DNA of 64,000 nt, taken from positions 384,001-448,000 of the forward strand of contig JBGASG010000001.1 of the NCBI GenBank assembly GCA_044229845.1, in the 5' to 3' direction. Shown here in pieces: positions 1-64,000 of this stretch. The position numbers and the translations under genes are program-made. The stretch's first letter is position 1. The number at the start of each line of letters is the position of its first letter. The notes beneath the pieces were generated by a model, which saw only the letters and a program-made list of their open reading frames with translations, searched no databases and was not told the DNA's origin. Source of the DNA: Candidatus Obscuribacteraceae bacterium. Lineage in GTDB: Bacteria > Cyanobacteriota > Vampirovibrionia > Obscuribacterales > Obscuribacteraceae.

Positions 1-97
1 GATCTTTGTAGTCGATGTATTCGACTTTGTCGGCGCAGAAGTTGCAGGTTTTTCTACGACGCGGTGCGCCACCGCCTTCTCCAAAATGTCTGGGCAT
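1..97 (-). CDS. rpsR: 30S ribosomal protein S18, N-terminal part (runs off window edge)
   Basis: Manual translation MPRHFGEGGGAPRRRKTCNFCADKVEYIDYKD; RRK-CxFC...IDYKD signature; follows rpsF-ssb. Confidence 0.95.
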   Translation of the reverse strand, partial: MPRHFGEGGGAPRRRKTCNFCADKVEYIDYKD

Positions 98-116
98 AAG
101 TTTTTCAATTCCTTAG

Positions 117-614
117 TTAAAACGGGATTTCGTCGTCGCTGGCGAAGATGGCATCGATGTCTTCCTGCTTGTTGGCAGGACGGGCGCCGGCAGCGGCAGG
201 TTTGCCTGCTGGGGCTCCGGCTTTGACGAATTTCTTCGCGGGCTCACCGCTCTCGTCTGCGTAGCTGGCTGCACCACCGGCGGAGGCAACCACAGCGGTC
301 AGATTTTCGACGCTGATGGCGTCGATTTCTGCGTCGCGGCGTTTTTGTCCGTCGGAGCTGGTGAAATTGTTGACCTGAAGCCGTCCATCGACTGCTACCA
401 GATCGCCTTTACGAATTTCATTGGCGCAGCGCTCAGCCAGATCTCTCCAGGTGATGACTCGCACCGATTGCGATTCCACCGTACCATCCGGACGGGGCGG
501 AGATTCAACTGCAATAGCGAATTCCGTGACCGCCACGTTGGTGTTGGGGGTGAAACGCTTCTCGGGAGCGCGAACCACGCGACCGGAAACAACGATCTTG
601 CTCATGCTGCTCAT
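117..614 (-). CDS. ssb: single-stranded DNA-binding protein
   Basis: OB-fold motifs, acidic C-terminal DDEIPF tail, rpsF-ssb-rpsR order. Confidence 0.95.
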   Translation of the reverse strand: MSSMSKIVVSGRVVRAPEKRFTPNTNVAVTEFAIAVESPPRPDGTVESQSVRVITWRDLAERCANEIRKGDLVAVDGRLQVNNFTSSDGQKRRDAEIDAISVENLTAVVASAGGAASYADESGEPAKKFVKAGAPAGKPAAAGARPANKQEDIDAIFASDDEIPF

Positions 615-655
615 GCAGGGCTTACCTCAGAAAGGCGTGTGATGGGGGTATCCGG

Positions 656-979
656 TTAGAGTGACGTTTCCAGTGCAGCTTCTTCCAGGTTGACGATCAG
701 GAAGCGAATGATGTCTTCGGAAAGGGTCATCATGCGTGCGATCGGCGCCACGACTGACGGTTTGCCTTCAAACCGCGTCATGACGTAGAAGCCATCTCTC
801 ATTTTGTTTACTTCGTAAGCCAGACGGCGGCGACCTTTCTTGTCGGTTGACATGATGGTAGCGCCCTGGTTTTTGATGAACTCTTCGACTGTAGCAACCG
901 TGCGGTCCACGGAGTCATCATCGAGGTTCGGACGGACGACAAATACGCATTCGTATTTTCTGGGTTTCGCTTCTGCCAA
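656..979 (-). CDS. rpsF: 30S ribosomal protein S6
   Basis: KYECVFVVRP...GRRRLAYEV...GFY motifs; TTG start with GGGAGG SD. Confidence 0.96.
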   Translation of the reverse strand: MAEAKPRKYECVFVVRPNLDDDSVDRTVATVEEFIKNQGATIMSTDKKGRRRLAYEVNKMRDGFYVMTRFEGKPSVVAPIARMMTLSEDIIRFLIVNLEEAALETSL

Positions 980-984
980 GGTTA

Positions 985-1054
985 TTACCTCCCTTCTGGT
1001 CCTAAGCGTCCTGCTTGCGCAGGCAAGGGAATATGTCCGCCCTAATTGCGGACA
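985..1054 (-). promoter_or_regulatory. putative rpsF leader (S6:S18-responsive RNA)
   Basis: Minus strand has hairpins UGUCCGC/GCGGACA and CCUGC-GCAA-GCAGG, plus UCCCUU complementary to the SD-region AAGGGA; extended -10 TGtTAAAAT just upstream. Confidence 0.55.
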
Positions 1055-1131
1055 AGCGCAGATTTTAACATGGCGGTCGGTTTCGTAGTCTCAACATAGG
1101 CAGATATAGAGCCTTTGATTACACTAACCCT

Positions 1132-2295
1132 GTGACAAAAGGCTCTAAAGGCTCGCAGATAGGCATTATGCAAACGCAACGCACTGTTTTGAAGTCAAGC
1201 TCGACACTGTATCGCTTCACGGGATGGGCGCTTTCCGCTTTGACCGCGCTTTCGATAGCCTCTCAACCGGGACTGGCTCAAGGCTCAGCCGGACCGGGCA
1301 GCGGGAGCGGCATGATGAACACGGGCTTTGCCGGTCATCCCGGGCTCTGGCAGCCGGGACAGTCTCCCATGGGCGAACAGCTGCAGGGCGCCCCGCCGGC
1401 TTTCCAGCCCGGCGGCAGTCATGCCAACAAATATCCAAAGTTTAATCCTGATTTCTGGAAGGGTGGCGGCATCAGCGGCAGCGCGCCGGCCGGCACACCA
1501 GGGCAAATGACAAATTACGTCTCTTCGGGAACGGTCCTTTCGGCAGTCCTCGAACATGACCTGTCTTCTCGCACCGCCAAGAACGGGGATGTGTTCGCTC
1601 TCACATTGGATGATGGGTTTGTCGTCAACGGACGGATGGCGATTGCTCCGCACAGCAAAATCTTGGGTACGGTGGTCAACGCCATACCGGCGAAGTACCA
1701 GAAACACGGTCACGCCGGCAGTCTGGAGATCGCCTTGCAGACGCTGGTGTTGCCGGACGGCAGTCACATGCCGTTTTTCGGCTTTATCGACCAGAACCCC
1801 AATCATTTGCTGTCCGAGCCGCCTAAGAAGCGCTGGGCCGGATTTGATCTCAAAGACTATGCCGGGTCTGTGGCCGGCATGTTCAGCACCATGTTCACGG
1901 GTCCCGGTTGGATTCAAGCGCGTGTGCAACGCGGCAATGAATTTCTGCTCGCCAAAGGCGAACTGTTGCCCGTCCGTCTGACGCGCGGATTGCAGGTGCC
2001 TGAAGTGCAGGTTGCCCAATCGCCGTTGCCCGTCAATCCATCATTGAGCGGCGTGCCGAACGGCGTGCCGAACGGCGTGCCCGGAATGGCTCCGCCGACA
2101 GCGCCGGCAGTCGGCGGTGGCTTTGCACCATCGGCGGTGGCACCAGCGGGCAATTTCCCGGGACCGGTTTCCGGTGCTACAACATCTGCTGACGCCCCCG
2201 CAAGTGGTGGCGCGCCTGGTCTAGCAGATTCTAATGAGATTTTTAACGCGCCGCTGCAGCCCGTGCCTGCAAACCAGCTGCCAGACCCGTTTTAG
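1132..2295 (+). CDS. secreted hypothetical protein with TrbI/VirB10-like beta domain and Pro/Gly-rich tails
   Basis: Signal-like segment; GTVLSAVLEHDLSS...G...ILGTV...G.LEI..QTLVLPDG pattern; 12-bp repeat encoding GVPN. Confidence 0.65.
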   Translation: MTKGSKGSQIGIMQTQRTVLKSSSTLYRFTGWALSALTALSIASQPGLAQGSAGPGSGSGMMNTGFAGHPGLWQPGQSPMGEQLQGAPPAFQPGGSHANKYPKFNPDFWKGGGISGSAPAGTPGQMTNYVSSGTVLSAVLEHDLSSRTAKNGDVFALTLDDGFVVNGRMAIAPHSKILGTVVNAIPAKYQKHGHAGSLEIALQTLVLPDGSHMPFFGFIDQNPNHLLSEPPKKRWAGFDLKDYAGSVAGMFSTMFTGPGWIQARVQRGNEFLLAKGELLPVRLTRGLQVPEVQVAQSPLPVNPSLSGVPNGVPNGVPGMAPPTAPAVGGGFAPSAVAPAGNFPGPVSGATTSADAPASGGAPGLADSNEIFNAPLQPVPANQLPDPF

Positions 2296-2346
2296 GCTGA
2301 TAGTCGGACGAGCTTAAATGGTCTAAACGAAGCGTTTTGCTCGCCG

Positions 2347-2577
2347 TCACGCGGCCGAATTATAGGTTTCTCGTTCGGCGGATTTGTTATCGAGCTTGAG
2401 TGTGTTTTTGCGTTTCAATTCCTCAAGCGCTTCTAGATAAATTTCATCCGTATAGGTAACTTCGCCTGCAACCACGTAGGACTCTTCTTCTAGCGTTACT
2501 TTTTCGATTGGACCGATTTTGGCGGCGTCTGTGAGCACTTTGACCGCATCTGCAATCTCTTGTTCTGTCCAGGGCAT
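2347..2577 (-). CDS. hypothetical protein
   Basis: 76-aa ORF with GAGGAG SD, natural composition, fills intergenic gap. Confidence 0.7.
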   Translation of the reverse strand: MPWTEQEIADAVKVLTDAAKIGPIEKVTLEEESYVVAGEVTYTDEIYLEALEELKRKNTLKLDNKSAERETYNSAA

Positions 2578-2716
2578 ACAGGAATCTCCTCGCTACTGCT
2601 GACTTTCACATGTAAATTGACGAAATTCAACAGATTGGTTCCCTGCGTTTCGTCCCTTTGATTTCTCAAAACATGTTCATGTTGAAAAGACCCCGCCCTG
2701 CAATAGTAGGTCTCAA

Positions 2717-4288
2717 ATGATGCCATCTACTGCACAGGTTGCATCCGCAGTGGTTGCCCCTCGCGCCCAGGAGGAGAGGCGCGTCGGGCGCCCTGCCACT
2801 GCACTTCTATTAGGACTTGTCCTAATAGCTTGCGCAGTGCTTTATTTAACGCTCGCCGGCAATTGGCTGAAATTCAGTCGAGCCGAAGTGTTTTTCTCAG
2901 AATGTGCCCGAGAGATGATCGTGCAGGGGAACATGGTCACTCCGCTTTACCACGGGCAGCCATTCTTTGATAAGCCAATCCTCACTTACTGGCTTATCAT
3001 CACCTCCTTCAAAGCACTAGGCGTGAGCCATCTGGCTGCACGCCTTCCTTCTATATTGGCGGCCCTGACGACGCTCGGTATCACGGCTGGTGCCGCGAGC
3101 TGGATCGGACGCACGGCAGGACGCGGTGAAAATCGGGTCGCCCTGTTATCAGTCATGATGCTGGGCTCGTCCTTCATGTTCTTATCTTTCGCCTACCTAT
3201 GTATGTCGGACATGCTGCTCGTCATGTTCGATACGCTCACCATGAGTCTGCTTTTCGCGGGCACCGTGGCAGCCACTCAAAAGCGCCGCGACCTGCTCTT
3301 CTGGGCGGCGTCTTTGAGCGCCGGGCTGGCGTTTCTGGTTAAAGGACCGGTGGGCATCGCGCTGCCGGCAGTTTCCTTCCTTATATATCTGGGTTTGACC
3401 AGGCAACTGTCTTTGTTGAAACCGCGCCACTTCGCTCTCGGACTGGTTACAGCGGCGATGGTGGCATTTCCCTGGTTTTTGAGCGCCTACCAGGCCAATG
3501 GCTCCTGGTCGCTGGCTTACTTCTTTTTCCGTGAAAACTTTCAAAGATTCGCCGGTTCGACATATGACACGCACAAACCGATCTGGTTCATGGTGCAATC
3601 GCTCTTCTTAGGTTTCTTGCCATGGTCGATCTTAGTACCGCCGGCGCTCTATGCATTCGCGCGCCCAGTGCGCGCCCGCGAAGTCTGCCATCCGCAGCTG
3701 TTTCTCTGGACCTGGGTGGCCACTGTGACCCTCTTCTTCAGCCTGTCGCGCGGCAAAATCGACTATTACGAATTGCCTGCTTACCCGGCGCTGGCGATTC
3801 TGGTGGCACTTTATTTGACCGACGAGAAGTTGAGCGCCAAGATGCGGCGCGGTATTTCAATCGCGGTGGCTTCGATTTTCGTGGCTGTAGTTGCCGGCGG
3901 CACATATTACGCGACCGTCTTTTTGCCGGCCATGGTCAAGAATCAATCCCTGGCTCTCTACTCGCAATGGGCTAAGGAAGCCACTCCCGGAGCGCCGATT
4001 GGCGTGCACTCGCGCATTCATTATTGGCGCGACGAGATCACTTTCCAGAGCGGACGCGAAGTCACCGAAGTGAAGGACGCCGACGCGGCGCTGGCGATGC
4101 TGAAAACGCCGGGCGCGCTGATCATAGTACCGGATACGGTGTACGCCGAGATTCAGAAAACGAACGCCAAAGTGCAGGTGCTCGATATTCGCGAAGTCGC
4201 ATCCAAGCCGTTCACTCCCAAATTGTTGTTTGATAAGCGCGGCAAATTGAACGACCTGGTGCTCTATACACTGATAGCCACCAAATAG
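2717..4288 (+). CDS. ArnT/PMT-like glycosyltransferase (GT39/GT83)
   Basis: AREM...TP...FFDKPIL.YW, ARLPS, KGPVGIALP motifs; many TM helices. Confidence 0.9.
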   Translation: MMPSTAQVASAVVAPRAQEERRVGRPATALLLGLVLIACAVLYLTLAGNWLKFSRAEVFFSECAREMIVQGNMVTPLYHGQPFFDKPILTYWLIITSFKALGVSHLAARLPSILAALTTLGITAGAASWIGRTAGRGENRVALLSVMMLGSSFMFLSFAYLCMSDMLLVMFDTLTMSLLFAGTVAATQKRRDLLFWAASLSAGLAFLVKGPVGIALPAVSFLIYLGLTRQLSLLKPRHFALGLVTAAMVAFPWFLSAYQANGSWSLAYFFFRENFQRFAGSTYDTHKPIWFMVQSLFLGFLPWSILVPPALYAFARPVRAREVCHPQLFLWTWVATVTLFFSLSRGKIDYYELPAYPALAILVALYLTDEKLSAKMRRGISIAVASIFVAVVAGGTYYATVFLPAMVKNQSLALYSQWAKEATPGAPIGVHSRIHYWRDEITFQSGREVTEVKDADAALAMLKTPGALIIVPDTVYAEIQKTNAKVQVLDIREVASKPFTPKLLFDKRGKLNDLVLYTLIATK

Positions 4289-4312
4289 GCACGAAATACG
4301 AAATAGATTTAG

Positions 4313-5164
4313 CTAAGTCGACTGCTGTTTCTTGAGATAAGTGGCCGTCAACGCCAGCAATTTAAATGCACCATCGACTCGATCCAGTGCATCGTCGAGA
4401 AACGCTTGCCGCTCTTCCGCCATTCTCTCGTCAAGCGCCTCGCCGGCGCCGCCTTTGGCGACAGAGACGGTTTCCAGTTCTTCCACTGCGGAACCCAACC
4501 TTTCAAGATATCCGGGTAGAGACTCAGCATCCAGTTCGCCTTGGTGCGTGAGTAATTGCTGGAAGGCTTCGAAGACGGATGCTTCCAGTGTTTCCAGCTT
4601 GTCGGTGAGCGTTTGCAGATCGCTGCCCATGGTGGCGGTTGACGGCGAGTCTGCCGGCTGATCGGCTGGCGCGTCTCCGGCAGTCACCTGCTTCAGCAGA
4701 TCCTGCATGCCCAGCGCCACCTCCACGAAAGTTGTGGAACGCTCCTTGGTCAATTTGGGCAGCGCGCGCATCATGATCTTCTGCAGGTAAAGACGCGTGA
4801 TTAGCGATTCGGTCCGGCAATAGATGTCCCATGTCTGCGTCAGCTTCTCTTTGAAGCGGGTCTGCTCCTCTTTCAGTTCGGCGGCCGATTGCAGGAAATG
4901 CTGGCGCTTAGTCTCACACTGAACGACCATGTCGGCGTGGCCACGGGCGGCGTAGTCTTCGGCGCGGGCGTGCCAGGTAGCGGCAGAGTCTTCGTGACGC
5001 CTCACATAGACGCCCAGTCGTTGCACTTTGGCCAGCGAGTCTGCGTTCTGCTCTTTCCAGGTCTCCCAGAAAGCAGTGAGCTTCGTCCAGACCCGATCGA
5101 CGCTGCCGTCGGCACCAAAGAAGAGCTCCGACAGCCCTTTGCGCAACGAATCGGTGTTTTTCAT
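4313..5164 (-). CDS. coiled-coil protein, possibly PspA/IM30-like
   Basis: ATG at 5164 overlaps upstream stop (ATGA); helical sequence with W..RA..Y...G..D.. pattern. Confidence 0.6.
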   Translation of the reverse strand: MKNTDSLRKGLSELFFGADGSVDRVWTKLTAFWETWKEQNADSLAKVQRLGVYVRRHEDSAATWHARAEDYAARGHADMVVQCETKRQHFLQSAAELKEEQTRFKEKLTQTWDIYCRTESLITRLYLQKIMMRALPKLTKERSTTFVEVALGMQDLLKQVTAGDAPADQPADSPSTATMGSDLQTLTDKLETLEASVFEAFQQLLTHQGELDAESLPGYLERLGSAVEELETVSVAKGGAGEALDERMAEERQAFLDDALDRVDGAFKLLALTATYLKKQQST

Positions 5165-5766
5165 TTGATGATTTTGAAGGTATTGAAAAACTCGTTGGCG
5201 TCCGCAGAATTGACTTCGTCTTTGGAGCCCACGCAAATCATGCGGTAAGAGATCTGCAGATTCTTGTCCAGGTAATTGCGAATGCGGTAATACTTGCCAT
5301 CGCGGGTGGTGCCTTCCACGTGCGTGCCGAAGTAAGTGCCGTCGTCGCTGCTCACCGGATAGGTCTTGGTGGGGGTGGGCAACGCCTGAATGTCGTTTTT
5401 CATCATCAAGATTTCCGACTGCTTGAGGCGCTTCAGATTCTTCGGTTCCCACACCATGGTGTTGGGTATCTTCACCGTGGCTATCACACACGTGAGATTG
5501 GGCGTCTCGTATTTGACGCGCTGTCTGGCATTGGTGGTGGTGATTTGGTACTCGCGGTTGTGCACCGGCGCGCCGGGTATCTTGACGTCGAAGTTACCCT
5601 TTGGCGCGTTGTACATGTGGGTGTTGGGCTCGAAGGTAGCCCCCTCGTCACCGGGAGACGGTGCCCAGTACTCGCCCAAACCTTCGGTATGCTGCGAAAT
5701 ACAACCAGCCAGCGGAATCACCGCCAGCAATGCCGTTATCGCAATACCTATCTTCCACCGCCTCAC
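5161..5766 (-). CDS. lipoprotein, hypothetical (PsbP/Mog1-like fold possible)
   Basis: Lipobox LAGC; F.VKIPG.P and C-terminal FFNTFK patterns. Confidence 0.75.
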   Translation of the reverse strand: MRRWKIGIAITALLAVIPLAGCISQHTEGLGEYWAPSPGDEGATFEPNTHMYNAPKGNFDVKIPGAPVHNREYQITTTNARQRVKYETPNLTCVIATVKIPNTMVWEPKNLKRLKQSEILMMKNDIQALPTPTKTYPVSSDDGTYFGTHVEGTTRDGKYYRIRNYLDKNLQISYRMICVGSKDEVNSADANEFFNTFKIIK

Positions 5767-5796
5767 TAAACAGTCGAGACCTTTGACAGTGGGGGG

Positions 5797-6894
5797 TTAT
5801 TCCTTTTCTTTAGCACCGGCGCCAGCTGTTGTGTTGCCGGCTTTGTACTCGGACAGGTGCCGCCACCCCTGGTGCAAAATCAGTTGGTAGGCGTAAATCT
5901 GCTCCAACCAGCGACGCTCGGCTTCGGGCAGATCAGGTCGCTCGAGACGGCGTTTGAGGTTGGCGGTAATCGTGCGTGTTTCTTCGATGGCTTTGCGGTA
6001 GTTGCGCACCTGATGACGGGCGGGCTGTGCACTGATCGTCGAAGAACTCTGCGGGCGGACAACTTGAATCGGTTGTTCGCGCGGCTCACGTTCGACGCGC
6101 GGTTCGCGCCCGCCGCGTCCTGTGGGGGCAGCCGGCGCCGCCGGCGCATCTTCGGATGGCTGACCATCTCTTTGTGCCTGCTGCGATTTGTTCAACGCTT
6201 GCTGAGCGAGCGGGTGCTGGATGACGTTCTTATGCTTGTCACCGCCACGGCGGCGCTCTTTGCGCTTGGCGCGGTAGCACTCGAGGCAGTCGCGCAGGCG
6301 CGGATTCATGTGCTCGAACACTTTGCTGCAGGTCTGGCAAGTGAGCGAGTGCTTGGAGCGACCGTCGCCCTCGCCTTCCCCTTCCTTCGGTTCGCCCTCG
6401 CCTGCTTCGACTTCAGCTTCCGGCTCGGCGGTTTCGGTCTCGGTCTCGGCGGGAGCGGCCGGGGCTTGTTCTTCTTCCTCCGGCTCTTCGTCCTTGGCGC
6501 GCCGTCCGCGAGCAGCGGTGGCGCGTTTCTTCGCCGGTGGCTCTTTGGTCTCTTTGACTTCGACCTTCTCCGGCTCTGCCTTCTCGGCGGCGGCTGTTTT
6601 GGTCGACTTCTTGCTGTCGGTTTTCTTCTCGGCTTTGCTGGCTTTGGAGGCGGCTTTGCGATGAGTTTCCAGCTCTTCCAACACTTTCGGGTTGGTCATG
6701 CCGTCTTCTTTGAGCTGTCGAATCAGGTGCAGCTCTTCCATGGCTTCCGGAGGCAGCACTTTAATGCCGTTTTCGTCGGCGGTGGTCGGAATGTCGAATT
6801 CGGCAATGTACCGCCGAATGGTCACTGACGTGACATTGAGATCTTTGGCGGCTTGGGCGATCTTGGTTCCCTCGCCTTTGTTTTTTGGAGGCAT
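5797..6894 (-). CDS. MerR-type HTH protein with acidic linker and Zn ribbon
   Basis: IAQAAKDLNVTSVTIRRY HTH; CQTC...DCLEC; likely start at MPPKNK. Confidence 0.75.
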   Translation of the reverse strand: MPPKNKGEGTKIAQAAKDLNVTSVTIRRYIAEFDIPTTADENGIKVLPPEAMEELHLIRQLKEDGMTNPKVLEELETHRKAASKASKAEKKTDSKKSTKTAAAEKAEPEKVEVKETKEPPAKKRATAARGRRAKDEEPEEEEQAPAAPAETETETAEPEAEVEAGEGEPKEGEGEGDGRSKHSLTCQTCSKVFEHMNPRLRDCLECYRAKRKERRRGGDKHKNVIQHPLAQQALNKSQQAQRDGQPSEDAPAAPAAPTGRGGREPRVEREPREQPIQVVRPQSSSTISAQPARHQVRNYRKAIEETRTITANLKRRLERPDLPEAERRWLEQIYAYQLILHQGWRHLSEYKAGNTTAGAGAKEKE

Positions 6895-7069
6895 CAATAT
6901 TCTCTCTAAATGACGTGTTTGATAGTCCTGCAAGGTCCAGCGGACCCTTGCTCTGCGCTTTTTCGGGTGAACACCCAGCGACTCGGAACCCGCAATCGGT
7001 GACACGCGGTTCTTAATGTAAAAGGTAACCGATTCAGTATATGGAGCGCTGGCAATGGCACATTAAATC

Positions 7070-8104
7070 TTATTGAGAGATGCCAATGTCAGCTGGAGCC
7101 GTCACCGACGGCGTGTTTGAGAGGTTGAGCTGGGCGGCGGTATAGGCGTCGCGTAAATGTTTGCGACTGACGTGCGTGTAGAGCTGAGTGGTCACGACGC
7201 TCGAATGACCCAGCAACTCCTGAACAGAACGCACATCCGCTCCGTTCTCCAGAAGGTGCGTGGCGTAACTGTGCCTGAGCGTATGCGGGGAAAGCGGTTT
7301 GCGCACGCCGGCTTTCAGCGCCAGTCGCTTGACTATCTGCCAGACGACCAACCGGCTCAATCGTTTGCCTTGCTTGTCTTTGAAAATCGGCTGCGGCGTC
7401 AACGTCGGGCGCGCGCGTCCGCTGGACGGCTTGACTGCGGCACCGGCCGTTGCACCAGATGCGGTGCCGGACAATTCGGGCAAGAAACTGCATAAAGCTT
7501 CGATCGCCTTGGTGCCGATTGGAACTATGCGCTCTTTCGATCCCTTGCCGAAAACGCGCAGCGATCCTTCGCGCAAGCTCAAGTCTTTGACTTCCAGGCG
7601 AGTCAATTCCGAAACGCGCAGTCCGCCGCCGTAGAGCAATTCAAGAATAGCGCGGTCACGGGCACTTTCGGCGGCAGCGATGATTGCTTCAACTTCAGAG
7701 AGAGTCAAAACTTTCGGCAGCATCTTCTCGCGTTTGGGATTTGCCAGATCGAGAGTCGGATCGATGGCGATGTAATCGCGCAGTTTCAGCCAGGAAAACC
7801 AGCCGCGCAAAGTAGCCAGGTTGCGAGCCAGAGTTGAAGCTTTGGTGCCGGATGATTTGAGAACGCCCAGGTAGGCGGTCAGGTGCAGGCGGGTTACCGT
7901 CAAAAGTCCCTCAGGCAGCCACTTGAGAAACGCCTTCAAATCACGCCTGTAAGCGGCGATGGAATTATTTGATAGCCCGCGTTCCAGTGTCAGATATTTG
8001 ATGTACTCGTCCGCCCAGCGTCTCAACGAGGCATCAAATGCGGTGCGCTCGCCGGCCCTCGACCGGCGACTGTTGACATTACCCCTGGTGGCACTCTTTG
8101 ACAT
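7070..8104 (-). CDS. xerD: tyrosine recombinase XerD
   Basis: ERGLS.NSI.AYRRDL, GLRVSEL, GKGSKER, SPHTLRHSYATHLL, LLGHSS..TTQLY. Confidence 0.9.
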   Translation of the reverse strand: MSKSATRGNVNSRRSRAGERTAFDASLRRWADEYIKYLTLERGLSNNSIAAYRRDLKAFLKWLPEGLLTVTRLHLTAYLGVLKSSGTKASTLARNLATLRGWFSWLKLRDYIAIDPTLDLANPKREKMLPKVLTLSEVEAIIAAAESARDRAILELLYGGGLRVSELTRLEVKDLSLREGSLRVFGKGSKERIVPIGTKAIEALCSFLPELSGTASGATAGAAVKPSSGRARPTLTPQPIFKDKQGKRLSRLVVWQIVKRLALKAGVRKPLSPHTLRHSYATHLLENGADVRSVQELLGHSSVVTTQLYTHVSRKHLRDAYTAAQLNLSNTPSVTAPADIGISQ

Positions 8105-8172
8105 GCCACCATAATATGTCTATTGTATGAGCAAATCAATATGTACGGCTTTTTATCGGTCTTTCGCTCTGT

Positions 8173-9369
8173 TCAAGGCTTTTGAGGGAAGAGAAACCGG
8201 TAGGTCTTCTTGTTCATGTCGAAAGTCACGACTCCGTGGTGGCGCACCGGCACCACCGCCATGCCGGATTTGATCACCACATCGGCGGGGCTGACTGCTT
8301 CCGGCCAGTCTGTAGTCAGTTGCTCCCACTTCTCGCCTTTGAAACGCAGCAAGCCGTAAGGAATTGATGAAACCACCGGAGCGCCGGTGCTGTCGAAGTC
8401 CAATCCGGTGAACGTGGATGGCAGCAAGTCCCAATTCTCACGCTTGCTGAATGAGGATTCTTGGCGAGACAAGTCGTTGATGGCCGCCGGCAAAAGGGAG
8501 GGATCGGACAGCACCTTTTCGGCTTTGACTTTTGGAAAGTGTATGCCCTGCGCTCTGCAGTGGCACTGTAGCTTATGACCGTCATAGCTGTAGAGAGCAG
8601 CAGATCTAAAGCCCATGTGCGCGCCGCCGACAACAAACCAGAGTTTGCCGTCCGGACCGAACTTGAGGTCTGAGACAGGTTGCATGGCGTCTTGCAAGAC
8701 CTGGGTAGTTGCACCGGTGGCGGTATCAACATTGTTGACACCGCCGCCCCATTCACCGGCGGAGATGCCGTAATACAGCCGACCATCGCGCATCACCGCT
8801 CGCGACATGTCCCAGCGGTAGCAAAGCTTTTCTTTCTTGGCGCCGGCGGCGGGCAGAGTTCTCCACTTGCCGTTTTCATTGATGAATGTATCGTTCGCCG
8901 CGATCACCACCACAGTGCCGGCGTCGCCGGTCAGCAAGTGCTCTTCCGGCTTGGCTTGTAACGCCTTTTGCAACTCGTCCGGCAGCGGGTGTTTGCGCCA
9001 CTTTCCATTTGCACAGACGAAAGCGGCCAGTTTTTTGTCGGCTGTCGCGGCCAGGGCGTACTTATTTCCTTTGCCATCATCAGCGGTGCTGATAATGGCT
9101 TGCGCTCCATCAACAGAGACAGTCTGCAGTTGATTGCTTTTCAGATCAAGAAGTAGAGGCAGAGTGCAGTTGACTACTGCCGACTCGCCGAAGCTGGAGG
9201 CGGAGCGGACCGGCGAAGGCTCCACTGGTTCCATCGCGCCCCGGACCAGCTTATATTGCACGACCAGGCGCGCCCAGTCTCCATTGGAGTCGGCGGTAGC
9301 TCCCGATTGACTCACAGCTATCACCGCAGTGGTGATGGCAGCAATTAACAACGCGCGCGCCGACATCAT
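8173..9369 (-). CDS. secreted hypothetical protein (beta-propeller-like)
   Basis: Signal peptide, GEWGGG motif, beta-rich repeats. Confidence 0.75.
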   Translation of the reverse strand: MMSARALLIAAITTAVIAVSQSGATADSNGDWARLVVQYKLVRGAMEPVEPSPVRSASSFGESAVVNCTLPLLLDLKSNQLQTVSVDGAQAIISTADDGKGNKYALAATADKKLAAFVCANGKWRKHPLPDELQKALQAKPEEHLLTGDAGTVVVIAANDTFINENGKWRTLPAAGAKKEKLCYRWDMSRAVMRDGRLYYGISAGEWGGGVNNVDTATGATTQVLQDAMQPVSDLKFGPDGKLWFVVGGAHMGFRSAALYSYDGHKLQCHCRAQGIHFPKVKAEKVLSDPSLLPAAINDLSRQESSFSKRENWDLLPSTFTGLDFDSTGAPVVSSIPYGLLRFKGEKWEQLTTDWPEAVSPADVVIKSGMAVVPVRHHGVVTFDMNKKTYRFLFPQKP

Positions 9370-9370
9370 G

Positions 9371-12300
9371 CTAGATGCCGGGAATCGGGTGGGCTGAGGC
9401 GTGCGGTTTGTTCGGCAGCCACTTGAATGACTTCTCTATTGAATGCGAAATGGTGTTGGCCGAATTGACCGGACCGCGCGCGACAAACGTGAAGGCGCGC
9501 GGGTTGTCGGAGGCGATGTCTCCCAGCAAGGGGATGGACGGCAGGCTTTGCAGCTTACGGAAGGTAATCACCCCGAAGGCTTTTTGCATTGTGAAGTTCT
9601 TGGAGACGCTGCCTACCGGACCAGGAATCAAGCTGGTGGCAACTCGCGGAATGTTTCCGGCCACTTCCACCGATACGGTGCGCAACGGGATGTTCCATGT
9701 GCCGGCGGCGCGCAGACGCATATCGTTGCCTTCGAAATAAAGCTTGTCCACGTCGACCAGTCCGTTGGCGATCGAGAAGTTTCCTTCGATGGACTTGAAG
9801 CGTCCTGTTTTCACCGGTACAACCGACTGCAGGAGGTTGTTCAGGTTAAAGCCGAACAGTCCCTGGTGCAGGAAATTGGCTTGCGTGAGCTTCTCCTGCA
9901 GCTTGCCGAACTTGTGCACCTGTCCGCTGAATATATGGATCTTGCCGTGACCATCCAGGTTTTCAGTGTAGTGGGACAGAGAAGGTCCCTGGCTGTCGAG
10001 CGTAATGCGGGCGTCTGCCAGTCCGCTGATCTCGCCGGAGTGTTCCATGAGATCAGAGAAGAACTGATCGACCTGGAGGTCGTCGAGCGAGATCTCCGTA
10101 TGACACTTGGTCGACTCGGGTTCGAACCAGCCTTCGAATTTGACCTTGCCGCCGGACACGCTGGCGAGACCGTCTTTGACCACCAGTTTGGGATTGGCAC
10201 CGTCCTGCAACACGATTTTGGCGTGCGCATCATGCGCTTTGATGCCGCCGTAAACTCCTGATTGCAGGCTGATTGTCGCCTCTGAACGCTGCTTATTGCG
10301 CTTGAGACTTTCCGGGCGGAATACCGACCAGCGCGGTGTGTCGATGCGACCGGTGATGTTTTCCATCTTCATCTCGGGAATCGACAGATTGTTGACCGAG
10401 ATGTCGCCGTGCGAGAGCAGGTGTCCCGGAGTGCCTGCAAGGGCCAGGGTGCCGCGGGCTGTTCCACGAATACCGTCGGTTTTGATGGTCGGATCGATGA
10501 CTGCGACCAGGGTGCTTGCCGGCACCGGATTTGGAGTGGTGAGAATCAGGTCAAAGGTCGGGGCCTTTTGTTTGTCGGCGGTCCATTCATATTTGCCGTT
10601 GCCCTGCAATATCGATTGCCCGCTGATCACGTGGCAGTTGTTCAGTTTGACGCAACCGGCATTTGGCTGTCCGTTGAAAGCCATTGATCCATCAATGACC
10701 AGCGGTGATTTGGCCGGCTGGAAGAGCGTGCCCATCTTAGTTTTGACGCGCAACCCGGTGGTTTCATCCCCGCGGCAGCTGAAGATGGCGGTGAAGGCAT
10801 CCATCGCTCCGGCGGCGTGCGCGCGCATGGTCAGCGGTGCGGTGGCGGTCACCTCGATCTTTTGATTCTTGTACATGGCACCGAGTGCCGACTGAATATC
10901 TTGTGGTTGCAGTTGTCCGCGCACTTCCACGACCCAGCGGGCTGTGCGCTTTTGGTAGTCGGTCATGTTGCCGTTGACGGAGACGCTGGTTTGCCCGATC
11001 ACACCTTGAATATCCTGCAAGAGCAGTTCGTTCTTAGAGGCTGCCACCACTCCTGCTGCTTGCTTGAAGGGCACATCACAGATGGTGCCGCCGGCGTTAT
11101 AAAACCCGAACACGCCTTCCAACTCCGGCTCATTTCCTGCCATGCTCATGTACAAGTCGCCGTAAAGGTGTCCGTGTACCGAAGCCAGTCCGTTGCGGGT
11201 GAGAAACTCGTTGTAGGGCTGGCTGATGTCGCGCGGCGCATAAGCCGACGACAAATATGTGTGCACCTGGTGAAAATCGACACCATTGCTCTTAATTTTG
11301 ATCCAGTCTGTATGCGGCTTGCCGCTGAAATCCGAGACCTGGCAGCTGACGGTGAACTTGCCGGATGGGCTGACAATTCCCAGGTCGGTGAGAGCCAGCT
11401 GGTCGTTCAGGAAACGCACATTGCCGGAGTTGAATTTCAGTGTTTTAGCCACTTCCGGAGGCAGAGCGTTGCCGTGATAAGTCATGTTCTCGGGTGAGAT
11501 AGACAAATTGATCACCGGCTGTTTGGCAGTGCCGTGCACCGACAGGTAAAACTCTCTGGCCTGTCCGCGAAACTCCGCCAGTGTTTGCGGATACTTCAGT
11601 TGCAGCGCTTTGAACAACGTCAAAACATTGTCCATGTCAACGTGCTGACCGGTCATAGTAAAGTCGCAGGGACCGACCTGACCGAGGCGCCCGCGCAGAT
11701 TGATATTGCCGGCTTGGTCCTCGTTGTGCGGTGCTTTCAGCAGTCCGTGGATATCGTTGAAGACGATGCTGGAGCCGTCGTATTCCAGACCGCCGGACAA
11801 GCCGGTGGCGATCGGTTTTTCCAGAGTAGAGCTGATGCGGGCATCGATTAATCGCGAGTGCAACTTGATTTGCCTGGCTTTTTGTTTAATCGCCAGCTCA
11901 CCGCGCAAGTCCAGGCGCCCCGACAATGCCAGCGGCTGCTCGCCTTTGCCGTCGTGCAACAGTTTGCGCGTGTACTCTTCAGTGAGGGTGAGGTTGTCGC
12001 CCTGGAATGAGAACTGCGACTCTTTGCCGGCAGCATCGATGAAGCCGCTGGCTTTGATGGCGCTGCCGGAGACTGGTATTTCCACCTTCTTCAACGAGAT
12101 GCGGTTGTCGGATCCGATCTCGATATCACCGCGAATATCGGCTGTGGGATTGATGCTCAGTACGGCTCCCAGCGGGGAGGATGGGTCGGCGCCGACCATC
12201 TTTCTCAGCGGCACACGCTCGGCTTTGACCGTGGTGACGATGTGCTGCTCCTGATTGTCGCCCGATACCTTCAGCGCCACCAGTGCCGAGCTGTCAGCCG

Positions 12301-13540
12301 GAGATTTGGCGAATGGCGGTGCGACATTGTTGGTGTACGGCTGACCCACCGCCGCGTGCGGAATCGGCGCGATCACAACATTGGCGTTGTGCAAAAGCCG
12401 AGCCATGGCGGTGCTTCCGAATGCTTCGATGTTTGCCAGTCGCGCATTGACGTCCGCGGCATAACGCGGATTTTTCGCTTGCCAATCGCTGATTTCGCCG
12501 CTGGATTCTATGCGCACCTCACGGCTGGCGACTGAGGTGTTGTCCCAGTGCAATTTATCTTTCGAGAACGTGAGGCGGGCCGTGGCCATCATGGCGGGCA
12601 TCTCCACCGGTTGCGCCGGGGCGCTGCCGGACACCATTATGTTTTTCATGGTGCTGGTGATGACCGCTTTGATGCCCGAATCAAAGACACCGTCGGCGGT
12701 GACTTGTACATCGCAGTCGCCGCTGGCTTGCGCCATTGAAGGTACGAATGTTTTGACATCGAGCGGGTTGAGATGCGTGATGCGCAGATCGCATTTGTAT
12801 TTGTGGCTGCGCCAGTCTGGGAAGTGTCCGGCGCCGGTGACGTCGACCTTGACGGTCGTGAACTGGGTGGCGTCCGGCTGACGCTTGAACTTGAACGCCA
12901 GGTAAAAGGGCCATTGCTGCTTGCGCTTTGTGGAAATCAGCTTGACGTCTACGTTTTGCAGGTCATAGTTTTGCCAGTCGTCTAATTTGATATCCAGGCC
13001 GGTGGCCAGCTTCATCGGCTCGCCCTGGTAGACGGCCGCGGGCAAACGTTTCAAGTGCAGCTGTGCGTCATCGAGTTGCAGGTATTTCACTTCCGGTCCG
13101 TCCACGAACAGATCGGTGATGTTCCAGCGGGTGGGAGTCTGCCAGGTCGCCCAGATTTCCGGATGTTGAAACTTGAGATGATTGATGATCAGCACGCCGC
13201 GAAAGAGCGGTGTGAACGCAATGCCGATCTCGCTGGGACCAGATTTGATGCAGGGGCCGCCGTCTGTGTCCTTCACAATGAAGCGGTCGGTATTAACTGA
13301 GATGCCGTTAAAACCCAAAGTCCAGGACAGCCTGCCCAGCCGCACCTGGCGGTGGAAAGCCGAACTCAGCTGCCCCTCGATCTGCGGGCGAGCCCACTCG
13401 ATATTCATCAGTAATGCAACGCCGAAAATCAGCACCAGCGAGGCAACCCAGCCGGTGATGAAGCGCACTGCGATCCAGGTGTAACGCGCCTTCTTGAGCA
13501 GCGCAGCGCCAGTGCCAGATTTCGGATTTAGTTCAATCAC
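9371..13540 (-). CDS. AsmA-like / YhdP-type envelope bridge protein
   Basis: 1389 aa, N-terminal TM followed by RPQIE..LS..FHRQV.LG.L; beta-taco-like repeats; AsmA_2-like C-terminus. Confidence 0.8.
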   Translation of the reverse strand: MIELNPKSGTGAALLKKARYTWIAVRFITGWVASLVLIFGVALLMNIEWARPQIEGQLSSAFHRQVRLGRLSWTLGFNGISVNTDRFIVKDTDGGPCIKSGPSEIGIAFTPLFRGVLIINHLKFQHPEIWATWQTPTRWNITDLFVDGPEVKYLQLDDAQLHLKRLPAAVYQGEPMKLATGLDIKLDDWQNYDLQNVDVKLISTKRKQQWPFYLAFKFKRQPDATQFTTVKVDVTGAGHFPDWRSHKYKCDLRITHLNPLDVKTFVPSMAQASGDCDVQVTADGVFDSGIKAVITSTMKNIMVSGSAPAQPVEMPAMMATARLTFSKDKLHWDNTSVASREVRIESSGEISDWQAKNPRYAADVNARLANIEAFGSTAMARLLHNANVVIAPIPHAAVGQPYTNNVAPPFAKSPADSSALVALKVSGDNQEQHIVTTVKAERVPLRKMVGADPSSPLGAVLSINPTADIRGDIEIGSDNRISLKKVEIPVSGSAIKASGFIDAAGKESQFSFQGDNLTLTEEYTRKLLHDGKGEQPLALSGRLDLRGELAIKQKARQIKLHSRLIDARISSTLEKPIATGLSGGLEYDGSSIVFNDIHGLLKAPHNEDQAGNINLRGRLGQVGPCDFTMTGQHVDMDNVLTLFKALQLKYPQTLAEFRGQAREFYLSVHGTAKQPVINLSISPENMTYHGNALPPEVAKTLKFNSGNVRFLNDQLALTDLGIVSPSGKFTVSCQVSDFSGKPHTDWIKIKSNGVDFHQVHTYLSSAYAPRDISQPYNEFLTRNGLASVHGHLYGDLYMSMAGNEPELEGVFGFYNAGGTICDVPFKQAAGVVAASKNELLLQDIQGVIGQTSVSVNGNMTDYQKRTARWVVEVRGQLQPQDIQSALGAMYKNQKIEVTATAPLTMRAHAAGAMDAFTAIFSCRGDETTGLRVKTKMGTLFQPAKSPLVIDGSMAFNGQPNAGCVKLNNCHVISGQSILQGNGKYEWTADKQKAPTFDLILTTPNPVPASTLVAVIDPTIKTDGIRGTARGTLALAGTPGHLLSHGDISVNNLSIPEMKMENITGRIDTPRWSVFRPESLKRNKQRSEATISLQSGVYGGIKAHDAHAKIVLQDGANPKLVVKDGLASVSGGKVKFEGWFEPESTKCHTEISLDDLQVDQFFSDLMEHSGEISGLADARITLDSQGPSLSHYTENLDGHGKIHIFSGQVHKFGKLQEKLTQANFLHQGLFGFNLNNLLQSVVPVKTGRFKSIEGNFSIANGLVDVDKLYFEGNDMRLRAAGTWNIPLRTVSVEVAGNIPRVATSLIPGPVGSVSKNFTMQKAFGVITFRKLQSLPSIPLLGDIASDNPRAFTFVARGPVNSANTISHSIEKSFKWLPNKPHASAHPIPGI

Positions 13541-13822
13541 GTAGTAACCAATGTAGGGGGTGACAAGCGGACTCGAGCGGCTTTCGCCCTACTAGCTCAT
13601 CTGACTTCTGAAATTGACGACTGTTCCCGAAACGGCGGGAATTGACCGCAGATACCGGCCAAAACAGCGCAGCAATCTTTCACCCCGTGGCAAAAGGTCT
13701 ATTTGAGGGTATCACATGGGTGTCATGACGCCAAGAGGACCAGATTTAGTAATAGAAGAGATATAATCGGCAAACGCTTGGTGGGGCGGGAGTCGCAGCG
13801 TCTGCGAACGGCTATAACCTTA

Positions 13823-14086
13823 ATGACTAATAGTGATTCACTTAGAAGCAGAAACTACGAGCGAGAAGAGCTTGACAATCTTTGCTGGCCGGTTTTTGAA
13901 CGGCTTTTGTCCGAGCTGGGACCGCGTTACGAAAACTGGATTGTTGTCATTGAACCGGACACGGGAGAATACTTTCTCGGTCTCGACGATTACGAAGTGT
14001 TGAACCGCGCCCGCAAGAAATTTCCTCGTTCGCAGTTCTTTGCGTACAGGCTGAATGAAAATCCTGCTGTGGATGTACTGAACTGA
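13823..14086 (+). CDS. small protein, DUF5678-like
   Basis: Y.NWIVVIEPDTGEYFLG.D....L.RARKKFP pattern; upstream of retropepsin-like gene. Confidence 0.7.
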   Translation: MTNSDSLRSRNYEREELDNLCWPVFERLLSELGPRYENWIVVIEPDTGEYFLGLDDYEVLNRARKKFPRSQFFAYRLNENPAVDVLN

Positions 14087-14115
14087 AAACGGAAGCTGAA
14101 CTGAAAGAAGAAACT

Positions 14116-14508
14116 GTGGCTGCGGACGAACGGCAACTAATTGACGAAGGACTGATTCACGGTCGGATTGACGAGCAGGGTCAGGTCTTGCTGCCCGTGA
14201 TCGTCATCGCCGCCGACGGCCTGGAATTGGAAGTGGAAGCCGCGGTTTCACTCAGCTTTCTGGGTGCCATGGCCGTCAGCGAAGATCTGGTCCGCCGCCT
14301 CGGCTGGCGTCGGTTGGGCACACGCCGGGTGATTTACGGATTTGAAACCGTCCTTATGGATCACTTCCTGGGCACCGTGTCGCTGGGCGGTGAGCCGTAT
14401 CAAGCGGTGGTCTTGTCCGGTGTGCGTCGCACCATGATCGGGCAAAAGCTTTTAGCCGGGCGGCATCTGCATCTCAACTTTTCCACCAGCACGGTCGTGC
14501 TTGAGTAG
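14116..14508 (+). CDS. clan AA aspartic protease-like protein lacking catalytic DTG
   Basis: IHGRID...V.VIAADG..LEVEAAV(SLS)F.G...LG...IGQKLL.G..L..F fold pattern. Confidence 0.7.
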   Translation: MAADERQLIDEGLIHGRIDEQGQVLLPVIVIAADGLELEVEAAVSLSFLGAMAVSEDLVRRLGWRRLGTRRVIYGFETVLMDHFLGTVSLGGEPYQAVVLSGVRRTMIGQKLLAGRHLHLNFSTSTVVLE

Positions 14509-14563
14509 TCGCACAGCGGCGGGCTCGGTTTAATTAGACCACCTGGTGATAGAATCACCTTCT

Positions 14564-15892
14564 ATGGAAAAGCGCGTCGCTGTGATTGGCGGTGGACTGG
14601 CGGGCAGCGAAGCCGCCTGGCAGTTGGCGACCCTCGGCATACCGGTCGATCTCTATGAGATGCGACCGGTGATCAAGTCACCCGCGCACCACACATCGAA
14701 CCTTGCCGAACTGGTTTGCTCCAACAGCCTGGGTTCATTCGCACCACAAAATGCATCTGCTTTGCTCAAAGATGAGATGCGTGTCCTTGGTTCGAAGATC
14801 CTTGAGATAGCCTACCAGTGTCAGGTGCCAGCGGGAAACGCGCTGGCGGTCGATCGCGATGCATTTGCTCAGACCGTGACCGCAACCATTGAAAACCACC
14901 CGCTGATCAAGTTGCATCGCCAGGAAATGCCGCGCATCACCGGTGAAGGCATCACCATCATCGCCACCGGTCCTCTGACGTCTGAGGCTCTGGCTCAGTC
15001 GATACGCGAACTGACCGGCGCCGAAGCATTGCATTTCTTCGATGCGGCGTCGCCGATTCTCACCAAAGACTCTATCGATATGGATATTGTCTACGCCGCC
15101 AGTCGCTATGAACAGAGCGATGGTGCCTATCTGAATTGCCCGATGAACAAGGAGCAGTACCAGGCTTTCATGGAAGCGATACTGTCCGGCGAACGTGTGG
15201 AGTTGAAAGACTTCGAGAAGGACACCAAATATTTTGAAGGTTGTTTGCCGGTTGAAGTGATCGCTTCGCGTGGTTTCAATACATTGCGCTTCGGACCTAT
15301 GAAGCCTGTCGGGCTGCAGGATCCGCGCAACGGCAAACGCGCCTTTGCGGTTGTCCAATTGCGTCAAGACAATGCCGCGGCCAACTTGTACAACATGGTT
15401 GGCTTCCAAACGAATCTCAAGTGGCCTGAGCAAAAACGCATCTTCAAGTTGATACCGGGGCTGGAAAACGCAGAGTTCGTGCGGCTCGGCGTCATGCACC
15501 GCAATACTTATATGAACAGCCCGCTCGTCTTGCGCCGTACTTTACAAGCGAAGGCCAATCCAAATATTTTCTTCGCCGGACAACTGACTGGTGTCGAAGG
15601 TTACACGGAGTCGACCGCCGTCGGTCTGATTGCCGCTCGCAATGCCGCTCGAGTTCTGCAGGGAAAGGAGCCGGTCGAAGTTCCATCCAGCACCATGCTT
15701 GGTGCACTGATCAGATATATAACGACGGCCGATCCGAAACATTTTCAGCCGATCAATTCGAATTGGGGAATTATCGACACGCCACCAGATGTGATGCACG
15801 TCGAAAAAGAAGAACGGCGGCAGGAGATCGCGCGCCGGGCTCGCCGGATCATTGCACATGTGTTTGAAGCGGGCGCTGCGGTGCTCGCCTGA
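14564..15892 (+). CDS. trmFO: tRNA (uracil-54)-methyltransferase TrmFO (Gid)
   Basis: VIGGGLAGSEAAWQ, AELVCSNS, FFDAASPI, GFQTNLK, GVMHRNTY, GQLTGVEGY. Confidence 0.97.
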   Translation: MEKRVAVIGGGLAGSEAAWQLATLGIPVDLYEMRPVIKSPAHHTSNLAELVCSNSLGSFAPQNASALLKDEMRVLGSKILEIAYQCQVPAGNALAVDRDAFAQTVTATIENHPLIKLHRQEMPRITGEGITIIATGPLTSEALAQSIRELTGAEALHFFDAASPILTKDSIDMDIVYAASRYEQSDGAYLNCPMNKEQYQAFMEAILSGERVELKDFEKDTKYFEGCLPVEVIASRGFNTLRFGPMKPVGLQDPRNGKRAFAVVQLRQDNAAANLYNMVGFQTNLKWPEQKRIFKLIPGLENAEFVRLGVMHRNTYMNSPLVLRRTLQAKANPNIFFAGQLTGVEGYTESTAVGLIAARNAARVLQGKEPVEVPSSTMLGALIRYITTADPKHFQPINSNWGIIDTPPDVMHVEKEERRQEIARRARRIIAHVFEAGAAVLA

Positions 15893-16053
15893 AGCCGTTC
15901 TCCATGTTGTTGCCTGCAGTCCGCCGGCCGACTTTCGAATTAAATCGGTCGATTAAACAGACAGGAATGTAGAAAAAAGGTCCGATTGCGAATCAGTTGC
16001 ATTTGTTGCAATGACACTTTCTGCGAATCAATGTCACTTCTGCCGGGCTCGCA

Positions 16054-16344
16054 TCAGTCCAGCTTGCAAGTGCCCGTAAGCCGCACCGGTTGGCGACCGC
16101 GCTGGATGTATGCCTGATGCAGAGTCTTGTGGTTGCACTTGCTGATTGGTGTTATGTCTACGACGTACGGCAACACCTGCGGATTGAATTCCACCTTCTC
16201 AAAGGGGCGACCGTCGCCGTCGGTGAAGTATCCCCAGATTTCGTAGTAGTGGTCAGGTTCCATGTCCACGGTCGGTGCTTCGAACTGCCCGACGTGTTTT
16301 CCTGCAGGAGTGAACACTTTGACAATTGATTTTGCGTCAGCCAT
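16054..16344 (-). CDS. hypothetical protein
   Basis: 96-aa ORF with GAGG SD, natural composition. Confidence 0.7.
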   Translation of the reverse strand: MADAKSIVKVFTPAGKHVGQFEAPTVDMEPDHYYEIWGYFTDGDGRPFEKVEFNPQVLPYVVDITPISKCNHKTLHQAYIQRGRQPVRLTGTCKLD

Positions 16345-16558
16345 TTTTCGTGCGCCTCATCCCGACAGTTAGAGCTAGTTTTGCCTCGCTATTTTAATCA
16401 TTCGTGCACGGTTGAAAACCTTTGCCCGGGGCATTTTTTGTGTTAAGAAATACATGATTTCAATAAGGTGCCAAATCGCCTATCGAGCGGTACCATGGTT
16501 TAGTAGTAACGAGCCTGTACAAAGTTTTCAAATACCAATTCTTCCAAAGGAGTCGTCC

Positions 16559-16783
16559 ATGTCATACACCATCGTCGCAGATCTGTGCGAAGGCATTGCC
16601 GATTGCATTCCGGTCTGCCCGGTAGAGTGCATCCACTGGGCTGAGGGCAAAACCAACACCAAGGGCACAAAATACACCTATATCGATGACAGCACTTGCA
16701 TCGACTGCGGCGCCTGCTTGTCAGTGTGCCCGATCGAAGGCGCTATTCTCGATGAGTGGCAGCCCGAGTTGCAAAAGCCTTAA
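16559..16783 (+). CDS. 4Fe-4S dicluster ferredoxin
   Basis: CEGIADCIPVCPVECI and CIDCGACLSVCP; AAGGAG SD. Confidence 0.93.
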   Translation: MSYTIVADLCEGIADCIPVCPVECIHWAEGKTNTKGTKYTYIDDSTCIDCGACLSVCPIEGAILDEWQPELQKP

Positions 16784-16808
16784 CACCAAATACGGTGCAA
16801 TTCTTCGA

Positions 16809-16839
16809 ACACCGACTCGCAAGAGTCGGTGTTTCTTTT
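16809..16839 (+). terminator. intrinsic terminator
   Basis: ACACCGACTC-GCAA-GAGTCGGTGT followed by TTCTTTT. Confidence 0.75.
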
Positions 16840-16890
16840 GCCGGCGAAAGGGCCGCGGCACCGTATTTGGTGACAATGCTCGGTTCGACT

Positions 16891-17607
16891 CTAAAATGTG
16901 TTGCAGGACATGGCCAGTTGATGTGCTGCGCGCGTCAAGTCTCGCATGGTTGTTTCGACGTGCAGGCGCAGCTGTTCTGTTTCTTCGCCTGTCAGTTCTG
17001 ACGGTACTGGAATCGGATCACCGAACAACTGCACATAAGGCGATGACCAGTGTGGAAACATGTAGGCGTCCCAGGAGGGCAGGTTCCAGTAGTGGCGCGC
17101 CTGGCAGACGACGGGAATGATCGGCGTGCCCGACATTTGAGCCAGCCGGATCAATCCAGTCTTCACTACTTCTTTCGGTCCGCGCGGACCGTCGACATAG
17201 AAAAGTAAGTTGTTGCCTTTTTGCGCGGCATGCAACATGCCGACGCCGCCTTTGACTGCGCCATGAGCCGGCGAACCGCGAGCCGGTGTGGAGAAACCCA
17301 TGATCAAGCTGGCGCGCCCGATGATCTCGCCGTCGCGGCTGGCACTGGCGAGCCCGGTGATGATGTTGCGCCAGGGGAGAAACATACTGGCTGCCATGTG
17401 TCCGTGGTAGAGCGCGTAAAGGACCGGTTTGCGATTTTCACCGAAGAGAGCTTCTTGCGCGGCCGGACTGTACATAACTGAAGCGTTGAAGCAGCCACAC
17501 CAGAACATCGTCCCCTTGGCAGCTCCGAGCGCCAGTGAACTGATGCGCAATCGGTCGAGAGCGGGGTGGTTATTGAAGAACTGTCGCAAGCTGAAGCGTT
17601 TAGCCAT
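16891..17607 (-). CDS. DUF374 lysophospholipid acyltransferase-family protein
   Basis: SASRDGEII, RGS, VDGPRGP, G.I.LAQ.SG.PIIP, SWD...P.P motifs. Confidence 0.85.
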   Translation of the reverse strand: MAKRFSLRQFFNNHPALDRLRISSLALGAAKGTMFWCGCFNASVMYSPAAQEALFGENRKPVLYALYHGHMAASMFLPWRNIITGLASASRDGEIIGRASLIMGFSTPARGSPAHGAVKGGVGMLHAAQKGNNLLFYVDGPRGPKEVVKTGLIRLAQMSGTPIIPVVCQARHYWNLPSWDAYMFPHWSSPYVQLFGDPIPVPSELTGEETEQLRLHVETTMRDLTRAAHQLAMSCNTF

Positions 17608-17778
17608 TGCCCTATTTTCACTTGAAAGCTGAACAGAAAGCGACGGCTGAGTGCACTTTTATGTAACGAGCCCGGTTTCGAACTGTTTCAGGAACGCCAA
17701 ATGCGCCACTGAGCCTGGCTCCGCGTGTTATCATATCGAGCTGGACAAACCGAAAATATAAGAGACGGAATCGCAGCA

Positions 17779-18045
17779 ATGCTAGACGTAGAAAGCAAAA
17801 CAGCAATCATAGAAGCAAACAAGACGGGCAACAAAGACACCGGCTCGCCTGAAGTGCAAGTGGCTCTCCTTACGGAGCGCATCACCCAGCTCACCGAGCA
17901 CCTGAGAACGCACAAGAAAGATTTCCACAGCCGTCGCGGGCTGTTGATGATGGTAGGTAAGCGGCGCCGACTGCTGCAATACCTCAACCGCGAGAATCCC
18001 ACGCGGTACCGCAACCTCATCGAAAAACTCGGATTGAGACGTTAA
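17779..18045 (+). CDS. rpsO: 30S ribosomal protein S15
   Basis: [13 protein letters not shown]...[12 protein letters not shown]; upstream of pnp. Confidence 0.98.
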
Positions 18046-18050
18046 GCACT

Positions 18051-18081
18051 AAAAGAGGCGGGCTGTCTGGTCCGCCTTTTT
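18051..18081 (+). terminator. intrinsic terminator after rpsO
   Basis: AAAAGAGGCGG...CCGCCTTTTT hairpin with T-tract. Confidence 0.7.
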
Positions 18082-18220
18082 GCTATTTGACAATATGACA
18101 CCACCGGTGGTTGTCAAGGGCGCAAGTTAAAGACAACAAGCAGTTTTATAGAAGGGGTTGCGGAACAGGGTTCCGTGACCGTTTTCGCATCCATATTAAT
18201 GATGAGAAAAGGAAGTAGAG

Positions 18221-20383
18221 ATGGCAGTAGAAATGGACACAAAACACCAAGTCAGTTTTGAACTGGACGGAAAAGAAATCAGCTTGCGAACCGGCCGTAT
18301 GGCCAAGCAGGCAAGCGGCGCAGTGGAAGTGCGTTGCGGCGACACATATTTGTTGGTCAGTGTCACCGAAAGCAAACAACCGCGTGAAGGCATCGACTTC
18401 TTTCCGCTGTTGGTCGACTTCGAAGAGAAGCTTTACAGCGTCGGTCGCGTTCCGGGCAGTTTCACCCGTCGCGAGGGCAAACCTACCGACAAAGCCATTT
18501 TGGTCAGCCGGTTGATCGACCGCCCGATTCGTCCGCTGTTCAAAGAAGGCTACAAGAAAGATGTCATGGTAGTGGCAATCTGCATGAGCTCCGATCAGGA
18601 AAATCCGCCGGATACCCTGGCCATGCTTGGGGCTTCCTGCGCCATCGAACTGGCTGGACTGCCCTTTGCTGGACCGATCGGCGCCGTCCGCGTCGGACGG
18701 GTCAAAGGCACGCAGAAGATGATCATCAACCCGACTTACGAACAGATTGCCGAGTCGGACATGGACATCATCATTGCCGGCACCGAAAACTCGATCATGA
18801 TGGTCGAAGCCGGCTGTCAGATGGTCTCGGAGCGCGACGTGCTGGCGGCTATCGATGCCGGACACCAGGCGATTCGCAAACAAATCGAAGTGCAGAAAAA
18901 CTGGACTCGCGACCTGGGAATTCAGAAGAAAGAATTCGTCGCTCCTGAGAAGAACGAAGAGCTGGAGCAAATCATCCAGGAATATGCCACCGAAAAGTTG
19001 AAAGCTTCAATGAACGGTGTCACCGATAAAGTGGTGCGCCAGACGCTGGTCGACGAAGCGGAAGCTGCGGTGACCAATAAGATCGCTGAATACGACGAAG
19101 ACCACCCGCTGCGCGCCTTGTCCGCCAACTACATCGGCGGCGCGTTGGAAGAGTACGAAGCCAAACTGATGCGCGCCCAGGTGCTCGACACTGGCAACCG
19201 CGCCGATGGCCGCCGTTGCGATGAAATCAGACCGATTACAGTTGAGGTCGGCATTCTGCCGCGCGCTCATGGTTCGGGACTCTTCACTCGTGGTTCGACA
19301 CAGGTCTGCTCCGTGGCTACACTCGGAACGGGCATGGATGCGCAACGCCTTGACTCGGTCGATCCGGTCAAAGAAAAGAGATACATGCACCACTACAACT
19401 TCCCGTCCTATTCGGTCGGTGAAGTGAAGCCCAACCGTGGCCCCGGTCGTCGCGAAATCGGACACGGTGCTCTGGCTGAGCGCGCGATTTTGTCAGTGCT
19501 GCCGCCGGCGGAAGAGTTCCCCTACGTGTTGCGTGTGGTGTCCGAAGTTCTCGAATCCAACGGTTCAACTTCGATGGCGTCGACATGCGGTTCGAGTTTG
19601 GCTCTCATGGACGCCGGCGTGCCAATCAAGCACACAGTCGGCGGCATCGCCATGGGCTTGATTCTCGAAGGAGACCGCTTCGCGATTCTCTCCGATATTC
19701 AAGGGCTTGAAGATTTCCTTGGCGATATGGACTTCAAGGTCGCCGGCACGCGCGAGGGCATTACCGCGTTGCAGATGGACATCAAAATCGAAGGTATCTC
19801 GCTCGAAATCATGCGTGTGGCTCTTGAACAAGCTCGCCGCGGACGCATGCACATCATCGACAAAATGGAAGAGGTATTGCCGGCACACCGCGAGCAACTG
19901 TCGACGTGGGCGCCGCGCATTATCACCATCCACATTGAGCAAGACGAGATCGGCACGGTTATCGGACCCGGCGGCAAGAATATTCGCCGAATCATTGAGG
20001 AAACCGGTGCCACCATCGACATCCAGGACGACGGTACCGTCCTTATTGCCAGCGTTGAGAGCGCAGGTGGGGAGGCGGCGCGCGACTGGATCGTGCGTAT
20101 GCTGAAAAAAGTTCAGGTAGGCGGCATATATGGCGGACGCGTCACCCGCATTATTCCTGTCGGAGCCTTCGTTGAAGTGCTGCCCGGCAAGGAAGGCATG
20201 GTGCACATCTCGCAATTGGAAAACCGTCGTGTCGAGAAGGTGGAAGACAGCGTTGCGGTTGGGCAACGTGTCGTGGTCAAAGTGCGTGAAATCGACGACC
20301 GCGGCCGCGTCAATCTGACCATCAAAGGCGTCACTCCGGAAGAAAAAGAACAAGCCGAACGCGAGTCGGGCATCTCCTCGTAG
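18221..20383 (+). CDS. pnp: polyribonucleotide nucleotidyltransferase (PNPase)
   Basis: DFFPLLVDFEE, RLIDRPIRPLF, ESNGSTSMAS, GDMDFKVAGT, KH and S1 domains. Confidence 0.98.
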   Translation: MAVEMDTKHQVSFELDGKEISLRTGRMAKQASGAVEVRCGDTYLLVSVTESKQPREGIDFFPLLVDFEEKLYSVGRVPGSFTRREGKPTDKAILVSRLIDRPIRPLFKEGYKKDVMVVAICMSSDQENPPDTLAMLGASCAIELAGLPFAGPIGAVRVGRVKGTQKMIINPTYEQIAESDMDIIIAGTENSIMMVEAGCQMVSERDVLAAIDAGHQAIRKQIEVQKNWTRDLGIQKKEFVAPEKNEELEQIIQEYATEKLKASMNGVTDKVVRQTLVDEAEAAVTNKIAEYDEDHPLRALSANYIGGALEEYEAKLMRAQVLDTGNRADGRRCDEIRPITVEVGILPRAHGSGLFTRGSTQVCSVATLGTGMDAQRLDSVDPVKEKRYMHHYNFPSYSVGEVKPNRGPGRREIGHGALAERAILSVLPPAEEFPYVLRVVSEVLESNGSTSMASTCGSSLALMDAGVPIKHTVGGIAMGLILEGDRFAILSDIQGLEDFLGDMDFKVAGTREGITALQMDIKIEGISLEIMRVALEQARRGRMHIIDKMEEVLPAHREQLSTWAPRIITIHIEQDEIGTVIGPGGKNIRRIIEETGATIDIQDDGTVLIASVESAGGEAARDWIVRMLKKVQVGGIYGGRVTRIIPVGAFVEVLPGKEGMVHISQLENRRVEKVEDSVAVGQRVVVKVREIDDRGRVNLTIKGVTPEEKEQAERESGISS

Positions 20384-20697
20384 TCCTGCCAATTTTTCCA
20401 AACAACGACTGACCAAGGTTTGTATATTGTTCAGTCGAACCAGGCTGTCCGCCGTAGCGGACAAGTATCCGACAGGCATGGCGGTGATGTCTTCTGCCGC
20501 TACAATGGTTCCTCCGAGGCTTCTCTTTGCAAGCTGATATAGTCCTGTCTGACATCGCCGTTGTCAAGGTGGAACCCGGTGGTCATGCGGGTTTGCTCTA
20601 CCTATAGATAGGATGCGAATCGAGAAATCGATGCGCGCAAAACGGACAGATATCGCGTGTTGTTTTGGCGTGCGGTTGAGCATGAGCCCTGACGAGC

Positions 20698-20728
20698 AAA
20701 AGAAAAGGGAGGGGACGAACCCCTCCCT
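20698..20728 (-). terminator. intrinsic terminator after HU gene
   Basis: AGGGAGGGG-TTCGT-CCCCTCCCT hairpin then TTTCTTTT on minus strand. Confidence 0.8.
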
Positions 20729-20751
20729 GACACTTTGAATAAAAGTGCGAA

Positions 20752-21033
20752 TTACTTGTGGGCAACGCGCTCTTTGAATTCTTTGCCGGCCGAGAAAGCA
20801 GGTACTTTCTTGGCAGGAACTTTGATCTTTTGACCCGGTTTTTGCGGGTTGTTTGTCTCACGGGCTTGACGCTCGCGACGCTCGAAGGTGCCGAAGCCGA
20901 CCAGGGTTACGCGATCGCCTTTGGCGACTGCTTCGATAACCACATCGGTCAACGAACCGAGAATTTCTTCAACGGCTTTTTTGGTGTTGTTTGTACGGGC
21001 CGCGATTTCGGCAGCGAGTTCTGCTTTATTCAC
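20752..21033 (-). CDS. hup: DNA-binding protein HU
   Basis: MNKAEL...VTLVGFGTF...R...NP...IKVPAKKVPAFSAGKEFK; GTG start after GGAGG. Confidence 0.95.
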   Translation of the reverse strand: MNKAELAAEIAARTNNTKKAVEEILGSLTDVVIEAVAKGDRVTLVGFGTFERRERQARETNNPQKPGQKIKVPAKKVPAFSAGKEFKERVAHK

Positions 21034-21826
21034 AGAGATTCCTCCCACTCATCTAACATTCTTGTACTTACTTAGGACCTGGAAAACCACGTAGGGGGCA
21101 AGAATACAGCACAGCCTCGTATTTTTGAAGGTGCTACGGCATAAAATCTGTGCTTTGGAACCCAAATTCTATGCCGGTTTCGAGCCTTTTCGGTGACGTC
21201 AAAGCCCCTATCGCCCATGTATTGTACCTTGCGGCGGTTCGCGCGCCAGTAGTGTCTAGCATTCGTTAACGAAGATTGCAGTATTTAATTTCCCGAAAGG
21301 CTCAGCCAGCGACCCTTTTGGGGGACGTTTGTGATATGCGAAAACGCCGAAGATCCTTGTCCACCAAGGGAAAGCGGCTACCAGCGCGGTTCTTGGGGAC
21401 CGGCATGTGCACAAAATTTCGACCGCGCAAGTGCCACCACTTGCGCGCTTCTAAACCCCGAGGTTCCACCTTGCGCGTGCCGCGCCAGCCGTTGCGCGGG
21501 ACTGCAGCAGTTTGCATGTGAGAGTCGCGGCTGAGATGCATCGAGTAGAAAGTGCAATTCATCCACACGAACTCACCCATTCCAACCGGACGGAAGCTGG
21601 TCGGCAATGTAGTTTGGACGACAAAATCACAGGAGCAGGAACGATATCTGTCGCATTTCCGCCAGTTATACCGGGGGTATCGGCGGTTGGGTCAGCCTAT
21701 GACCGGCATCTCGGTCTCGACAAATGAAGCGGCAGGGTCCGGCATCGAAATTGCCGTCCACTGCCCGATTCGGGTCACGCCTCCTGACCTGCCATCCTCC
21801 TCTAATGGTTTTATCTAAAAGGAGGT

Positions 21827-22276
21827 GTGAACCTCAGCAAGATGTGGAACAAAAGGGTTACCGAGGCTATGAGAGAAAGGTCTTTGGCAGAAACGGTAAA
21901 AGCTGCTTCTACACTCAGTGCGCGAGAACTCGCATACAAAGCAGCGAATATAGCTGAATCTAAAAAAGCCATTTCCACTCTAGTCCTCGATGTAGTAAAA
22001 GTCACGCCACTAGCGGACTTCTTTGTGATCACCGGAGGCGATTCCGTAACCCAGGTCAGAGCGATAGTCGACGCAATCGACGAGACTCTCTCCATGTACG
22101 GACTCCAACCGAGGTCTATCGAGGGCAAGCTAGAAGGACGGTGGGTCCTAATGGACTATGAATTCATCATTGTCCACGTGTTCCACCAAAAAGAGAGAGA
22201 TTACTACAAACTCGAGCAGTTCTGGAATCACGCAAATCCTGTAGAGCGGCTCGATTGGTACGACGACAACACATAG
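21827..22276 (+). CDS. rsfS: ribosome silencing factor (start uncertain)
   Basis: KKA..LVLDV...ADFFVI.GG.S..QVRAI...EG....WVLMDY..IIVHVF....RDYYKLE.FW. Confidence 0.93.
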   Translation: MNLSKMWNKRVTEAMRERSLAETVKAASTLSARELAYKAANIAESKKAISTLVLDVVKVTPLADFFVITGGDSVTQVRAIVDAIDETLSMYGLQPRSIEGKLEGRWVLMDYEFIIVHVFHQKERDYYKLEQFWNHANPVERLDWYDDNT

Positions 22277-22333
22277 GCGATTGATGATTTCGCGACACGG
22301 GCATAGTCCGTTTAGCATTTCGGGGTGCACTGT

Positions 22334-23479
22334 ATGAGTTTCAGAACAAGACTTCAAGCATTCGTAGAAAGCCGTCAAAAGATTCAAATCTGGTACGGCA
22401 TGGGTTGCCACAACACGGTGACCGGACGCGTGCTCAGCGTTGACCACGACCACATCGATGTCGAGTCCTACTCGCACGAAAGCGATGGTCAAATCCACAT
22501 CCGTCGTATTTTGGTCCCGTTGCATTTGATTCTGCACATCGACATTACGTCGGCAGAGACAACGGAAGTCGAAGACGACGACGTCTCCGTCGACACCGAT
22601 CGCGTCACGCCTCCAGCGTTGACCGTAGCGGACCTCCCCGAACCGCCCCGCGGCTACGCAGTGCGCATCCTGTCGCAACTCAATTCTTCTTACTCGAACC
22701 GTTTCTCACGCATTTCTTCCGGACCCGGCGGTGTTTACTTTGCAGTAGATGGCAGCGTCTGGTTCGTCGACCACAGCGGACAACTCACCGAATACGCCCG
22801 CATCCGTGGCAACACCACAATCTCGGGACTGCGTTTCGACAAGAAAGGCATCCTGTATGTGACCACCATCCAAGGCACTGTTTACAAAATCGATCCCAAT
22901 AAGAGCGGCCGAGTTCTTGCTCAACTCGACGGCAGCCTCACCGGCGGTGGCACATTCCTGGCCGACATCGTGATCGGACCAAACGATGAAGCATACGTCT
23001 CCAACTTCCCCTCCAACACCGGCGGCGTGTTCAAAATCGAAAAAACCGGCGAATACGAAGTTCTTATCGGTGGCGCCGGCCAAGGTACACAAGGCTTGCT
23101 CGTAGATCCGGACGGCTTCCTCTGGGGTCTGGAACATGCGACCGGCTCTGTAGTCAAACGCACTCTCGATGGACGCGAGATCGCTCGCATCGCCATCGCT
23201 GAACCTGAATCGTTCAACTTCGCGGATGGTTTCGACGGCAACCTCGCCATCGACTCCCTGGGACGCATATACGTGACTGCCGGACGCGCCGGTGTCGTGT
23301 ATCGCGTCAATCGCGACGGACGCACGGACCTTTTCCTCTCTAACTTGCTCAACCCGACAGGCGTTGCCTTCGGACCCGACGGAACGCTCTTCGTTCTCGA
23401 AGCCGGACGCTCGCGAGTACTACGGGTGGTGGCACTTGATAAAGCAGACAGAACTGCTTCCGCGACAGCCCTCAGCTAA
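22334..23479 (+). CDS. SMP-30/NHL-like beta-propeller protein with small N-terminal beta domain
   Basis: Repeated G..FD..G.LYV, DG..AIDSLGRIYV and NPTGVAFGPDGTLFV blades. Confidence 0.8.
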   Translation: MSFRTRLQAFVESRQKIQIWYGMGCHNTVTGRVLSVDHDHIDVESYSHESDGQIHIRRILVPLHLILHIDITSAETTEVEDDDVSVDTDRVTPPALTVADLPEPPRGYAVRILSQLNSSYSNRFSRISSGPGGVYFAVDGSVWFVDHSGQLTEYARIRGNTTISGLRFDKKGILYVTTIQGTVYKIDPNKSGRVLAQLDGSLTGGGTFLADIVIGPNDEAYVSNFPSNTGGVFKIEKTGEYEVLIGGAGQGTQGLLVDPDGFLWGLEHATGSVVKRTLDGREIARIAIAEPESFNFADGFDGNLAIDSLGRIYVTAGRAGVVYRVNRDGRTDLFLSNLLNPTGVAFGPDGTLFVLEAGRSRVLRVVALDKADRTASATALS

Positions 23480-23511
23480 CGCGAAATCAATGGAATAATC
23501 CCGCAACTATC

Positions 23512-23538
23512 GAGAACCCGCTGAATCAGCGGGTTCTC
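23512..23538 (+). terminator. hairpin / probable terminator
   Basis: GAGAACCCGCTGA-A-TCAGCGGGTTCTC near-perfect inverted repeat. Confidence 0.6.
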
Positions 23539-23570
23539 TCCTTATTTAGAGACTGTATAGGTCGGCCGCA

Positions 23571-24071
23571 ATGCATTATCGAATCGCTATTAAGAATGGA
23601 ATCCTGGCATCACTACTTTTGATTCTCTGCCTGATGTGTTTGTCCGCTTGCGGCGGAGGCGGTGCCGGCGGTCTAGTCGGCGGCGCCGATCCATCTAAGA
23701 TGACCGAAGCGCAGAAAAACGAATTCTTCTCCCATCCCTTCAAACCAAAGTCGATCGCTATAGCGCAGCTCAACGACACGCTCGCCACCGTCGAAGCCAG
23801 CTGGCACAACGGCGTCATGAGCTATTCCCTGACACTCAGTAAAAGCCAAGAGCTAGCACAGTGGTTCACCGAAAATCCCAAGGGGCACTTCGTGATCACG
23901 TGGGAACGCGACGGCAGAACCATCGCCGGATTCGATGCACCGTTCAGCGAATTGACTACCAAAGGATCGGACTATGTATTCGCGGGCACCGACGATTGCG
24001 GCATGGACGTCTACACTGACATCTACAATAACCGCGAGTACTGGGGACTCACCTGGCAATTCGATCAGTAG
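23571..24071 (+). CDS. lipoprotein, hypothetical
   Basis: Lipobox LSAC followed by Gly linker. Confidence 0.75.
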   Translation: MHYRIAIKNGILASLLLILCLMCLSACGGGGAGGLVGGADPSKMTEAQKNEFFSHPFKPKSIAIAQLNDTLATVEASWHNGVMSYSLTLSKSQELAQWFTENPKGHFVITWERDGRTIAGFDAPFSELTTKGSDYVFAGTDDCGMDVYTDIYNNREYWGLTWQFDQ

Positions 24072-24085
24072 GACGGCAACGGAAA

Positions 24086-25936
24086 CTAGCGGACGCCGGC
24101 CAGGGTTTCACTGCCCGTGTAGAGTGAGTCGATCACCGGGGCGTAACGCTCCTTCAATACGTTGCGGCGTATCTTCAAAGTGGCGGTCATCTCACCGTCG
24201 TCGACCGAGAATTCATGCGGCAGCACAGCAAAATTACGCACTTGCTCATAGTCAGCAAAATCCGACATTTTCTGGGACAGTTCTGACTTCAAATGCTTGC
24301 GCATTTGCGGCAACTTGGTCAGATCTTCGAAGTCGTCGAATTTCCAGCCATGATCACGCGCCGCTTCGACAGCCGCCTGCTCGTCCAGCGTCAGAAGCGC
24401 CACCAGCGTCTTGCGCTTGTCTCCGAAGACGACTGCCTGGCTGATCACAGGAATGTTGCGCAACGCTGTTTCGATTTTTTGTGGTGCGATATTCTTGCCC
24501 GACGCGTTCACGATCAGGTCTTTCTTGCGATCGGTGATTCGCAAATACCCGTCACGATCGACTTCACCGATGTCGCCGGTGTGGAACCAACCGTCTTCAG
24601 TAAAGGCTTCTTCGGTCAATTCCGGAGCCTTGAAATAGCCCTTGAATATCGATGGACCCTTCAGCAGAATTTCGCCGTCGTGACCGACGCGCACTTGAAT
24701 TGATGGAATGTTGGGACCGACGGTTCCGACTTTGATTCTGTCCATGCGGTTGACGTGCGTGGGGGCGGCGGTCTCGGTGAGACCGTAGCCTTCCATTACG
24801 GTAATGCCAATTGCGTTGAAGAAACGAATCACATCAGCAGTTGCCGGGGCACCACCGGTGATGACCAATCGCAAACGCGGATTGATTTTGTCGCGCAGCT
24901 TGCTGAACACAAGTTTCTCTGCCAGCAAGTGTCTGGCTTGCAAGCCCAGCCCGATGCGAGTCCCCTGAGCCCGAGCCGCCAGGTATTCGTTGCCGACATT
25001 CAGTGCCCACTCGACCAGTTTGCGTTTGCTTTCGCCGGCGCTTTCCAGGTTGGTGCGCACCTTGGCGTAGATTTTGTCCAGCAGGCGCGGCACCACCAGC
25101 ATAATGGATGGTTGAATCTCAGCCATGTTTTTAGGCATGTGCTCAAGCCCTTCCGCGAAGGACGTCACCCAGCCCACATGAATGCCGAAAAACTCGCCGC
25201 AGACCCGCTCGAAAACGTGGGATAACGGCAAGAACGCCAGGCGTTCGTCGTCTTCGGTGACATTGATGATGTCTCTGATGTCGTAGACGACGCTCAATAC
25301 ATTGTGGTGAGTCAGCATCACGCCTTTGGGCGTGCCGGTAGTACCGGACGTATAAATAATGGTCGCCAGATCTTCTGCCTGCAGCGCTTTGATACGCTCG
25401 TCGATCAGCTTGGGATGGACGCTCTTGAAGTTTCTTCCCAGCTCTTGCAGCTGGTCCAGAGTGATTACTTTGTCCGATTCGACCGCCTTCGCCGATGGTG
25501 TCATCAGAACAATCTTGTGCAGCGACGCCGGCAAATTTTGCAAAGCAAAAATCTTCTTGAGCAACTTCTCGCTTTGCACAAACAGAATCTCGGATTCGCT
25601 GTTGTGCAGGATGTGCTCGATGTCGGTGCCGGCACTGGTCGGATAAATAGGTACAGATGCCGCTCCTGCGCTCAAGATAGCCTGGTCGGCGGCCAGCCAC
25701 AAGTGCGATGTGTTGGCGATGATCGCAGCGCGACGACGCGGCTCTAGCCCGAGCGCAGCAAGTCCGTAAGACAATTCGTTGACAAGCCTGCCGAAGTCGT
25801 CCCAGCTCATGTTCTGGTAGGCACTCTTCCCTTCTTTGAAGCGAACAGCTACCTCGCTCTTAGAGCGATTCACTCGGTCAGCAAACATCGATGCCAGCGA
25901 CGTGTGCATTACTTGAAGTACCTCACTAACGCCCAA
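24086..25936 (-). CDS. long-chain fatty acid-CoA/ACP ligase (AMP-dependent synthetase)
   Basis: IIYTSGTTGTPKGVML, EGYGLTET, GWFHTGDIG, DRKKDLIV. Confidence 0.95.
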   Translation of the reverse strand: MGVSEVLQVMHTSLASMFADRVNRSKSEVAVRFKEGKSAYQNMSWDDFGRLVNELSYGLAALGLEPRRRAAIIANTSHLWLAADQAILSAGAASVPIYPTSAGTDIEHILHNSESEILFVQSEKLLKKIFALQNLPASLHKIVLMTPSAKAVESDKVITLDQLQELGRNFKSVHPKLIDERIKALQAEDLATIIYTSGTTGTPKGVMLTHHNVLSVVYDIRDIINVTEDDERLAFLPLSHVFERVCGEFFGIHVGWVTSFAEGLEHMPKNMAEIQPSIMLVVPRLLDKIYAKVRTNLESAGESKRKLVEWALNVGNEYLAARAQGTRIGLGLQARHLLAEKLVFSKLRDKINPRLRLVITGGAPATADVIRFFNAIGITVMEGYGLTETAAPTHVNRMDRIKVGTVGPNIPSIQVRVGHDGEILLKGPSIFKGYFKAPELTEEAFTEDGWFHTGDIGEVDRDGYLRITDRKKDLIVNASGKNIAPQKIETALRNIPVISQAVVFGDKRKTLVALLTLDEQAAVEAARDHGWKFDDFEDLTKLPQMRKHLKSELSQKMSDFADYEQVRNFAVLPHEFSVDDGEMTATLKIRRNVLKERYAPVIDSLYTGSETLAGVR

Positions 25937-26129
25937 CTGCTCGGCGGTCGGTCGGTCGGATAGGATCCCTTCCTCCGGACGCTGCCTAATTATAAAAGCA
26001 GGTTTTTGAGAGGAACCATCCTCTTAGATGAAACACTCATCCATTGTCGGGACCATTGTCTGAAAGCTAAGCCAGTGTTTTATTTTGGAGACGTGACCGG
26101 ACACTAAATGTTTCACATGTAATACGTTA

Positions 26130-27032
26130 TTAACGGCTGCCCATGCCGCCGGTAGCGGTTCCGTCAGCGCTGCCGTCCCGCAAATAGCCCTGCCAGCGCA
26201 GCACCCAGTCAGCCACCTCATCCACGACCGGGTCAAACATGAGGTCGTGCCAGGCATGCTCGAAGCTGTGCGCTTGTTTGTACGGCGCCGGGATGCGCCG
26301 ATATATCTGTTCGCTGGCTACGTTATCGACGATACGGTCTTGTCCGGCAGTCAGCATCAATAGCGGGGCAGGAAACTGCTCCAGATGCTTCAGCCACTTC
26401 ATCGTCCGCTGCGACAGAAGCAACAGCTCCAGTAGCATCTTGCCGGGCAGCTTGAACCGGCGCATCACATCATCGGTCATGAAACGAACCGACGCCGGAT
26501 CGCGTGACACCATATCCGGCGTATACGGAACCTCTACCTCTAACTGCGGCCATAGACATGCCTTGAGAATGGTGACCAGCTGGTACTGTTTCGTGAAGGT
26601 TTTTGGATATCCCTGAAAACCAGGTGAGCACAGGATGAGCCCATCAGGGCGAATAAATTCGCATGCCGCGATACAAAGCAATGCACCCGCCGAGTTGCCA
26701 ATCAAATTGATCGGCACGGACGGACCCAACTGCCGGCGCAGGTTGTCGTAAGCAAAAATTACTTCGTCGACCCAGACCGAGGCGTCGTCAACCCACTCAT
26801 CACGCCGCTTGCCAAACCCTTTCAGGTCGAAAGAAACAGTGTAGATGCGTCGCACCTTCAATTGCCGGGCGAACGCCTCAAACCAACCGCTGTGAGCGCC
26901 CAGCCCGTGGACTAGCAAAGCAGCTGAACGGCTGTCGTTCGGCGTGCCCCAGGACCGCGCCGGCAGAGCCATTCGGCCGCCGCCGATCTCAAAGTACGCG
27001 CAGGTGGGCGTCAGGTTAATATCAGCAGTCAT
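26130..27032 (-). CDS. alpha/beta hydrolase (lysophospholipase-like)
   Basis: LVHGLGAHSG, GNSAG nucleophile elbow, D..V and WHDL. Confidence 0.88.
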   Translation of the reverse strand: MTADINLTPTCAYFEIGGGRMALPARSWGTPNDSRSAALLVHGLGAHSGWFEAFARQLKVRRIYTVSFDLKGFGKRRDEWVDDASVWVDEVIFAYDNLRRQLGPSVPINLIGNSAGALLCIAACEFIRPDGLILCSPGFQGYPKTFTKQYQLVTILKACLWPQLEVEVPYTPDMVSRDPASVRFMTDDVMRRFKLPGKMLLELLLLSQRTMKWLKHLEQFPAPLLMLTAGQDRIVDNVASEQIYRRIPAPYKQAHSFEHAWHDLMFDPVVDEVADWVLRWQGYLRDGSADGTATGGMGSR

Positions 27033-27082
27033 TCAGCACGATATTATAGCTTTACAGGTGGTGCGTCACCGCACCGGAGGAT

Positions 27083-28618
27083 GTGATCGTTCCAGAAGCA
27101 CAAAAGGCGACAGAGGCAGCCGATGCCACAACTGATACTCAAGGTGGTATCACTTTGCGTGTCATCGGGCTGGTGCTCGTTTGTCTTTTAACCGCTGCGG
27201 CAGTGGTGTTGATCTTCTGGAAGCCGAACCAGACTCCGCTCGAGCGCGCTGCCATGCTGGTGCGCGACCACAAAAGCGCTGCCGCGTTGCCGTTGTTGCA
27301 ACAGCTGGAGGAAGAGCGAAACCCGGATGTTTACCCGTATCTCGCCCAGGCTTATCTTGATACGGATAACTTTCCGATGGGACGAACCGCCCTTGATACC
27401 GCGGTAAAACTGCACACACCATGCGAAGTGACGGCGCCGGTGGTTCTTTCCTATGCGCGCCGCTACCAGGCGCAAAACGACTTCGCCGAAGCCGAGAAGG
27501 TGTTCGTCTCAGCTGAAGATGTGTGCAAAGACAACGCCTCTCTCAACGAAGGCAAGGCGCGCATGTACTTTGCCTGGTCCGAGCAGGACGCCGGCAACAA
27601 TAAAATTCAGGAAGCGATCACGCATTTGCAGGCGGCACAGAAAGACCTCTCCAGCCTCAGTAACGTCGACGATTTGAAGGTGCAAGTTCCGCACCGGATG
27701 GCTGAATACTACCGGCAACTGGCTGCCCAGGCTGAGGGCGAGGACGAAAAACGGGCGGTGCAGTACCTGGAGATGAGCCTGGCTGCATCGGATGAGCCCC
27801 TGACGCGCATGCTTCTGGGCAACATCTACAGACGCGAGAACGAGCTGGCTAAAGCCATCGAGCACTACCGGCGCGTTGCGCAAATGGATCAAAACAATCT
27901 AGAGGCGCGGCACAATCTGGTCGAACTGTCGATGAAGACAGGCGATATGGCTGGCGCACACGATGCTCTGCAGGAGTTGACCGAACGCGAAAAGAGCATC
28001 GAAAACTTTGAGCTATTGGCTAATCTGGCGATCAAATTGGGCAATTACGCCAGCGCTGTGCGCGCTTTAGAAGAAGCTTCCAATCTGCGCGAAAAGGATC
28101 TGGTGATTCTGGCGCGGCTGGAAAAGATTCTGCTGGAGTGGAGCGATCAGTTGCAGCGCGAGGGCAAAGCCGACGAATCGTTCTCCGTGAAGGGGCATGC
28201 CGAGCGCGTCAAAGACATGATTCACGAAATTCAGCTGGAAGCTGCCAAAGATACTAAGGTTGCAGAGAAGGGCGGCGATGAAAATGTCGTCTGGACGGCC
28301 GGCACGCCGCCGGTTTCTTTGCTGTCGTCACGCATTGTTCTGCCCCGTGGCAGCTTGACTCCGGAAGGCGAGATTCGCGTCAAGAACATCACCGGACAGC
28401 ACCAGGATGCGGTTCCGCTGACTTTCGTCTTCTATGACAACACGACAAAGCGGCGCCTGGGTTCGGTTACAGCCTCCGCGCCTTCCATGGAACCGGGCGC
28501 GATGCGCAGCATATACTTCTCGTCGCCCAACATCGTAAAGACCGACCATCGCCTGGCTGTCATCATTTTTTGGAAGGGGCGCCTGATTAAGGAGCTGCCC
28601 ATCCTTAAGGAACACTGA
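27083..28618 (+). CDS. membrane-anchored TPR protein
   Basis: N-terminal TM, TPR helices, C-terminal Ig-like beta domain. Confidence 0.8.
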   Translation: MIVPEAQKATEAADATTDTQGGITLRVIGLVLVCLLTAAAVVLIFWKPNQTPLERAAMLVRDHKSAAALPLLQQLEEERNPDVYPYLAQAYLDTDNFPMGRTALDTAVKLHTPCEVTAPVVLSYARRYQAQNDFAEAEKVFVSAEDVCKDNASLNEGKARMYFAWSEQDAGNNKIQEAITHLQAAQKDLSSLSNVDDLKVQVPHRMAEYYRQLAAQAEGEDEKRAVQYLEMSLAASDEPLTRMLLGNIYRRENELAKAIEHYRRVAQMDQNNLEARHNLVELSMKTGDMAGAHDALQELTEREKSIENFELLANLAIKLGNYASAVRALEEASNLREKDLVILARLEKILLEWSDQLQREGKADESFSVKGHAERVKDMIHEIQLEAAKDTKVAEKGGDENVVWTAGTPPVSLLSSRIVLPRGSLTPEGEIRVKNITGQHQDAVPLTFVFYDNTTKRRLGSVTASAPSMEPGAMRSIYFSSPNIVKTDHRLAVIIFWKGRLIKELPILKEH

Positions 28619-28695
28619 CAAAGCCGACCCCTTGAGCCCTGACCGCGTCGGCAAGTGATAGACTTACTGAGCCAGAAGCGCCTGGCATAAGCATC

Positions 28696-29184
28696 ATGAC
28701 TATTACTCCTCAAGCAACTAAAGCCGACCCTGCCACCTGCCGCCATGAATATGTGCGCATCTATCAGCGCCGTCTGAAGGGGCTTGAACGTCGCCTGGTG
28801 GCAACCAAGGCGTATCTGCCGGTCGGTTTCAAGATGACTGACTTCGGTCATCTGGGCGAAGGCAGCTATTGCTTTTGCTCGCGGTGCCGGACGCGCTTGT
28901 TTCCGAAACGAACCACCGCCGAGAAGGCCGCCGCCAAGGCTGCACTGGCAGCCGAAAAAGCTGCCGCCGCTGCTGGAGTGGGGCTGGGAGCCGGAGAGGA
29001 TGATGCCGCCCTCGAGACTATTGATGCCCTTGATGCAAGTGATACCGCTGATGACACCAGCGAAAAAGGCGTCCCTGATATTCACGTCGAAGAACTCGAA
29101 CTCGAATCCACTGAACTCGAAGACCTCGAGCAGGGATCCGTGGCCGTGGAGGACGACATTGCCGACGACAGCTCAGAGCCGTAA
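28696..29184 (+). CDS. hypothetical protein with Cys/His motif and acidic tail
   Basis: CRH...CFCSRC; Ala-rich linker; D/E-rich C-terminus. Confidence 0.75.
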   Translation: MTITPQATKADPATCRHEYVRIYQRRLKGLERRLVATKAYLPVGFKMTDFGHLGEGSYCFCSRCRTRLFPKRTTAEKAAAKAALAAEKAAAAAGVGLGAGEDDAALETIDALDASDTADDTSEKGVPDIHVEELELESTELEDLEQGSVAVEDDIADDSSEP

Positions 29185-29193
29185 GGAGTAAAC

Positions 29194-29322
29194 ATGTTTC
29201 GCCTGTTTGAGAAGATATTTGCGATCCTGGCAATTTTTCCACCTGTCTATATGCTGTACCGCTATTGCCGCTGGTACGTGCGCTCCGCCGACCTGCCGGC
29301 AGCGCAGCAAGCCGATGACTAA
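29194..29322 (+). CDS. small membrane protein (42 aa, not in ORF track)
   Basis: AAGGAG SD; MFRLFEKIFAILAIFPPVYMLYRYCRWYVRSADLPAAQQADD; fills gap in a co-directional operon. Confidence 0.65.
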   Translation: MFRLFEKIFAILAIFPPVYMLYRYCRWYVRSADLPAAQQADD

Positions 29323-29330
29323 GTAGGAAG

Positions 29331-29936
29331 ATGCAGCGATACTTCGCCAGAGTCGTGCGCGCCATCATCGTATCCGTCCTGGGATTCGGTGGTGGCATCG
29401 GCCTGATGACGTTTATCGCGGCGATCGTCCTGACCGGCAAACAGCAGGGCGCCATCATGATCGGGCTGATCGCGGCCGCCGGCGTCGGTTCTGTGTTTGC
29501 CATCATTTTCGCCTTTGTGCTTTTGCTGTCCGACCTGACTCCCCGTGTATTTCGGTCGGGGTCCAAAATCAAACGCGACGAAATCTGGGAGTTGGAACAG
29601 ACTCGCGAATATATGGTGCACGGCACCGCCCGTGATGCGAAGCGCTTCTGCCGCGAGGCACTGTTAGCGGTGCCCAATGTCAATTCGATATTGGAACCCG
29701 AAGATTCGGACGACGTGATTCGGGCGTCTATTGGGCGTTCGTGGCGTTCTGCCGGCGAAAATATGGAATGCAAAATCATCCCCCGGGATCAGGAATATTC
29801 CCTGATAACCTGCAGAAGCCATTGCGTTACGCCGGAAGTGCAGTTTGATTATGCGAAAAACTTCGAGAACGTCGAAGCCTGGTTGCGCATGATGAACCGG
29901 CTGGCGGAAGGCAAAAAGAAGGTGCGAGCGGAATGA
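29331..29936 (+). CDS. membrane protein, hypothetical
   Basis: Two TM helices plus a DUF1499-like soluble part; ATGA overlap with next gene. Confidence 0.75.
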   Translation: MQRYFARVVRAIIVSVLGFGGGIGLMTFIAAIVLTGKQQGAIMIGLIAAAGVGSVFAIIFAFVLLLSDLTPRVFRSGSKIKRDEIWELEQTREYMVHGTARDAKRFCREALLAVPNVNSILEPEDSDDVIRASIGRSWRSAGENMECKIIPRDQEYSLITCRSHCVTPEVQFDYAKNFENVEAWLRMMNRLAEGKKKVRAE

Positions 29937-31006
29937 AGGCGGCGGTCGGGATGCGGATTGCGAGTGCGAGTACTGGTACGACGAAACGTATAGTGTTGAC
30001 CGCGCTGATTGCGGTGTTTGCGCTGGGCGCGAACTGCGGCTGCACCGATTTGCTGGGCACCTTCGGCAAAGACAGCCGTATCAAAGGCGGGCTGATGGCC
30101 GGAAAAGACTATTACAAGGATGAGGAGTACAAGAAGGCTGCCGAGGAATTCAGCCGCGCGCTGGAACTTGACCCGGAGAACACCGAACTTTTGATCTGGC
30201 GCGGTGATTCCTATCTCAAGCTGAAAGAAAACGAGAAGGCAATGAATGACTATTCGAAGGCGATCAAAATTGATCCTTCGGCAGGAAACGCCTACGTCGC
30301 GCGCGCGGATGGTTATCTGGCTCTCAAAGATTATGAGCGGCAAATCGAGGATCTCGATAGGGCTCTGACGTTGGAACTGGACGATCAGATGTTGAAGGAT
30401 GTATACGTCAATCGCGCCAACGCCTTCAATCATCTGAAGAAATACGATAAAGCGCTTGCCGACGCGGAGAAGGCCGTGAAGCTCAACGAGGAAAGCGCCA
30501 TGGCCTGGGCGAACCAGGGTGATGCTCTATGCGGGTTGGAGCGCTATGCCGAAGGCGCGGCTGCCTACACAAAGGCGATTAACATCACGCCGAAGGACGC
30601 CGATTTGTACTACTGCCGGGGCGACGCATACATTGATGCCGACGAGCCGGAGAAGGCGCTTGCTGATTTGAACAAGTCGATACGGCTGGATCCGAGTGTG
30701 GATGGTGTTTATGTGAGCCGTGCCGACGTCTACAACACCATGGCACAGTACCAAGCCGCCCTCGATGACGCCGATAAGGCTGCGGAACTCGGGGACGACA
30801 GCTGGGCGATGTACTTCAATCGGGGGCGGGCGCTGACAGGGCTGGACAGGGCGAAAGAGGGCGTCGAGGAATACACCAAATCGCTGGCAGCCAAGGAGGT
30901 GCCCATGACCTACGAATACCGGGGGCGGGCCTACGACAAGCTTGGAGATAAGGCGGCGGCTGCCGCAGACCACGCCCAGGCGAAGAGATTGGGCTGGAAG
31001 AAGTGA
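29933..31006 (+). CDS. TPR lipoprotein
   Basis: Canonical TPR repeats (A..DYSKAIKIDP..AY..RA). Confidence 0.9.
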   Translation: MKAAVGMRIASASTGTTKRIVLTALIAVFALGANCGCTDLLGTFGKDSRIKGGLMAGKDYYKDEEYKKAAEEFSRALELDPENTELLIWRGDSYLKLKENEKAMNDYSKAIKIDPSAGNAYVARADGYLALKDYERQIEDLDRALTLELDDQMLKDVYVNRANAFNHLKKYDKALADAEKAVKLNEESAMAWANQGDALCGLERYAEGAAAYTKAINITPKDADLYYCRGDAYIDADEPEKALADLNKSIRLDPSVDGVYVSRADVYNTMAQYQAALDDADKAAELGDDSWAMYFNRGRALTGLDRAKEGVEEYTKSLAAKEVPMTYEYRGRAYDKLGDKAAAAADHAQAKRLGWKK

Positions 31007-31030
31007 TCTGGTAAAATTAGGTCACACCAT

Positions 31031-31106
31031 GCGGGTGTAGCTCAGTTGGTAGAGCGTCTGCTTCCCAAGCAGAAGGTCGCGAGTTCGAGACTCGTCCCCC
31101 GCTCCA
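31031..31106 (+). tRNA. tRNA-Gly(CCC)
   Basis: GCGGGTGTAGCTCAGTTGGTAGAGC, anticodon arm TCTGC-TTCCCAA-GCAGA, T-loop GTTCGAG, encoded CCA. Confidence 0.97.
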
Positions 31107-31372
31107 TTTCTTCTGAAGATCCAGTGCGCCTGGTAATCACAAAGTATTCGGTGAGCCAGAGCTTGATGCCGGGCGCCGTCTGCTAGCCTATTTGGAGGCA
31201 GTCACATTTGCCATGGCTGCTCAAAAAGCTGCGTGGGTTCGCGGGACTAAACGCCTCGCGAGCCAAAGCTAAACTTTGCCGAAGTACAGTGATGCTGGTG
31301 TGAGTGATTTGCAAACCGAGACAGGGAACGAAGTGTGTGAAATCGAAGGTCACTCGAGGAGGAGAGGCGGTT

Positions 31373-32353
31373 GTGATCAGGCAAGTAATCGGTGCGGTTT
31401 GCATCGCTCTGGCTGGATTGTTACCGATTGCCCAGGCACAAAACTACAGTCCGGGAGCGGTACCGGGAGCGGTACCAAGTGAACACTTTGGTGTCAACAC
31501 AGGTGGGGTCGGTGGCACCCCAAGCGGCATCCGAGCAAGAGGAAATCTTGCTTCACCAGATTATTTTCAGAGGCGGCAAGCTGCGGATGAGAACCAGCAA
31601 CAAAACATCCTAAATCTGACTGGGAAATACGGTCGCAAAAGAGCTAGCGAATACTTCCAGCAATGGCTCAACAAGCGCCACGGCACTGTAGCTGAACCTG
31701 GTCCCGCGCCAGAACCTGCTCCGGCGCCGAAAATACCGGAGGGAATGGTGTTTATGGGCGCAGGCGGCGCGTGGCCGCCAGGTGATGGTGGACCGGGAGA
31801 TAGGCCACCGGATCGAGTCTATGAAGATCCCGAGACTGGCGACATTGTCTGCATTTGGTACAGACCGGGCAAACCACCGATCGTGCTCAGAACGCCTGCC
31901 TACGACCCACTGGTAATCGAAGTCTTCTTTCCCAACGGCATGGCTACTCCGGGCTGGCTTGAACACCAGATTGCTACCTCGCCTGAATATTACATCCGAA
32001 TGCGAATTGACGAACTGAGGAGGCAACTTGGAGCAGCAGCAGGCTGGGTGACTATTTCTGTAGCCGTTATAAGAGGCAAGGATAAGGACGGAAAAGTCCG
32101 TTATTTTGTTGTTGTCAGCTCAAGTGAGGGGAGAGAATCGCTGAAAAAGATTACTCTCAACCCGTGGGAAACCTTTGTGGGCAACGGACAGGGTGACGCC
32201 GAACAGCAGATTGTTGGTGCGACCGCAAACCGTGGAGTAGAAGTTACTTCGATTGGAGCTACTCGGCCAATCTGTACGAAATGCCAGGGAACGATCTTGA
32301 GCGCACCGCACAGTCGTTTCGTGAGGCTGGCGACGCCAACGGTACAGAACTAA
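31373..32353 (+). CDS. secreted protein with C-terminal deaminase-like toxin domain
   Basis: GGAGAGG SD and GTG start; signal peptide; GDAEQ...IGATRPICTKC motif. Confidence 0.7.
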   Translation: MIRQVIGAVCIALAGLLPIAQAQNYSPGAVPGAVPSEHFGVNTGGVGGTPSGIRARGNLASPDYFQRRQAADENQQQNILNLTGKYGRKRASEYFQQWLNKRHGTVAEPGPAPEPAPAPKIPEGMVFMGAGGAWPPGDGGPGDRPPDRVYEDPETGDIVCIWYRPGKPPIVLRTPAYDPLVIEVFFPNGMATPGWLEHQIATSPEYYIRMRIDELRRQLGAAAGWVTISVAVIRGKDKDGKVRYFVVVSSSEGRESLKKITLNPWETFVGNGQGDAEQQIVGATANRGVEVTSIGATRPICTKCQGTILSAPHSRFVRLATPTVQN

Positions 32354-32498
32354 AATCTCTTCGAGAGTATTTCTCCCACGCTATGGGACGCAGGCACGCA
32401 GTGCAGGAAAGGTTTTGAGAGGAGACCCTCGGTAGAATGTGGACCGTGGAGCGTCTGTGGGAGAAGGTGTTCTCGAAGTAAGCACGACCATCGCAGAA

Positions 32499-33263
32499 TC
32501 AGTAGCTGACGAATCCGCCGCCGGGTAGGCTGACATATCCGGACCCGCCGCTGGAGTTGCCGGCACTAAATCTGGTGCTCCAGAAACCGTCTCCGCCACC
32601 GCCACCATTTCCGCCGCCACCGCCACCACTGCGAGATTGTGCTTGCGCGCTGGCGAACAAGTTGATCACGGGCGATGCATTGCCTTCGTAACCCGCATTT
32701 CCACTTGCGTCAAGCCAGTAATGACCGCGCGCAATCGGCACACCGGCGAGTTGGCTGAGGACATAGACTTCGCGAGTGGTCACGTTTCTGCCGTTGATGT
32801 AGATTCCGGTGGTTCCGCGTGAGGCATTGGGTGCAAGTGGTCCGAGATTGTGTCCCGGATACATAAATCCCGACGCAGCCCAGCCAATCTTGCCGTACAA
32901 CCCACTCTTGGCGTCGTACCAATACTTGCCTGCGCGAGCCTTAACCTTATATAGCGCTTGCAGTTCCGCCAGCTCTGCGCGAGTCAGTGCGCGACCATTG
33001 AAGATGACGTCGGTCAATTCAAGAGAAACATCAGCAGGTGCTGGGGCCGGACGCTGTGTTGTTTCTTCCTGAACTGGTGCTGCTCCAGGGTTTTGGGTTT
33101 GTTGGTTTACCGGCGCCGGGGACGGTGCTGGGACCGGTACCGGTTGCTTGTCGACTGCTCCGGTTTCGAACTCGTCTTCGAGCGTGCCGGCGCTAACCGG
33201 CACGTTTCCTGCCAGTCCCATTCCAATCCATATAAGTGCCGCAATAATGCTTGGCTTCAACAT
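32499..33263 (-). CDS. secreted protein with XLG/EDR4-like domain
   Basis: Signal peptide; NG..L...EL, G.YWYD..SGL.G, AS.G.TG.YINGR motifs. Confidence 0.75.
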   Translation of the reverse strand: MLKPSIIAALIWIGMGLAGNVPVSAGTLEDEFETGAVDKQPVPVPAPSPAPVNQQTQNPGAAPVQEETTQRPAPAPADVSLELTDVIFNGRALTRAELAELQALYKVKARAGKYWYDAKSGLYGKIGWAASGFMYPGHNLGPLAPNASRGTTGIYINGRNVTTREVYVLSQLAGVPIARGHYWLDASGNAGYEGNASPVINLFASAQAQSRSGGGGGGNGGGGGDGFWSTRFSAGNSSGGSGYVSLPGGGFVSY

Positions 33264-33477
33264 CCATCATTACCGTATGCGTTGGGGTAAACCGAGTTTC
33301 CCTTTTCTATGGAGATCCTACACGAGAAATTCACAAGTCGTTCCGGTATCGTTCCGCGTCGCTGTTTTACATTGTGAACGTCCCCACCCCATATCCCGCA
33401 ACTACACGAAGATACGCGCCAGAGGCGCTATAGCTCCGCGCTTCGTGCATCCCAATCGATAAATAGGAAGGTTTCCA

Positions 33478-33891
33478 ATGTCAGAACACAACGTCGATCA
33501 TATTCAAATGAAGGAAAAGACGGATGGTGCCAAGATCGTAGACGCGATCGCGGCTGGGGATACAAACCGTCTGCAAGACGCGGTCAACGGATTGACCCCG
33601 GAAGAATTGAAACAAGTCTATGTCCAGATCAACCAGGAGAACGCCGCACGCCAGGCTCACGGACTCTTACCAGTTACTGTTATCGTCAACGATCAAGACC
33701 ATGACGGCAGAATTGATGTTACTGGTACGAATACCAAGACGGGTTTGACCATCGGTGCCGAAGGCAAGTCTGCGTTCCAGATGGCGATCGAGGAAGTAAT
33801 CCTCGATGACAAAAGCGCCAAGACTGCCGGAGGTGGTGTGGGTGGAAAATTCGAAGCCAGTGGCATCGGCGGTGGTGCCAAGGCTAGATAG
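33478..33891 (+). CDS. hypothetical protein
   Basis: 137-aa ORF with AGGAAGG SD; DQDHDGRID EF-hand-like loop. Confidence 0.7.
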   Translation: MSEHNVDHIQMKEKTDGAKIVDAIAAGDTNRLQDAVNGLTPEELKQVYVQINQENAARQAHGLLPVTVIVNDQDHDGRIDVTGTNTKTGLTIGAEGKSAFQMAIEEVILDDKSAKTAGGGVGGKFEASGIGGGAKAR

Positions 33892-33961
33892 ATAGGTTTG
33901 GTTAGCGAGTTCGAATGCTGCGTGGTATGCGAGCCGCGCAGCTTCGTTCTTTTGCGCAGAC

Positions 33962-35518
33962 TTACCAGATATTGAGGATGGCTCGGATTGCTACGGCGGT
34001 GAATGCAACGCTGAACATGAAGAGAAGAAACTTTGTGCGCGGTCGCCCCAATTTGGCTGACAGCAACCAACAGCATGCGGCGATGATGGCGCTGCTGCCG
34101 ATCAAGATGTAGATGCTGAATCTGTTTTGACCGGAGATGATGACGCCGCTAATGTTTCCCAAAGCCGGCGGTTTGTTTCCTGTTACCAATGCTATAGGCA
34201 TCAAGTTGCCCTTGCCGTCGACGCCGAACTCAGCTACCCGATGCGAATTGCCAGATCCGGCACGTAGTTCGAAGGCCGTGCCAGGCAAACTGCCTTTCCA
34301 GAAGCTTGCCGACAAAGCTTTTTGCATCGCACTATCGAGGTTGGAGCCGGTCGATGCTATTTGGCGTGTGGCTTCGATCTTATTGGAAAAAGGATTGTAG
34401 TATGAGCCGCCGCCGCCATGATTAGCCAGAGTGAGCAGTTCGCGTGCCAGGCGGCTTTCGCGCGACGCGTTGTCCAAATAGAAATTTCCTCGACTGTCGA
34501 GGAGACCATATTCGGCTGCACGAAACCATTCATTGCGCCGCGACAATGAAGCCCACCAGATTTGTGGCATATTGGTCAGGCTGTCGATGAGCAGCGGTAC
34601 TTCTTTAACTGTTTTCGGAGTTTTGATTTCTGCTGTGTTGTCAAAGTCTGTCAGCACGTGGATCGGATTATGGAGAGCTGTGTAATCTCTCCGTGAGTGC
34701 GTCGTTGCGGAGGTCGGCAACTGCGCGTTGTCCAGAATTGCACCGGAGTTATTTGCGACGCTCTCAGTCATTTGCGAGTTGGACGGTTTTCCCTTCGTCA
34801 GAGTGTTGATCTGGTCACGCACGCTGACACCGCGAGTAGTGGCGGTGGTGAATACCAGCCAACACGTTCCTGCCATGATGACCAGCAAGACAAACGGCAT
34901 AGCCGCCCACGTTGCGTCGAAACAAACCCGCACGAATCCGCTCAACACGTCCTTCTTCAGTCGGCTCGCTTTCTTCTTGCGTTCAAGTTGATCCAGCACG
35001 CCATCACGTAGCTTGTCCAGTTTCTTCTTGTCGATCTCGACGGTGCTGCGATCAACATTGGCGCCGGCGTTTTCATTAAGGCGCATTTCTGCGGACAAGA
35101 GGAGAGTGGAGCGCCAGCGATTTTGATAATCGGCTTCGCTATCCGTTTCCAAGATTGAGAGCGCGCCGATTGTTCGTTCAATCTTGAAGAGCAGATTCAT
35201 GCAGCCTTCGCTGGTTCGTTCTTCAAATCTGGAACGCGCCGTCAGGCATTGCTCATAGCGGTTGAGCGCCTCCGGCAACTCACGCTTGCCGACCAACACG
35301 TCGGACTGCAACTCGAAGCACTCTGCTCGCAACGACTGTGCTTCGGGAGACCGATCTGGTGCCAGCAGACCCAATACTTTCTTGGCTAGTTCCTCAGCGG
35401 CATCGTAATCATGAGTTTGGCACTTTTCGCGACCTCGGCGCAGTGATGCGCGAGCGAGGTCTTGCATGGAATTCGATTCGGATGGCGTTTCTTTGACGCT
35501 GGCGCTGGTGTCACTCAC
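33962..35518 (-). CDS. TPR-containing membrane protein
   Basis: N-terminal TPR helices, central TM, periplasmic region, two C-terminal TMs; overlaps upstream gene. Confidence 0.7.
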   Translation of the reverse strand: MSDTSASVKETPSESNSMQDLARASLRRGREKCQTHDYDAAEELAKKVLGLLAPDRSPEAQSLRAECFELQSDVLVGKRELPEALNRYEQCLTARSRFEERTSEGCMNLLFKIERTIGALSILETDSEADYQNRWRSTLLLSAEMRLNENAGANVDRSTVEIDKKKLDKLRDGVLDQLERKKKASRLKKDVLSGFVRVCFDATWAAMPFVLLVIMAGTCWLVFTTATTRGVSVRDQINTLTKGKPSNSQMTESVANNSGAILDNAQLPTSATTHSRRDYTALHNPIHVLTDFDNTAEIKTPKTVKEVPLLIDSLTNMPQIWWASLSRRNEWFRAAEYGLLDSRGNFYLDNASRESRLARELLTLANHGGGGSYYNPFSNKIEATRQIASTGSNLDSAMQKALSASFWKGSLPGTAFELRAGSGNSHRVAEFGVDGKGNLMPIALVTGNKPPALGNISGVIISGQNRFSIYILIGSSAIIAACCWLLSAKLGRPRTKFLLFMFSVAFTAVAIRAILNIW

Positions 35519-36449
35519 GTGCTTCCAATCCTATGCGTCTGAAGATCTCTTCCATGGGCTCATCGGAGCGCAACGCCATTGTGCCGCTCTGCCAGTTGAG
35601 GATGCCGTCGTTCACCAGCTTTTGCACTTCCAGTCCGCGTTCGATCGTTTCGTTGTTCACCAACCCTTCTTCAACCAGAATCTGTCCGAAACGCCGTCCC
35701 TGAATACGCCCCTGCTCAACTGCTTTCAGAAGCTGTTTCGCGGTGATCAAATCGGCGCCCAGCAGCAGTGAGCCGAGCATGGTCATCAGCGGCTTGATGT
35801 CACGCTCCTGGCGGGTTGCCGCGATGGCGTCATCGAGACTCTCGTTACTCGCATAGACGCGCTTCAGAGCAGGAACTGCCACTTCCCATGGCAGCGAATC
35901 AGTCATCAACAAATTCTCGACTGTCAAACATGTGTCCGCGAGTTGTTCGGTGATCGCTCGCCGTTCGATCAACGCGTTCATGATCGGCAGACCGTGCGGA
36001 CAGCAAAGTGTGTAGAGTTGCTCGCAGTCCGCCTTGGTAATGATCTCCGCAGAAACAAGCAGCTTCGTCAGCGTACGGGTGTGTTCGAAATAGCTGAGGT
36101 TCCAATCCGTCTTCGACAGGGCTTCTTCAAAATTGATGTTGTCGCGCATCACTATCCGCAACGCGCGCACGGCGGTGTCCACCGGCAGCAGCATGTCGTT
36201 CATGAGCACCAGGCTCAATATTGATGCGCGAATTAATTTGGGGTCGATCGCACCAGAGCGATAGAGAAACTCGCCCGCCGTGGTACCGTGCTCCGACGCA
36301 TAGAGAGAAAGCGGCGCCAGGTGGTCAGGATCGAGCAGCTGGGCGCGCAGCAATATATCGCAAATCGAGGCGAACTTGGCAAACATAACCCTGATATGCC
36401 CAGCTTGGTCCGCCCATATGCAAATAGATGGCTCGTTGGGACGAGCCAT
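35511..36449 (-). CDS. tandem MshEN-like repeat protein
   Basis: LGSLLLGADLITAKQLLKAVEQG...RRFGQILVEEGLV...IERGLEVQ plus degenerate copies. Confidence 0.75.
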   Translation of the reverse strand: MARPNEPSICIWADQAGHIRVMFAKFASICDILLRAQLLDPDHLAPLSLYASEHGTTAGEFLYRSGAIDPKLIRASILSLVLMNDMLLPVDTAVRALRIVMRDNINFEEALSKTDWNLSYFEHTRTLTKLLVSAEIITKADCEQLYTLCCPHGLPIMNALIERRAITEQLADTCLTVENLLMTDSLPWEVAVPALKRVYASNESLDDAIAATRQERDIKPLMTMLGSLLLGADLITAKQLLKAVEQGRIQGRRFGQILVEEGLVNNETIERGLEVQKLVNDGILNWQSGTMALRSDEPMEEIFRRIGLEARE

Positions 36450-36497
36450 CTATCGCTGGTTCAGGTTTTAGGAGGAGGAGAAGAAAAAGTTTCTGGA

Positions 36498-37277
36498 CTA
36501 GATGGACAGTCCGCCGTCGACGTTGATCGTCTGTCCGGTGATCCAACCGGCTTCGTCTGTTGCAACGAAGGCGACGACGTTGGCGATGTCATCTGATTCG
36601 CCGAGGCGGCCCAGCGGCGTCTTGGCGATCATCTGCTGTTTGACGTTTTCGTCGAGCGCCTGCAGAAGCATTTCGGTGGCGGTGGTGCCCGGTGCGACTG
36701 CGTTGACGGTGATTTTGCGCGCTCCCAGTTCGTTGCCCCAGATGCGAGTCAAAGTTTCGAGCGCCGACTTCGCGGCGGAGTAGACGCTGGCACCAGGCAT
36801 GGTGGCTTTGGCTGCTCCCGAGGAGATATTGATGATGCGTCCGCCTTCCTGAATGTGCGGCAGAGCAGCGATGGTTGTGGCTACCACTCCTTTGAGGTTG
36901 ACGTTGAAAACGCGGTCGTAGTGCGCTAAGTCGATTTGTTCAAGCGGCTTCGCTTCCCAGATGGCGGCGTTGTTGACGAGAATGTCGATTTTGCCGAATT
37001 CTTTGACGACCTGTTCGACGAGTTGGCGCGCTTCATTTTCGACGGCAACGTTGGCTTTGAATGTCTTGGCGGTGGTTCCGAGTTCGGCGATCGATGCGGC
37101 GACATCCTCTGCGGCATCCTTACTATTTGAGTAGTTGACTGCGATGATTGCGCCTTCGGCGGCCAGTTTGCGCGCAATCGCGGCGCCGATGCCGCGCGAG
37201 CTGCCCGTCACGAGGGCGACTTTGCCTTGCAATTTCTGGGTGTTGGTCTTGTTGGGTAGTGTTTGTGTAGCGGTCAT
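36498..37277 (-). CDS. short-chain dehydrogenase/reductase
   Basis: TGSSRGIG, NNA, YSAAK, VAPG motifs. Confidence 0.95.
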   Translation of the reverse strand: MTATQTLPNKTNTQKLQGKVALVTGSSRGIGAAIARKLAAEGAIIAVNYSNSKDAAEDVAASIAELGTTAKTFKANVAVENEARQLVEQVVKEFGKIDILVNNAAIWEAKPLEQIDLAHYDRVFNVNLKGVVATTIAALPHIQEGGRIINISSGAAKATMPGASVYSAAKSALETLTRIWGNELGARKITVNAVAPGTTATEMLLQALDENVKQQMIAKTPLGRLGESDDIANVVAFVATDEAGWITGQTINVDGGLSI

Positions 37278-37702
37278 GTTGATGGGCTCCATTCTTTGTG
37301 TTGGTGTTGTCTTCGCGTTTAAAGCTTGTTCTTCAGCCGAGAAATCTGGCTTGCTGGTGGCGGATTAGTGTGCGGTCGGGCGTCACAATCTCTGCTAGCG
37401 GCAGAGCCGTGTGTGGAGTCTGTGTCAGTCCGTAGAGAACGGTCATCAGCGAGAGGAATGCGTTGCTGACCTTGGATGCGTTGCGAGTGCACCGCTTTAT
37501 AATAGACCGGTCATCTACGCATGCCCACCAAAAAAGACCGTAGGAGAGGGCTGTATTGGTGGATGTGTTTGATGTTTCGGGTTGGTGCAGTTCCATATGC
37601 GAGTGCCTTGGCTGCAATAACTGCCTGGGGCGCGTATCGATGAGTTCGGCTATTGCGTTCATTGGGCTGTCCCTTCGGAGGTGGGAGTCGATGCATTCAT
37701 AG

Positions 37703-37718
37703 TAGACCGGTCGGTCTA
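37703..37718. promoter_or_regulatory. TetR/NemR-type operator palindrome
   Basis: TAGACC-GGTC-GGTCTA; degenerate second copy TAGACCGGTCATCTA at 37503-37517, upstream of the SDR. Confidence 0.6.
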
Positions 37719-37937
37719 ATTTGGTCAAGCACCCCATAAAAGTTTCTTGCAAACACCCAGAGCTAGCTCCAGTGCGGAAGAAACCTCGCAAGCCGCCGGC
37801 GAAGTCCCAGTCTGAAGCCGCACAAGAGCTTCTTGGCAACAACACTTCTGTTGAAACCTCCTAAGGGACGATCAGGCACCCTCCCCGAACTTGCGGCGGG
37901 CGCGAATAGTCTGATACCGTCCCTGGTGCGCGCGCAC

Positions 37938-38603
37938 TTATGGTTGAAGCTGCGCACGCAGTTTCTCCCTAATGGTTTCCAGAATGTAGGTGAGTGGTAG
38001 AGCACCAGGTTCTGCTTCTCCGTCGGCAGCGAATTTCTCTACTTGTATATAGTGCCGATCGAGTAAGCGCCGGCGCTCCTCTTCTGTCTGTGCCGGCAAG
38101 TGAAACCCGAGCCAAAAGAACTTTTCCATCGTGCCGCGAGCGTGCGGTTCATTGTCGTCGAGCAACACGAAGACCTCAGGACACTGCACCTGCCTGTCAT
38201 AATCCAGCCCGCACACATTGTGGAACATCGACAACAAGCCAATCGCCCGCAGCGCATCGCGCTGAAAAGAAGTCTTGCCCAACGTCAGGCATACCAACTG
38301 ATAGTCACGCGAGAGCTCGGTCACCAGTTCTTTCGCACCGGGACGCAGCAGCGTCGCCGCATTGAATATCCCATGACGAAAGCGGGCGCGCCCTTCGGGA
38401 GCCTGCCGCTCCCACCACTTCAAAAACGTGGTGTGCGCGAGCGTGTGGTCGAAATCGATAAAGACGGTGGCACGGTTCACGTCACCATTTTGATTGATTT
38501 GCGCCGAATGCTCCAGTTTCTTCAAGCGCTCGCAAACTTCGACTTTAGGATGTTCGCAAGAGGATAGAATGAAGTGACATGAAACCCCGGAACCTTCCCG
38601 CAT
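37938..38603 (-). CDS. HAD-superfamily phosphatase-like protein (start uncertain)
   Basis: VFIDFDHTL (DxD), LRPGA.EL, VLLDD motifs. Confidence 0.75.
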   Translation of the reverse strand: MREGSGVSCHFILSSCEHPKVEVCERLKKLEHSAQINQNGDVNRATVFIDFDHTLAHTTFLKWWERQAPEGRARFRHGIFNAATLLRPGAKELVTELSRDYQLVCLTLGKTSFQRDALRAIGLLSMFHNVCGLDYDRQVQCPEVFVLLDDNEPHARGTMEKFFWLGFHLPAQTEEERRRLLDRHYIQVEKFAADGEAEPGALPLTYILETIREKLRAQLQP

Positions 38604-38663
38604 GACGTTTTACTGGTACTTTGAATCCTGCTCCGAACGCAAGTTCCAACTCGGGAGCCCCCG

Positions 38664-39902
38664 ATGAGTTGGATCAGCAAGTTCTTGGGCTTGAAACCGA
38701 GCGTCGAAGAGTTCGTAGAGATCGCCAAGTCATCGCTGGCAGCGACGTCGGAACCAGGTCAAACAATCAGCTATAACAAAGACCAGTTTACGCTTACGGT
38801 GCACCGAGCGGACGGGACTGTGGCGCAGGTGTTTCATCTGCACAATGCTTATGACGAGTACTGTGCCTCGCCGCGCGCCAATCGCCCGAACGTGCTGGAA
38901 TCCTACCTGCATCCCATGCAGGAGTTGCCGGATACGCTTGCCGAAGCCATGCCGAATATTTTGCCGCGTGTGCAGCGTCGCAGTTTCTATGTAGACATGC
39001 CGATGTTGGCCGGTCTGAATGTGATTACCGGCCCTTCTGAGCCGGACATGCTGCACATGCCGTTTCGCGTGCTTGCCGAACATTATGCGGTGGGCCTGAT
39101 TTACGACACTCCTAAACAGATTCTGCAGATCAGCCAGCACCATTGCGGACTGTGGAAGTCCGATCTGGATTCGATCTATCCGCAAGCGATGAAGAATCTG
39201 GAGAACCTGACGCCGAATCCTTTTGTACAAGTGCACGACGGTGTGTACATAGCCGGCTATGCCGACACGCACGACGCCACCAGAATGCTGCTCATCGATC
39301 GCATCAAAGAATGCAAATTGATCGGGCGTCCGGTCGCTATGGTGCCCAACCGCAACACGCTGATCATCACCGGCGAAAGCGATCCGGACGGCATCGAATT
39401 GATGCTCAGTCTCACCGAAGACGCGCTCAAGGAGCCGCGCCCTATGCTGGCGATACCTATGGTGCTGCTCGACAGCGAGTGGCGCGAGTTGGTGTTGCGC
39501 CCCGATCATCCGCATCGGCACATATTTGAGGAACTGCGTATCTCGTCCCTGGCGGACATTTATGCTGGACAGAAAGAACTGCTGGAACGCCAGCACGAAA
39601 AGGACAACATCGATATCTTTGTGGCGTCCTACAAAGCCGTGCAGAAAGCAGACACTAAGGAAATCGCGTCATTCGCCGCGTGGACTGAAGGTGTGACGAC
39701 ACTTTTGCCGAAGACGAACCTGTTGACCTTTGTGCGGGTCGAGGGCGACCAGGGCGATGTGGTCTGCTCGGTGGAGTGGGACTGGGCTCAGAAAGTTGTG
39801 GGTTCGTTGATGAAACCACAGGGCATTTACCCTGAGCGCTGGCTGGTGGACTCGTTCCCGAATGCCGCGCAGATTGAGGAATTGAAGCGCTACGCCAAGT
39901 AG
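38664..39902 (+). CDS. DUF1444-like hypothetical protein
   Basis: L.NAY.EY, ILPRV, A..NL, D..DATR.L, VAMVPNRNTLII pattern. Confidence 0.7.
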   Translation: MSWISKFLGLKPSVEEFVEIAKSSLAATSEPGQTISYNKDQFTLTVHRADGTVAQVFHLHNAYDEYCASPRANRPNVLESYLHPMQELPDTLAEAMPNILPRVQRRSFYVDMPMLAGLNVITGPSEPDMLHMPFRVLAEHYAVGLIYDTPKQILQISQHHCGLWKSDLDSIYPQAMKNLENLTPNPFVQVHDGVYIAGYADTHDATRMLLIDRIKECKLIGRPVAMVPNRNTLIITGESDPDGIELMLSLTEDALKEPRPMLAIPMVLLDSEWRELVLRPDHPHRHIFEELRISSLADIYAGQKELLERQHEKDNIDIFVASYKAVQKADTKEIASFAAWTEGVTTLLPKTNLLTFVRVEGDQGDVVCSVEWDWAQKVVGSLMKPQGIYPERWLVDSFPNAAQIEELKRYAK

Positions 39903-40454
39903 AGCACTATTCCATACGAGTGTTCTTCGTAGTTTTCGGCGAAGTGTCCTCAGTCAGTCCGGACAATTCGAGAGTGCCGAACGTCTCGTTGATGCTTGCG
40001 ACATCGAACTTGCGCCATGTATCGCGCTCTGGACAGTCTGACGGCTTGCTGACGATGGGACCGCCTGTCCAGCATTGATAAAGAATGGACAGTTCATTTA
40101 CAGAGTTTGGTTTTTCGCCCGAGTGTCTGATTTCCATTTGGTGAGTCCTCACTGGTGGTGGGTGGCGAACGAGGATTTGATGCTCCAACACTAGCCGCCG
40201 CAGATAACATGAACGTGACAGACCACACAACCGTAGACATCGAGTCGTGTGTGTTGCAGGATCAGCACATTTTCGGGACTTGCGTGCGCAGTTTTCGAGT
40301 TTGAGCCCCGGTTTTAATGTCAAAGTGCTCACAGACTTGCTCGAAATGTGCTCATTACGCAACTCCTAGAACATGCGCCTCATCTGCTGGTTCAGGCGGA
40401 GCACGGCTGGGCACATTTTCGTTATCAGGTCTCGCCCCCGAACAGGTGGAATGT

Positions 40455-40775
40455 ATGGACGACGAGAGATATTTTGCGGGATGCGCATTGCAAGCTTTGA
40501 TCGCGCTCAATCATGGTGACTCGCCTGAGAAGATCGCGAAACAGGCCGTAGCCTATGCGATTGCGATGAAACAAGAACTGGATGCGCGCCGCGGTGGCAG
40601 CCCGTCTCCGTTCGCCGGCGCCCCGGCTCCTGTCGCCAAAGCCGCCGTCTCGGAAGAACCGAATCCGTTTGCGAAGCCGGCTTTGAAGCCCACCGAGCCT
40701 AAGAAATTGACGGAGACGGAGATGGCGAAGGACGCGCTCCTCGAAGAGTACCGCAAGAACAACCCGCGCCGTTAA
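40455..40775 (+). CDS. hypothetical protein
   Basis: YFAGCALQALI...A..A..YA.AM helical motif also seen in small phage proteins. Confidence 0.65.
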   Translation: MDDERYFAGCALQALIALNHGDSPEKIAKQAVAYAIAMKQELDARRGGSPSPFAGAPAPVAKAAVSEEPNPFAKPALKPTEPKKLTETEMAKDALLEEYRKNNPRR

Positions 40776-41881
40776 GGCTTAACTTGACCCGCTTCAATTC
40801 GTTTGTGCGCGGGGCGAAGCCATGACCGCATGTCGGTTACTTCTTCGGAACGATTGGTGGCATTGAGAAGTCTCTCGAAGCAATCTAGAGTGCGCGTTGC
40901 TTCTGGATGGTATGGTTGATTTCTATATCGATCGTAGACCAGTCCCAGAAGCGGTTCAATCTCTTGCCCTCGACCAGTAGCTACATACGTCTCCAGTAGC
41001 ATATTTATCGTTCGCGTCGGGGCATACTGCACGAGCAATTCTGAGTGTTGAAGTGAGTTAAGCGACTTAGCACATAGAGCGTCTGACTCTGCCAATCGAT
41101 CTGTTTGTGCGTATAGACATGCGAGGTTCAAGTCACAAGACAGGACTGCGACTGGAATAGCCCACTCGTCCCCCGTTGACACCTTCATGTTTGGGTCTTC
41201 TATGGACTGTTTGACTCCCAGCAACTGCTCTTCCGCGGAATCCAGCTCGCCGAGGGTTAAACGCACGGCGGACAGACGCAGCACCACGAGAGTGGAGTGG
41301 AGCGGACTCACTTCTTTCTTGTGTAGGTCGTAGATTTCTAAGGACTTGACCATCTCTAGTTCGGCTTCGAGGATCCTGTCCTGCAGAAAGTAAGCGTCGC
41401 TGAGCCAAGCATGCAGGGCTCCGATTCCATGGCTGCCTGAGTATCGCGAGTCTTTTGAAGCGCAAAGCAAAGACTCTTTCAGTAGCTTTTCTGCCATCTC
41501 GTAATGCCCCTGCCAGAGTCGCGCTCGGGCGAGTTGCGCCAGCAAGAGGGCGGTTGTTCCTCCTTCGAGCGCGTGAATCGTCTTCAGAATGCGTAGCGCT
41601 GCTCCGTACGCAATCGCTCTATCTGACCAGTTCACTTCCATCGTGCGGGTGCTGAACATTGCCTCCAAAACGTAGTAGCAAATTACAGGCGACATTAACC
41701 AAGTCATGAAGACTCCTGAGGCTGCCCATCCAACAAGTGCAAACGAATTTCCAGGGTAGCAAATGGCTCCCCAAGCGCCCCAGAGTGCAATTGTGGCGAG
41801 CAAAATAGCTAGACCTAAGAGGTGTGAGAGTGTTTCTTTTACCCGATCAAATCGAGTAATTCGCAGTTCGTTGCGTTTCAT
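40772..41881 (-). CDS. membrane-anchored TPR protein
   Basis: Two N-terminal TMs; TPR helices (LAR....QG.YE.AE.LLKESL). Confidence 0.75.
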   Translation of the reverse strand: MKRNELRITRFDRVKETLSHLLGLAILLATIALWGAWGAICYPGNSFALVGWAASGVFMTWLMSPVICYYVLEAMFSTRTMEVNWSDRAIAYGAALRILKTIHALEGGTTALLLAQLARARLWQGHYEMAEKLLKESLLCASKDSRYSGSHGIGALHAWLSDAYFLQDRILEAELEMVKSLEIYDLHKKEVSPLHSTLVVLRLSAVRLTLGELDSAEEQLLGVKQSIEDPNMKVSTGDEWAIPVAVLSCDLNLACLYAQTDRLAESDALCAKSLNSLQHSELLVQYAPTRTINMLLETYVATGRGQEIEPLLGLVYDRYRNQPYHPEATRTLDCFERLLNATNRSEEVTDMRSWLRPAHKRIEAGQVKP

Positions 41882-42024
41882 CGGCTGAGCTTGGTTCTAT
41901 CGACATAGTTGATGTACCCCGAACATGACTGTGACGGGGGACATTGACCGGGGTTTGGGGCGCGGTCATAATGGATTTATCGTACGAATTCCCCAGTACA
42001 GCGCCCATACGGAGAACCTGGTCT

Positions 42025-43356
42025 ATGCGCCTGATTACGTCAGCCAGCCTGTTGTTCAAGCCGCTGCTTGCTCTGTTTGCCGGTCTGGCTGTGGCGAACG
42101 CAGCCACGGCTGCGAATGTGGAGACAATTTCGGGCGCCGATGCCGGCACACAGGCGAAAGCCATCAAATACGGCATTAACTGGGTCAATTCGCTGTCCAA
42201 CGCTGAAGAACTGGCGAAACGCTCGCATAAGCCCATTTTCTGGATGCATATGCTGGGCAACATCGACGGCTACACTTGAAGCGCCGCCAATAGTCTGAGA
42301 GCCGGGTCGCTCTCCAAAGAACCTGTCTACAGCACCCTCCGCAATCGTTTCGTCTGCGGCTACAAGAATATCTATAAAGAGAAGTTCGCGGGCAACTCGG
42401 GTGTGCATCCCATGGAGAGCAGCGCCGTCACCACCACAAATGGTGCCGGGCCGCACAATGTGCAGCTGTTCATTCTCAGTGAGGACGGCACCGTATTGCA
42501 CTGTCTGCCCGGGTATTGGGACCCGAATGATCTGCAGTCAGAGCTCGATCTGGCGCAGAAGTTGAACGATGTCTGGTTGAATAATTCGATTACGCCGACT
42601 CAGAAGATTGCGCAGTTTAAGCAACTGCAAATGCAACACCTGGCTGGGCACTCACCACAGACGGTGGCGCGCAGTCACCTTCAGCATTTTGATGCGCAAT
42701 ATATTGCGAAGCATGCCCATGGACCCGGCGGCGGACTAAATGATGCCATTGCGGAACCGGCACTGCTCGCCAGCTGTCAGTCTGCCTGGAGCGGCGCACC
42801 TAAAGAAGGCATGAGCATGAATGCCCCTATGGAGGCATTCAAAACCACCGACCGCATCATGCACGAGAGAATGTGCAAGTATCCGTTCGTTCCGTACGAA
42901 AACTTCGATGTTGTCTCGTACACAAATTACGGCACGCATTTTTACGACAAGAATGAAAACGAAATGGCAGGCGTCATGCGCCCGGATTTGAAGCGCATGA
43001 ATCTGCATAGGGTCACGCACGATGCAATCGGCGCTCCGCGTTCTGCCGGTGGTGGCAGAGGAAACAAGAATCGCTTCGACCCGGTGAGGAAGTTCTACGA
43101 GCTCTCGAACGAAAACAAATATACCGAAGCCTTGCAGTACGCGTCCAACCTGTGCACAGCCAAGCCCAATGATCCGACTGGCTGGGAATTGCGCGCGGTC
43201 GCCGAATATGGATTGGGCAAGTACGATGAGGCGTATAACGATGCGACCCGTGCAGCTTGGTTGGGAAGCCGTTCGGCGACAAATTCCGACTTACGCAAGA
43301 AAGCGCAGGAACGAATGGGTGCACGCGTGGGCACCCCAAAAGTGTCGCTGCACTGA
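42025..43356 (+). CDS. putative selenoprotein: secreted SelN-like thioredoxin-fold protein with C-terminal TPR (TGA 42277-42279 read as Sec85)
   Basis: GGAGAA SD and signal peptide; single in-frame TGA, then 41 stop-free codons joining ORF 42403-43356; motif KPIFWMHMLGNIDGYT-U-SAANSLR; SECIS-like hairpin downstream. Confidence 0.8.
42297..42314 (+). promoter_or_regulatory. bacterial SECIS-like hairpin
   Basis: GAGAGC-CGGGTC-GCTCTC; loop separated from the TGA by 23 nt and contains GGU. Confidence 0.65.
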
Positions 43357-43521
43357 GCTTAACGCACTTCTTACGTCGTTCTATATCTCTTGCCTGATGC
43401 GGCATCACAGCGGCGGGGTTGCACTTTCTTGGCTAGAATCGCGCGTGATCGAGAGCGATCATGAGCGCGATTTTTTGACGCGTTGTAGAATCGAATTTAT
43501 CTCAAACTAAGTTGGATAGCC

Positions 43522-45045
43522 ATGACTGAATCAGCCGGACCAGCTGGGCCGCTGCCTTCTGGCGCGCCCGCTCAGCCCAATCAGCCCAATCTGAACGAAA
43601 AGCCCAGTACGAGTGTCTTCAAACCTGTACTTGTAAAACTACTGATGGTGGCGGGGATTTTTGGATTACTCCAGATCCCTCTTTTTATGATCTTAGGCAC
43701 CATCGAGGAGCGTCAAAACTACAATGTCGAGTACCCGCAGGAGTACGCTGGTCCCGGCGCCGGCAAGCAGTCAGTGATGGGACCGATGCTGACGGTTCCG
43801 TACCACTACAAGCTCACTGAAGAACGTGAGGTTGCTCCCGCGCCGGCAGCTCTGGCTGCCACCACCGGCGATGTGGGTGTTCCTGACAATCCGCCGCCCC
43901 GCAAGACGATTAAGGTGACCCGCACCGCCACCGGATACCTGCACTTCTTTCCCGAAAACCTCAGTGTCAGCGGCAACCTGACACCGGAAGTCCGCGACGG
44001 AGGCAAGTTCAAGAATATCGTCTATTCCACTGCGCTCGACTTCAAAGGCACATTCAAAACCAGCGACTTCGAACGCAAGAAGCTCGACGAAAAAGAAATC
44101 ATGTGGCAGGACGCCTTCATTGCACTGGGCATCTCAGACCTGCGCGGCATCTCTCGCGAAACCACACTTGACTGGTCCGGCAGACAATACAACTTTGTTC
44201 CGGGCGTCAACGGAGTGAAGTCGTTCGATCAAGGACAATACGCGCTTCTCCCTGACGTGAAGAAGGGCGGCACCTATCCGTTTTCATTCACCCTGCATTT
44301 GAATGGCAGTCGTGATCTCAATATCTTCCCGGCAGGCAAGGAGAACGCCATCAACCTGGCGTCTACATGGAGCCAGCCGACGTTCATCGGCGGTTTCCTG
44401 CCTACGAAGAAGACCGTTTCTCAAAAGGGATTCTCGTCGCTCTGGGAAGTCTCATACTTCACGCGCAATATGGCTCAGGTCTGGACTGACACCGAAGTTG
44501 ACATCAAAAACTCCATGGACCAGTACATGGTCGGGGTCACGCTGGCGACGCCGGTGGAGTTCTACCAGTCGGCGATTCGGGCGGTTAAGTACGGCAGTCT
44601 CTTCATCATTATGACCTTTCTCGCTCTGTTCGTATTCGAGATGATGACCAAGGTGAGGATCCACGAGTTTCAATATCTGATGGTGGGTCTGGCGCTCAGC
44701 TTGTTTTTCCTTTTGCTGATCGCCGCCTCCGAATGGATTCCATTTGTCTGGTCGTATGTAATCGCCGCGATTTCGACAATCGTGCAGATCACCTGGTACA
44801 CACAAGCCTTTTCCAAAGCTCGCAGCCCTCAGCTGTGGAAGGTAATGGCTGGCACGCTGACGACGCTCTATGTGTACCTGTACATTCTGTTGCAGCTGGA
44901 AAACTTCTCGCTGGTGGTTGGCGCAATCGGGTTGTTCCTGACCTTGACTCTGGTGCTCTACGCCACACGCAACATCAACTGGTACGCGAGCGTCGTACCG
45001 GGCGAGCCTACGGGTCCACCGAAGGAAGCTCCCTCTCCTGCATAG
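43522..45045 (+). CDS. creD: inner membrane protein CreD
   Basis: LQIPL..I...IEERQ, Q.V.GP.L.VPY, GISDLRGI, RAVKYG.LFI, IH.FQY.MVGLAL..FFLLL. Confidence 0.92.
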   Translation: MTESAGPAGPLPSGAPAQPNQPNLNEKPSTSVFKPVLVKLLMVAGIFGLLQIPLFMILGTIEERQNYNVEYPQEYAGPGAGKQSVMGPMLTVPYHYKLTEEREVAPAPAALAATTGDVGVPDNPPPRKTIKVTRTATGYLHFFPENLSVSGNLTPEVRDGGKFKNIVYSTALDFKGTFKTSDFERKKLDEKEIMWQDAFIALGISDLRGISRETTLDWSGRQYNFVPGVNGVKSFDQGQYALLPDVKKGGTYPFSFTLHLNGSRDLNIFPAGKENAINLASTWSQPTFIGGFLPTKKTVSQKGFSSLWEVSYFTRNMAQVWTDTEVDIKNSMDQYMVGVTLATPVEFYQSAIRAVKYGSLFIIMTFLALFVFEMMTKVRIHEFQYLMVGLALSLFFLLLIAASEWIPFVWSYVIAAISTIVQITWYTQAFSKARSPQLWKVMAGTLTTLYVYLYILLQLENFSLVVGAIGLFLTLTLVLYATRNINWYASVVPGEPTGPPKEAPSPA

Positions 45046-45108
45046 GAAAGCAAACCCTGCATCGAAAAGAAGCCCTGCCTCTCTCCTGGGCGGGGTTTCT
45101 GCTCTTGC

Positions 45109-45564
45109 TCAGTGCGTTACCGCAATATGCAGGGGCGCCGACACTTCTGCTACCACGTTCTCACCGTCTCGCAAAATAAATATCAGGTCGACCACATGCA
45201 TTCCTTCGGTTGACGGACAGACAACCGGCGTGCCTTCCAGATTGATGATCTGGCTTGTCGAATCAAGACCTTCGGGAATACTGAGGTCGAGGATCAAGCC
45301 CTCCGCTACCACTTTGTCCGCCGCCTGCAGCGAGCCTTTGGCAGTGGCGTAAATATGCCCTTGCGTCCCCTGTTTGCGCCGAAATACCAGCACCAGCATG
45401 ATGGTGTTCAGTTTCACAACCAGCGATCTGTCCGGCGGCCGTCCGTCGCATTTCGCTTGTACTGCCACCACCGGATAAACCTCGGTCAAGCAAATGCCGT
45501 TGACGCTGTCGACCTGCGCATCTCTGCACATCACGCCCAGCACCAGTTCTACATTGATTGCCAT
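45109..45564 (-). CDS. hypothetical protein
   Basis: 151-aa beta-rich ORF with GGAG SD. Confidence 0.65.
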   Translation of the reverse strand: MAINVELVLGVMCRDAQVDSVNGICLTEVYPVVAVQAKCDGRPPDRSLVVKLNTIMLVLVFRRKQGTQGHIYATAKGSLQAADKVVAEGLILDLSIPEGLDSTSQIINLEGTPVVCPSTEGMHVVDLIFILRDGENVVAEVSAPLHIAVTH

Positions 45565-45579
45565 TGTTTCTCCGGGCGG

Positions 45580-46224
45580 CTAGATGCTGTATCCGACGCG
45601 CTGCCGCACTTGCGCCAGAAAGGGAGTCTCCATGCTGGCCGCCCACCTCAATGATGAGCTCGTGTCGGCTTTCATGGCGTGTTCCACCAGGCTAACGACC
45701 GGCGCGGGAACCCAGGAGAGCAGATACCCGGTTAGTTTCGTGCGGTCATACGAATCGATGACATACGCCATCCAGGTGTCGCTGGGAGGGAAGTTTTCAC
45801 CATCGAAGAAACCACCGGAGGACAGCATTGCCTTACCGTCTGCGCGGCTGAGTCCCGGCGTGAAGTAAAGCAACTTTCCGGCTGCCATTGCGATTGACTC
45901 TGTTTCTTCATAGTGACGCAGAATGACAGCCTCTGCGCGTTGCACGCTGACGTGCGCGACTTCCGATTCCAGTCCCGCGTCGTGCAGCTTGAGAAGCTGT
46001 CCCATGGTTTCCGGCGCGAAGCGGCGCAGCACCGAGCCTCTGACATGGGCTGTCTGTTCGATGTTGCGCTTGAGTTCGGCAGCAGTGGCTGGTTGTAAAT
46101 AAGAGGTGAGCTTGTGGAAAAACTGATTGCCAGGCAGTTTCGTCCGAACATGATGGTCCATCATCTCCGAATGGCACCAGTGCATGGTGTCGATCAGGCG
46201 CTTCTCGAATTTCTCGATTTTCAT
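45580..46224 (-). CDS. hypothetical protein
   Basis: 214 aa; S.GFFD..N.PP.DTW...LLSWVP pattern. Confidence 0.7.
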   Translation of the reverse strand: MKIEKFEKRLIDTMHWCHSEMMDHHVRTKLPGNQFFHKLTSYLQPATAAELKRNIEQTAHVRGSVLRRFAPETMGQLLKLHDAGLESEVAHVSVQRAEAVILRHYEETESIAMAAGKLLYFTPGLSRADGKAMLSSGGFFDGENFPPSDTWMAYVIDSYDRTKLTGYLLSWVPAPVVSLVEHAMKADTSSSLRWAASMETPFLAQVRQRVGYSI

Positions 46225-46421
46225 GGTTCAGACGGTGTTTTGCTGGTTCATCATAGCAGGTCGATGCCACAAACTCAGCCGTTGAATCCGGCAGTGATTC
46301 AGCCGTTAGCTCAGCATTCAATCCCTGCGCACGAGTCGCGAAACATTGGGATGGATGCGACGTCGCAAGGCTTACTTGTGAACGAACAGTGTTGGCACCA
46401 GTTAAGAGAGAGATTGGTTCT

Positions 46422-46775
46422 ATGAAAACAAGATTCAAACAATTCGTGGCGCTGATTGTGATGGTGATGGCAATGTCCACGCAATTGCTCATACCTCAGC
46501 AAGCGGAAGCTAGATACCGGCGCCCAATCACGTACGCAAACGTGGCACCAGGCTACTACGGCTATCGTCGTCCGGGTATTTATCAAAGGCACCCGATCGT
46601 TTCGCGCACTTTGACTGGTACTGCTATCGGTGCACTCGGTGGCTTGGCAGTCGGCGCGATCGCCGGTCATCACAGAGCCGGACGAGGAGCCTTGATCGGC
46701 GCCGGCGTCGGTACTGCGGCTGGTCTGGCGTATGGACTGTACCGCAACAAGCAGTACACGGGACGCATTTTCTAA
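46422..46775 (+). CDS. secreted glycine-zipper protein
   Basis: Signal peptide; GTAIGALGG..GAI...GRGALIGAGVG. Confidence 0.8.
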   Translation: MKTRFKQFVALIVMVMAMSTQLLIPQQAEARYRRPITYANVAPGYYGYRRPGIYQRHPIVSRTLTGTAIGALGGLAVGAIAGHHRAGRGALIGAGVGTAAGLAYGLYRNKQYTGRIF

Positions 46776-46821
46776 CCACACGAAGCCGGGGCGCAAGTCC
46801 CGGTTTTCGTTTGCGGTTTCC

Positions 46822-47088
46822 CTAGCTCAGCGGGCGACGTTGATTGCAGGCGCTGACGAGCAGCTGTTTCTCTTTGCGAGACAACTGTTTTATGCGCCAC
46901 TCTTCCTTCATCGCTTCCGAGCGTGAAGGATATTGCCAGAATGCCACCAATGCCACCGGCGGGTGCGATCGTGTGTACTTGGCTCCAGTGCCTGCGCTGT
47001 GTGAGGCTATGCGTTTGTCGAGATTGTCGGTCCAACCGGTGTAATAACCGCCCCCGGTGCACTCAAGCATGTAAGTGAAGTAATTCAT
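46822..47088 (-). CDS. GIY-YIG nuclease family protein (UPF0213)
   Basis: YMLEC..G.YYTGWT.NL.KR...H..G.GAKYTR...EA.KEE..IK.LSR. Confidence 0.9.
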   Translation of the reverse strand: MNYFTYMLECTGGGYYTGWTDNLDKRIASHSAGTGAKYTRSHPPVALVAFWQYPSRSEAMKEEWRIKQLSRKEKQLLVSACNQRRPLS

Positions 47089-47164
47089 GATTCACCTGCC
47101 GCCTTCTTCTCGCCCTAATCAATACTCCAACCAGATCGTTGCTGTCAATGCTAATCTTATGCAG

Positions 47165-47911
47165 ATGAATGACGACGCCATACTAGCCACCGTGATTCAC
47201 CGGCCCTTTCCACTGCCGGAAAGTCCGCCGGTTCTGCGCCAGTCCTGGTCGAAGCTGCTTTTCGCGCACTGGCCGGTCGATGCGGATGTGCTCAGACCTC
47301 TGATTCCGGAGTGCCTCGAGATGGATCTCTACGAGGGCACTGCATACGTGGGCGTGGTGCCATTTGCGATGCGCAAGGTGCATCCGCGTTTTACACCCGA
47401 CATGGGTTGGCTCTCCAATTTCCTGGAGTTGAACATCCGGACGTACGTGAAGAAGGACGGCATTCCGGGTGTCTATTTCTTCAGCCTCGACTGCAACAAT
47501 CCGGTCGCCGTCACCGTGGCGCGCACCACCTATCATTTGCCGTATTTCAATGCGCGCATGACGATGGACGAGCAGGACGGTCTGATTAAGTATGAAAGCA
47601 AGCGCTCGAATTGCGATGCGGTGTTTCAAGCAGACTACAAATCGGCCGGTGCAGTTCTGAAACTCTCGCCGGCGTCGTTGGATCGGTTTCTCACCGAGCG
47701 CTATTGTCTATACACTACCGACAAGCGCGGGCGCTGCTTTCGCGGTGTGATCCATCATTTGATGTGGCAATTGCAGCCGGCCGAAGCCGAGATTCTCACT
47801 GACACGCTGTCTTCGACGCAACTGGGATTCCAGTTGCCCGACACGAAACCGCTGCTTCACTACAGTGAATACATCGACACGCTCGAGTGGCCGCTGGCGA
47901 AACTCGATTAG
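47165..47911 (+). CDS. DUF2071 (YqjF) family protein
   Basis: QSW..LLFAHWPVD, ELN.RTYV, GVYFFSLD, FLTERY. Confidence 0.9.
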   Translation: MNDDAILATVIHRPFPLPESPPVLRQSWSKLLFAHWPVDADVLRPLIPECLEMDLYEGTAYVGVVPFAMRKVHPRFTPDMGWLSNFLELNIRTYVKKDGIPGVYFFSLDCNNPVAVTVARTTYHLPYFNARMTMDEQDGLIKYESKRSNCDAVFQADYKSAGAVLKLSPASLDRFLTERYCLYTTDKRGRCFRGVIHHLMWQLQPAEAEILTDTLSSTQLGFQLPDTKPLLHYSEYIDTLEWPLAKLD

Positions 47912-47919
47912 ATGACCAG

Positions 47920-49011
47920 TTAGTCTTGCCTTTGATCGGGAGCGAAACCGTGCGTATCGAGCACGGTGCCGACCAGATAGGTGCGTTTGCCTTGCGATTC
48001 GTGATAGGTACGAATCAAGAGTTCGGCAATCAGACCCATAAAGATCAACTGCACGCCCATCATGAAGAACATCGCTACCAGCACCGGTAGTGGTGTGTCG
48101 ATGAAGTGTGTGTTGTAGCAGCAACGCAGGACTATCATCCATGCAAACACGACAAACGAGGCGCCCAGCGAAGCCAGACCGACGCTGCCGAAGGCATAAA
48201 TTGGTTTGGTCAGGAAGTTCGACATGAAGGTGACGGTAATCAGGTCGAGCAAAACGCGGAAGGTCCGCGAGATGCCGTATTTGGATTTACCGAACATGCG
48301 CGGGTGGTGAATAACCGGAATCTCGGCTACCTTGGCGCCTTCCCAGCTAGCATAGATGGGGACGAAACGGTGCATTTCGCCGTACAGGCGCACGTCTTGA
48401 ATTACTTCCCGGCGGTACGCTTTCAGGCAGCACCCATAGTCCCGCAGATGCACTCCAGTCATTTTGGAGATCAATCTGTTGGCAAACCAGGAGGGAATCA
48501 AGCGCAGGAAAAGTTCGTCGTGGCGTTTCTTGCGCCAGCCGCTGACAACATCGAAACCCTCATCCAGCTTGTCGAGCAAGCGTTGCAGGTCCTGCGGATC
48601 GTTTTGCAGGTCGGCATCTATGTGGATGATGATCTTGCCGCGCGAATAATCGTGTCCGGCAGACAGAGCCGGAGTTTTGCCGAAGTTGCGGACGAACTTG
48701 ATCACGCGCACCGTGGAGTCTTTCGCCCACAGAGCCTTGATCTTGTCGTACGAACCGTCGGTCGAACCGTCGTCGATGAAGATCAATTCCCAGGTGCAAC
48801 CCATAGTTTGCAGTTGGCGAATCAACTGCTCGTAGAGCGCATCGATCGTGTCCACTTCGTTGCAGACGGGGATGATGATCGACAGATCCGGTTGCGGCGG
48901 TGTCTGATCTTGAGTTGCCGAGCCTGCCACCGCATGTGGTGCAGACTGTGCAGGCGAAGGCGACTGCTGGGCAACTGGCGAAACTATTGAGGATTTAGGT
49001 GTAGTTTGCAT
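47920..49011 (-). CDS. GT2 polyprenol-phosphate glycosyltransferase (ArnC-like)
   Basis: IDDGSTDGS, NFGKT.AL.AG, DADLQNDP, YGEMHRF, two C-terminal TMs. Confidence 0.93.
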   Translation of the reverse strand: MQTTPKSSIVSPVAQQSPSPAQSAPHAVAGSATQDQTPPQPDLSIIIPVCNEVDTIDALYEQLIRQLQTMGCTWELIFIDDGSTDGSYDKIKALWAKDSTVRVIKFVRNFGKTPALSAGHDYSRGKIIIHIDADLQNDPQDLQRLLDKLDEGFDVVSGWRKKRHDELFLRLIPSWFANRLISKMTGVHLRDYGCCLKAYRREVIQDVRLYGEMHRFVPIYASWEGAKVAEIPVIHHPRMFGKSKYGISRTFRVLLDLITVTFMSNFLTKPIYAFGSVGLASLGASFVVFAWMIVLRCCYNTHFIDTPLPVLVAMFFMMGVQLIFMGLIAELLIRTYHESQGKRTYLVGTVLDTHGFAPDQRQD

Positions 49012-49217
49012 GCGTTCGATTATACCGGTGCGGTAGCCCGGAAATTATGTCTTCACAACTTCTCACTATGGTCGTATAGCCTGCCCTGGTGGCTCTTTTG
49101 GCGATTCAAAAGGTTTACATGAGGCAAGACTAACGAAGTCATGATGCCTGTAGAAGATACTTAATCGTTGAAATAGAGTCACTTTGCGCACCATCTTGCG
49201 CTCATTCAGGTAACGAA

Positions 49218-51107
49218 ATGTCGCCAGCTTCTCTGATTATCAAAGCCGTACCGAACCCCGCAGCGGGTGCCGCTGACGCCGCGTCGAAGACAACCTCGAG
49301 GCTGAAAATTGCTGATCACGAGAAACGCGACAACACCCGTTCGAAGCGCGAAATTTTTGGCTTGTTGGCGGTGATTGCTGTTGCCTGCGCTGTCTTGTTT
49401 ACGGCACTGGGTGACCATCCGCTCTTCAATCCGGACGAAGGTTATTACGCTGAGCCGTCGCGAGAAATGCTGGAAACCGGCAACTGGCTTACGACAACGC
49501 TCAATTACGCAGTCCGTTACACGAAGCCGCCCCTCTACTACTGGGCATCCGCCGGCGCCATGGCTGTCTTCGGTCCCACCGAATTTGCTGCCCGTTTCTG
49601 GTCGGCTGCCTGCGCCGTCATTTTGATAGCCGCCACTTATTGTCTCGTCAACCGCTTCGTTGGCTTCCGCGCCGCCCTGATTGCATCTGTGGTGCTCGTG
49701 ACTTCTCCGCTTTTTATCGCGGTTGGGCGACACGCACTGTCCGATATGCCGCTGTCGCTTTTGATTGCCGGTGGACTGTTCTGTTTCTTCCGGGCTTACG
49801 CCCAGCGCAAGCCGGGATTTATCTGGTTCGGCTACACGCTTTTCGCGCTCGCCGTTCTGGCGAAAGGACCGGTGGGCATCGCTTTGCCGGTACTGGTGCT
49901 CTTCGCATATCACCTGTTGCGCCGCAATCTGAAGGATGCGCTGATCTTTTACAAGCCGCATCTGGGCGCACTGCTGGTTGCCGCCATCGCGCTTCCCTGG
50001 TTCATCGCCGAGACGATTGCCACCAAAGGCGAGTACGTTGCATGTTTTATATTTATGGAAAATCTGCAGCGCTTCACCAAAGTCGTCAGCAGTCATAAAG
50101 GTCCCTTCTGGTATCACTTCGCTGTTGTCGGCGGCGGATTGTTGCCCTGGACGCTTTTCTTACTGCAGGGACTGCAACGTGCGCTCAAACCGCAACCCGC
50201 ACCAGACGCGGCAGCGCCCCGCCTGCTCGACACGTACCGCTCTTTGACCCCGCGTCAGGATCTCATATTGTTCGCTGCCTGTTTCGCAGTCGTGACCATC
50301 TTTTTCTTCAGCGCCAGCGTTTCGAAGCTGGTGTCGTACACGGTGCCATGTTTCCCGGCGCTGGCGATACTGGTGGCGGCCGAACTGGATGCCATCCTCT
50401 CTGCAGACGCGGCAGCTTTCCGCAAACGTTTCTTGCTGCCGCTGCTGTTGCTTGGCGCTGCCCTGGCGATCACGGCCGGTGTGGCACCGTTCGTGCTCGA
50501 ACATGTCCGCCGCGCTCCACCGAATATCTATCCCATCATCGCCGGTTATGCGGTGCTGCAATTGATTGGTGTGGCCGCCGCCGTCGGTCTGGCCCATTTC
50601 GCACGCCGTCGCACCGCCGGACTGGTCGCCTTCGCGTCGGTGACGCTCATGTCGCTGGCAATCTTCGGCTTTCAGATCACCCATCTTGTCTCCGACCGCT
50701 GGGAAGGCGGCATGCCCGAACTGGCTAAAATAGCCGCCGCGTCCGGCGAACCTATATTTGCCTACCGCACGCGCCTGCCTTCGTTGCCCTTCTACACTCA
50801 TCGCGCTGCCGTACTCTCGCCGGCGCAGGAAAAACCGATCAAAGGCACCAACAGATTTACCGGTGTGATGGGCAATAATGTGCCACCACAACTGCCGTGG
50901 CTCGGCAAACCGGAACTGAAGCCGGAATTGAATTACCTTGCCGAAGCCAGCGTCGACGGACAGATCGTGCGCTACAAGACCGCATACGTGATAGCCCGCA
51001 CCGATGAATTAGCGCACTTCCAGGGCATTGCTGGATACACCAAGGTCAAGGAAGCCGGCACGTTCATGTTGCTGCACTGGAAAAATCCGGACCGCCCGAA
51101 ACCATAA
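49218..51107 (+). CDS. ArnT-like glycosyltransferase
   Basis: PDEGYYAE.SREM, KPPLYYW, EFAARF, KGPVG motifs. Confidence 0.92.
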   Translation: MSPASLIIKAVPNPAAGAADAASKTTSRLKIADHEKRDNTRSKREIFGLLAVIAVACAVLFTALGDHPLFNPDEGYYAEPSREMLETGNWLTTTLNYAVRYTKPPLYYWASAGAMAVFGPTEFAARFWSAACAVILIAATYCLVNRFVGFRAALIASVVLVTSPLFIAVGRHALSDMPLSLLIAGGLFCFFRAYAQRKPGFIWFGYTLFALAVLAKGPVGIALPVLVLFAYHLLRRNLKDALIFYKPHLGALLVAAIALPWFIAETIATKGEYVACFIFMENLQRFTKVVSSHKGPFWYHFAVVGGGLLPWTLFLLQGLQRALKPQPAPDAAAPRLLDTYRSLTPRQDLILFAACFAVVTIFFFSASVSKLVSYTVPCFPALAILVAAELDAILSADAAAFRKRFLLPLLLLGAALAITAGVAPFVLEHVRRAPPNIYPIIAGYAVLQLIGVAAAVGLAHFARRRTAGLVAFASVTLMSLAIFGFQITHLVSDRWEGGMPELAKIAAASGEPIFAYRTRLPSLPFYTHRAAVLSPAQEKPIKGTNRFTGVMGNNVPPQLPWLGKPELKPELNYLAEASVDGQIVRYKTAYVIARTDELAHFQGIAGYTKVKEAGTFMLLHWKNPDRPKP

Positions 51108-51138
51108 GCCACGCTTGTACGCAGCCGGAGATAGCGCC

Positions 51139-51573
51139 ATGTCCGATCAGCCCGACAAGAGCATGTGGGAGAGATGGTGCCAGAACAGTGGCTGGGATCA
51201 AGAGTCAGCGCAGGCGAGCGCCGCTCGGCGGTATTTTGCATTGCATTGGGAAGAGGCGTTGGTTCCCGACGACACGAAGCTTATGGCTGAGCAGTTGACC
51301 GCGCTGCGTGAAATGGTGACGCGATTGGCGCAGGAGGTCACCGCAATGCAGCGGGTGTTGCGCGACCACAATCTGCTCGATAATTACGAGCAAGAGATGT
51401 TGCGCACCATGAGTCACGATCACGGTGGAGCCGGCGCCGAGCCGTGGACGCGCTACACGACATACAGGTTGCTGTTACCCGAGTCTGAATATCTGGAAGA
51501 AACTTTGCGGTGCAGCGAAGAAGACCGGCAAGCTTTCGCGGCAAACATCGAGGCGCAGATGCGCCTTACCTGA
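51139..51573 (+). CDS. hypothetical protein
   Basis: GGAG SD; coiled-coil segment. Confidence 0.65.
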   Translation: MSDQPDKSMWERWCQNSGWDQESAQASAARRYFALHWEEALVPDDTKLMAEQLTALREMVTRLAQEVTAMQRVLRDHNLLDNYEQEMLRTMSHDHGGAGAEPWTRYTTYRLLLPESEYLEETLRCSEEDRQAFAANIEAQMRLT

Positions 51574-51586
51574 AACAGCGATAGCA

Positions 51587-51952
51587 TCACGTCTGAAACA
51601 GCGGCGCATACTCATCGGACCGCAAGCCGAATGTCCAGGCTACCGCCTCTCTGGCGGTGGTGACAGTGGACGGCACCCTGAGGAAGTAATCGCGATGCCG
51701 CCCATCCGGTTCGGGCGTCGAGTTGACCACGTGCACCAGTTTTTGCACCGGGTCGCCGTCTATCTGATAGAGGGTGCCGCAGTCATCGCTAGCCACCGGA
51801 TAAGCTTTCTTCTCGCGCCAGTAGCGCACCAGTCCGAATCGTTCGGCCATCAGCAATCTGGCGCCGGGGTCAGGCTGGGCGTCGATATCGCCGATGGTGT
51901 CGCCGATTTTCATCCATTTGCGGAGAAACGTTATATCCATAATCCAATCCAC
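51587..51952 (-). CDS. DUF6745-like protein (short form)
   Basis: VVNSTPEPDG....YFLRVP....TAREAVAWTFGL...Y.P..QT. Confidence 0.8.
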   Translation of the reverse strand: MDWIMDITFLRKWMKIGDTIGDIDAQPDPGARLLMAERFGLVRYWREKKAYPVASDDCGTLYQIDGDPVQKLVHVVNSTPEPDGRHRDYFLRVPSTVTTAREAVAWTFGLRSDEYAPLFQT

Positions 51953-51965
51953 TCCACTTCTCGCG

Positions 51966-52343
51966 CTAATCCATGTATTGCTCCCAGTACGCGTACTGAT
52001 CGTTGCTCTGAACGTCGGTTACCGGAGACGACTTAGTTGCCTCTGGTTCGGGTTTGGACGCTTCTGTGTATTGCTGCTGCTGGATGACGCGATAGACGCC
52101 TTTCGGAATCAGAATCGGATTGTGCTCCTCATGAACAAGTCGTGCGTCCTCTTCGAGCCACAGATACCGTTTTCCGCCGAACTTACTCAGGAGCGCAGCC
52201 GCGCACTGAATGCGGTGCGCGTGTCCAGTGCGCTCACCGACGGCGAGTACGATGTCTGTCCCTTGTGTTTCCGCCAGTGAGAATTGCGGACGCACCACCG
52301 CTTCATCGAGAAGAATGTCTCCCTGTCTGTATTGTCGCTTCAT
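51966..52343 (-). CDS. conserved His-rich partner protein of DUF6745 genes
   Basis: YRQGDILL...VLA.GE.TGHAH.I...L.HEEH..I.IP.G.Y.V..Q.QY. Confidence 0.8.
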   Translation of the reverse strand: MKRQYRQGDILLDEAVVRPQFSLAETQGTDIVLAVGERTGHAHRIQCAAALLSKFGGKRYLWLEEDARLVHEEHNPILIPKGVYRVIQQQQYTEASKPEPEATKSSPVTDVQSNDQYAYWEQYMD

Positions 52344-52571
52344 TTGACCGAGCCTCCAAGCCAGTAAATCTATCCTACGAGTCCGGGCGCGATTCAGGTA
52401 GGTTTCTTACTGAACTGCAGCTAGGTTCCTTAGGACTGCGCTTCGCTTGCGTGCTATGGTATGGAAACGGCTTATAGATGCGATATTCGTGGTTCCTTTC
52501 TTTAGATTGATGGCGACAGATTATGCTTCTAGTGCAGTTCAGTAAAAACGCTGTCGCTGGTGAGGTGAGGC

Positions 52572-53570
52572 ATGGAAAGAAACGAGCGGCTGGGCACCAT
52601 CATTAAAGTGATCGCCAATCATCCTGGTATAACGCTCAATCAATTGTGCAAAGAACTCGTGCGCGCCGGAGTTCGTGTCACCGAGCGCACGATTGCCAAA
52701 GATATCGTGCTCTTGAAGCACGAATTTGGATTGCTGCCGCAGCGTGAGCGGCTTCGTCAGGGCTATGTGCTCGAAAACATGTGCACGGTCGGCAAAACTG
52801 AAGTGCCGTTGGTTCTCGATGCGTTGCACGTATTCGGGTTTCGTCTCAGTGATGCTGAAGCTATTGCGCTGATTAATAGAATGCGCAGATGGTTCGGCGG
52901 CGACGACGCCGTAGCGTTGCGCCCGACCCGCACGATTCGTCATCGCACAATCTATAAGCAGGGGCGCCAGGCGAAGCAAATTGAGCAGGCACTGTTTGAG
53001 GCGATCCGCAGCCAGGAGGCGGTTTCTATCACTTACGAAACGCCGCGTCTGCGCAAGCCCCAGCAAGCAACGGGGTATCCGCTGCTGATGGTGTTTCATG
53101 AGCGCGCCTGGTATTGCATCATTCGCGACCAGCAAAGCAATACCTATCGCCCGCGGCGATTGGATCGCATCAAGTCGTGCGCGCCGGCGCCGCGTTCGGT
53201 GCCGGCCAATTCTCATCACCTCAGTGATGTCACCGAAGCTGAATACCTTATAAGTTGCGGGTGGGGAATGACTTTTCCACAAAGCCGAAAAGAACTGGAA
53301 GCGGCACTGGCTGCGCCTCCGATTGTGGTTCGTTTCGACAGCTCGGTGGCCGGCTACATTCTGGAGTCGGTGGACCGCCATCCATTTGGAAAAGTCTCGG
53401 CCAGCAAAGATGGAACCGGAGGGGCGCAAATAGAAATCCGGTTGGCTAATCCACGTGAGTTTGTTTTCTGGGTGCGATCGTTCGGCGCGCATGCACGCAT
53501 CGTCAGCCCGCGTTCTTATATAGATGCGGAAGTCGCCGAACTCAAACGAATGCTGGCGACCTATTCGTGA
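52572..53570 (+). CDS. WYL-domain transcriptional regulator (HTH-WYL-WCX)
   Basis: N-terminal HTH (V.ERTI.KDI..L), P..L.FH..AWY, R.DRI, WVRSFG..A.IVSP. Confidence 0.92.
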   Translation: MERNERLGTIIKVIANHPGITLNQLCKELVRAGVRVTERTIAKDIVLLKHEFGLLPQRERLRQGYVLENMCTVGKTEVPLVLDALHVFGFRLSDAEAIALINRMRRWFGGDDAVALRPTRTIRHRTIYKQGRQAKQIEQALFEAIRSQEAVSITYETPRLRKPQQATGYPLLMVFHERAWYCIIRDQQSNTYRPRRLDRIKSCAPAPRSVPANSHHLSDVTEAEYLISCGWGMTFPQSRKELEAALAAPPIVVRFDSSVAGYILESVDRHPFGKVSASKDGTGGAQIEIRLANPREFVFWVRSFGAHARIVSPRSYIDAEVAELKRMLATYS

Positions 53571-53800
53571 GAGTCACACGCGTGCCTTCACAACTCAGTT
53601 GTGGGGCGGATCTGAAGAGATATATCAGACGTAAATTCGACAACTCGATTACGAAAAAATTAGGCTTGTAGCTCCTAATGTCAAGCGGGCGTGAGCAATC
53701 CTTGCATTTACATTTCGATCTTTGTGTTCGTGCGGGTTGTAAGGGTAAGCTAAAGGCTCGTTCGGTACCCGTCCCAGGAATTACAGAAGAAGGCAAGTTT

Positions 53801-55651
53801 ATGAACAAACTGATGCAACCACTGTACGCCCAAGCAACGACCACCTCGAGCTATGAGGTGAAAAGTCGTCGGTTGAGGGAGTGGGTTGCTGAAATTGCCG
53901 CAGTCTGTCAGCCGGATAAAATTCACTGGTGCGATGGCTCGCAAGCCGAGTACGACCGCCTGTGCGAAGAGATGGTTGCCACCGGCACGCTGATTCGCCT
54001 CAACGCCGAGAAGCGCCCGCGCAGTTTCCTGGCTCGCTCGACCAAGGGCGATGTGGCTCGCGTCGAAGAGCGCACCTTCGTCTGCTCGCGTCACTCGGAA
54101 GACGCCGGTCCGAACAACAACTGGATGGAACCGGTCGAAGCCAAATCCACTTTGCTCAGCCTCTTCGAAGGCTGCATGAAGGGACGCACTCTGTATGTTG
54201 TGCCTTTCAGCATGGGTCCGGTCGGCTCACCGCTTTCGATCATCGGCGTCGAACTTACCGACTCGCCGTACGTTGCAGTCAGCATGCGCACCATGACCCG
54301 CATGGGTAAACAAGTCATTGATGCTCTGGGCGAGAGCGAAAACTTCGTCAAGTGCTTGCACTCAGTCGGACATCCGCTCGCAGTCGGTCAGAAAGACGTT
54401 GCATGGCCGAGCAATGACAACGACAAGTACATATGCCATTTCCCTGAGACCGGCGAGATCTGGTCGTACGGATCGGGCTACGGCGGCAATGCGCTGCTCG
54501 GCAAGAAGTGCCTGGCATTGCGCCTGGCATCGGTCATGGGTAAGCGCGAAGGCTGGCTCGCCGAGCACATGTTGATCCTCGGCGTCCAATCACCCCAGGG
54601 CGAGAAGTCGTACGTCGCGGCTGCGTTCCCGTCGGCATGCGGCAAAACCAACTTCGCCATGATGATTCCCCCGAAAGCATTCGACGGTTGGAAAGTCACC
54701 ACTGTTGGTGACGACATCGCGTGGATTCACCCCGGCAGCGATGGTCGTTTCTACGCCATCAACCCGGAAGCTGGTTTCTTCGGTGTCGCCCCCGGCACAT
54801 CTTTGAAAACCAATCCGAATGCGTTGAAGACCCTCGACAGCGACTGCATCTTCACCAACGTCGCGCTCACTCCGGACGGCGATGTGTGGTGGGAGGGTTT
54901 GACCGATGAGAAGCCGGCGTCGTTGATTGACTGGCAAGGCGAAGAGTGGACCCCGGAAAGCGGACGCCCCGCTGCGCATCCGAACAGCCGCTTCACCGTG
55001 TCGTCGAGCCAGTGCCCGTCGCTCGACAGCGAATGGGACAATCCGGAAGGCGTCCCAATTAGCGCCTTCATCTTCGGCGGTCGCCGCGCCAATGTGGTGC
55101 CGCTGGTAGTCGAATCATTCGACTGGAACTTCGGCGTATACCTGGCTGCCACCCTCGGCTCCGAAACCACCGCTGCCGCTGTCGGCAACGTGGGCGAAGT
55201 GCGCCGGGACCCGATGGCGATGTTGCCGTTCTGCGGATACCACATGGGTGATTATTTTCAGCACTGGCTGAGCATGGGACATGCGGTCGCGTCGCAGCCG
55301 AAGATCTTCTGCGTCAACTGGTTCCGCACCGATGAAAACGGCAAGTTTATCTGGCCGGGATTCGGTGAGAACATGCGCGTCTTGAAGTGGATGTTCGAAC
55401 GCATTCACGGCCGCGCCGATGCCGTCCGCACGATGCTTGGCTGGATGCCGCGCTACCAGAACATCGACTGGACCGGACTCGAGTCTTTCACTCGTGAGAA
55501 ATTCGATCTGGTGATGTCGATAGATAAGGAAGTGTGGGACGAAGAGCTCAAGTCGCACAAAACTCTTTTCGAGAAGCTGAAAGAACGGGCACCGAAGGCG
55601 CTCACTTTGATTCGCGCCTCCCTCCAACTCGGCATCGAGCGCACCGACTAG
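53801..55651 (+). CDS. pckG: phosphoenolpyruvate carboxykinase (GTP)
   Basis: [54 protein letters not shown]. Confidence 0.97.
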
Positions 55652-55759
55652 TCCGCGCCTCGCGCCTCGCCTATGCGTATCGCATCGCGCCGACTCGACC
55701 GCGGCATCGCGCCAAACTCGACTCGGGTTGCAATCCGCGCACTCCCTTGATTTTGGGCG

Positions 55760-55871
55760 TTGAACAAAACTGCTCGTTTTCAGGGGTCCAAAAGTTCGAA
55801 AACAGATTAAATCGGGCGGCTTTGAACAAAACTGCTCGTTTGACCCCTTCGAGATGAGCAGTTTTGTTCAA
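55760..55871. repeat. triple repeat TTGAACAAAACTGCTC (two direct, one inverted)
   Basis: Copies at 55760-55779 and 55822-55841 (20 bp identical), inverted at 55856-55871. Confidence 0.9.
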
Positions 55872-56774
55872 TCAACTTTGCGGCATCATCTCGGCGCGAG
55901 GCATCGAGTTGGATCGCATCACTGCCTCGTACGCGATGGAATCAATTTCCGCGAAATATCGTTTGGTGCCCGGGGCTTGTATTCCGACCTCGCGCCCAAG
56001 TGCTGTTAGAAGCGCGTATATCTCGCGCGCGGTGGGTTCGGCTTCGTTCTTTTCAATCCGGGCGACTCTCCAGCGAGACACACCAGTCGCTTCGGAGAGC
56101 TCTGTTCTGCTGTAGCCGGCCTTCTCTCTCAAATCCGAGAGGTTTTTCCCGACGTCCTCGAGGAAATCCGAAAGGCTGACGCTTGATGCAATCGGTTTGC
56201 GTGCCTCGTGGCATGAGACGCACTTGCGAGTCACATTGCGTTTGATAACCGCCAACGCAGCAACGGGATCGACTTTTCGCAGCATCAATTCCTCCGTGTC
56301 GTAATGACTCAAGATGTTCAGGCTGCCGAGCCAGAGGATGCAGCCATCGATGACACCGATTTTCTTGTGAATCTTCCTTACCAGATTGACGTGAATGCCG
56401 CGTTGCTCAAGCAGTTCGATCACCGACTCCAAATCGCGATTGCTTGCCGCCTCGATGGCGTCGCCGTCGCCCTTCCAGTTGCGTGGCATCTGCACGAAGA
56501 CGCACACGCGAATCCCGCGACTGGGCAACTGCAACAACGTATCTTTGAGGTATCTGAGCCGATTCAACTTCGCCCAGCCGCTGAAAACAACGACTGAGAA
56601 TCGTGCCGCATTGATGTCGGCAATGAATTGTTTGTAGAAGCCGTCCTCATCGTACAGGTCGTCACAAGAGATGTCCCAGTCAACGAATGCGTCGCGTGTT
56701 GGAACCATGCCGCTTCCTCCAGCATTCTGCAAGCCTGAGTCAGAGCCGATTTCGTAACTACGGTTGCTCGACAC
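55872..56774 (-). CDS. PLD-like (HKD) nuclease domain fused to XRE HTH
   Basis: IHKKIGVIDG..LWLGSLN; C-terminal LSDLREKAGYSRTELSEATGVSRWRVARIEK. Confidence 0.82.
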   Translation of the reverse strand: MSSNRSYEIGSDSGLQNAGGSGMVPTRDAFVDWDISCDDLYDEDGFYKQFIADINAARFSVVVFSGWAKLNRLRYLKDTLLQLPSRGIRVCVFVQMPRNWKGDGDAIEAASNRDLESVIELLEQRGIHVNLVRKIHKKIGVIDGCILWLGSLNILSHYDTEELMLRKVDPVAALAVIKRNVTRKCVSCHEARKPIASSVSLSDFLEDVGKNLSDLREKAGYSRTELSEATGVSRWRVARIEKNEAEPTAREIYALLTALGREVGIQAPGTKRYFAEIDSIAYEAVMRSNSMPRAEMMPQS

Positions 56775-56909
56775 GAAGGAGTGTAAGTCGCGGGTGTGAA
56801 TTCGTCGTGTCGTTTCTGTGGAGGAAGTGTGGAGTGCGGGAGAAGTGCGGAGTGCGGGGAAGTGCGCGGAAAAAGTATGGGGCTTGCGGGGAGGAGACTG
56901 CTGCTCGCG

Positions 56910-57185
56910 CTATATAGGTAGTCCGCGCAATTGCCCGAGCGGATGCTCGTCTTTCCATTTTTTCTCGGCGTCGCGACACTGATCGCAGTATTCGGTTTTG
57001 CGCACTTCCGGCGACTGGTTGGAGACGACGCTACCGCCATCATGGTACGAATTTGCCAGAGGAAATAGCGTTATCTTCGCGTTGCGATACGCTTTCGGAA
57101 CTGACACCAACCCGTAAACAACCGGCACCTCCTCGATCTTGAGGGGGCAGTTGTGTAGGAAACATTGCTTTTGGGCACCACCCAT
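56910..57185 (-). CDS. small Cys-rich putative Zn-binding protein (paralog of neighbour)
   Basis: CFLH...YGL...LFP...GG...YCDQC; TGATG coupling with upstream gene. Confidence 0.7.
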   Translation of the reverse strand: MGGAQKQCFLHNCPLKIEEVPVVYGLVSVPKAYRNAKITLFPLANSYHDGGSVVSNQSPEVRKTEYCDQCRDAEKKWKDEHPLGQLRGLPI

Positions 57186-57811
57186 CAGTTGTCTCTCCCT
57201 GAGGGTGAATCCGGATTCGGACTGTCCAGATCCCGTGCGTCCGGATTCGGTGCGGCGTCCGGATCCAGACCCGGATGAAGATGCCCGCGGTCCATCTTGT
57301 GAAGCGTCCACTCCAGATCCAGTCCCGTTAGCCTCTGACTCGGGTCGGTGGGGATATTGAATCTCTCTTTCAGTGCTCTCAGCGGGTCCTCCGGATTTGC
57401 TTCCTTCCATTCTTTCTCCGCTGCCCGACATTGCTCGCAATAGTGGACGTACATGGTGCGTGGCGAGTCTTTCGAAACACAGCATCCTCCGTTCATGAAG
57501 GAGACTGCCTTCGGGAAAAGTTTGTTTCGTGCGGCGCGATATTCATTGCTCAGGTACCTGAGCCCATATTGAATCGCAACTGGTCCCCGCACGAGCGGAA
57601 CATGATGCAGCGGGCATTCGCCGTTGATCATGTCCATCGTCTTCCGCACTAAGCCATAGAGCTTGTCGAGCAATTCGTCGATTCTCGTCGGGGAGGAAAG
57701 TGTTGCGTCTGACTCTATCTTAGTAGACAGCTGCTCTATTGTGGTGTCGCCGGTTGGCTTTAATAAACAATCCAAAAGAACGAGCGAGCGATATCTTGCT
57801 CGCTCGCCCAC
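57185..57811 (-). CDS. Cys-rich putative Zn-binding protein
   Basis: CPLH...YGL...LFP...GGCC...YCEQC; start uncertain. Confidence 0.7.
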   Translation of the reverse strand: MGERARYRSLVLLDCLLKPTGDTTIEQLSTKIESDATLSSPTRIDELLDKLYGLVRKTMDMINGECPLHHVPLVRGPVAIQYGLRYLSNEYRAARNKLFPKAVSFMNGGCCVSKDSPRTMYVHYCEQCRAAEKEWKEANPEDPLRALKERFNIPTDPSQRLTGLDLEWTLHKMDRGHLHPGLDPDAAPNPDARDLDSPNPDSPSGRDN

Positions 57812-57856
57812 TCGCTCATCATGTGCTGCGCTTCTTGTCTGCGCGGCGCGTCAGGG

Positions 57857-58330
57857 CTATTCCGGCCAGACGACAGGCTGCTCGGATCTGATGCCATCTT
57901 CGAACGTGTCGATATTTAGCGAATTCTGCCGGGCTTGAATACACAAGAAGTAGAGCGGTTCGCTGCCCGAAGTGTTGCGCAGGGAGCGGCTGCCGTCCGT
58001 ATTGACGCGCACGATGGTGCCTTCTTTGACCGGAAAAACTTCGCCGTCAATCTGCATTTGCCCTTCGCCACCAATGAAAATGTACGCCTCTTCGTTTTCC
58101 TTGTGTTGGTGATAAAACGGCACACCGGCGCCGACGGGCAGTTTGTTGAACGAGACCTGCATGCCGGTAAACGCCAGCACGTCTTTTATAAACAGCTTGC
58201 CGCGCACATCGCGATTGAGCGCTGGAACGTGCAGGCGATACTGATCGAGTTCATTCATCGGTCCGAGGTTGACTGCGGAAAAATTCTTGCCGGTGCGGAC
58301 TTCGGCTTCGACTGTTTGGGTAATTGGCAT
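57857..58330 (-). CDS. cupin domain protein
   Basis: PFYHQHKENEEAYIF..GEG...IDG; GGAGG SD. Confidence 0.9.
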   Translation of the reverse strand: MPITQTVEAEVRTGKNFSAVNLGPMNELDQYRLHVPALNRDVRGKLFIKDVLAFTGMQVSFNKLPVGAGVPFYHQHKENEEAYIFIGGEGQMQIDGEVFPVKEGTIVRVNTDGSRSLRNTSGSEPLYFLCIQARQNSLNIDTFEDGIRSEQPVVWPE

Positions 58331-58403
58331 AATATCCTCCAAGGGAGAAACTATCCAAGCGCTGCAAACGCTCGAAAAGCTCGTCCTTTGCCACTTTGAA
58401 ATT

Positions 58404-58466
58404 TATACCAACCAGTATATAATTGCAGCGGGGGTAATGCAAATGAATTCTGTACCATTCGGTATA
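58404..58466. promoter_or_regulatory. two TetR operator-like palindromes between divergent cupin and tetR
   Basis: TATAC-CAACCA-GTATA (58404-58419) and TGTACC-ATTC-GGTATA (58451-58466). Confidence 0.6.
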
Positions 58467-58471
58467 AAAGT

Positions 58472-59056
58472 ATGAAGAGAGGACGCCCGCGTGAGTTCGA
58501 CCAGACGCAAGCGCTGGATAAGGCGATGGTGCTCTTCTGGCGCAACGGCTACCGTGGCGTTTCGCTCGACGACCTCACGGAGGCTATGGAGATAACTCGC
58601 CCCAGTCTTTACGGGGCGTTCGGCGACAAGGAGCGGTTGTTTCTGCAAGCCGTCGATCACTATCGCGAAACCGTTTTGCTCCCGCCATTCAAAAGATTGC
58701 TCGAATCGACAGATCTGAAGTCCGGTCTGACGGCGTTCTTCTTGGAATTGACCGAAGTGATGACATGCGGCGACAGACCCGGGTGTTTCATCGCGTGCAT
58801 GCTCAGCCAGGAAAGCGTCGAGTCACCGGCCATCAAAGAAAAGCTGTCCGCTCTGGTGCATGGCGCCGACCTCGGTTTCACAAAGCTCTTCACTCAACAC
58901 AAGGCGCAGCTCAGGCGCGGGCTCGAACCGGAAGATGCGGCGCGGGTGCTCACTTCGGTGTTGCACGGCATCGCCATTCGCGCACGCACCGGTGCTGCTC
59001 CGGAGGAGTTGCGTGTGATCGGAATCGCCGCGCTAAATGCGCTGTGCGCTGACTAG
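58472..59056 (+). CDS. TetR/AcrR family regulator
   Basis: GRPREFD...AM..FW..GY..S..DL..AM.I.RPSLY.AFGDK. Confidence 0.95.
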   Translation: MKRGRPREFDQTQALDKAMVLFWRNGYRGVSLDDLTEAMEITRPSLYGAFGDKERLFLQAVDHYRETVLLPPFKRLLESTDLKSGLTAFFLELTEVMTCGDRPGCFIACMLSQESVESPAIKEKLSALVHGADLGFTKLFTQHKAQLRRGLEPEDAARVLTSVLHGIAIRARTGAAPEELRVIGIAALNALCAD

Positions 59057-59096
59057 CGTGGCTTACAATGGAAGCGTCAGACAAATGGGATAAGCA

Positions 59097-60617
59097 ATGG
59101 TAAATCAGAAAGCAGCGCCGGCCGGCTCGGCGGCGGCCGGTGTGATGGGACGCTTGAAGCGCGGTGACTTGTTTCGTGAAGCAGCTTACATAGATGGCGA
59201 GTGGATTAAAGCCGGCGGCGCCGGTAGCGCCGTGGCGGCAAGCTATGCGGTCACCAACCCGGTCGACAATTCTCAGATAGCGACCATGCCCAGTCTTGGC
59301 GAGGCCGAGACGCGCCGTGCGATTGAAGCAGCCGCCCGGGCATTTTCCGCGTGGCGCGAGCGCAGCGCCAAGGACAGAGCGGCCGTGTTGCGCCGCTGGT
59401 TCAACCTGATTATGGAAAACCAGGATGATCTGGCGATGATACTGACCATCGAACAGGGCAAGCCGCTTGCCGAGGCACGTGGTGAAGTGGCTTATGGAGC
59501 GGCTTTCCTTGAGTGGTTTGCGGAGGAAGGCAAGCGTGTCTACGGCGATGTTGTTCCTGCCGGTAGCGTGCGCCAGAGAATTCTGGTCACAAAACAACCC
59601 GTCGGGGTCTGCGCCGCTATCACGCCCTGGAACTTTCCCAGCGCCATGATCACTCGCAAAGCGGGACCGGCTCTGGCTGCCGGTTGTACGATGGTGCTCA
59701 AGCCGGCCGAAGATACGCCGATGTCGGCGGTGGCACTGGCGGTGCTGGCCGAGGAGGCCGGTGTACCGCCCGGCGTATTCAATGTCGTTACCACCGAAGA
59801 TCCAGCTCCGGTCGGTACGGAGTTGGCTACCAATCCACTGGTGCGCAAGCTTTCGTTTACCGGTTCGACAGCTGTCGGCAAGCTGCTCATGCGGCAAGCA
59901 GCTGACACCGTCAAGAAACTTTCTTTAGAGCTGGGTGGCAACGCACCGTTTCTGGTTTTCGCGGATGCCGATCTGGATGCGGCAGTGAAAGGCGCGGTCA
60001 CCTGCAAGTTTCGCAACAGCGGGCAAACTTGCGTTTGCGTTAATCGCATCTACGTGCAGGACAGCATTTATGAGCAGTTCTCGGCGCGCCTTGCCGAAGC
60101 GGTCGCCAAATTGCAGGTCGGTGACGGCACCGAATCCGGTACCAGTCAGGGACCGCTGATCAATGAGCAGGCGGTGCTCAAGGTTGAGGAGCACATAGCC
60201 GATGCCGTCGGTAAAGGCGCGACTGTCGTCTGCGGCGGCAAACGGCACGGGCGCGGCGGCACATTTTTTGAGCCCACAATCCTCAGTGGAGTGACTGACT
60301 CCATGGTTATAGCCAGGGAAGAAACTTTCGGTCCGGTGGCGCCGTTGTTCCGCTTTTGCGACGAAGCGGAAGCGATCAAGATGGCCAACGATACGGAATT
60401 CGGGTTGGCTTCTTATCTGTACACACGCGATCTAGGGCGCGTCATGCGCGTCAGCGAAGCGCTCGAATACGGCATTGTCGGCGTCAACGAAGGAATAATC
60501 TCCACCGAATCGGCGCCCTTTGGTGGCATGAAGGAATCCGGGCTGGGACGCGAGGGTTCCAAGTACGGCATCGACGAATATCTGGAACTCAAGTACATCT
60601 TGCTCGGCGGGCTCTAG
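59097..60617 (+). CDS. gabD: NAD(P)-dependent succinate-semialdehyde dehydrogenase
   Basis: ITPWNFPSAMITRK, SFTGST, LELGGNAP, KFRNSGQTCVC, EETFGP. Confidence 0.93.
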   Translation: MVNQKAAPAGSAAAGVMGRLKRGDLFREAAYIDGEWIKAGGAGSAVAASYAVTNPVDNSQIATMPSLGEAETRRAIEAAARAFSAWRERSAKDRAAVLRRWFNLIMENQDDLAMILTIEQGKPLAEARGEVAYGAAFLEWFAEEGKRVYGDVVPAGSVRQRILVTKQPVGVCAAITPWNFPSAMITRKAGPALAAGCTMVLKPAEDTPMSAVALAVLAEEAGVPPGVFNVVTTEDPAPVGTELATNPLVRKLSFTGSTAVGKLLMRQAADTVKKLSLELGGNAPFLVFADADLDAAVKGAVTCKFRNSGQTCVCVNRIYVQDSIYEQFSARLAEAVAKLQVGDGTESGTSQGPLINEQAVLKVEEHIADAVGKGATVVCGGKRHGRGGTFFEPTILSGVTDSMVIAREETFGPVAPLFRFCDEAEAIKMANDTEFGLASYLYTRDLGRVMRVSEALEYGIVGVNEGIISTESAPFGGMKESGLGREGSKYGIDEYLELKYILLGGL

Positions 60618-60637
60618 ATCAGAGCGGCAGAGTTCGC

Positions 60638-61465
60638 CTACATAGACTGGACGCGGCTGACCGTTTGCGCCAGCGCGCGTGCTAACCCTGTCGAGGTTAC
60701 TTGCGTGAAAGGCTTGACGTCGACGATGTCATAGCGGGCATGCTGCGCCCTCAGGCGATGATTCAGTTCGCCGAGAAACCGCGAGCCGTTGGTATCATTG
60801 CCGATTTGCAAAAACGTGATTGCTACTTCCTGCGCATCAGTCATGTGCTGAGTCGCTTCAACGATAGCTTCGCGCAAATGAATCGGGCTGTCCGGGCAGC
60901 CATCGGTGACGATGGCGATCAGCAGCGGCTTGGCATGAGCATCTTGTTGGCGATTGGCAAAATAGGCTGCCAGTTGGCTGCGCAGAGCGGCTGCCGTGTC
61001 CGTTCCGCCGTCGCACTGCGCTTTCTCAAAGATGGGCGCGACGGCATCGGCGCGAACGTTCTCGTTGACGTCGATGTTATCTGAGTAGAGCACCACTTTG
61101 ATGCCCGACGGCAGGACATCGCGCGTCTGCACGGCGATGTCCTGAGCTTGTTCTCGGCACCACTGCCAGCGGCTGATCCGGTTGCCGGACGCTGCACTTG
61201 TGCAATCGGTCTTAGTCATCGAACGCGATTTGTCGATGATCAAAACGACGTCGCGTTCACCCAGTTGATTCAGTTCTTCGGCGGAGAGTCGCGTGGCGTT
61301 GTTGCCGACCACCGCGCTCAAGGTGCGTTCCGTCGCCGGGCTCGGCGACTGCGCCTTCAGCGTACCGAAGTACATGGTTAAGTTACCTGCGAAGCAAGGT
61401 GCGAGGAAAAAATTGGACAGCAGCATAGCGCACGTCCAACCCATAAGGGGCCGACTGATGTTCAT
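60638..61465 (-). CDS. secreted vWA domain protein
   Basis: MIDAS DKSRSM, GGT, VTDG; signal peptide. Confidence 0.88.
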   Translation of the reverse strand: MNISRPLMGWTCAMLLSNFFLAPCFAGNLTMYFGTLKAQSPSPATERTLSAVVGNNATRLSAEELNQLGERDVVLIIDKSRSMTKTDCTSAASGNRISRWQWCREQAQDIAVQTRDVLPSGIKVVLYSDNIDVNENVRADAVAPIFEKAQCDGGTDTAAALRSQLAAYFANRQQDAHAKPLLIAIVTDGCPDSPIHLREAIVEATQHMTDAQEVAITFLQIGNDTNGSRFLGELNHRLRAQHARYDIVDVKPFTQVTSTGLARALAQTVSRVQSM

Positions 61466-61569
61466 CCCGATGTTCTCTCAAACTATGTGGGAGAACGTGA
61501 CGGCGCAACTCTACATTAGTTCCAATCATGCTGGTTGGAATCAAGTAACGCAGCTGTTCAATTCAAAAC

Positions 61570-61743
61570 TCAATTCTTCGGAATGGCGAACTCTTCCATC
61601 GCATGGAAGTCATCTACTATGACTTGCGCTGACTTGCGCCAGAGTCGCTTCATAGTTTCGTCATTCTCGAAAGCGATCATCTCATCGCGATCTATGACTT
61701 CGGACTTGGTAATTTCAGCTTTGATAAATTCAAGCAATGCCAT
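61570..61743 (-). CDS. small acidic protein (57 aa, not in ORF track)
   Basis: MALLEFIKAEITKSEVIDRDEMIAFENDETMKRLWRKSAQVIVDDFHAMEEFAIPKN; GGGGG upstream. Confidence 0.5.
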   Translation of the reverse strand: MALLEFIKAEITKSEVIDRDEMIAFENDETMKRLWRKSAQVIVDDFHAMEEFAIPKN

Positions 61744-62043
61744 CTAGTTTGCCCCCGCAAAACATCGACCGCCCTAACCGCACATTTATATCGAACGAGT
61801 GTCTGCCTATATACGGGGTTTTCCAAAGTTGGACACTTAAAGCCCACAATTTATCTGACTGACGTGATTCGATATCGGTATCGCCGGCGGTATCACATTT
61901 CAGCGCTTCAATCAGGGCTCAAGCTGCACCAGGTCGCAGCTGCGGAGATTTCCAGGGAAAATACTGGTCAAATCGCCAAAACTGCGCTTATACTGATGAT
62001 GTCAGTGGTTTCCTCTGTCGTCCCCTTACTAAGCAAAATCATC

Positions 62044-62568
62044 ATGAAGCTATCTATCTGCACTGCTGTGGCGGTTTTACTCCTGTCTCCCGCGATTGCA
62101 TTGGCGCAAAACGGCAACCTGCCTGCCGTTCAAAACTCATACATGTCCGGATCGTCGAGCCGCAGCGCTGCCATGCAGGAGCAGCAGAAAATGCAGCAAC
62201 GCATGAAGCTCCAACAGATGCAGGCGGGCGCTCGCCAGGGCGCCGGAGCCGGCAGAGCCAATCTGGGGCAGACATACGGGCAACCGCAACCCCAGCAACA
62301 GATACAGCAGCAACAAGCAGCGGCTGGTATGCCGGTGCAGTCGATGATCAACAACGGGCTGCCGCAGGTTAGAACCAGTCGCTACTGTGGGATGCCGGGC
62401 GAGGACATGGTGAAAAACAACGTCCGGTCAGCAGCCATTCAGGCGCGTAATCCCAAGCCGGTGGTGAGGGCACAGCCCAAGCCGCAGGTGCCGCAGGGAC
62501 CCACATATTCATACTCGGGCGGCTACGACTATAAGAGCAGTCCGGGCGATCAGGGCGGCCAGCAATAG
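62044..62568 (+). CDS. secreted Gln-rich hypothetical protein
   Basis: Signal peptide MKLSICTAVAVLLLSPAIALAQ; Q/P-rich body. Confidence 0.7.
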   Translation: MKLSICTAVAVLLLSPAIALAQNGNLPAVQNSYMSGSSSRSAAMQEQQKMQQRMKLQQMQAGARQGAGAGRANLGQTYGQPQPQQQIQQQQAAAGMPVQSMINNGLPQVRTSRYCGMPGEDMVKNNVRSAAIQARNPKPVVRAQPKPQVPQGPTYSYSGGYDYKSSPGDQGGQQ

Positions 62569-62584
62569 TCCTCTCTAAACCAGG

Positions 62585-63208
62585 CTAGGTTTCGTCCTTG
62601 ACCGTCTGCTTGTCCAGAAAACTGCGCCCGCGCAGCCGGGTGCCGGAGCTGGTGTCCACCGTGCCGCCCTCTACCGCATCGCCGTCGGCGGCAATCGAGC
62701 CAGCCGTGCCTGTATCGCGTGCGCCGGTGGCGCTGTCGGACTGATCGGCAAACATGTCCGCGCCCCATTCCGGTACGTCAGGCACGGTCAGGAGATAGCA
62801 AATATAGGACGGCATGATGGCGCATAAGAATGGAAAGACGATATAGCAAAACTCGGCGAAGTCCTCTGGAATCACGGAGAAAATCGGTGCAAACAGTCTG
62901 TAGAGCGCCGGTCCGAAGATTGTGGTGACCAGACAAATGGTGATTAAGTTAAGCGTAGCCGGCATCCAGAACGCGTGGGAGGCTTTGCGTTTGCCGGCAG
63001 GCAGAAGGGCCAGTTTGATGGAAACCCAGTAGGCTGGATAAATGGGTAGCAGGCTGAGCCAGGTAGCCGGAACCGGACCATCGCTGCTGTCCACTCCCAG
63101 CATCGGCGAGACTAGAGCCGTGATCAGAATTAAGGGCACACTGACGATAAAGCAGATAATAAAGAATACAAACCAGGCGACCGTTTTTCGCAAGAACGAA
63201 AAGTGCAT
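62585..63208 (-). CDS. membrane protein, hypothetical
   Basis: Four hydrophobic helices and an acidic tail. Confidence 0.7.
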   Translation of the reverse strand: MHFSFLRKTVAWFVFFIICFIVSVPLILITALVSPMLGVDSSDGPVPATWLSLLPIYPAYWVSIKLALLPAGKRKASHAFWMPATLNLITICLVTTIFGPALYRLFAPIFSVIPEDFAEFCYIVFPFLCAIMPSYICYLLTVPDVPEWGADMFADQSDSATGARDTGTAGSIAADGDAVEGGTVDTSSGTRLRGRSFLDKQTVKDET

Positions 63209-63247
63209 AGATTAACGCAATCCCTTAAAAGGTCTGTCTGCAGTTAA

Positions 63248-63793
63248 TTATGCCCCGGTTTGCTTCCACCGGATGCTTTTGAAGGAGAACATAACCTCCA
63301 GCAAGTGGCTGGAGTATTGTTCTTCTGGAGACATGAAGATGACTTCTTGAACCAGCCTGCCATCGCCGAGACAGTCGACCAGCACCCAGAAGAGTTCTTC
63401 CTTCGTTTTCAACCAGCAACCGCTGATGACCAGGGCATCCTTGCCATTCCAGCTCTCCAGCGAGAACTTGGACGGTGTGAAGGTGCGCGGGCTTTCGGCT
63501 CCGCGCAAAAGGTCTGAGTACTCTTCCAGATTTTCCTTCAGCAAGCAACGTGGCGTAGAAGCGAAGAGCGCCTGGACGCGTGCTGCCTGAACGTCGTCGT
63601 ACGGGCTGAGCTGCAGGAAGATCGAAAACTGCACGCGCGAGTCGCGCGGTGAATAGCAAGTCATTTGCTGGCGGCGTCCTGCGATTTGTTTGATGCGCCC
63701 CTCTGCCGAGCAGATCCATCCGGCGGGCAATAACAAGTGCTCGATGCTGCCGAAGTTGGTGATTTCCAGATTTTTGCCAGTCACAGTGCTCAT
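63248..63793 (-). CDS. hypothetical protein
   Basis: ATG at 63793 overlaps upstream stop (ATGA); LLLPAGW...F..F.SIRW PsbP-like pattern. Confidence 0.7.
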   Translation of the reverse strand: MSTVTGKNLEITNFGSIEHLLLPAGWICSAEGRIKQIAGRRQQMTCYSPRDSRVQFSIFLQLSPYDDVQAARVQALFASTPRCLLKENLEEYSDLLRGAESPRTFTPSKFSLESWNGKDALVISGCWLKTKEELFWVLVDCLGDGRLVQEVIFMSPEEQYSSHLLEVMFSFKSIRWKQTGA

Positions 63794-64000
63794 CTCCACA
63801 GTGCTCCATAAAGAGCGCCTGCCGGCGCGGTCATATTTTGACTGGAACCCCACTGGTTGCTGATGTCGACCAGTAAGTGTCCCGGGTTATTTGGATCAGG
63901 ACGATATCCAGTGACGAGCACTACGTGGCTGCCGCCGCCGCTCTGTCCAAACAACGGATTGCGCGTGTCGACCCAAACTACTGCAGGCAATTTACCATTG
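63790..64000 (-). CDS. C-terminus of papain-like / C39-like peptidase domain protein (truncated by window)
   Basis: PAVVWV...GSHVVLVTGY...V.ISNQWG pattern. Confidence 0.65.
   Translation of the reverse strand, partial: NGKLPAVVWVDTRNPLFGQSGGGSHVVLVTGYRPDPNNPGHLLVDISNQWGSSQNMTAPAGALYGALWR

Follow-up and report, generated by a model that had tools for sequence, protein, structure and literature searches.

The gene, its product and its neighbours

The window, the whole stretch of 64,000 nucleotides that was analysed, contains on its reverse strand a gene whose predicted protein, P0001, is composed of a predicted signal peptide, a stalk, a core of about 128 residues (85-212) and a C-terminal tail (Table 1). 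The core contains two tandem repeats of about 46 residues. The N-terminus has a basic start, a hydrophobic core and V-S-A at the likely cleavage site, where the closest named locus has A-L-A, and judging by its sequence P0001 is likely Sec-exported. The stalk is missing or swapped for other domains in homologues, and no cysteine is found in the protein. Searches of P0001 in Pfam and NCBIfam returned no family. All of the motifs that a preliminary description had quoted from this reading frame were present in it.

Table 1. Parts of the P0001 gene, with positions in the window
Feature	Position	Strand	Remark
Whole ORF, P0001, 254 aa	32499..33263	-	single copy in the genome; 105 near-length homologues
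Predicted Sec signal peptide, residues 1-25	33189..33263	-	inferred by eye and from hydropathy
Pro/Gln/Ala-rich variable stalk, residues 26-84	33012..33188	-	likely disordered
Core repeat 1, residues 85-130	32874..33011	-	predicted strand-helix-hairpin; VxxNG ... GxYWYD..SG..G..G
Inter-repeat linker, residues 131-151	32811..32873	-	near-invariant A-S-x-G end, common to XLG
Core repeat 2, residues 152-196	32676..32810	-	T..xxINGR, predicted helix 163-173, YWLD..G..G.EG
Core closing segment and predicted helix, residues 197-212	32628..32675	-	helix 121-131 of the model
Poly-glycine linker, residues 213-224	32592..32627	-	
Conserved Gly/Ser/aromatic C-terminal tail of about 30 residues, residues 225-254	32502..32591	-	

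The GC content of the gene (0.579) is close to that of the genome (0.555) and gives no sign of a recent transfer. No promoter-like site was found at the gene, and two terminator-like sites were detected against 1.3 expected. In 4 of 4 runs, RNA-library contigs covered the 3' half of the gene in short pieces (32335-32856, depth 2-7); these contigs do not show that the P0001 gene is transcribed.

Convergent with the P0001 gene lies an ORF of 349 residues (31304-32353, forward strand) whose C-terminal part contains D-A-E ... I-G-A-T-R-P-I-C-x-x-C. We take this motif to resemble that of deaminase-type polymorphic toxins, but with Asp replacing the usual His. Pfam and NCBIfam searches of this ORF were without match, and no ORF listed in the matching flank of the closest named locus (L001) resembles it. 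The divergent neighbour of 137 residues (33478-33891, forward strand) has a weak EF-hand-like loop (E 0.086), is kept beside the P0001 homologue in L001 and is covered by RNA-library contigs in one run. Directly downstream of that homologue, L001 has an ORF that looks integrase-like by eye (7663-8910, forward strand). The corresponding place in the window is taken by other genes, and the site appears variable.

Homology with plant XLG and EDR4-like proteins

The protein had initially been described as a prokaryotic homologue of a domain found in plant XLG and EDR4 proteins, and our searches bore this out. By BLASTP, P0001 matched an XLG3-like protein (35% over 152 residues, E 7e-20) and an EDR4-like protein (33% over 80 residues, E 6e-10). 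Profile-profile comparison of the bacterial and XLG sequences gave P=99.6 (E 1.8e-24, 124 columns). A bacteria-only profile of 38 bacterial-type sequences was run on proteins of 420-2000 residues, with 8000 candidates scored. It returned 37 long matches, namely 29 plant XLG-type proteins that carry G-alpha (E 8e-23 to 6e-14), one EDR4-like plant sequence (E 3e-15) and 7 bacterial fusions. The profile of a plant-like bacterial subgroup returned 14 matches (7 XLG-type, 6 bacterial-type and P0299, described below). In the reciprocal search, an XLG-only profile matched 1 of 55,420 six-frame stretches of the genome, which was the P0001 ORF (E 7.5e-20); the profile match to XLG and EDR4-like proteins, proposed earlier as a check, was significant, and for XLG it was so both ways. 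The XLG-only profile scored the real core at 75.5 bits, the reversed core at -0.2 and the best of 1000 shuffles at 4.4 (691 reported).

The conservation pattern was also compared. At 24 of the 128 core positions, the identical residue is more than 80% conserved in 337 bacterial-type and 30 plant rows; 9 of these positions are Gly and 4 are aromatic. For D117, S148, N157 and R159, conservation reaches 99-100% among the bacteria and 97-100% among the rows from plants, and W115, Y114, Y116 and W183 are kept in both. In XLGs the homologous segment follows the four CxxC motifs and precedes G-alpha, and the EDR4-like protein has it at the C-terminus. At the level of sequence, these results confirmed that the P0001 core and the XLG/EDR4-like segment are true homologues.

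P0001 itself is, by its domain make-up, a member of neither XLG nor EDR4. It shares with XLG1-3 (for example P0256 from Trapa, P0279 from Prunus and P0264 from Victoria) a colinear core of about 125 residues, with 33-44% identity in the best local alignments and with the 24 conserved positions, both repeats and the A-S-x-G-x-T linker in common. In contrast, the G-alpha domain (PF00503) detected in the XLG controls and the four-CxxC cysteine-rich region of the XLG rows are absent from P0001, and its signal-like N-terminus and Gly/aromatic tail set it apart, the tail being undetected in XLGs. The EDR4-like proteins (DUF3133; PF22910 plus PF11331; example P0284 from Cucurbita) have the homologous C-terminal domain, and share the motifs GGPC.G.I.P and NGRELH..D with the plant-like bacterial subgroup. 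However, P0001 has neither PF22910 nor the zinc ribbon PF11331, and it is distant from the single EDR4-like sequence compared (rank 322 of 367 domains, 41.5 bits). The protein had further been called stand-alone. This description holds for the lack of G-alpha and zinc-binding parts, but not beyond it, as the conserved tail is a second module and many relatives are fused.

The domain common to a large bacterial family and to plant XLG/EDR4-like proteins is real and apparently unnamed. In the parts consulted, reviews call XLGs plant-specific and present their N-terminal half only as a region rich in cysteine that bears localisation signals (PMC13185490, PMC8584482, PMC3718340), and a preprint sees in it a domain of unknown function that must be intact (bioRxiv 10.1101/2021.10.08.463358). 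In full-text searches and in the consulted parts of these four sources and of PMC6428781 and PMC12929061, neither the domain nor bacterial homologues are described; Urano 2016, Anantharaman 2011, Chakravorty 2015 and Wu 2015 may mention them. The XLG N-terminal half gains a defined domain of about 125 residues, with borders and a confident bacterial model, and one module links the XLG and EDR4-like immune regulators. More than 1000 diverse bacterial relatives exist, and their small size should make expression straightforward.

Fold, bacterial family and possible function

AlphaFold2 was run on a 38-row alignment, and 124 of the 173 residues reached a pLDDT of at least 90, while the last 38 were below 50. 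In the model the order of elements is strand-helix-strand-strand twice, then a closing helix. P0001 has two tandem VxxNG-helix-GxYWxD-G repeats linked by ASxGxT. Because repeat 1 and repeat 2 aligned with each other in hhalign at P=99.2 (E 1e-19) over 46 columns, the core is an internal duplication.

Searches for a known structure gave little. Only 3 chance matches (E 0.59) were returned from PDB by sequence, Foldseek gave no match in PDB or among the viral models of BFVD at E <=0.001, VIA-align found 0 of 48,161 chains at Z >=2, and the ESM Atlas search returned only unnamed clusters. The blanks of the structure searches are compatible with a new fold and no proof of one. When an XLG profile was run against PDB, the best 60 of 353 matches were all G-alpha chains; full-length XLG folded without an alignment had a mean pLDDT of 36, too low for a comparison with the bacterial model. 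The FHA phosphopeptide-binding domain was considered on account of the S-x-G-x-T...NGR of the core, which is presumably a look-alike of the FHA motif. It was rejected, as no Pfam match and no fold match was found and the model, unlike the FHA beta-sandwich, has three helices.

The family comprises 1,238 representatives (50% clustering, E <=0.001), a number that may include plant proteins; the best 150 were inspected. In a GTDB scan, 468 of 499 pattern matches were confirmed, and the 78 named loci among the best 80 of these 468 carry 16 phylum labels, one archaeon included. A hydrophobic segment within the first 45 residues was found in 222 of 253 bacterial-type homologues, and 35 have a lipobox-like motif. 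The family is patchy in its spread and, by its N-termini, probably mostly exported. No common family, only scattered weak matches, was obtained from Pfam over 30 members or from NCBIfam over 38. A search for viral or phage homologues found none, and among 72,556 plasmid records only one, that of a Gemmatirosa megaplasmid, has a family member.

The core is fused to many different partners. In the Ser/Thr kinases P0240 and P0288, it is C-terminal to a visible hydrophobic segment. Other fusions contain caspase (P0120, P0251-P0253, P0255), PDZ (P0183, P0155, P0159, P0200, P0227), S-layer homology (SLH; P0098, P0176, P0204), SnoaL (the P0031 group) and a cyclase-like domain (L071). P0202 (1419 aa), a TPR-CHAT protease-like protein, starts with the core and has neither signal peptide nor tail; this layout may be that of an intracellular sensor-protease. 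Spread over such fusion partners is typical of promiscuous recognition domains. PASTA, YARHG and FGE-sulfatase are promiscuous extracellular recognition domains of bacterial signalling proteins and can serve as functional analogues: their partners are comparable to those in the core fusions (membrane Ser/Thr kinases, caspases, cyclase, PDZ, SLH), but none matches the P0001 core in sequence or structure, so the likeness is one of analogy only.

Kinases carry the same core past the membrane, S-layer anchors also bear it, and CHAT fusions and plants use it inside the cell. On this ground we consider its most likely role, at about even odds, to be that of an exported module without catalytic activity, which would bind to a protein or peptide outside the inner membrane. 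Under this proposal, the core would stem from a self-pairing single-repeat protein that was fused in tandem; the single-repeat form is still seen in a few cyanobacteria. The core would act as a recognition module on a flexible stalk, and the aromatic tail would fold only on the partner or on assembly. Plants would have taken up the two-repeat form from a non-cyanobacterial source with loss of the signal peptide and tail, and their copy would be a cytosolic scaffold needed to place XLG at the cell periphery.

The conserved aromatic residues W115, Y114, Y116 and W183 also suit a lectin-like adhesion or sensing module that binds a surface glycan or polymer through Trp and Tyr, and the SLH fusions and the position beyond the membrane segment in kinases suit a surface ligand. 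We consider this unlikely, as the architecture of the plant copies and of P0202 is that of cytosolic proteins, the structure searches matched no solved lectin, and no glycan-utilisation neighbourhood is common to the best-identity loci. In the clustering of neighbourhoods over 87 loci, only genus-level synteny and generic families were obtained and nothing common to unrelated loci; because no gene neighbourhood is shared in this way, no link to a pathway or to immunity genes was drawn.

A point against a protein-binding module is that D117, S148, N157 and R159 could form a catalytic or small-ligand site. In another reading the core would be a small enzyme, with an active site built across both repeats from D117, S148, R159 and E193. 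All four of the latter are conserved in bacteria as well as in XLG, and two of them, S148 and R159, break the symmetry, repeat 1 having no conserved counterpart. On the other hand, the plant-like bacterial subgroup often has Asp at E165 and has lost H138, the conserved Arg is absent from the single-repeat forms, and no conserved metal-binding set, pathway context or enzyme fold match was found. An enzyme is therefore, in our estimate, very unlikely, and binding to a protein or peptide is still the reading we prefer for the core.

The C-terminal tail was examined separately. In 243 of the 253 bacterial-type homologues the protein ends with a tail 20-80 residues long, which contains 27% Gly, 13.5% Ser, 8% Asn and 7% Tyr. 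It is conserved though unfolded in the monomer model. These properties would fit a self-assembling surface or matrix subunit: stacked tails would form a beta-rich oligomer or fibre with the core on display, or would connect tail-bearing proteins to each other. In line with this, a zinc-ribbon protein encoded by a neighbouring gene in an Acidobacteriaceae locus ends in the tail but lacks the core. However, this tail-only gene is a single case, since all 3 tail matches in 301 genomes of the same phylum are on core-bearing proteins. The tail was also undetected in a search of plant proteins and is absent from some bacterial fusions, and nearby assembly or secretion genes are not conserved. Self-assembly is in our view quite unlikely. 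The four-copy complex prediction (score 0.01) was counted neither for nor against assembly.

The tail-only gene (L066, 3230-3757, forward strand) is directly upstream of a family member, and its product has a double zinc ribbon. Two other roles of the tail were rejected. Against a general sorting signal, no second convincing match to the tail was found in the genome (next best E 0.056). As an outer-membrane beta-signal it is contradicted by an archaeal locus and SLH proteins, which carry related tails with other ends.

Origin of the plant copies and XLG2 genetics

Among the best 80 of the 468 GTDB matches, the closest named locus (L001) is from Candidatus Obscuribacterales, with 93% identity, which makes this group the likely source of the window. 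Obscuribacterales are non-photosynthetic relatives of cyanobacteria and are not the plastid lineage. Of 61 relatives, only 2 have the P0001 gene, and they belong to the same genus. Across the phylum, 6 of 401 genomes were matched, including the source genome itself and one spurious match (L087 in genome G386, dropped for its four stops). In the oxygenic-type class (class inferred), 7 of 401 genomes were matched, all by frames of 120-160 residues with one repeat, in scans that scored only 7-8 candidates per genome and may miss weak copies. The single-repeat forms score 13-23 bits with the XLG profile (where scored), versus 71-89 for the top 26 two-repeat bacterial rows, and are without the conserved core Arg. 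With a signal-like N-terminus they occur in 8 cyanobacterial-phylum genomes. Those at L083 (1432-1809), L084 (1426-1788), L085 (1471-1860) and L089-L091 are small cyanobacterial proteins with such an N-terminus, one repeat and mostly a Cys-closed tail. From their architecture, the single-repeat cyanobacterial proteins are candidates for the half-domain ancestor type.

Two trees were built, a quick tree from 152 of 367 domain rows and a careful tree from 75 hand-picked rows, with single-repeat proteins left out of both. They rest on about 129 columns with long plant branches, and plants are represented by angiosperms only and a single EDR4-like row, the searches having yielded no algal sequence. 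In the quick tree, a branch with 99% SH-aLRT puts P0001 in a set of 109 bacterial rows and the plants in another set of 43 rows; in the careful tree the support of its group is 87/83. Plants fall in both trees in a subgroup that includes sequences of Bdellovibrionota, Myxococcota, Bacteroidota and Gemmatimonadota, away from P0001. The phylogeny that had been proposed earlier therefore does not bring P0001 to the plants, but a grouping of XLG with P0001 was unrejected in the AU test (p=0.18).

The preliminary description had raised an endosymbiotic origin of the plant domain. In favour of plants having obtained it from the cyanobacterial endosymbiont, the source genome is likely in the cyanobacterial phylum, oxygenic-type cyanobacteria do hold single-repeat homologues, and the AU test leaves XLG with P0001 standing. 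However, plants have the two-repeat form, which was absent from the 401 oxygenic-type genomes searched, where all 7 matches are single-repeat; because of this difference, an endosymbiotic transfer is not supported. The scarcity of the gene among close relatives and the separation of P0001 from plants in the trees point in the same direction, and we give this origin a very small probability.

The broader claim of a bacterial origin fared better, although the trees name no donor. We infer it from the far wider spread of the domain in bacteria, from the single-repeat forms, which are bacterial here, and from the named eukaryotic matches of both profiles, which are all flowering plants. A bacterial origin of the domain is plausible on these grounds; the trees settle no donor, direction or number of transfers.

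The domain could also have entered eukaryotes much earlier or more than once, instead of being acquired by plants specifically. P0299 (499 aa, JGI record) has an N-terminal MG-x-C, internal repeats, a copy of the domain that is EDR4-like and no signal peptide, and is possibly from a non-plant, microbial eukaryote. In the careful tree it groups with the EDR4-like row (98/91), and one clade of XLG, EDR4-like and P0299 fits the data: it was unrejected in the AU test (p=0.62), and the tree constrained to it beat the free tree by 6.7 lnL. The EDR4-like domain scores 84 bits against bacterial domains, higher than against any XLG, with no XLG in its top 30, which would also fit two separate transfers. 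On the other side, P0299 is one long-branch sequence for which a search returned no DNA context, and the named eukaryotic matches are flowering plants without exception. An early or multiple entry seems rather doubtful to us.

The following history is offered tentatively, at less than an even chance as a whole. An undescribed pseudo-symmetric fold would have arisen from a single-repeat secreted protein, become a two-repeat fusion and spread sideways among bacteria. Plants would have captured it from a non-cyanobacterial bacterium, its fusion with G-alpha would have given the XLGs, and a second use the EDR4 family. The 'nuclear export signal' of XLG would then be a structural helix of this domain, and in its mutants the module that keeps XLG2 together with G-beta at the cell periphery would be unfolded. 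The origin of XLGs is made testable by these results, which also provide a concrete alternative reading of nes387.

According to the consulted part of one study (bioRxiv 10.1101/2021.10.08.463358), Arabidopsis XLG2 nes387 is nuclear and non-functional, like the E293K and CxxC mutants, while the nls426 mutant works; the CxxC motifs of XLG2 end at C257. In our XLG rows, the distance from the last CxxC cysteine to INGRE was 122 residues in 34 of 36. From this spacing, INGRE of XLG2 should start near 379, which should put 387 at the start of the repeat-2 helix (163-173 in P0001). The nes387 mutation may therefore damage the fold of the domain instead of removing an export signal. The same counting gave 36 residues from the last CxxC cysteine to a conserved Glu in 29 of 29 XLG rows with a pattern match. 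This offset of +36 reproduces E293, which lies just upstream of the domain.
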